From an uncultured virus (IMG/VR IMGVR_UViG_3300034073_003023) (lineage: Duplodnaviria; Heunggongvirae; Uroviricota; Caudoviricetes): 20,000 nucleotides of DNA. Where the stretch lies: IMG/VR virus record IMGVR_UViG_3300034073_003023. One strand, given 5' to 3'. A program made the translations under genes and the position numbers. Shown piece after piece: positions 1 through 20,000 of the stretch; within the stretch, counting starts at the first letter, position 1, and each line of letters opens with the position of its first letter. The notes under the pieces were generated by a model. The model made no database searches. It was not told the DNA's origin and saw only the letters and a program-made list of their open reading frames with translations.

Positions 1-557
1 TTTCTTTTCTCTTCTAATTGATTCCTATTTCGATCATTAATATCTGTTAGAGTATTGACAATTGAATCAAGAGTTTTATTAATATTATCTAAAGAAGTTT
101 TTAATGATTCAGAATTATCAGATGATGTTCTAGAAATTTTAGCAGACTTTTCTGTAATGTCTCTAACTTTTACTGGATCAATATACTGTTGGAAAAAAGA
201 ATTATTTGCTGTTATTTTCCCAGAAGGAGATTTAGCAATTTTTCCTCCTCTTGGTCGATTCCCTCCTCCAGATGAAGGGGAAGGAGGTGCAGATGGAGGA
301 GGAGAAACTGATACTTTTGCTTTTGAGGTCTTTACTTTAAATCTACCTTTCTTATTTTTAACTCTCTTAAATTCATTTCTTAAGAGCTCATCTTCTTCTC
401 TAGGAAGTTCTTTTCCTATTAATCTAGCAGATGCTAATTTTTTCTTTATAATTTCATAGTAAGTCTGGTAATCAAGTTCCAATCCAGAATTGATCTTCAG
501 TAATCTTAAAATTACTTCATTGATATTTTCTGTAGTAACTTTTTGATTACCAGCCAT
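1..557 (-). CDS. N-terminal part of a large putative structural (tail/baseplate-region) protein; runs off the window
   Basis: Not in the ORF track. Read by hand from ATG at 557, which overlaps the gp51 3' end: MAGNQKVTTENINEVILRLLKINSGLELDYQTYYEIIKKKL..., open to position 1, with a Pro/Ser/Gly linker then a helical-looking segment. Function inferred from position after gp26/gp51. Confidence 0.7.
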   Translation of the reverse strand, partial: MAGNQKVTTENINEVILRLLKINSGLELDYQTYYEIIKKKLASARLIGKELPREEDELLRNEFKRVKNKKGRFKVKTSKAKVSVSPPPSAPPSPSSGGGNRPRGGKIAKSPSGKITANNSFFQQYIDPVKVRDITEKSAKISRTSSDNSESLKTSLDNINKTLDSIVNTLTDINDRNRNQLEEKR

Positions 558-729
558 TACTTTGTTGCTTCTGTTTAGATTCTTCTTCTTCTATATGTTG
601 CTTTAATAATTCAACGTAAATATCCCTTTCCCAAGGAATCATATTTTCAATTTCAGTCAATGAATATTTATGATATTGCATTAACGAAAAATTTAATTTG
701 AAATATGATTCAAGATCCATATGAATCAT
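547..729 (-). CDS. gp51: Baseplate hub assembly protein, gp51-like
   Basis: NFSLMQYHKYSLTEIENMIPWERDIYV motif typical of the short cyanomyovirus gp51; directly follows gp26. Confidence 0.85.
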   Translation of the reverse strand: MIHMDLESYFKLNFSLMQYHKYSLTEIENMIPWERDIYVELLKQHIEEEESKQKQQSNGW

Positions 730-731
730 TG

Positions 732-1451
732 CTATGCGAAAAAACTTGATAACCCTTCAAGAATGACTTCACTTTCAACCTTGGTGTTAGGATTTGTAAC
801 ATTAATTGTATGAGAAAGTTTTGGCATAGTCTCAAAGAACTTTTCAATTTCTTTGAATTGAGATGAATTCATTTGATCAAGAAAATCCATCAGTTCTTTT
901 TTAGTCACATCAGCAGCAGACCAAACTTCTTCTTCATTATAGATTTTATCCACACAAGATGCAACAAGTTCAAATGATTGTTCCATCGCATTATTACTAG
1001 ACATATCAAAGTTATTTTTAATGAACTGATCTAGAGAAGGATACTTCATTTCCATCATCAAAGAATCATCTAACTTAATTTTGTTAGTATGATCTGGATT
1101 AGTTTTAACTTTAATATCATCGACATCTATTTTAACAGTCACATTTGTCTCTTCGTCATCTGGACAAATAACATTTAACTCTATTTCTTCACCGACTGAT
1201 TTTGCACGAATATTTAAGAACAAATATTCAATGTCAAAGGTAGGTAAAGATTCTACTTTAATTCCTTTTGTTTCAACACAGTTTTTAATGACTGTTTTAA
1301 TTGCAGTAGTAATTTGTTTAGTATCTTCAGACTCTAAAGCAATGACCAAAAGTTTTTCTTCTTTAACTAAGAAAGGTCTATACTTAATTGTCTGTCCAGT
1401 TGAAGGCAATTCAAGTTCATAAGTTGGTGTGGCAATTTTTGGTAAAGGCAT
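732..1451 (-). CDS. gp26: Baseplate hub subunit gp26
   Basis: MPLPKIATPTYELELPS...YRPFLVKEEK...FDIEYLFLNIRAKSVGE; SD AAGGAG at 1455-1460. Confidence 0.92.
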   Translation of the reverse strand: MPLPKIATPTYELELPSTGQTIKYRPFLVKEEKLLVIALESEDTKQITTAIKTVIKNCVETKGIKVESLPTFDIEYLFLNIRAKSVGEEIELNVICPDDEETNVTVKIDVDDIKVKTNPDHTNKIKLDDSLMMEMKYPSLDQFIKNNFDMSSNNAMEQSFELVASCVDKIYNEEEVWSAADVTKKELMDFLDQMNSSQFKEIEKFFETMPKLSHTINVTNPNTKVESEVILEGLSSFFA

Positions 1452-1479
1452 AATCTCCTTACAATAAACTCAGGTATTT

Positions 1480-1486
1480 TATTTAT
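1480..1486 (-). promoter_or_regulatory. T4-type late promoter (ATAAATA) for gp26
   Basis: ATAAATA about 29 nt upstream of the gp26 ATG. Confidence 0.7.
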
Positions 1487-1492
1487 GAGGGT

Positions 1493-1550
1493 TGTGCCAG
1501 ATTACAAAGTGTCTCCTAATCAGACTTTTTTGGAGAGTATGCCCTATAAT
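1493..1550 (+). promoter_or_regulatory. Cyanomyovirus early-type promoter
   Basis: TGTGCCAG-attac-AAAGTGTC upstream element resembling cyanomyovirus early promoters, a weak -35 (CAGACT, 1521-1526) and a perfect TATAAT at 1545-1550. Confidence 0.6.
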
Positions 1551-1574
1551 TAAATGGTAAACCATCAAAACGAA

Positions 1575-1814
1575 ATGCGAAAACTTTTTTTCACCCTAGT
1601 ATTTTTCTATGGAGTTGGTCTATCCACCTACTTTGCTCATTGGGGAATTAGGGACATGGCAGCTCTAGAAAAAGCAGTTTCAGTTGGAGCACATCACGAA
1701 GAGATGAGGCATAGGATGAATGTTTCTGCTGAGGGGAATTGGTTTCTTCTTTCAAATCTAATTGCAGTAACAGGTGCTCTAGGTGTTGTCGGAGGATCTA
1801 AAAAAAATGCTTAA
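1575..1814 (+). CDS. Small membrane protein with two hydrophobic segments (79 aa)
   Basis: MRKLFFTLVFFYGVGLSTYFAHWG...WFLLSNLIAVTGALGVVGG. ATG 1575 is preferred because ATG 1554 lies upstream of the predicted transcription start. Confidence 0.7.
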   Translation: MRKLFFTLVFFYGVGLSTYFAHWGIRDMAALEKAVSVGAHHEEMRHRMNVSAEGNWFLLSNLIAVTGALGVVGGSKKNA

Positions 1815-1938
1815 GGTTCTAAAGTATCTTATTATTGGATACGGAATATTATTAGGGTCTATTTATTTTCTTGCGGCAATTGTTCCTGCACCATCTGCTG
1901 ATATTAGGGAAGGATTTTCCTCTAAGTTTTCAAAATAA
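1807..1938 (+). CDS. Small single-TM protein (43 aa), below the ORF-track cutoff
   Basis: MLKVLKYLIIGYGILLGSIYFLAAIVPAPSADIREGFSSKFSK*; overlaps the upstream gene's stop and ends right before a terminator. Confidence 0.65.
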   Translation: MLKVLKYLIIGYGILLGSIYFLAAIVPAPSADIREGFSSKFSK

Positions 1939-1939
1939 T

Positions 1940-1972
1940 AAAAAAGAGAGGAGATATCTCCTCTCTTTTTTT
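1940..1972. terminator. Bidirectional intrinsic terminator
   Basis: Perfect 32-bp palindrome AAAAAAGAGAGGAGAT|ATCTCCTCTCTTTTTT between convergent genes. Confidence 0.9.
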
Positions 1973-1974
1973 AT

Positions 1975-2829
1975 CTAAAATAATCGAGTATTGAGTGCAT
2001 TATTATTTCCAGAGAAAGGATTGGATAATGCACTATCACTAAAATTAGTAAAATTAGTATTAGTAAGAGTTCCTGGAGAAAAGTTTCCAAGATTAAGACC
2101 TTGCTGAAAAGCATTTGTATTAATTTTAGCTTGATCTGCTTGAGTTAAATCAAATGGATTTCTAGGAGCAGTCTTTGAAGTAGTTTGACCAGGCTCAGAA
2201 ACTCCAGGATTTTCTTTTATATTACCTGCAACATAACGATCAAAAGAAAATCCAACTGTAACCTTAAGTAACTGAGAAGATTCATAAGAAACTGGCATAG
2301 AATTTATAGATACAGGAAATGCATTAATAAAATCATATACCATAGTTTTTGAAGATTCTCTTGTTCCAAGATTTCTTTCAAACTTTGTAATACTTATAAA
2401 CTCAGACTTATAATCTTTTGGGTATCTAATCCTATAAAAATTATTAATATCTTTTGATCCAGTAACTTGTTCTCCAGAAATCCATCTTAACCAAGCTTCA
2501 AAGTAACGAATTTGATCATAAGATTGATTTACATAAAAAGTAAAGTCTGCCCTATCATCATAAATTCTTCTATATGCGTGTCTTTGAGTAACCCCAGTAT
2601 AATCATTATTCAATTCGTGAGTAGTAAGAGTAGATCCAGGGAGACTTGCATCAGAACAAGTTAATGTAAGAATATCTGTTATTTCTCCAGGAAATCCACT
2701 TTGTCTAATAAATGATTCTGCTTCATCAGGTGGTTTTATGTAAACCTCATAATGAGAAGTTAATGCGGGTTGCATTATGATTCTCTTAATATCCAATATC
2801 TTCCTAGTTCTTGGAGTTGGCGCTGCCAT
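1975..2829 (-). CDS. Tail-tube-fold protein (gp54 baseplate tail-tube initiator / gp19 paralogue)
   Basis: CSDASLPGSTL...RRIYDDRADFTFYV...YFEAW...AFPVSINSMPVSYESSQLLKVTVGFSF; divergent from gp4 as in cyanomyoviruses. Confidence 0.75.
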   Translation of the reverse strand: MAAPTPRTRKILDIKRIIMQPALTSHYEVYIKPPDEAESFIRQSGFPGEITDILTLTCSDASLPGSTLTTHELNNDYTGVTQRHAYRRIYDDRADFTFYVNQSYDQIRYFEAWLRWISGEQVTGSKDINNFYRIRYPKDYKSEFISITKFERNLGTRESSKTMVYDFINAFPVSINSMPVSYESSQLLKVTVGFSFDRYVAGNIKENPGVSEPGQTTSKTAPRNPFDLTQADQAKINTNAFQQGLNLGNFSPGTLTNTNFTNFSDSALSNPFSGNNNALNTRLF

Positions 2830-2832
2830 CGA

Positions 2833-2862
2833 ATAAATATTCTTTGTTTATATTGTATTTAT
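2833..2862. promoter_or_regulatory. Pair of face-to-face late promoters
   Basis: ATAAATA on + at 2833-2839 (toward gp4) and ATAAATA on - at 2856-2862 (toward the tail-tube-like gene). Confidence 0.7.
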
Positions 2863-3328
2863 GAGAAGAGAAGAAAAATATCATCAAGGTAAATTTAGAC
2901 CACAAAATCCAGAAAAATACAAGGGAGATATTAACAATATAATTTACAGAAGTTCTTGGGAGTTGGTTGCACTTCAATGGTGTGATAGAAATCCAGATGT
3001 ATTAGAATATGGATCCGAGGAATTTTTTATTCCATATTTTGATGAAACTACAAGAAGAGTCAGAAGATATTTTCCAGATCTTTTCATAAAAGTAAAAGAT
3101 AATCAAGGATCTATTAAAAACTATGTGGTAGAAATAAAACCAAAAAAACAAACAAAACCACCAGAACAGACTTCAAGAAAAAGACAAAAAACTTATATTA
3201 ATGAAATGATCACTTATGAAAAAAATTTAAGTAAGTGGAGATATGCAGAAGAGTGGTGTAAAGATAGAGGATTGATATTTAAAATACTTACAGAAGATGA
3301 TTTAGGGATTAAGTATCGTAATAAATAA
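2861..3328 (+). CDS. gp4: Head completion protein gp4 (PD-(D/E)XK nuclease fold)
   Basis: YHQGKFRPQNPEKYKGD...YRSSWE...RYFPDLF...VEIKP...KWRYAEEWC...FKILTEDDL. Confidence 0.92.
   Translation: MRREEKYHQGKFRPQNPEKYKGDINNIIYRSSWELVALQWCDRNPDVLEYGSEEFFIPYFDETTRRVRRYFPDLFIKVKDNQGSIKNYVVEIKPKKQTKPPEQTSRKRQKTYINEMITYEKNLSKWRYAEEWCKDRGLIFKILTEDDLGIKYRNK
3321..3327 (+). promoter_or_regulatory. Late promoter for gp48-gp53
   Basis: ATAAATA overlapping the gp4 stop. Confidence 0.6.
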
Positions 3329-3409
3329 ATTATAAAGAACTTCTATTCTAATGCAATATAAAAAGAATCCAACTTACATTCTCGGGTTCCTTGTTAGGGA
3401 GGAGTTCTA

Positions 3410-4765
3410 ATGGCTGAAGAAAAAAAAGCTGGACAAGGGTGGGAAAAAAATACAGATAATACTTTTAAAGCAACTTTAAGTGTTCCAAAAAAACCATCGG
3501 CAGTAGTTCAAACAGCATCCTCTTCAGGAACAAGTCAAAATACAAATCAAAGAGTAAGAGTAATAGTAAATAATGAAACTGGTGCAATACAACTATATGA
3601 AACTAGGGAACCTTTAGGTGATAGATTATTCAATACCTTTAATCCATCTACAGGTAAATGGGAATCTCCATCTAATGATCCTCAAGCATTTAATGAAATA
3701 CAAAATAGAATAGGAACTGATGGAATTCAAAAATTACAAAATCAAGCAAAACAAGGAGCAATAAATGGAGTAATAAATCCAACTTCAACAAATGAAAATA
3801 AGGTAAAAATATCATCTACAGAAGGATATAAATCTTTATCAAATACAATTAAACAAGATCCAAATTCTGGACAAGTAGGACCAGAATCATTTAATCAAGG
3901 CGAAATTAGTCAAGCAGTAGGACAAGGAAAACTTAGAAGTAGTTATGGGGATACTAGATATCCACTAAATATGAAATCTGACCAAGATTATATTAAATTT
4001 ACAATGTATACTTATGTACCAAAAACATTTGGACTTACATCTGGACTTGGTGCATTTAGTGGTTCAAATAAAGGATCTAAACTTGGAACAGTCACTCTTC
4101 CTATTCAACCACAAATTTCAGATTCTAATTCAGTTACCTGGGGAGAAGATACAATAAATTCTGTAGAAGCAGCGGCTGCAGCGACTGCCTATGCATCAAT
4201 AACAAGAGGTGTTGAAGGAGCAGAGGAATCTGTCAACCAAGCAGCAACAGGTATTGCTGAACAAAAAGGAAGCATAACTACAACTTTAGCAGCAGGTCTT
4301 GCTGGAAAGGCTGTTGGTGCAAATGAAAATTTCTTAAGCAGAGTAACTGGAGGAATCTTAAACAATAATGTAGAGTTATTATTTCAAGGACCAGCTTTAA
4401 GATCATTTTCTTTTACTTTTATAATGTCAGCAAGAGAGCCAAGAGAAAGTGAAGCAATAAGAAATATCATAAGATTTTTCAAGCAAGGAATGAGTGTTAA
4501 AAGAACAGAATCAAATCTTTTCCTAAAAGCACCTAATGTTTTTGATATTGAATATTATCATAAAAATGCTCCTCACAAATATATAAACAAAATCAAAACC
4601 TGCGCTCTTCAAAATTGTTCAGTAAATTACACTCCTGATGGAAATTATGCAACTTATGAAGATGGAGCTATGACACAATATAGTTTAACTCTATCATTTG
4701 GTGAGATTGATCCATTATATGATGATGAATATGATGCACTTGGACTCGATCACATAGGTTACTAA
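3410..4765 (+). CDS. gp48: Baseplate tail-tube cap gp48, with a long N-terminal extension
   Basis: YPLN...LPIQPQISDSNSVTW...NNNVELLFQGPALRSFSFTF...FLKAPNVF...KTCALQNCSVNYTPDG; SD GGAGGAG. Confidence 0.88.
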   Translation: MAEEKKAGQGWEKNTDNTFKATLSVPKKPSAVVQTASSSGTSQNTNQRVRVIVNNETGAIQLYETREPLGDRLFNTFNPSTGKWESPSNDPQAFNEIQNRIGTDGIQKLQNQAKQGAINGVINPTSTNENKVKISSTEGYKSLSNTIKQDPNSGQVGPESFNQGEISQAVGQGKLRSSYGDTRYPLNMKSDQDYIKFTMYTYVPKTFGLTSGLGAFSGSNKGSKLGTVTLPIQPQISDSNSVTWGEDTINSVEAAAAATAYASITRGVEGAEESVNQAATGIAEQKGSITTTLAAGLAGKAVGANENFLSRVTGGILNNNVELLFQGPALRSFSFTFIMSAREPRESEAIRNIIRFFKQGMSVKRTESNLFLKAPNVFDIEYYHKNAPHKYINKIKTCALQNCSVNYTPDGNYATYEDGAMTQYSLTLSFGEIDPLYDDEYDALGLDHIGY

Positions 4766-4766
4766 A

Positions 4767-5432
4767 ATGGCATCGTACTTCAGACAAGTTCCAAATTTTG
4801 AATATATATCAAGAAACTCCGATGAAAAAAATCTATCGGATTATGTTCCAGTAAAAAATCTTTTTAAAAAAGGAAAATTAAGAGAAGATATTTTTCAAGA
4901 TCTTTCTTTCTTTGAAAAGTATCAAATTATTGGAGACGAAAGACCAGACAACGTAGCATTTAAATTTTATAATGACTCAACTTTAGATTGGGTAGTTCTT
5001 CTTTCAAATAATATTTTGAATATCTACAGTGAATGGCCAATGACTCAAAGAACTTTTGATAAAGTGATGTTAGAAAAATATGGATCTTATGATAATCTTT
5101 ACAACGGAATTCATCATTATGAATCAATAGAAGTAAAAAATTCAGCAGGAGTTACAATTGTTCCTTCTGGTATTTGGGTAGATCCTGATTTCACAGTAGA
5201 ATATAATGAAGATGGAGGAATAGTTTTTGAACAAGATGTTGTAGTCCCTGTCACTAACTATGAATACGAATCTTCAGTAGAAGATCAAAAAAGAGGAATT
5301 TTTATTCTTAAACCACTATACTTAGGTGTAGTATTTAATGACATAGAAGATATTATGACATACAAAAAAGATGGGGATCAGTATGTGAACCCCACCTTAA
5401 AACGTGCTGATAATATCAGATTATATTATTGA
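4767..5432 (+). CDS. gp53: Baseplate wedge subunit gp53
   Basis: YFRQVPNFEY...GDERPDNVAFKFY...DWVVLLSNNI...WP...IHHYE...VTNYEYE. Confidence 0.92.
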   Translation: MASYFRQVPNFEYISRNSDEKNLSDYVPVKNLFKKGKLREDIFQDLSFFEKYQIIGDERPDNVAFKFYNDSTLDWVVLLSNNILNIYSEWPMTQRTFDKVMLEKYGSYDNLYNGIHHYESIEVKNSAGVTIVPSGIWVDPDFTVEYNEDGGIVFEQDVVVPVTNYEYESSVEDQKRGIFILKPLYLGVVFNDIEDIMTYKKDGDQYVNPTLKRADNIRLYY

Positions 5433-6401
5433 TCAATCACTAGCAAGTTTCTGGAAATAAGAAAGAGCATCATCTTCATCATCATCGGTTGATGATAGAC
5501 TATTCAACTGTGCCTTGAGATCATCAGGTACTGGAGGAGCAGACTTACTCTTGCGATAAGACTCTTCAAGTTCCTGCATTACATTCTCTTCAGTATTCCT
5601 CGCAGGAGTATAAGATTCATACTCCTCTTCTTCATCTGCAGTAGATGACCTAGGAGCAACCTTACCAATACCAAGAACTGAATTCAGACGCTTCTCAAGA
5701 TCATCATAAGACTTGAATTGATCTGGAGCAACGATGGCAGAAAGTGAATATTCTTTCTTCCAAATTGCTTCTAGAGCATCGTCATCATCAAGAAGTGCTT
5801 CAGGAGAATCAAACTCAGACTTATCGTAGTTCCAGTATCCTTCTACCTTACGAATCTTGAGACGGAAATTAGCACCTTGCCAGAAGTCAAAAGGATTGAT
5901 GGGTGCTTCATCTTCAAATTCTGGTTGCATTGCATTCAGAATCTTATCAAAGATCTTCTTACCAAACTTGAAGAGGAATACCTTACCTTCGTTTTCTGGA
6001 TTTGCAGGATCCTTGATCACATAGATGTTAGAATAATATGACAGTTTACGCTTACGTTGACGAACAATATCCTTATCTCGGTCGTTTCCACTGTTCCATA
6101 GTTCACTGTTAGAAGCACATACAGGGCACTTCTGACCTAAAGTAGTGAGGCAGTTGTCAATCAACCAACCTCCAGTTCCTTGGAACGCATGATTATACAT
6201 TTTTACCCAAGGGAGATCTTCACCTTCTGGAGCAGGAAGAAAACGAATAATTGCAGAACCTACGTCTCCTTTACCCATAGTAGGTTTCCAGAATCGTTCA
6301 TCTACTCCACCAGAACCAGTGTTCATCTTTTCTACTTCTTTTACCAGTTTATCGGTAAGAGAACCAAGTTTTGATTGTTTTTTTAGAGATTCAAATGACA
6401 T
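5433..6401 (-). CDS. gp32: Single-stranded DNA-binding protein gp32
   Basis: DERFWKP...IRFLPAP...HAFQG...NCLTTLGQKCPVC...KFGKKIFDKI...NYDKSEF; acidic C-terminal tail. Confidence 0.97.
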   Translation of the reverse strand: MSFESLKKQSKLGSLTDKLVKEVEKMNTGSGGVDERFWKPTMGKGDVGSAIIRFLPAPEGEDLPWVKMYNHAFQGTGGWLIDNCLTTLGQKCPVCASNSELWNSGNDRDKDIVRQRKRKLSYYSNIYVIKDPANPENEGKVFLFKFGKKIFDKILNAMQPEFEDEAPINPFDFWQGANFRLKIRKVEGYWNYDKSEFDSPEALLDDDDALEAIWKKEYSLSAIVAPDQFKSYDDLEKRLNSVLGIGKVAPRSSTADEEEEYESYTPARNTEENVMQELEESYRKSKSAPPVPDDLKAQLNSLSSTDDDEDDALSYFQKLASD

Positions 6402-6462
6402 GTTAGTTAAATGCGGATTTGGCCTTTATGACTTTGCTTAAGGGATCGTCCAGCCCAGAAAT

Positions 6463-6491
6463 AATATAGCAGGTCTAGATCTGTTTGTCAA
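6463..6491 (-). promoter_or_regulatory. Sigma70-type promoter for gp32
   Basis: TTGACA-N17-TATATT with a TGn extended -10. Confidence 0.8.
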
Positions 6492-6810
6492 TCTGCTTTT
6501 TCATTACCTCAATCATCTGGGACATATTATCAAATACAATATTCATATCCATATTTGGGGGCATTCCTAAAATAGAAGCAGCATCAATTATTTTCTCCTT
6601 CATTTCAACTGCTTCAGGATCATCAGATAAACTTAATCTAGTATAAAGAACTTTTTGTTTTTCTAAAAGTTTTTCAAGCAAAGCAATGTGAAATTTTTTT
6701 TCTTCAAGATCCATTGATGAAAAACTAAAAATATTTCTATAAATGTCATCTTGGAGCATAGAAATTTCTGTCATTTCTGCTCTGACTATATCTGAATTAA
6801 AAAAACTCAC
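6475..6810 (-). CDS. Conserved cyanophage protein (DUF1825-like)
   Basis: MSFFNSDIVRAEM...LLEKQKVLYTRLSLSDDPEA; usual position between gp59 and gp32. Confidence 0.75.
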   Translation of the reverse strand: MSFFNSDIVRAEMTEISMLQDDIYRNIFSFSSMDLEEKKFHIALLEKLLEKQKVLYTRLSLSDDPEAVEMKEKIIDAASILGMPPNMDMNIVFDNMSQMIEVMKKQIDKQI

Positions 6811-7400
6811 AACACCTCCTCCTTTAGAATTTGCTTAAATTTATTGTTATCAATATGTAGGAAAGGTGAATACTTTTCAATTCTCATTGATATGAATTCC
6901 CACACAGGATCTTTTAACTTTTTATCAAAATGAGATTTATAATTAAGAATATTATTCAGAATTATCATTGTTTCTAATGATAATTTTTTTTGTAAAAACT
7001 CTTTTAAAATTTTAGGATGTTTATTACTTTTTACTTCAAACATCTCATCAAAATTTTGTGAATTTAAGATACTCACTTCCTCTTTAAATTTATATGAAAG
7101 TGATTGGATTTTGCGTATCCAATTTTTATAGTTCTCTTCACCTTCTTTAATAATTTCTCCAATCCATAGTGATTGAGGATCATCACAAGAGACAAAGTTT
7201 GATATAAAAAAGTTAATTATTTCTTCGTCATTTTTTTGACGAGACATCTTCTCAAAGTAAAATCTATCTTTCCTTTTATAAAAAGATTGAATGTTTGCTT
7301 TTACTTTTCCGTTATAAGTAAAGTAATTATATTTTTTATCCGTAAAATGATTTTTTAATGAAAGATAGGTTGTATATGCTTGATATGGTTCCAATTTCAA
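6807..7400 (-). CDS. gp59: Helicase loader gp59
   Basis: YTTYLSLKNHFT...YNYFTYNGK...FYKRKDRFYFEKMSR...SLETMIIL; synteny. Confidence 0.88.
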   Translation of the reverse strand: MKLEPYQAYTTYLSLKNHFTDKKYNYFTYNGKVKANIQSFYKRKDRFYFEKMSRQKNDEEIINFFISNFVSCDDPQSLWIGEIIKEGEENYKNWIRKIQSLSYKFKEEVSILNSQNFDEMFEVKSNKHPKILKEFLQKKLSLETMIILNNILNYKSHFDKKLKDPVWEFISMRIEKYSPFLHIDNNKFKQILKEEVL

Positions 7401-7663
7401 AATACTAGTCGTGCTCTAGAAGTTTTTTTGAGAAAATTGAGTTCCATTGCTTCAAATTTAATTTTCTCTTTTAGAGGTTTAGATAGAAGTTTAGGAACTG
7501 ATTCTAAATCAATTTTATTGATTTCGCAAAAAGTAATTATAGCATCAATGTAAGACAACTCTTCCTGCTTAACAAGTTTCTCAATTTCTTGAGCAAACCT
7601 TGAAGGGCAGAAAAACTTTTCTTCTAATACTTTTTCTAATTCTTCGTTGATGTCAGAATTCAT
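7397..7663 (-). CDS. gp33: Late transcription co-activator gp33
   Basis: FAQEIEKLV...SYIDAIITFCE...LSKPLKEKIKFEAMELNFLK. The start is ATG 7663 or GTG 7687. Confidence 0.9.
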   Translation of the reverse strand: MNSDINEELEKVLEEKFFCPSRFAQEIEKLVKQEELSYIDAIITFCEINKIDLESVPKLLSKPLKEKIKFEAMELNFLKKTSRARLVF

Positions 7664-7714
7664 TAATTGAATGAGAGTAAGAGACACAATAATTAAGTTT
7701 CAACAATTGTCATA

Positions 7715-7743
7715 ATCATAACCGTTATCCTTTTGAATGTCAA
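7715..7743 (-). promoter_or_regulatory. Sigma70-type promoter for gp33-gp59
   Basis: TTGACA-N17-TATGAT; the -35 overlaps the exonuclease TGA stop. Confidence 0.8.
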
Positions 7744-8408
7744 GAAATTTCTTTTATTTTATCGTTTACAAATTTTTTAATATACTGAACTACAAGTTTC
7801 ATATATTTCTTTAGATCTCGTTCTTCATAAACAACACATTCACCATTTTCACAAGTCATAATAATTACAAGTTTCTTAATTTGAATGCCAGTCATTTCAT
7901 AAAGAGCCATTCCATAAAACATTGCTTGAACAAAATATCCTTCAATCCATTCTCTGGGTTTTGGTTCCTTTGAAGTTTTATAGTCTATGACTGAAAGTTC
8001 TTGATCAAAATCTGCAATAGTATCTACAGATCCTGCAACTCCTAAAATTTCACTATACAGTGAACTTTCTAGGCAATGAATATTATTTATGCGGTTAAGA
8101 GTTGACTTCGCAATTTTAAACAGATGCTCAGAAATTGGTTGAACTTCTGGAAGTTCTTGATTTAGCAAATAGTTTTCAATGAGTGTATGTGTATCAGTTC
8201 CACGACTAGTTGCTTTTCTTGTAATTCGATTTGCTTCCTCTTCACCAACCTTTTCACGCCACTTAGAAAATTTTTCTTTATTATAATGACTAATAACGGA
8301 GGTAATAGAAACTAGTTTCTTATTCTCTCCGTTAATAGTATAATAACGAACTCCATCTATTGTTTCCCTTTTAAGATCAGGAAGATTCAAATCAATATGT
8401 GTAAACAT
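7740..8408 (-). CDS. PD-(D/E)XK exonuclease
   Basis: SITSVIS...RGTDTH...ESSLYS...AGSVDTIA...IDYKTS...YFVQ; standard position after phoH in cyanomyoviruses. Confidence 0.88.
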   Translation of the reverse strand: MFTHIDLNLPDLKRETIDGVRYYTINGENKKLVSITSVISHYNKEKFSKWREKVGEEEANRITRKATSRGTDTHTLIENYLLNQELPEVQPISEHLFKIAKSTLNRINNIHCLESSLYSEILGVAGSVDTIADFDQELSVIDYKTSKEPKPREWIEGYFVQAMFYGMALYEMTGIQIKKLVIIMTCENGECVVYEERDLKKYMKLVVQYIKKFVNDKIKEIS

Positions 8409-9173
8409 TTATATAGTAATATTTAAGGTGTGCTTTGCAATAAGATACTCTTTGACCAATCCACTACGGCATACATCTTCAATACCAAATTCAATAAAAT
8501 CAAATGATGGCATTATTTGAAGAATCTTTATAAAGTCATGAATTCCATTCCTTTCATTCTGACGAACTAAATCACTTTGAGAAGCATCCCCGCAGAACAT
8601 AATTTTACAGTTTTCACCAACACGAGTAATGATTGAATCTTGCTCATGTCCATTCATATTTTGAAATTCATCTACAATCAGAATACAATTATCAAATGTG
8701 GTTCCTCTTAGAAAAGAAGAAGACCAAAAACTTATAGTTCCTTGAGTTTTTAGATTACCATAAAGCATCTCAAAATCCTCATCGGAAGGAAGTTGAAACA
8801 TATATTTTACCATATTCTTATATGGTATTTCAAAAAGAGCACTTTTATCTTCGTGTCCTCCAGGAAGAAATCCAATTTCTCTAGTTTGAACTAGAGAACG
8901 AATGATATAAATTTTTTCATAAGGTGTTCTTTGATCAAGAACATCTCTTAGAGCATTATAAAGAACGATGAAGGTTTTACCAGTTCCTGCCGCACCATAT
9001 GCAACTATATTTTTTCCTTCATCATAAGAATCAAAAAGTTTTGCTTGATTATCTGTGAGAGGATCAATATTCAAAAGTAAATCTGAATTGATTGGTTTTC
9101 TACGTTTCATCTGCTTAGCAGTTAATCCTACCCCAATTGGATTATCTTGCGTGGTTCTTCTTTTTCTTGCCAT
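8409..9173 (-). CDS. phoH: PhoH-family ATPase
   Basis: Walker A GAAGTGKT, IGFLPG, FLRGTTF, VDEFQN, TRVGE...GDASQSDL, RSGLVK. Confidence 0.96.
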   Translation of the reverse strand: MARKRRTTQDNPIGVGLTAKQMKRRKPINSDLLLNIDPLTDNQAKLFDSYDEGKNIVAYGAAGTGKTFIVLYNALRDVLDQRTPYEKIYIIRSLVQTREIGFLPGGHEDKSALFEIPYKNMVKYMFQLPSDEDFEMLYGNLKTQGTISFWSSSFLRGTTFDNCILIVDEFQNMNGHEQDSIITRVGENCKIMFCGDASQSDLVRQNERNGIHDFIKILQIMPSFDFIEFGIEDVCRSGLVKEYLIAKHTLNITI

Positions 9174-9179
9174 ATAAAA

Positions 9180-9428
9180 TTAAATAGGTTTTACTCTTGA
9201 TCCTGGTGCTTTGGATGCTTTATGGAGAACATCATTCCATCCTGGGTTTTTCTTGATAAGTTTATCCCTCCACTCACCCACTTCTGCTGAAGATGGACAA
9301 GTAGAAGGATCAGACCAATCTCTATCCCAATCCGGATTATCTTTTTTCCATTGATCCCAATCGTGAACACTCATAGAGACTTCTTTTTGTTCACCTGTGA
9401 CCTTATTAATAACTGGATAAGTTGCCAA
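9180..9428 (-). CDS. Conserved cyanophage hypothetical protein (TTG start)
   Basis: ATYPVINKVTGEQKEV...WKKDNPDW...GWNDVLHKASKAPGS; SD GGAGG and ATAAATA at 9454-9460. Confidence 0.85.
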   Translation of the reverse strand: MATYPVINKVTGEQKEVSMSVHDWDQWKKDNPDWDRDWSDPSTCPSSAEVGEWRDKLIKKNPGWNDVLHKASKAPGSRVKPI

Positions 9429-9456
9429 ATTAAACCTCCATAAAATATAAGGTTAT

Positions 9457-9615
9457 TTATTCTAATGTTATACTGGGAGCATCATCACATTCAACACAAT
9501 CAATACATTCATCCAAGTCTGGATTTCTTTTCAAGAAGTCTTGAAATTCTTCTTCTGTTAAAAGAATTTTAAAAACACAACCAGTTAAATGATCTTTTAT
9601 GCAATATGATTTCAT
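9457..9615 (-). CDS. Small Cys-rich acidic protein (52 aa), below the ORF-track cutoff
   Basis: MKSYCIKDHLTGCVFKILLTEEEFQDFLKRNPDLDECIDCVECDDAPSITLE*; fills the gap between thyX and the next gene. Confidence 0.7.
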   Translation of the reverse strand: MKSYCIKDHLTGCVFKILLTEEEFQDFLKRNPDLDECIDCVECDDAPSITLE

Positions 9616-9620
9616 AAAAA

Positions 9621-10373
9621 TTATGGAGATAGCCTTGCTTTATGTAGACGTTTTTCTTCGTAATACTTCCAGATATGAGGTGCCCACTTTTCAAGATGAG
9701 GAACAAATTGTTCGCAAAGTGCCTGAATTTCTAGTTGGGCATCCATCTTTGCTCGCAAATCCATAATATGGAGGACAGAACGCAGATTAAAAGAAACCAC
9801 AAAGTTCTGACGAATTGCTTGTGCAAGATAATCCCTAATGTGTTCTTCACACATTCCTCTTTCGTATTTTGAGGCATAACGCTTACAACCTTCGTAAATG
9901 AAATCTAGTTCATCCTGATAGTCGCCAAGTGTCCATTCATACTTCTTACCATAACGGTTGGTATAGAAACCAGGAGGACGAACATAGAATACATCTTCAG
10001 GATTAAGTTCTCCACTCGCAACTTTTACAACACGCTTACCAGTATAACGTTGGGACTGAACATCGAAGGAAACCCCAACACGGTGAGTTCGTGCCTGCAT
10101 TGCTACGTTATGGACATATCCTGAAACGGAGAATGTGATGCCAGGATGCTCTAACGGTCCCCAGTGCCCCTTCTCGTTGCTCAGGAGACGTTCTACGACC
10201 CACTCACCACACTTGGAGGCATTTGGGATTTCCTGTTCGTGAATAGGAGTTTCTGAGTAATCACACTTCGCTGCCTGATAGATGACTTGCTCTGGAATAG
10301 CATAACACTGCAGAACTTCAACCTGCAGATTTTTATCGAATTCTAAAAGGTCTTTTGCTTTAATTGGTTTCAT
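9621..10373 (-). CDS. thyX: Flavin-dependent thymidylate synthase
   Basis: GHWGPLEH, QARTHRVGVSFDVQSQRY (ThyX motif variant), NLRSVLHIMDLRAKMDAQLEIQ. Confidence 0.92.
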   Translation of the reverse strand: MKPIKAKDLLEFDKNLQVEVLQCYAIPEQVIYQAAKCDYSETPIHEQEIPNASKCGEWVVERLLSNEKGHWGPLEHPGITFSVSGYVHNVAMQARTHRVGVSFDVQSQRYTGKRVVKVASGELNPEDVFYVRPPGFYTNRYGKKYEWTLGDYQDELDFIYEGCKRYASKYERGMCEEHIRDYLAQAIRQNFVVSFNLRSVLHIMDLRAKMDAQLEIQALCEQFVPHLEKWAPHIWKYYEEKRLHKARLSP

Positions 10374-10376
10374 AAA

Positions 10377-10511
10377 TTAATTACCGACTTTTTTCATTTC
10401 TGTATTACAGGTATTACAGTAGTAAGAATACCCACTTTTAAAAAATTTTACAACCTGATAATTGTCTTGATTAAGAAGAAGTTCCTGCTCACACCTCAAG
10501 CAGGTCCTCAT
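10377..10511 (-). CDS. Small zinc-ribbon-like protein (44 aa)
   Basis: MRTCLRC...YYCNTC (two CxxC); SD GGGGAG before ATG 10511. The longer ORF-track start would overlap the upstream gene heavily. Confidence 0.65.
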   Translation of the reverse strand: MRTCLRCEQELLLNQDNYQVVKFFKSGYSYYCNTCNTEMKKVGN

Positions 10512-10692
10512 TTTCTCCCCACAATTCTCGTTCTTTTTTTCTGAGTTTTTTAAGTTCTTTATAATGTTTTTTAATTTCTTGATAAGCATCTTCGGGACTC
10601 ATTTTATCAGCAATTTCAAGACCTGCAATCAAAGCACATTTATCACCAAACCGGGCAAGTGCTCTTTCATATGGACTTAAATCTTCATACAT
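10489..10692 (-). CDS. Conserved cyanophage hypothetical protein
   Basis: YERALARFGDKCALIAGLEIADKMSPEDAYQEIK; TAATG coupling to the upstream gene. Confidence 0.8.
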   Translation of the reverse strand: MYEDLSPYERALARFGDKCALIAGLEIADKMSPEDAYQEIKKHYKELKKLRKKERELWGENEDLLEV

Positions 10693-10874
10693 TATTCTTC
10701 CTCCTCGTAATAATCTGGTTCGTAATCATAAAATGATGGGTTTTTAATTAGGTCTTCTAGACTAACTATATTTTTTTCTTCTGGTTCTTCAAGTTCAAGT
10801 TTTAATGATTGAACCAAAAGTTCCATATTTTTAATAATTAGTTTAACTTTTTCTCTGTTCATTGCGATATTCAA
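10692..10874 (-). CDS. Conserved cyanophage hypothetical protein with an acidic tail
   Basis: MNREKVKLIIKNMELLVQSLKLEL...DYEPDYYEEEE; the true start is probably the ATG at 10862. Confidence 0.8.
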   Translation of the reverse strand: MNIAMNREKVKLIIKNMELLVQSLKLELEEPEEKNIVSLEDLIKNPSFYDYEPDYYEEEE

Positions 10875-10883
10875 TTTGGTATC

Positions 10884-10912
10884 ATTCTACATAAAAAAAG
10901 AAGGAGTGTCAA
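10884..10912 (-). promoter_or_regulatory. Sigma70 promoter embedded in a terminator
   Basis: TTGACA (10907-10912)-N17-TAGAAT (10884-10889). Confidence 0.8.
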
Positions 10913-10923
10913 TCCTCCTTCTC
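10893..10923 (-). terminator. Intrinsic terminator closing the riboswitch operon
   Basis: AGAAGGAG-gattgaca-CTCCTTCT followed by a T-tract. Confidence 0.8.
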
Positions 10924-11061
10924 ATATTTAAACACCTTTTCAAACCATTCCATCAAGTGTATTCCATAGCAATGCCAATACTTTTGTCCACGATATGTTA
11001 AAAGATAGCAAGCAGGTTTTCTGTCGTCTGGATCTTTTTCGTGGTAGTAGTCTTCAATCAC
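10909..11061 (-). CDS. Micro-protein (50 aa) with an LTYRG motif, DUF4278-like
   Basis: GTG start in a GTGA overlap with the upstream peptide: MIEDYYHEKDPDDRKPACYLLTYRGQKYWHCYGIHLMEWFEKVFKYEKED*. Confidence 0.65.
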   Translation of the reverse strand: MIEDYYHEKDPDDRKPACYLLTYRGQKYWHCYGIHLMEWFEKVFKYEKED

Positions 11062-11159
11062 GCTACTTGGGGCTTTTTAGCCATATTTAGTTCGGCATTA
11101 TGAAGTTTGACTTGTTTTTTATTTTTAGTTTTTAGGTATTGAACGAAAGCAATTTTCAT
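11058..11159 (-). CDS. Basic riboswitch-controlled peptide (33 aa)
   Basis: SD AAGGAG 7 nt before the ATG: MKIAFVQYLKTKNKKQVKLHNAELNMAKKPQVA*. Confidence 0.7.
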   Translation of the reverse strand: MKIAFVQYLKTKNKKQVKLHNAELNMAKKPQVA

Positions 11160-11188
11160 AGGTCTGCTCCTTTACTTGTGGGTATAGG

Positions 11189-11251
11189 TGCGTTCCTTCG
11201 GTTTCCCTACTTCCGTCTCTATTTGCTATTTGCAAATAGCAGATGAACGAT
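11189..11251 (-). ncRNA. Glutamine riboswitch class I (glnA RNA motif)
   Basis: AUCGUUC-[P2]-GACGGAAGUA-GG-GAAA-CC-GAAG-GAACGC: P1 CGUUC/GAACG, E-loop AGUA/GAA, P3 with a GAAA loop, P2 CUAUUUGC/GCAAAUAG. Confidence 0.9.
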
Positions 11252-11257
11252 AGGAGT

Positions 11258-11286
11258 ATCCTAACACTCCTATTCTAGTTAGTCAA
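11258..11286 (-). promoter_or_regulatory. Sigma70 promoter for the riboswitch transcript
   Basis: TTGACT-N17-TAGGAT with TGn; predicted +1 near 11251, at the first nucleotide of the riboswitch. Confidence 0.8.
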
Positions 11287-11293
11287 GTAATAT

Positions 11294-11309
11294 TGTATCT
11301 TTTGCTACA
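11294..11309. promoter_or_regulatory. NtcA-binding site
   Basis: TGTA-TCTTTTGC-TACA matches the TGTA-N8-TACA consensus; intergenic, just upstream of the -35. Confidence 0.7.
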
Positions 11310-11310
11310 A

Positions 11311-11637
11311 TTATCTTTCAATATAACTCAGGGTATGGTTCTGAGCATAGAGTTGTTCGATGATAATGTCACATCCAATCTTAGGGTTACAATCACCGCA
11401 AGTATAGACATCACACGCAGCCTTACCTTCTTCCGGCCAAGTATGAATACTAATATGACTTTCTGAGAGTAAGCACAATACCGTAACTCCTTGCGGGTCA
11501 AACTTTTTGTATACTGTTTCACACACAGTTGCCCCACTAGCAGACGCAGCGTTTTCTAGTAGGTCAATAAGAAAATGCTCATCGTTCAGGAGAACGAATG
11601 AGCATCCATACAAGTTAAGTAAGTAGTGCTTTCCCAT
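11311..11637 (-). CDS. speD: S-adenosylmethionine decarboxylase proenzyme (pyruvoyl-dependent)
   Basis: MGKHYLLNLYGC...FDPQGVT...LSESHISIHTWPE...DVYTCG; contains the ESH self-cleavage site. Confidence 0.93.
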   Translation of the reverse strand: MGKHYLLNLYGCSFVLLNDEHFLIDLLENAASASGATVCETVYKKFDPQGVTVLCLLSESHISIHTWPEEGKAACDVYTCGDCNPKIGCDIIIEQLYAQNHTLSYIER

Positions 11638-11640
11638 TTA

Positions 11641-11832
11641 TTATATTTGGTTTTCCTCTGCCTCTTTAATTAGTTTACTCACATAATTCTCCGTACCATC
11701 CATAGTTTTTACTGCAAACAGAGGAGATTTCATATATTTTTTTATTTTTTTATACTGTTTAAGTATTTTATTTACTTCATCATCATTTATGATTACTTTG
11801 ATTTTTTCATCATTATTAAATCCTTTATTCAT
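11641..11832 (-). CDS. Hypothetical protein
   Basis: ATGA-coupled ORF in the operon; ILKQYKKIKKYMKSPLFAVKTMDG. Confidence 0.75.
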   Translation of the reverse strand: MNKGFNNDEKIKVIINDDEVNKILKQYKKIKKYMKSPLFAVKTMDGTENYVSKLIKEAEENQI

Positions 11833-12158
11833 TTTTTCTTTTTCCCCTCAGATGCTTTATATCCCCAAAGTCTAGGATTTACTCTACCATATCCCCAATC
11901 AATTTTTTGAACTGATTCTGGACCAAATTTATCATAATACATATCAAAAATCTTCACTCTAGTTCCACGACATAAATCCATAAAGGTTTCATTATTTACT
12001 CTATAAATTACAATATATGCATCTGATGGAAGAGATGGATTTTTTATCTGTTGCAGAGTAGTTCTTTCAAAGAGTATTTCACATCCGTATTGAGAAGGAA
12101 TTTCTTTCTTTTCTTCAGGTGTCCATTGTGCCATTTTTTTCTCCGCAACTTGGGTCAT
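11829..12158 (-). CDS. Conserved cyanophage hypothetical protein
   Basis: SLPSDAYIV.Y...DLCRGTRVKIFDMYYDKFG...IDWGYGRVNPRLWG; ATG 12158 overlaps the upstream stop. Confidence 0.8.
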   Translation of the reverse strand: MTQVAEKKMAQWTPEEKKEIPSQYGCEILFERTTLQQIKNPSLPSDAYIVIYRVNNETFMDLCRGTRVKIFDMYYDKFGPESVQKIDWGYGRVNPRLWGYKASEGKKKK

Positions 12159-12730
12159 GAGCGACCTCCCCAACGAATATCAGGATATGCTTCTTTAACA
12201 ATATCCCAACTTATCTTATATTTATCAGTAAGTTTTTTGTCTTTCACAAGACATACAAGTTCTGCTTCAAGAGGGTGAAGACCTTGAAGCATATTAATAA
12301 AAATAGTTTCTTTACGAATTTGAGAAAGAGTATTGCTTCCTCCTTTCACAAAAATATAAAAGTTTTTATATTCATTGCGAAGAGAAGTGTGCTGCTTATT
12401 CATAACCTCATCAGCTCCAGCATAAGCACCATTTGTAAGATTAGTATTTTTTGCCTTACTTTCAATTAGATCAGTAAGATTTCCACCAACAGATGATTGA
12501 TCATTTGGATCAGCATAAGGAACTGGTCCTGGAGGAAGAACACTAATTACGGTTTCATCAAAATTCCAAATTAAAAGACTGACAAGAGCATCATTACGAT
12601 AGTCTTTAAGAACTTCTACTTTTTTAGCATTACTTCTTTGCTTTGAAGCCAATTCTAAAATTTCATACTGAAATGGATTAGCTTGAAGTTTTTGAACTGG
12701 CTTTTCAGATTTTGTTTTTGTTGTAGTCAT
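12155..12730 (-). CDS. Conserved T4-like phage hypothetical protein
   Basis: LIWNFDETVISVLPPGPVPY...TSLRNEYKNFYIFVKGG...RKETIFINMLQGLHPLEAELV; ATAAATA at 12768-12774. Confidence 0.85.
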   Translation of the reverse strand: MTTTKTKSEKPVQKLQANPFQYEILELASKQRSNAKKVEVLKDYRNDALVSLLIWNFDETVISVLPPGPVPYADPNDQSSVGGNLTDLIESKAKNTNLTNGAYAGADEVMNKQHTSLRNEYKNFYIFVKGGSNTLSQIRKETIFINMLQGLHPLEAELVCLVKDKKLTDKYKISWDIVKEAYPDIRWGGRS

Positions 12731-12773
12731 AATTTTTTTTAATGCAAATCATTTATGATAGATTTTTTATTTA

Positions 12774-13007
12774 TCAGTCATCTTCAACCTCTTCTTCATC
12801 ATCAAAATATCCTTCCTCAAATCTAACTGCTAAAACTTCATCTGGAACTATATTTCCATTGTCATCAAAAAATTCTGGGTGTATATTACGAATACCGTAA
12901 ATTCTTTCAAATTGATATTGTTTAAATATCCATCCTCCAATTAATCCAATAAAAAGAAACATTACACAAAACAAAGTCGTGAATGTTAGGATAATTGATA
13001 GTTCCAT
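12774..13007 (-). CDS. Conserved membrane-anchored hypothetical protein
   Basis: N-terminal TM segment, HPEFFDDNGNIVPDEVLAVRFE, acidic tail; SD GGGAG. Confidence 0.8.
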   Translation of the reverse strand: MELSIILTFTTLFCVMFLFIGLIGGWIFKQYQFERIYGIRNIHPEFFDDNGNIVPDEVLAVRFEEGYFDDEEEVEDD

Positions 13008-13023
13008 TGGTTTCTCCCGAGAG

Positions 13024-13161
13024 TTATTTTTTCTTCATGTCAAAAAAGAAGTCAAGTTGAAAATGCAGCTCTCGTTGAAAGAGAGACAGCATCTTACCAA
13101 AACTGAATTTGAAAGTTTTTGGATTTGATGTTTTCTCCCTCCCACTATTATTTCTTAACAT
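13024..13161 (-). CDS. Hypothetical protein (about 45 aa)
   Basis: GGGGGA SD-like sequence before ATG 13161 and CTAAATA at 13197-13203. The ORF-track start at 13254 overlaps the upstream gene. Confidence 0.6.
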   Translation of the reverse strand: MLRNNSGREKTSNPKTFKFSFGKMLSLFQRELHFQLDFFFDMKKK

Positions 13162-13195
13162 TAACTCAATCCCCCGATTAATCTGGAGATCAGAG

Positions 13196-13555
13196 TTATT
13201 TAGTTTGCTTTTTTCTTCTTCCTTTTCTCTTGTCATGATTATATTTTTCAGCATCTTCTAAAATGCCTTGCAAATAGTTTTTGATTTTTCTTGCCTGAGG
13301 TTTAGACAAATGACCATATGCCTCACGAAGTTGTTTGTGCTCATTGTCCGCACCTCCTTGAATGTAATTATTCAAATCTAGAATGACTTCTCTAATATTT
13401 AAAACAGTTTTGCTTTGAATAAATTCTTCAACTTGAGATTTTATTGCTCCTTTGATTTTTAAATACTGATAAAAATCAAGCACAAACTTTCCTTGAAAGG
13501 CATAATCAATTGCCTTTTCTACATCATAATGAACTTCGTGAAAAGTCTTTTCCAT
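13196..13555 (-). CDS. Conserved cyanophage hypothetical protein
   Basis: VEKAIDYAFQGKFVLDFYQYLK...HKQLREAYGHLSKPQARKIKNYL. Confidence 0.85.
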   Translation of the reverse strand: MEKTFHEVHYDVEKAIDYAFQGKFVLDFYQYLKIKGAIKSQVEEFIQSKTVLNIREVILDLNNYIQGGADNEHKQLREAYGHLSKPQARKIKNYLQGILEDAEKYNHDKRKGRRKKQTK

Positions 13556-13795
13556 TTATATAATGTTATTTTCCTTAAGATATTGTACTGTATCTGTACA
13601 TCCACCAAGATTAACTATGTCATTCATAACAACTTGAGGAAATGTTGATCCTTGCCCAAACTGAGAATAAAATTGTTCTCTAGTAAAGTCTTCATCTAAC
13701 TTATAAACCTTATGTTCTAGATTTGAAAGCATAAGAACTTGTTCAATCTTAGAGCAAAAGGGACAACCATATTTTGAATAAACTGTAAATTTCAT
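13556..13795 (-). CDS. nrdC: Glutaredoxin
   Basis: YSKYGCPFC, TFPQV, LGGCTD. Confidence 0.92.
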   Translation of the reverse strand: MKFTVYSKYGCPFCSKIEQVLMLSNLEHKVYKLDEDFTREQFYSQFGQGSTFPQVVMNDIVNLGGCTDTVQYLKENNII

Positions 13796-13890
13796 AATAG
13801 AACAACTAAAGGTATTAACAACATAAGAATTGAAATGATAATGCCCCCTACTTCATATAGTAGGGGGATAATACTATTATATGGATCCAT
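13792..13890 (-). CDS. Small hydrophobic peptide (32 aa)
   Basis: MDPYNSIIPLLYEVGGIIISILMLLIPLVVLL*; ATGA overlap with the glutaredoxin start; fills the gap. Confidence 0.55.
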   Translation of the reverse strand: MDPYNSIIPLLYEVGGIIISILMLLIPLVVLL

Positions 13891-13893
13891 AAA

Positions 13894-14265
13894 TTAATAA
13901 TTTATATTTTTTCTTGGACGATAAACATAGTACTCATTGTCATTTATTTGTTTCTGCCATTCAATAATAGCAGATAATTTTTCGGTTGTAAAGAAAGGTT
14001 GTTTCATATACCAATCATACCAAATTTGCTGACCTTTTGAGTGATTGCATTCATTGCAAGCACACAATACATTTGTTACTCGATCACTTCCTCCCTTAGA
14101 TCTAGGGGTAATATGATCTAATGTTAGATTTTCGTCATTTCCACAATATGCACATTGATTATTCCATTTTTCTTTAATTGATTGTCTCCATTTTCGTTTT
14201 GCCTCAGAACTTGATGTAGCTTCTAAATTAAACAACAAATCTTGAGAACTTTGATACAGAGGCAT
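13894..14265 (-). CDS. HNH endonuclease (McrA-like)
   Basis: CAYCG...LTLDHITPRSKGGSD...NVLCACNECNHSKG; CTAAATA at 14287-14293. Confidence 0.9.
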   Translation of the reverse strand: MPLYQSSQDLLFNLEATSSSEAKRKWRQSIKEKWNNQCAYCGNDENLTLDHITPRSKGGSDRVTNVLCACNECNHSKGQQIWYDWYMKQPFFTTEKLSAIIEWQKQINDNEYYVYRPRKNINY

Positions 14266-14294
14266 TCGTAATGTGCGAATTGTAATTATTTAGA

Positions 14295-14603
14295 TTAAAC
14301 TTCTTCTAGGTCACCAAAATTATAATATGTTCCTTTTTTATTATTATCTAAAAATTTAATTTCTATTCCTTCTGGAGTAGAAGTTTCTATATTAGATTTT
14401 AATGGGTATATGAAGTTTAAAACTTCAAAGATCCTATTATTAATTTTTAAATCGGATCGATTTATGCGATACTTTTTCCCAATTTCAATAGTAATAAACT
14501 TAAGAACTCCAGGATTTTTTTCAACTTTAAACATAAAACTTTTCACTTTATCGGAAAGCGTTCTCAATTTATATTCTTCTACTTGTTCTTGAGTTATTGC
14601 CAT
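14295..14603 (-). CDS. Hypothetical protein
   Basis: 102-aa ORF preceded by the consensus late promoter TATAAATA (14625-14632). Confidence 0.7.
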   Translation of the reverse strand: MAITQEQVEEYKLRTLSDKVKSFMFKVEKNPGVLKFITIEIGKKYRINRSDLKINNRIFEVLNFIYPLKSNIETSTPEGIEIKFLDNNKKGTYYNFGDLEEV

Positions 14604-14627
14604 AAGGAGAAGTACTTTTAAGAATAT

Positions 14628-14930
14628 TTATACTTGAATAGGTTTCCCTTGACCTTCAGGAAGTGCTTTTTTATTTGGTCGAGGATTAAGACTTTCATTC
14701 TTAATTACAATAAACTTATCTTTATTTAAAGTTCCAGCAACCTGAACTTCAAAACTATCATCACCAGTCCATCCAAGGTCTTTCATAATCTGAAAAACAT
14801 CTTTCATCATATAATTGTATTTGGTCTCTTCCTTTGAAGTTCGCATAAGGTCTTGAATTAGGGACTTATACAAATCATCAATATTCTTTTCACCAGACCT
14901 ATAAGGGTTTCCGTAAGTTTCTTTAGTCAT
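14628..14930 (-). CDS. Hypothetical protein
   Basis: 100-aa ORF, co-oriented and tightly packed. Confidence 0.7.
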   Translation of the reverse strand: MTKETYGNPYRSGEKNIDDLYKSLIQDLMRTSKEETKYNYMMKDVFQIMKDLGWTGDDSFEVQVAGTLNKDKFIVIKNESLNPRPNKKALPEGQGKPIQV

Positions 14931-14959
14931 AAAAAATGAGAGGTTTGTCCTCTCATTTT
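14931..14959 (-). terminator. Intrinsic terminator (could act in both directions)
   Basis: AAAATGAGAGG-acaaa-CCTCTCATTTTTT. Confidence 0.8.
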
Positions 14960-14979
14960 AACAGATTTGTTAAGGAAAA

Positions 14980-16341
14980 TCAACCAGCATCATCATAGGA
15001 AAAATCATCATCATAACCAATTCCGTATTCAGGAATTTCTGAGAAGTCCATCATTAATTCTTGAGGGATTTCATCAAACACTACATCATCATCAAAGTTA
15101 TAAATGTCTAAGGTGGGAATTTCATCCATAGGATTTTCTTCTAAAAATCTACTCACAAGCTCATCATAATTTCCAGATGGAGTTTCATCATTTTCACCGT
15201 TGTTATTAGGTCCTGAACCACCTGGAGCATCGTCATCTCCATTTCCCCATCCATTATCTCTTTGTGAGTTTTGTCCCTGACCTCTTCCATTACCACTATC
15301 ATTTTCATCATCAGAATTTTGGTTTCCGTTAGCATTTGATGGTCCATTTCCTTTAAATCCTGGTTGCTCTCCTTCATCATCTTCACCACCTTCCATAGGT
15401 CCAGAACCAGGAGTTTTATCTCCATTATTTCCAGAATTTCCAGTAATACCATCAAAAGGTGAATTTCCTACATCCTTATTGTTTCCTGGATTTTGACCTG
15501 ATGGTTCCTCTGGTTCAGGAGGCTCAGGAGGATTAGGAGGTTCTGGTTCTTCAGGTTCCTCAGGGTCTTCAGGGTCTTCTGGTTCAGGAGGAGCAGGAGG
15601 TTCTGGTTCTTCAGGGTCTTCTGGTTCAGGAGGATTAGGAGGTTCTGGTTCTTCAGGTTCCTCTGGTTCTTCTGGGTCTTCTGGTTCAGGAGGAGCAGGA
15701 GGTTCTGGTTCTTCAGGTTCCTCAGGGTCTTCTGGGACTTCAGGCTCTGGTTCATCAGGAGTAGGAGGTTCCACAGGTGGTTCCTCTGGGACTTCTGGGA
15801 CTTCTGGTTCTGGAGGAGCAGGAGGTTCTGGTTCCTCAGGAGTAGTAGGTTCTACAGGTGGTTCTACTGGTGGAGCAGGGGAAGTTGGTGCTGGTTCTTC
15901 AGGAACTTCATCTACAACTTCTCCATTCGGTGTCTCACTATCCACAGGATTATTGTCATTATTATCAGGAATAATACCAGCACCAAGATTAGGTATAGTT
16001 TGAATCCTAACATTTGGAGTTTCTGCTAGTGGAATTAATTCTAGTCCTTGAGGATTATCTTCTACACCTTCTTCCTCAGGAGCAATTAAAAAATCCCCAG
16101 TTCCACCATAAGTTTCAAGAGGTAAATCTGAAACTTGTCTGGTAGGAACTGGAGAAGTTGCGGAAACTTCACCAATATTATTAGGATTAACTTCTAGTGT
16201 AGGTGTATTATCTTCAGCACTTCCCACAGGAGTATAACCATCAGGATTTCGTAGTGCTGCGTTTGGGTCGTGCTCTACGGCATCTTGTGATTGTAGAACA
16301 TTCTTTTGCGTTTCTTCAAGAAATAGATTTTCTTCCATCAT
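14980..16341 (-). CDS. Highly acidic Pro/Glu-repeat protein with a Gly/Asn-rich C-terminal module
   Basis: 453-aa ORF; SD GGAG; ATAAATA at 16369-16375; (PEE/PED/PEPP[A/N]PP)n repeats. Confidence 0.8.
   Translation of the reverse strand: MMEENLFLEETQKNVLQSQDAVEHDPNAALRNPDGYTPVGSAEDNTPTLEVNPNNIGEVSATSPVPTRQVSDLPLETYGGTGDFLIAPEEEGVEDNPQGLELIPLAETPNVRIQTIPNLGAGIIPDNNDNNPVDSETPNGEVVDEVPEEPAPTSPAPPVEPPVEPTTPEEPEPPAPPEPEVPEVPEEPPVEPPTPDEPEPEVPEDPEEPEEPEPPAPPEPEDPEEPEEPEEPEPPNPPEPEDPEEPEPPAPPEPEDPEDPEEPEEPEPPNPPEPPEPEEPSGQNPGNNKDVGNSPFDGITGNSGNNGDKTPGSGPMEGGEDDEGEQPGFKGNGPSNANGNQNSDDENDSGNGRGQGQNSQRDNGWGNGDDDAPGGSGPNNNGENDETPSGNYDELVSRFLEENPMDEIPTLDIYNFDDDVVFDEIPQELMMDFSEIPEYGIGYDDDFSYDDAG
15502..15905 (-). 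repeat. In-frame degenerate tandem repeats
   Basis: Recurring 9-nt blocks (CCTGAAGAA, CCAGAAGAC) and repeated CCAGAACCTCCT[GC/AA]TCCTCCTGAACCAGAAGAC units. Confidence 0.9.
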
Positions 16342-16371
16342 CTAATACTCCAAAATGGGGACATTAATTAT

Positions 16372-17271
16372 TTATTTTATTGTATTATTTTCTCCATCAT
16401 TCTTTACAGTTCGGTCAGAACCTGAGAACTTATTGTCTCTAATGATGTTATTGTTTGCGAAATCACGGTCATTTACACTACTGCCGAAATTATACCCTTC
16501 ATCAGCATTACAGTAGAAACGATTTCCATTACGAGCACCTAACCAAATACCATAATTGTTAATGTGTAATCCTGATAAATTAAAGTCATTATTTTCAATT
16601 ACATTATACTGGGGGGCTTGGTGTCGAACAGTTCCACCTTCTCCACAGTTGCGATAGAGATATACTCCACCACCTACTGCGGTCTTAAATCTGTTTCCAG
16701 AAATAGTATTATAGGCAGAACCATCTACTGCGATAACTTCACGAATTCTGAACTGACGAAGTGTAAAGTTTCCACTCACATCAAAAGTATTGTTGTAAAT
16801 GGTATTGTATCCACTTTCAGCATCCAGATAGATGACCGTTGAATCAGTTGTTCCAATAAACTCAGAGTTTTCCACAGTCACTCTTGTAACACCAGGAGCA
16901 AGATAAACTGGAATTCTATTCACCCCCTCAATCGTCATATTAGAAATTCTAACATTAGAAGGTGCTGCTGCCTGTGCTCTTTCGGTGTGCCCTTCCTTAT
17001 GTGAAGATTTCTTTACTTCCTCATCTTCACCATTCATACCAAGTCCATAAACCCGAATGGAACCTTTTAACTTACAGTTTTTGATTTCTATGTTTTGAAC
17101 ATCAGAAATCACACGAATTTCTGTGGTCTTTCCGTTGTTAAATTGTTTGTTCTTACAGTCAATCGTAGTATCACTTTTGGTAATCTTATGAACCTCATAG
17201 GGTTCAGGTTCTTGAGTACAAGATGCTGTTAGAAGTAGTGGTAGTAATACCAGAAGATATTTCAGTTTCAT
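16372..17271 (-). CDS. Putative lipoprotein with a right-handed parallel beta-helix (pectin lyase-like) fold
   Basis: MKLKYLLVLLPLLLTASC lipobox from ATG 17271; repeats such as NVRISNMTI, RVTVENSEF, YNTIYNNTF, YNTISGNRF, YNVIENNDF, NNIIRDNKF. Confidence 0.8.
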   Translation of the reverse strand: MKLKYLLVLLPLLLTASCTQEPEPYEVHKITKSDTTIDCKNKQFNNGKTTEIRVISDVQNIEIKNCKLKGSIRVYGLGMNGEDEEVKKSSHKEGHTERAQAAAPSNVRISNMTIEGVNRIPVYLAPGVTRVTVENSEFIGTTDSTVIYLDAESGYNTIYNNTFDVSGNFTLRQFRIREVIAVDGSAYNTISGNRFKTAVGGGVYLYRNCGEGGTVRHQAPQYNVIENNDFNLSGLHINNYGIWLGARNGNRFYCNADEGYNFGSSVNDRDFANNNIIRDNKFSGSDRTVKNDGENNTIK

Positions 17272-17351
17272 TTTTGTGGGAGTGTGGTTTCTTATATATT
17301 CCTGGCCAAGTTTCACGGAGGATTTCGGCAAGTTTATAAGGTGTTTCCGAA

Positions 17352-17441
17352 CTAATCATCCGTCTGTTTTGGTTTTCCGTAATTAAGACCCAACCAAATA
17401 AGATAAATGCCCATCAGAGAGTTAATCCAATCAATTTCCAT
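17352..17441 (-). CDS. Small hydrophobic peptide (29 aa)
   Basis: MEIDWINSLMGIYLIWLGLNYGKPKQTDD*; starts 1 nt after the upstream stop. Confidence 0.55.
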   Translation of the reverse strand: MEIDWINSLMGIYLIWLGLNYGKPKQTDD

Positions 17442-17442
17442 T

Positions 17443-17676
17443 TCAGAACCCTTTTGCTTTTTTCTTTGGTTGTTTCTTATCTAGCACTTCAACATAGTCT
17501 AGAAATTGTTTTGGTGTTTGAAACCAAGTCCTTTGAATGTCTTCAAAGTTATCAAACACTTCTGGTTTCTTAGTCGTATAATGAAGTTTATAATCGTGAC
17601 GAACATAGGGTTCATCAGAGGTTTGTGCGAATGTTTCGGGAAGCACTCGTTCTTCTGGGTCAAGTTTTCCAACCAT
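17443..17676 (-). CDS. Conserved cyanophage hypothetical protein (77 aa)
   Basis: FAQTSDEPYVRHDYKL...WFQTP..FLDYVEVLD...KGF. The ORF-track TTG start at 17730 is the -35 of the promoter, so ATG 17676 is preferred. Confidence 0.8.
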   Translation of the reverse strand: MVGKLDPEERVLPETFAQTSDEPYVRHDYKLHYTTKKPEVFDNFEDIQRTWFQTPKQFLDYVEVLDKKQPKKKAKGF

Positions 17677-17701
17677 CTTTGAAGTCTGCGGAGGGGTTCT
17701 T

Positions 17702-17730
17702 ATTATAGCAGGAAAGGGGTTAGAAGTCAA
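17702..17730 (-). promoter_or_regulatory. Strong sigma70 promoter
   Basis: TTGACT-N17-TATAAT with TGn. Confidence 0.85.
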
Positions 17731-17788
17731 GAGACAGAAGAAAGAGAATTATACCGAAACCTATGAAGAATGCGAGAGTGATAAACAT
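17720..17788 (-). CDS. Putative 22-aa single-TM peptide
   Basis: MFITLAFFIGFGIILFLLSLDF*; overlaps the last codons of the endonuclease gene. Confidence 0.45.
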   Translation of the reverse strand: MFITLAFFIGFGIILFLLSLDF

Positions 17789-18333
17789 TTGAGATTTTCT
17801 ACTAATGTTTGGAGTTCTTGTAGGGATGCGTCGTTTTTTAATTTATTTGCCCTCAAAGACACTACCCATATATTTCCCCTAACATATCCAAGTTCTGGAA
17901 TAATTTTATCAAGGGAAGGATTGTTTGGTGAAGTTTTATCAGTATTACTTTCTAGTTTTATACCAAGTAGAGGGCAAGTTTCTGGAATAACAATATCACT
18001 CAATTCAATATTGAATGGTAAATTATTTTTCTTTGCTCTATGTCTTGCCCTTGCTAACATCTTATATTCAACTGACTTTGATACTGCGTTAGGGTCAAAT
18101 CTTTTTTTATTAGTTTCAATAGACCTTTCAGTTCTAAAACAACCGCAAGATTGTACTTTACCAGAAACTATTTCGTGCCTTCTGGTCTTTGTAGTTTTTC
18201 CTCCACAAGAACAAGAACATTCACAGAGAACATATTTTTTACAAGGAGACCTATATTCTCTTTCTATAGTAAGACGACCAAAAGTTTTTCCTACCATTCC
18301 TCCACAAGGAACCGATTTTTTATTAAGAGGCAT
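17761..18333 (-). mobile_element. Free-standing putative homing endonuclease (HNH/His-Me-like) gene
   Basis: N-terminal GKTFGRLT...CECSCSCG...SGKVQSCGC Cys module plus a C-terminal CPLLG...PSLDKIIPELGYVRGNIWVVSLRANKLK nuclease-like module; has its own promoters; adjacent to psbD. Confidence 0.8.
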
Positions 18334-18354
18334 ACTCGTTTAATACTCCATTAT

Positions 18355-18390
18355 TATTTATATAATACCATTTTCTGGGTCATAAGTCAA
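18355..18390 (-). promoter_or_regulatory. Overlapping sigma70 and late promoters for the endonuclease
   Basis: TTGACT (18385-18390)-N17-TATTAT (18362-18367) and TATAAATA (18355-18362). Confidence 0.75.
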
Positions 18391-18391
18391 T

Positions 18392-18413
18392 AAAAAAGAC
18401 CCCGAAGGGTCTT
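18392..18413 (-). terminator. psbD terminator
   Basis: AAGACC-CTTCGG-GGTCTT followed by TTTT (cUUCGg tetraloop). Confidence 0.92.
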
Positions 18414-18418
18414 GTGTA

Positions 18419-19480
18419 TCAAAGAGCATTACCTCTCGGCAATACTTCTTCTGGAAATACAAAGTTTTCGTGTGGTTGGTCAATTGGTGCTAACCAGGCA
18501 CGTAATCCTTCATTCAAAAGCTGGTTTTTAAGATAGAACGTCTCAAATTCTGGATTGCTTGCTGCTTCAATCTCCTGACTTACAAAATCATAAGCCCTCA
18601 AATTCAAAGCCAATCCGATAATCCCAATAGAAGAAGTCCAAAGACCCATAACGGGAACAAATAACATAAAAAAGTGAAGCCAACGCTTATTGCTAAAAGC
18701 GATACCAAAGATTTGTGACCAGTAGCGGTTTGCTGTAACCATAGAGTAAGTTTCTTCCTCTTGTGTTGGTTCAAATGCCTTGAAGGTGTTTGCTTTTTCA
18801 CCGTCTTCGTAAAGGGTATTTTCAACTGTCGCACCGTGAATAGCACATAGTAGGGCACCTCCTAGAATACCTGCCACCCCCATCATATGGAAGGGGTTGA
18901 GAGTCCAGTTGTGGAAACCCTGAAGGAACAGAAGGAACCTGAAGATTGCTGCCACACCAAAGGATGGAGCAAAGAACCAACTGGATTGACCCAGAGGATA
19001 CATCAGGAATACTGAAACAAATACTGCGATGGGTCCAGAGAATGCGATTGCGTTATAAGGACGAATGCCTACAAGACGGGCAATCTCAAACTGACGGAGC
19101 ATAAAACCGATTAGAGCGAAAGCCCCGTGGAGTGCCACAAAAGTCCAGAGTCCCCCAAGTTGGACCCACCTGACGAAATCCCCTTGAGCCTCAGGACCCC
19201 AGAGAAGCAGAAGAGAATGACCCATAGCATCAGCAGGGGTACTTACCGCAGATGTTAAGAAATTGCAGCCTTCCAAATAACTGGAAGCAATACCGTGTGT
19301 GTACCAACTCGTCGCAAATGTAGTGCCCGTTAACCAACCACCAAGAGCAAGGTATGCTGTTGGAAACAGCAATAAACCACTCCATCCAACGAACACAAAC
19401 CTATCCCTTTTCAACCAATCGTCCAATAAATCAAACCAACCTTTCTGTTGATTTGGAACTGAAATCGTAGATGAAACCAT
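18419..19480 (-). CDS. psbD: Photosystem II D2 protein (353 aa)
   Basis: [22 protein letters not shown]...FHMMGVAG...[17 protein letters not shown] before ATG 19480. The ORF-track TTG start is the -35. Confidence 0.99.
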
Positions 19481-19503
19481 CAATCCTCCATTAAGATTTG
19501 TAA

Positions 19504-19537
19504 TATTTATGTTAGCATTTCTTAACAGAAAGGTCAA
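19504..19537 (-). promoter_or_regulatory. psbD dual promoter
   Basis: TTGACC-N17-TAACAT (with TGn) overlapping the late promoter ATAAATA at 19504-19510. Confidence 0.75.
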
Positions 19538-19569
19538 TGAGTATTAGTGCTCATCTTATTAAAGGGCAT

Positions 19570-19596
19570 AAAAAAAGAGACCCTTTCGGGTCTCTC
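19570..19596 (-). terminator. psbA terminator
   Basis: AGAGACCC-GAAA-GGGTCTCT followed by a T-tract. Confidence 0.92.
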
Positions 19597-19615
19597 AAAA
19601 ACTATTGAGTTTTTA

Positions 19616-20000
<385 letters not shown>

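Follow-up and report, generated by a model that had tools for sequence, protein, structure and literature searches.

Why a photosystem II protein encoded by a virus should carry five substitutions clustered in one of its near-invariant segments is the question raised by the 20,000-nucleotide stretch of DNA analysed here as a whole (the window; IMG/VR record IMGVR_UViG_3300034073_003023). The original prediction, made from the sequence of psbD and its surroundings, left the choice between a phage-tuned donor side or PsbO interface of the D2 protein and the protein cost of escaping cleavage by a neighbouring endonuclease. The analysis described below indicates that the five substitutions most likely reflect a selfish, nuclease-like element located downstream of the gene, and not a retuned photosystem.

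The window is a piece of a T4-like cyanophage, with 34% G+C and PHROG matches to a gp32-type ssDNA-binding protein, a helicase loader, late-transcription factors, baseplate and tail-tube proteins, PhoH, ThyX and SpeD. The minus strand of its right end encodes, in this order, the 3' part of psbA, psbD, an ORF of 190 aa and a DUF7441 gene, and the psbA-psbD DNA is only about 80% identical to that of the nearest cultured phages. The psbA part (19616-19999) is an open-ended ORF truncated by the window end, to which tblastn relates D1 C-termini, 94-97% identical, upstream of psbD in related loci. The psbD gene (18419-19480, with its stop codon at 18419-18421) encodes a D2 protein of 353 aa that starts with MVSST; a longer, TTG-started variant of the ORF spans 18419-19537. 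Its identity is established by the match to PF00124 (E 6.7e-73) and by 43 distinct PDB D2 sequences matching at E ≤1e-100, the best of them at 2e-215 over residues 9-353.

The unusual segment lies in a 25-residue peptide encoded at 18506-18580 on the minus strand. The patch itself comprises 16 codons (18521-18568), from E (GAA, 18566-18568) through Q (CAG, 18521-18523), reading E(304) A A S(307) N(308) P E F E T F Y L(316) K N Q(319). As residues 11-353 of the window protein align to residues 10-352 of the 352-residue PDB D2 chains, window residue n corresponds to Thermosynechococcus residue n-1, which confirms the numbering R304E, E307S, D308N, T316L and I/L319Q. With all five codons read and the numbering checked on the PDB chains, the cluster of five substitutions stands as it was first described. 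Four of the five require two to three base changes per codon, and R304E, a charge reversal, is absent from the 120 D2 proteins that served as a baseline, which are those listed out of 502 matches in a database of 5.8 billion proteins. Among these 120 listed proteins, D308, T316, E312 and K317 are each found in all 120, R304 in 116 (with two Q and two K) and E307 in 114; neither D308N nor T316L occurs in any of them. Residue 319 is more variable (I in 101, N in 12, Q in 3, V in 2 and L in 2), so that Q319 by itself is not unusual and represents a known minor variant. Four of the five changes are thus very rare in this set or absent from it.

The combination is rare. The full patch is absent from the 120 listed D2 proteins (of 502 matches), and neither of its halves was found in 185,579 prokaryote species genomes (one genome each), searched with patterns that fix the flanking residues and miss other flanks. 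The exact back-translated pattern of the full patch, with S at 307, gave no stretches in viral contigs, and a looser pattern, in which position 307 was free and 311 could be F or Y, retrieved one record (L133) among 241 million JGI metagenome records. L133 spans the corresponding region of a contig as long (27,704 bases) as the single IMG/VR contig with the full patch. The allele count thus bears out an uncommon patch, with a near-identical version in one other contig of IMG/VR and the JGI metagenomes, E..VN.Y..L..Q, known over the whole 16-residue segment (L024, the same as L133, also seen as L043, L046 and L055 in IMG/VR). The first half alone (E304/V307/N308/Y311) is present in five IMG/VR contigs, L047-L051, collapsed to one as duplicates, and the second half alone (L316/Q319) in L025/L044 and in L042. 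In every one of the contigs with a full or half patch (L024 = L133, L047-L051, L025 and L042), a relative of the 190-aa ORF lies downstream. Codon 316 forms a series of its own, with T316S occurring in 8 loci, of which 5 are unique, and T316L in 4 lineages.

It can practically be dismissed that the patch is a sequencing or assembly artefact. Parts of the stretch are contained in 20 public runs from 11 studies, and in run X4, which belongs to a study other than the three best holders, a 223-nt contig with a depth of about 249 extends over 18388-18595 and differs at 3 positions. Of these, one alone is listed within the patch, 18521 C>T, which turns CAG into CAA and is synonymous; recovery of the same patch in this independent contig means that it is not an assembly artefact. 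The intact reading frame of psbD and the existence of a second contig family altered at the same five positions also speak against an artefact, for which the one favourable observation is the fragmentation of the run X1 contigs in this region, with 18468-18531 uncovered; runs X7 and X8 cover parts only. A joint in run X4 (17734>19573), which would skip both psbD and the ORF, was set aside, as its shorter side measures only 20 letters.

The 190-aa ORF (17761-18333, minus strand) is a separate, free-standing reading frame that begins 85 nt beyond the psbD stop codon, outside any intron. Between the two genes there is a terminator-like hairpin immediately 3' of the psbD stop (18396-18413, minus strand, from a consensus scan and reading of the sequence) and, ahead of the ORF, a putative sigma-70-like promoter (18362-18390, minus strand; TTGACT, 17 nt, TATTAT, with TG), suggested by the consensus scan only. 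An Rfam scan of the whole window gave no RNA family in 17400-20000. The strongest PHROG matches of the ORF are phrog_3322 'endonuclease' (5.4e-33) and phrog_1035 'endonuclease VII' (7.7e-20), together with HNH endonuclease, followed by weaker ones labelled 'Srd anti-sigma factor', at 1.2e-07, and 'decoy of host sigma70', at 0.0029. Searches for Pfam domains and for PDB sequences returned no match at E up to 10, and NCBIfam only a row at chance level (E 0.25).

An AlphaFold2 model of the ORF product, built from 39 relatives (pLDDT 83.8), predicts an N-terminal, Cys-rich small β domain and a C-terminal domain (residues ~80-185). The best folds for the latter are those of HNH (ββα-metal) nucleases: PacI, with a modest score (Z 6.9, rmsd 5.3, 102 aligned), Gme HNH (Z 4.5, rmsd 4.2, 76 aligned) and the HNH domain of SaCas9 (Z 4.5, rmsd 3.8, 81 aligned), with other HNH domains at Z 3.5-4.5, all in a range where a shared arrangement alone is possible. 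PacI is also the top Foldseek match, at E 0.1. In HNH enzymes the catalytic His follows a metal-binding Asp, within the canonical D-H...N...N/H motif. The 39 aligned family members have C120, P121, D142, G149, Y150, N154, S159, A162 and N163 invariant, no His that is invariant or nearly so, and in the window ORF the residue after the invariant D142 is K. For lack of an invariant His, we refer to this domain, which also has no Pfam HNH match, as HNH-like and not as a canonical HNH enzyme. The gene is itself a mosaic, its 3' two-thirds being 97-100% identical in DNA to L001, while some parts of the 5' third most resemble L024 and L025, the loci that share L316/Q319.

The association of this ORF with psbD extends well beyond the window. 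Relatives are encoded in 41 IMG/VR loci, 30 of them at ≥60% identity, and psbD lies directly upstream in 29 of these 30; the remaining one, L001, begins at a contig end. In the cultured phage S-SKS1, too, a 78% identical ORF follows psbD. As the genes beyond the ORF differ between phages, the conserved unit consists of psbD and the ORF. We considered DUF7441 (17443-17730, minus strand; PF24225, E 1.9e-22), which is the right-hand flank of the cassette in the window, as a fixed right flank; it follows in 2 of the 29 loci that carry the ORF, as defined below, and in 10 of the 64 that do not, which places it outside the unit.

To compare loci with and without the element, we used a pool of 121 fetched loci with a psbD 3' end, 94 of them unique; from a search of IMG/VR for psbD 3' ends, 80 of at least 602 matches were taken. 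Carriers were those with a relative of the ORF (tblastn E ≤1e-5) on the same strand, starting at most 600 nt from the psbD end, and non-carriers those without one in at least 700 nt of downstream sequence; L128 was left out because it had too little. Within the 94 unique ends the ORF is sporadic, with 29 carriers, the window and S-SKS1 included, and 64 non-carriers. Residues were judged against a background of 117 D2 sequences, namely 54 full-length database proteins and 63 non-carriers, with the non-carrier L045 excluded.

Against this background, the rest of the window's D2 is indeed conventional, with 1 unseen residue among 290 in the body and 6 among 63 in the tail (window positions 305, 308, 309, 317, 320 and 333). 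The same localisation is observed across the carriers, where never-seen residues account for 72 of the 1827 positions in the tail and 9 of the 6249 in the body, compared with singleton residues in non-carriers at 5 of 3969 and 7 of 18264, respectively. At least one novel tail residue is present in 25 of the 29 carriers and in 5 of the 64 non-carriers (Fisher p = 8e-14, uncorrected for relatedness), and the co-occurrence with the downstream endonuclease that was to be checked is thus found. When each sequence is set against its nearest non-carrier, the 17 full-length carriers show 90 differences in 1071 tail residues and 136 in 4539 body residues; for the 63 non-carriers, the corresponding figures are 58 in 3969 and 364 in 16821. 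Carriers are also more diverse, with 28 distinct tail proteins in 29 loci versus 16 in 63 non-carriers, a set that is fairly uniform. The changes concentrate at residues 304, 307-311, 313, 316, 319 and 330-342, and none of the 93 carriers and non-carriers has a substitution at E312, K317 or N318; the retention of E312 and K317 noted for the window thus holds throughout this set. Non-carriers with D2 bodies about as similar to that of the window retain the canonical tail.

The association has exceptions. Four carriers (L007, L009, L057 and L117) lack any novel tail residue, and in two of them, L057 and L117, the ORF is a distant relative (38-44% identity) located only 24-26 nt after the psbD stop. 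Conversely, no such ORF lies downstream of psbD in L045, whose tail is strongly altered, with 12 novel residues and E304/R307/N308 among its changes; one may guess that the element was lost from this site. Nor does a given tail follow a given ORF closely: the window and L024 have the patch in common, yet their ORFs are only 63% identical. Mantel correlations between ORF and tail distances are low (r 0.15, p 0.057 for the 29 carriers; r 0.07, p 0.29 for the 17 full-length ones), that between the C-terminal domain and the patch region reaches r 0.26 (p 0.0002), and that between ORF and D2 body is r -0.03. In view of these weak correlations, we do not claim strict co-inheritance of ORF and tail. 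Targeted hypermutation by a retroelement was also considered as a source of tail variation; none of the 24 window ORFs scanned matched a reverse transcriptase in PHROGs.

Comparison of the window with its near-twin L093 delimits the region that has presumably been exchanged. In bins of 30 nt, the two are mostly 97-100% identical over psbD at 18651-19220, and again 93-100% identical, except for one bin at 67%, over 17361-17810, a segment comprising the final ~50 nt of the ORF as well as the DUF7441 gene, whose protein is 89% identical to its L093 homologue. Between these flanks, in 17811-18650, most bins fall to 33-80%; this block, the putative exchanged cassette (minus strand), consists of the ~230 nt at the 3' end of psbD, the spacer and all but a small part of the nuclease-like ORF, and within it the terminator-like hairpin falls in an island identical at 29 of 30 positions. 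L093 has a different set of tail changes, among them Y307, S309 and Q319, and an ORF that is 56% identical to the window's. A divergent block between near-identical flanks is a footprint consistent with co-conversion, as distinct from an observed event of this kind. A screen of pairs by identity over the 210 nt before the tail yielded one pair at ≥96%; repeated at ≥93%, it gave 26 pairs, in which the two steepest drops of identity in the tail both involve carriers.

Taken as a whole, the locus is probably a cassette formed by a free-standing homing endonuclease and a psbD end that has been recoded and co-converted with it, in which the patch is linked to the ORF 85 nt downstream; we hold this reading with reasonable, though by no means full, confidence. 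The model follows the intronless homing known from T4-type phages. In mixed infections, the nuclease would cleave the conserved psbD 3' end of the phage without the element, and repair of the break from the carrier genome would copy the nuclease gene along with the flanking psbD tail, while the base changes in carrier tails would prevent cutting of the carrier itself. In the proposal, several nuclease and tail variants circulate and recombine, so that the tail would become a mosaic of small variant patches, and the window allele would stack two patches found separately elsewhere, R304E/E307x/D308N and T316L/I319Q. We infer the nuclease activity, the position of the cut within the tail and the protection conferred by the patch by analogy with such systems. 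Free-standing endonucleases are described as cleaving DNA at distances of hundreds of bp or more from the gene that encodes them, with co-conversion of flanking DNA (PMC2988022).

A more far-reaching version, which we put forward only tentatively, would have an arms race between diversifying nucleases and the psbD homing site turn the lumenal tail into a natural mutational scan, with at least 28 tails each presumably compatible with a working photosystem II in infected cells, the window allele being a recombinant that stacks two independent resistance patches, and the nuclease being active without the canonical HNH His. Protein evolution in a core photosystem subunit would in that case be driven by a selfish element.

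The changed residues appear to be affordable for photosystem II. In the structural and spectroscopic literature, E312 is given as a proton-gate residue and K317 as a Cl- ligand (PMC12661325, PMC10684718), and both are retained; D308 is placed at the surface end of the broad (Cl-1) channel, which T316 and N318 line, and mutants of D2-E307, D308, E310 and E323 are reported to leave FTIR difference spectra unaltered (bioRxiv 10.1101/2021.01.29.428861). R304 is mentioned, in the portion available of PMC12445680, only within a list of charged groups.

Synonymous changes could protect the site at no protein cost, and the homing model alone therefore leaves the residue changes unexplained. The tail might instead be a mere co-conversion tract, in which the odd residues are mildly harmful or neutral and have spread by linkage to the driving gene, not by blocking cleavage. 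This would agree with the inclusion of the tail in the exchanged block, with the loose tie between patch type and ORF variant, and with the higher synonymous codon difference of carriers in the tail (52.5%) than in the body (29.1%), as expected of an older imported tract. An imported tract needs a source, however, yet the residues are absent from the 120 listed D2 proteins and the half patches from the 185,579 species genomes, and the repeated multi-base changes at codons 304, 307-311, 316 and 319 look like selection for change; for these reasons we regard passive spread as rather unlikely. A different objection concerns the ORF, which might be an HNH-derived DNA-binding or regulatory protein, of the Srd or sigma-decoy kind, the tail variation being due to something else, for instance a hot spot of recombination at the psbD terminator. 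The lack of an invariant His in the family, the absence of a Pfam match and the weaker PHROG matches to the anti-sigma factor (1.2e-07) and the sigma70 decoy (0.0029) would suit such a protein. This account is improbable given that the strongest family matches are labelled endonuclease (5.4e-33) and the top folds are PacI, Gme HNH and the Cas9 HNH domains, that the ORF is present or absent at one fixed site by one conserved gene, whatever follows, which is the habit of a homing element, and that its distant relative in L057 ends in a second copy of the psbD end.

Adaptive tuning of the donor side, through an altered exit of the broad (Cl-1) channel or a changed contact with an extrinsic protein that suits infected cells, was the other half of the original alternative. 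Its appeal lies in the location of T316 in the wall of the channel and of D308 at its surface end, as given in bioRxiv 10.1101/2021.01.29.428861, in the charge reversed by R304E, and in the recurrence of the patch in two or three lineages. The 29 carriers, however, have 28 different tails with no single convergent new motif; the canonical tail persists in non-carriers with D2 bodies about as similar to the window's, the divergence begins and ends with the cassette, and the same source reports unchanged spectra for E307 and D308 mutants. We thus find donor-side tuning very doubtful and the tuned PsbO interface unsupported, whereas the cost of escaping the neighbouring endonuclease fits the distribution of altered tails (25 of 29 carriers versus 5 of 64 non-carriers), the position of the changes at the ORF-side end of the gene and the behaviour of tail and ORF as one block.

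Several known systems offer points of comparison with the homing cassette. Intronless homing in T4-type phages is exemplified by the pairs SegF/gene 56, SegG/gene 32 and MobE/nrdB. The locus shares with such systems, in their general features as described in PMC2988022, a free-standing nuclease gene beside a conserved gene, a sporadic distribution among relatives and the exchange of flanking coding sequence. The distance from nuclease gene to presumed target, about 190-240 nt in the window, is also alike. The differences are the presumed target, a photosystem gene, the other nuclease family, lacking the canonical His, and the alteration of near-invariant residues by the linked changes. A second relative in setting is F-CphI of cyanophage S-PM2, reportedly described by Zeng et al. 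in 2009, as cited in PMC3037559 and PMC2984593, as a free-standing homing endonuclease next to psbA. By annotation, it is likewise a selfish endonuclease gene in the psbA-psbD region of a T4-like cyanophage. It is located after psbA, however, and its target is the site of intron insertion in psbA, the carrier thus being protected by the intron, whereas the window locus has no intron and its presumed protection is recoding. The window ORF has no sequence similarity to S-PM2 F-CphI (BLASTP E 1.4), its PHROG 'endonuclease VII' match (7.7e-20) being a family label only. S-PM2 itself has a canonical D2 tail. In fungal mitochondria, there are mobile endonuclease ORFs that come with a replacement for the end of the gene they invade. 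The distant ORF relative of L057 is reminiscent of these, as its last ten residues form a second psbD end; in the window, by contrast, no leftover psbD stump is seen and the ORF lies only 30 nt from the next gene. The locus would accordingly work like intronless homing of the SegF, SegG and MobE type and resembles F-CphI in its setting, with a protein that belongs to neither family. In the literature on psbD, cyanophages and homing or HNH endonucleases, so far as it was accessible in part, we found no account of an endonuclease linked to changes in the psbD tail.

If the proposed model is true, the most conserved part of a photosynthesis protein in abundant aquatic viruses would be rewritten by selfish DNA and not by photosynthetic need; variation in phage psbD should then be treated as adaptation only with caution. 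The nuclease-like family could supply site-specific enzymes with an unusual active site. The main value of the locus lies in a natural catalogue of tolerated D2 tail variants and in a testable putative nuclease, for which the window provides a clear example of block exchange. The natural tails (E304, S/V/Y/R307, N308, S310, W/Y311, N313, S/L316, Q319 and others, with E312, K317 and N318 unchanged) would constitute, if our reading is right, a map of the donor-side residues that photosystem II can spare.

The nuclease-like ORF found downstream of psbD appears to have a composite history. Its 3' two-thirds are 97-100% identical at the DNA level to a related locus, L001, and for some parts of the 5' Cys-rich third the nearest relatives are found in two other loci, L024 and L025. 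Judged from these sequence affinities, the ORF (window 17811-18333, minus strand) is a recombinant in its own right. A distant relative of the ORF, with 38% identity, is encoded at L057 (positions 2035-2556; IMG/VR 3300042343_000514), where only 26 nt lie between the psbD stop and the start of the relative, and the C-terminus of this relative duplicates the final ten residues of D2. From its sequence, this locus looks as if the nuclease-like cassette had inserted within the end of psbD and had itself supplied a replacement copy of that end.

Extra sequence is also present around psbA in some relatives. Compared with the window, the near-twin locus L093 carries ~258 additional bases within psbA and ~590 in the psbA-psbD interval, located opposite window 19671-19700 and 19551-19580, and in another related locus (L003, positions 1947-2206) the D1 match is interrupted by ~260 bases, as in L093. 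These extra bases could represent an intron within psbA and the insertion of a further gene. In the public sequencing run X4, a single contig with a depth of ~430 connects window 17734 to 19573, omitting both psbD and the nuclease-like ORF; as its shorter side comprises only 20 letters, this contig may derive from a different phage.

Elsewhere in the window, a second free-standing HNH endonuclease ORF of 123 aa (13894-14265, minus strand; phrog_2214, 5.7e-35) is surrounded by small phage genes, in a position unrelated to psbD. A glutamine riboswitch aptamer (11187-11251; Rfam RF01739, scoring 51.9 bits where the gathering threshold is 35) lies downstream of a SpeD-like gene (11311-11637), both on the minus strand. 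The middle part of a 453-aa ORF (14980-16341, minus strand) is a long Pro/Glu repeat (PEPEEPEEP...), and this ORF had no match in Pfam and PHROG searches.

An altered D2 tail is also found apart from the nuclease-like ORF. In L045 (positions 1-1100; IMG/VR 3300042987_001876), the tail contains 12 residues absent from the background of 117 D2 sequences, and no nuclease-like ORF follows it; a hairpin and one small ORF are all that the downstream sequence holds. This locus may be a resistant site that has remained once the element was lost.
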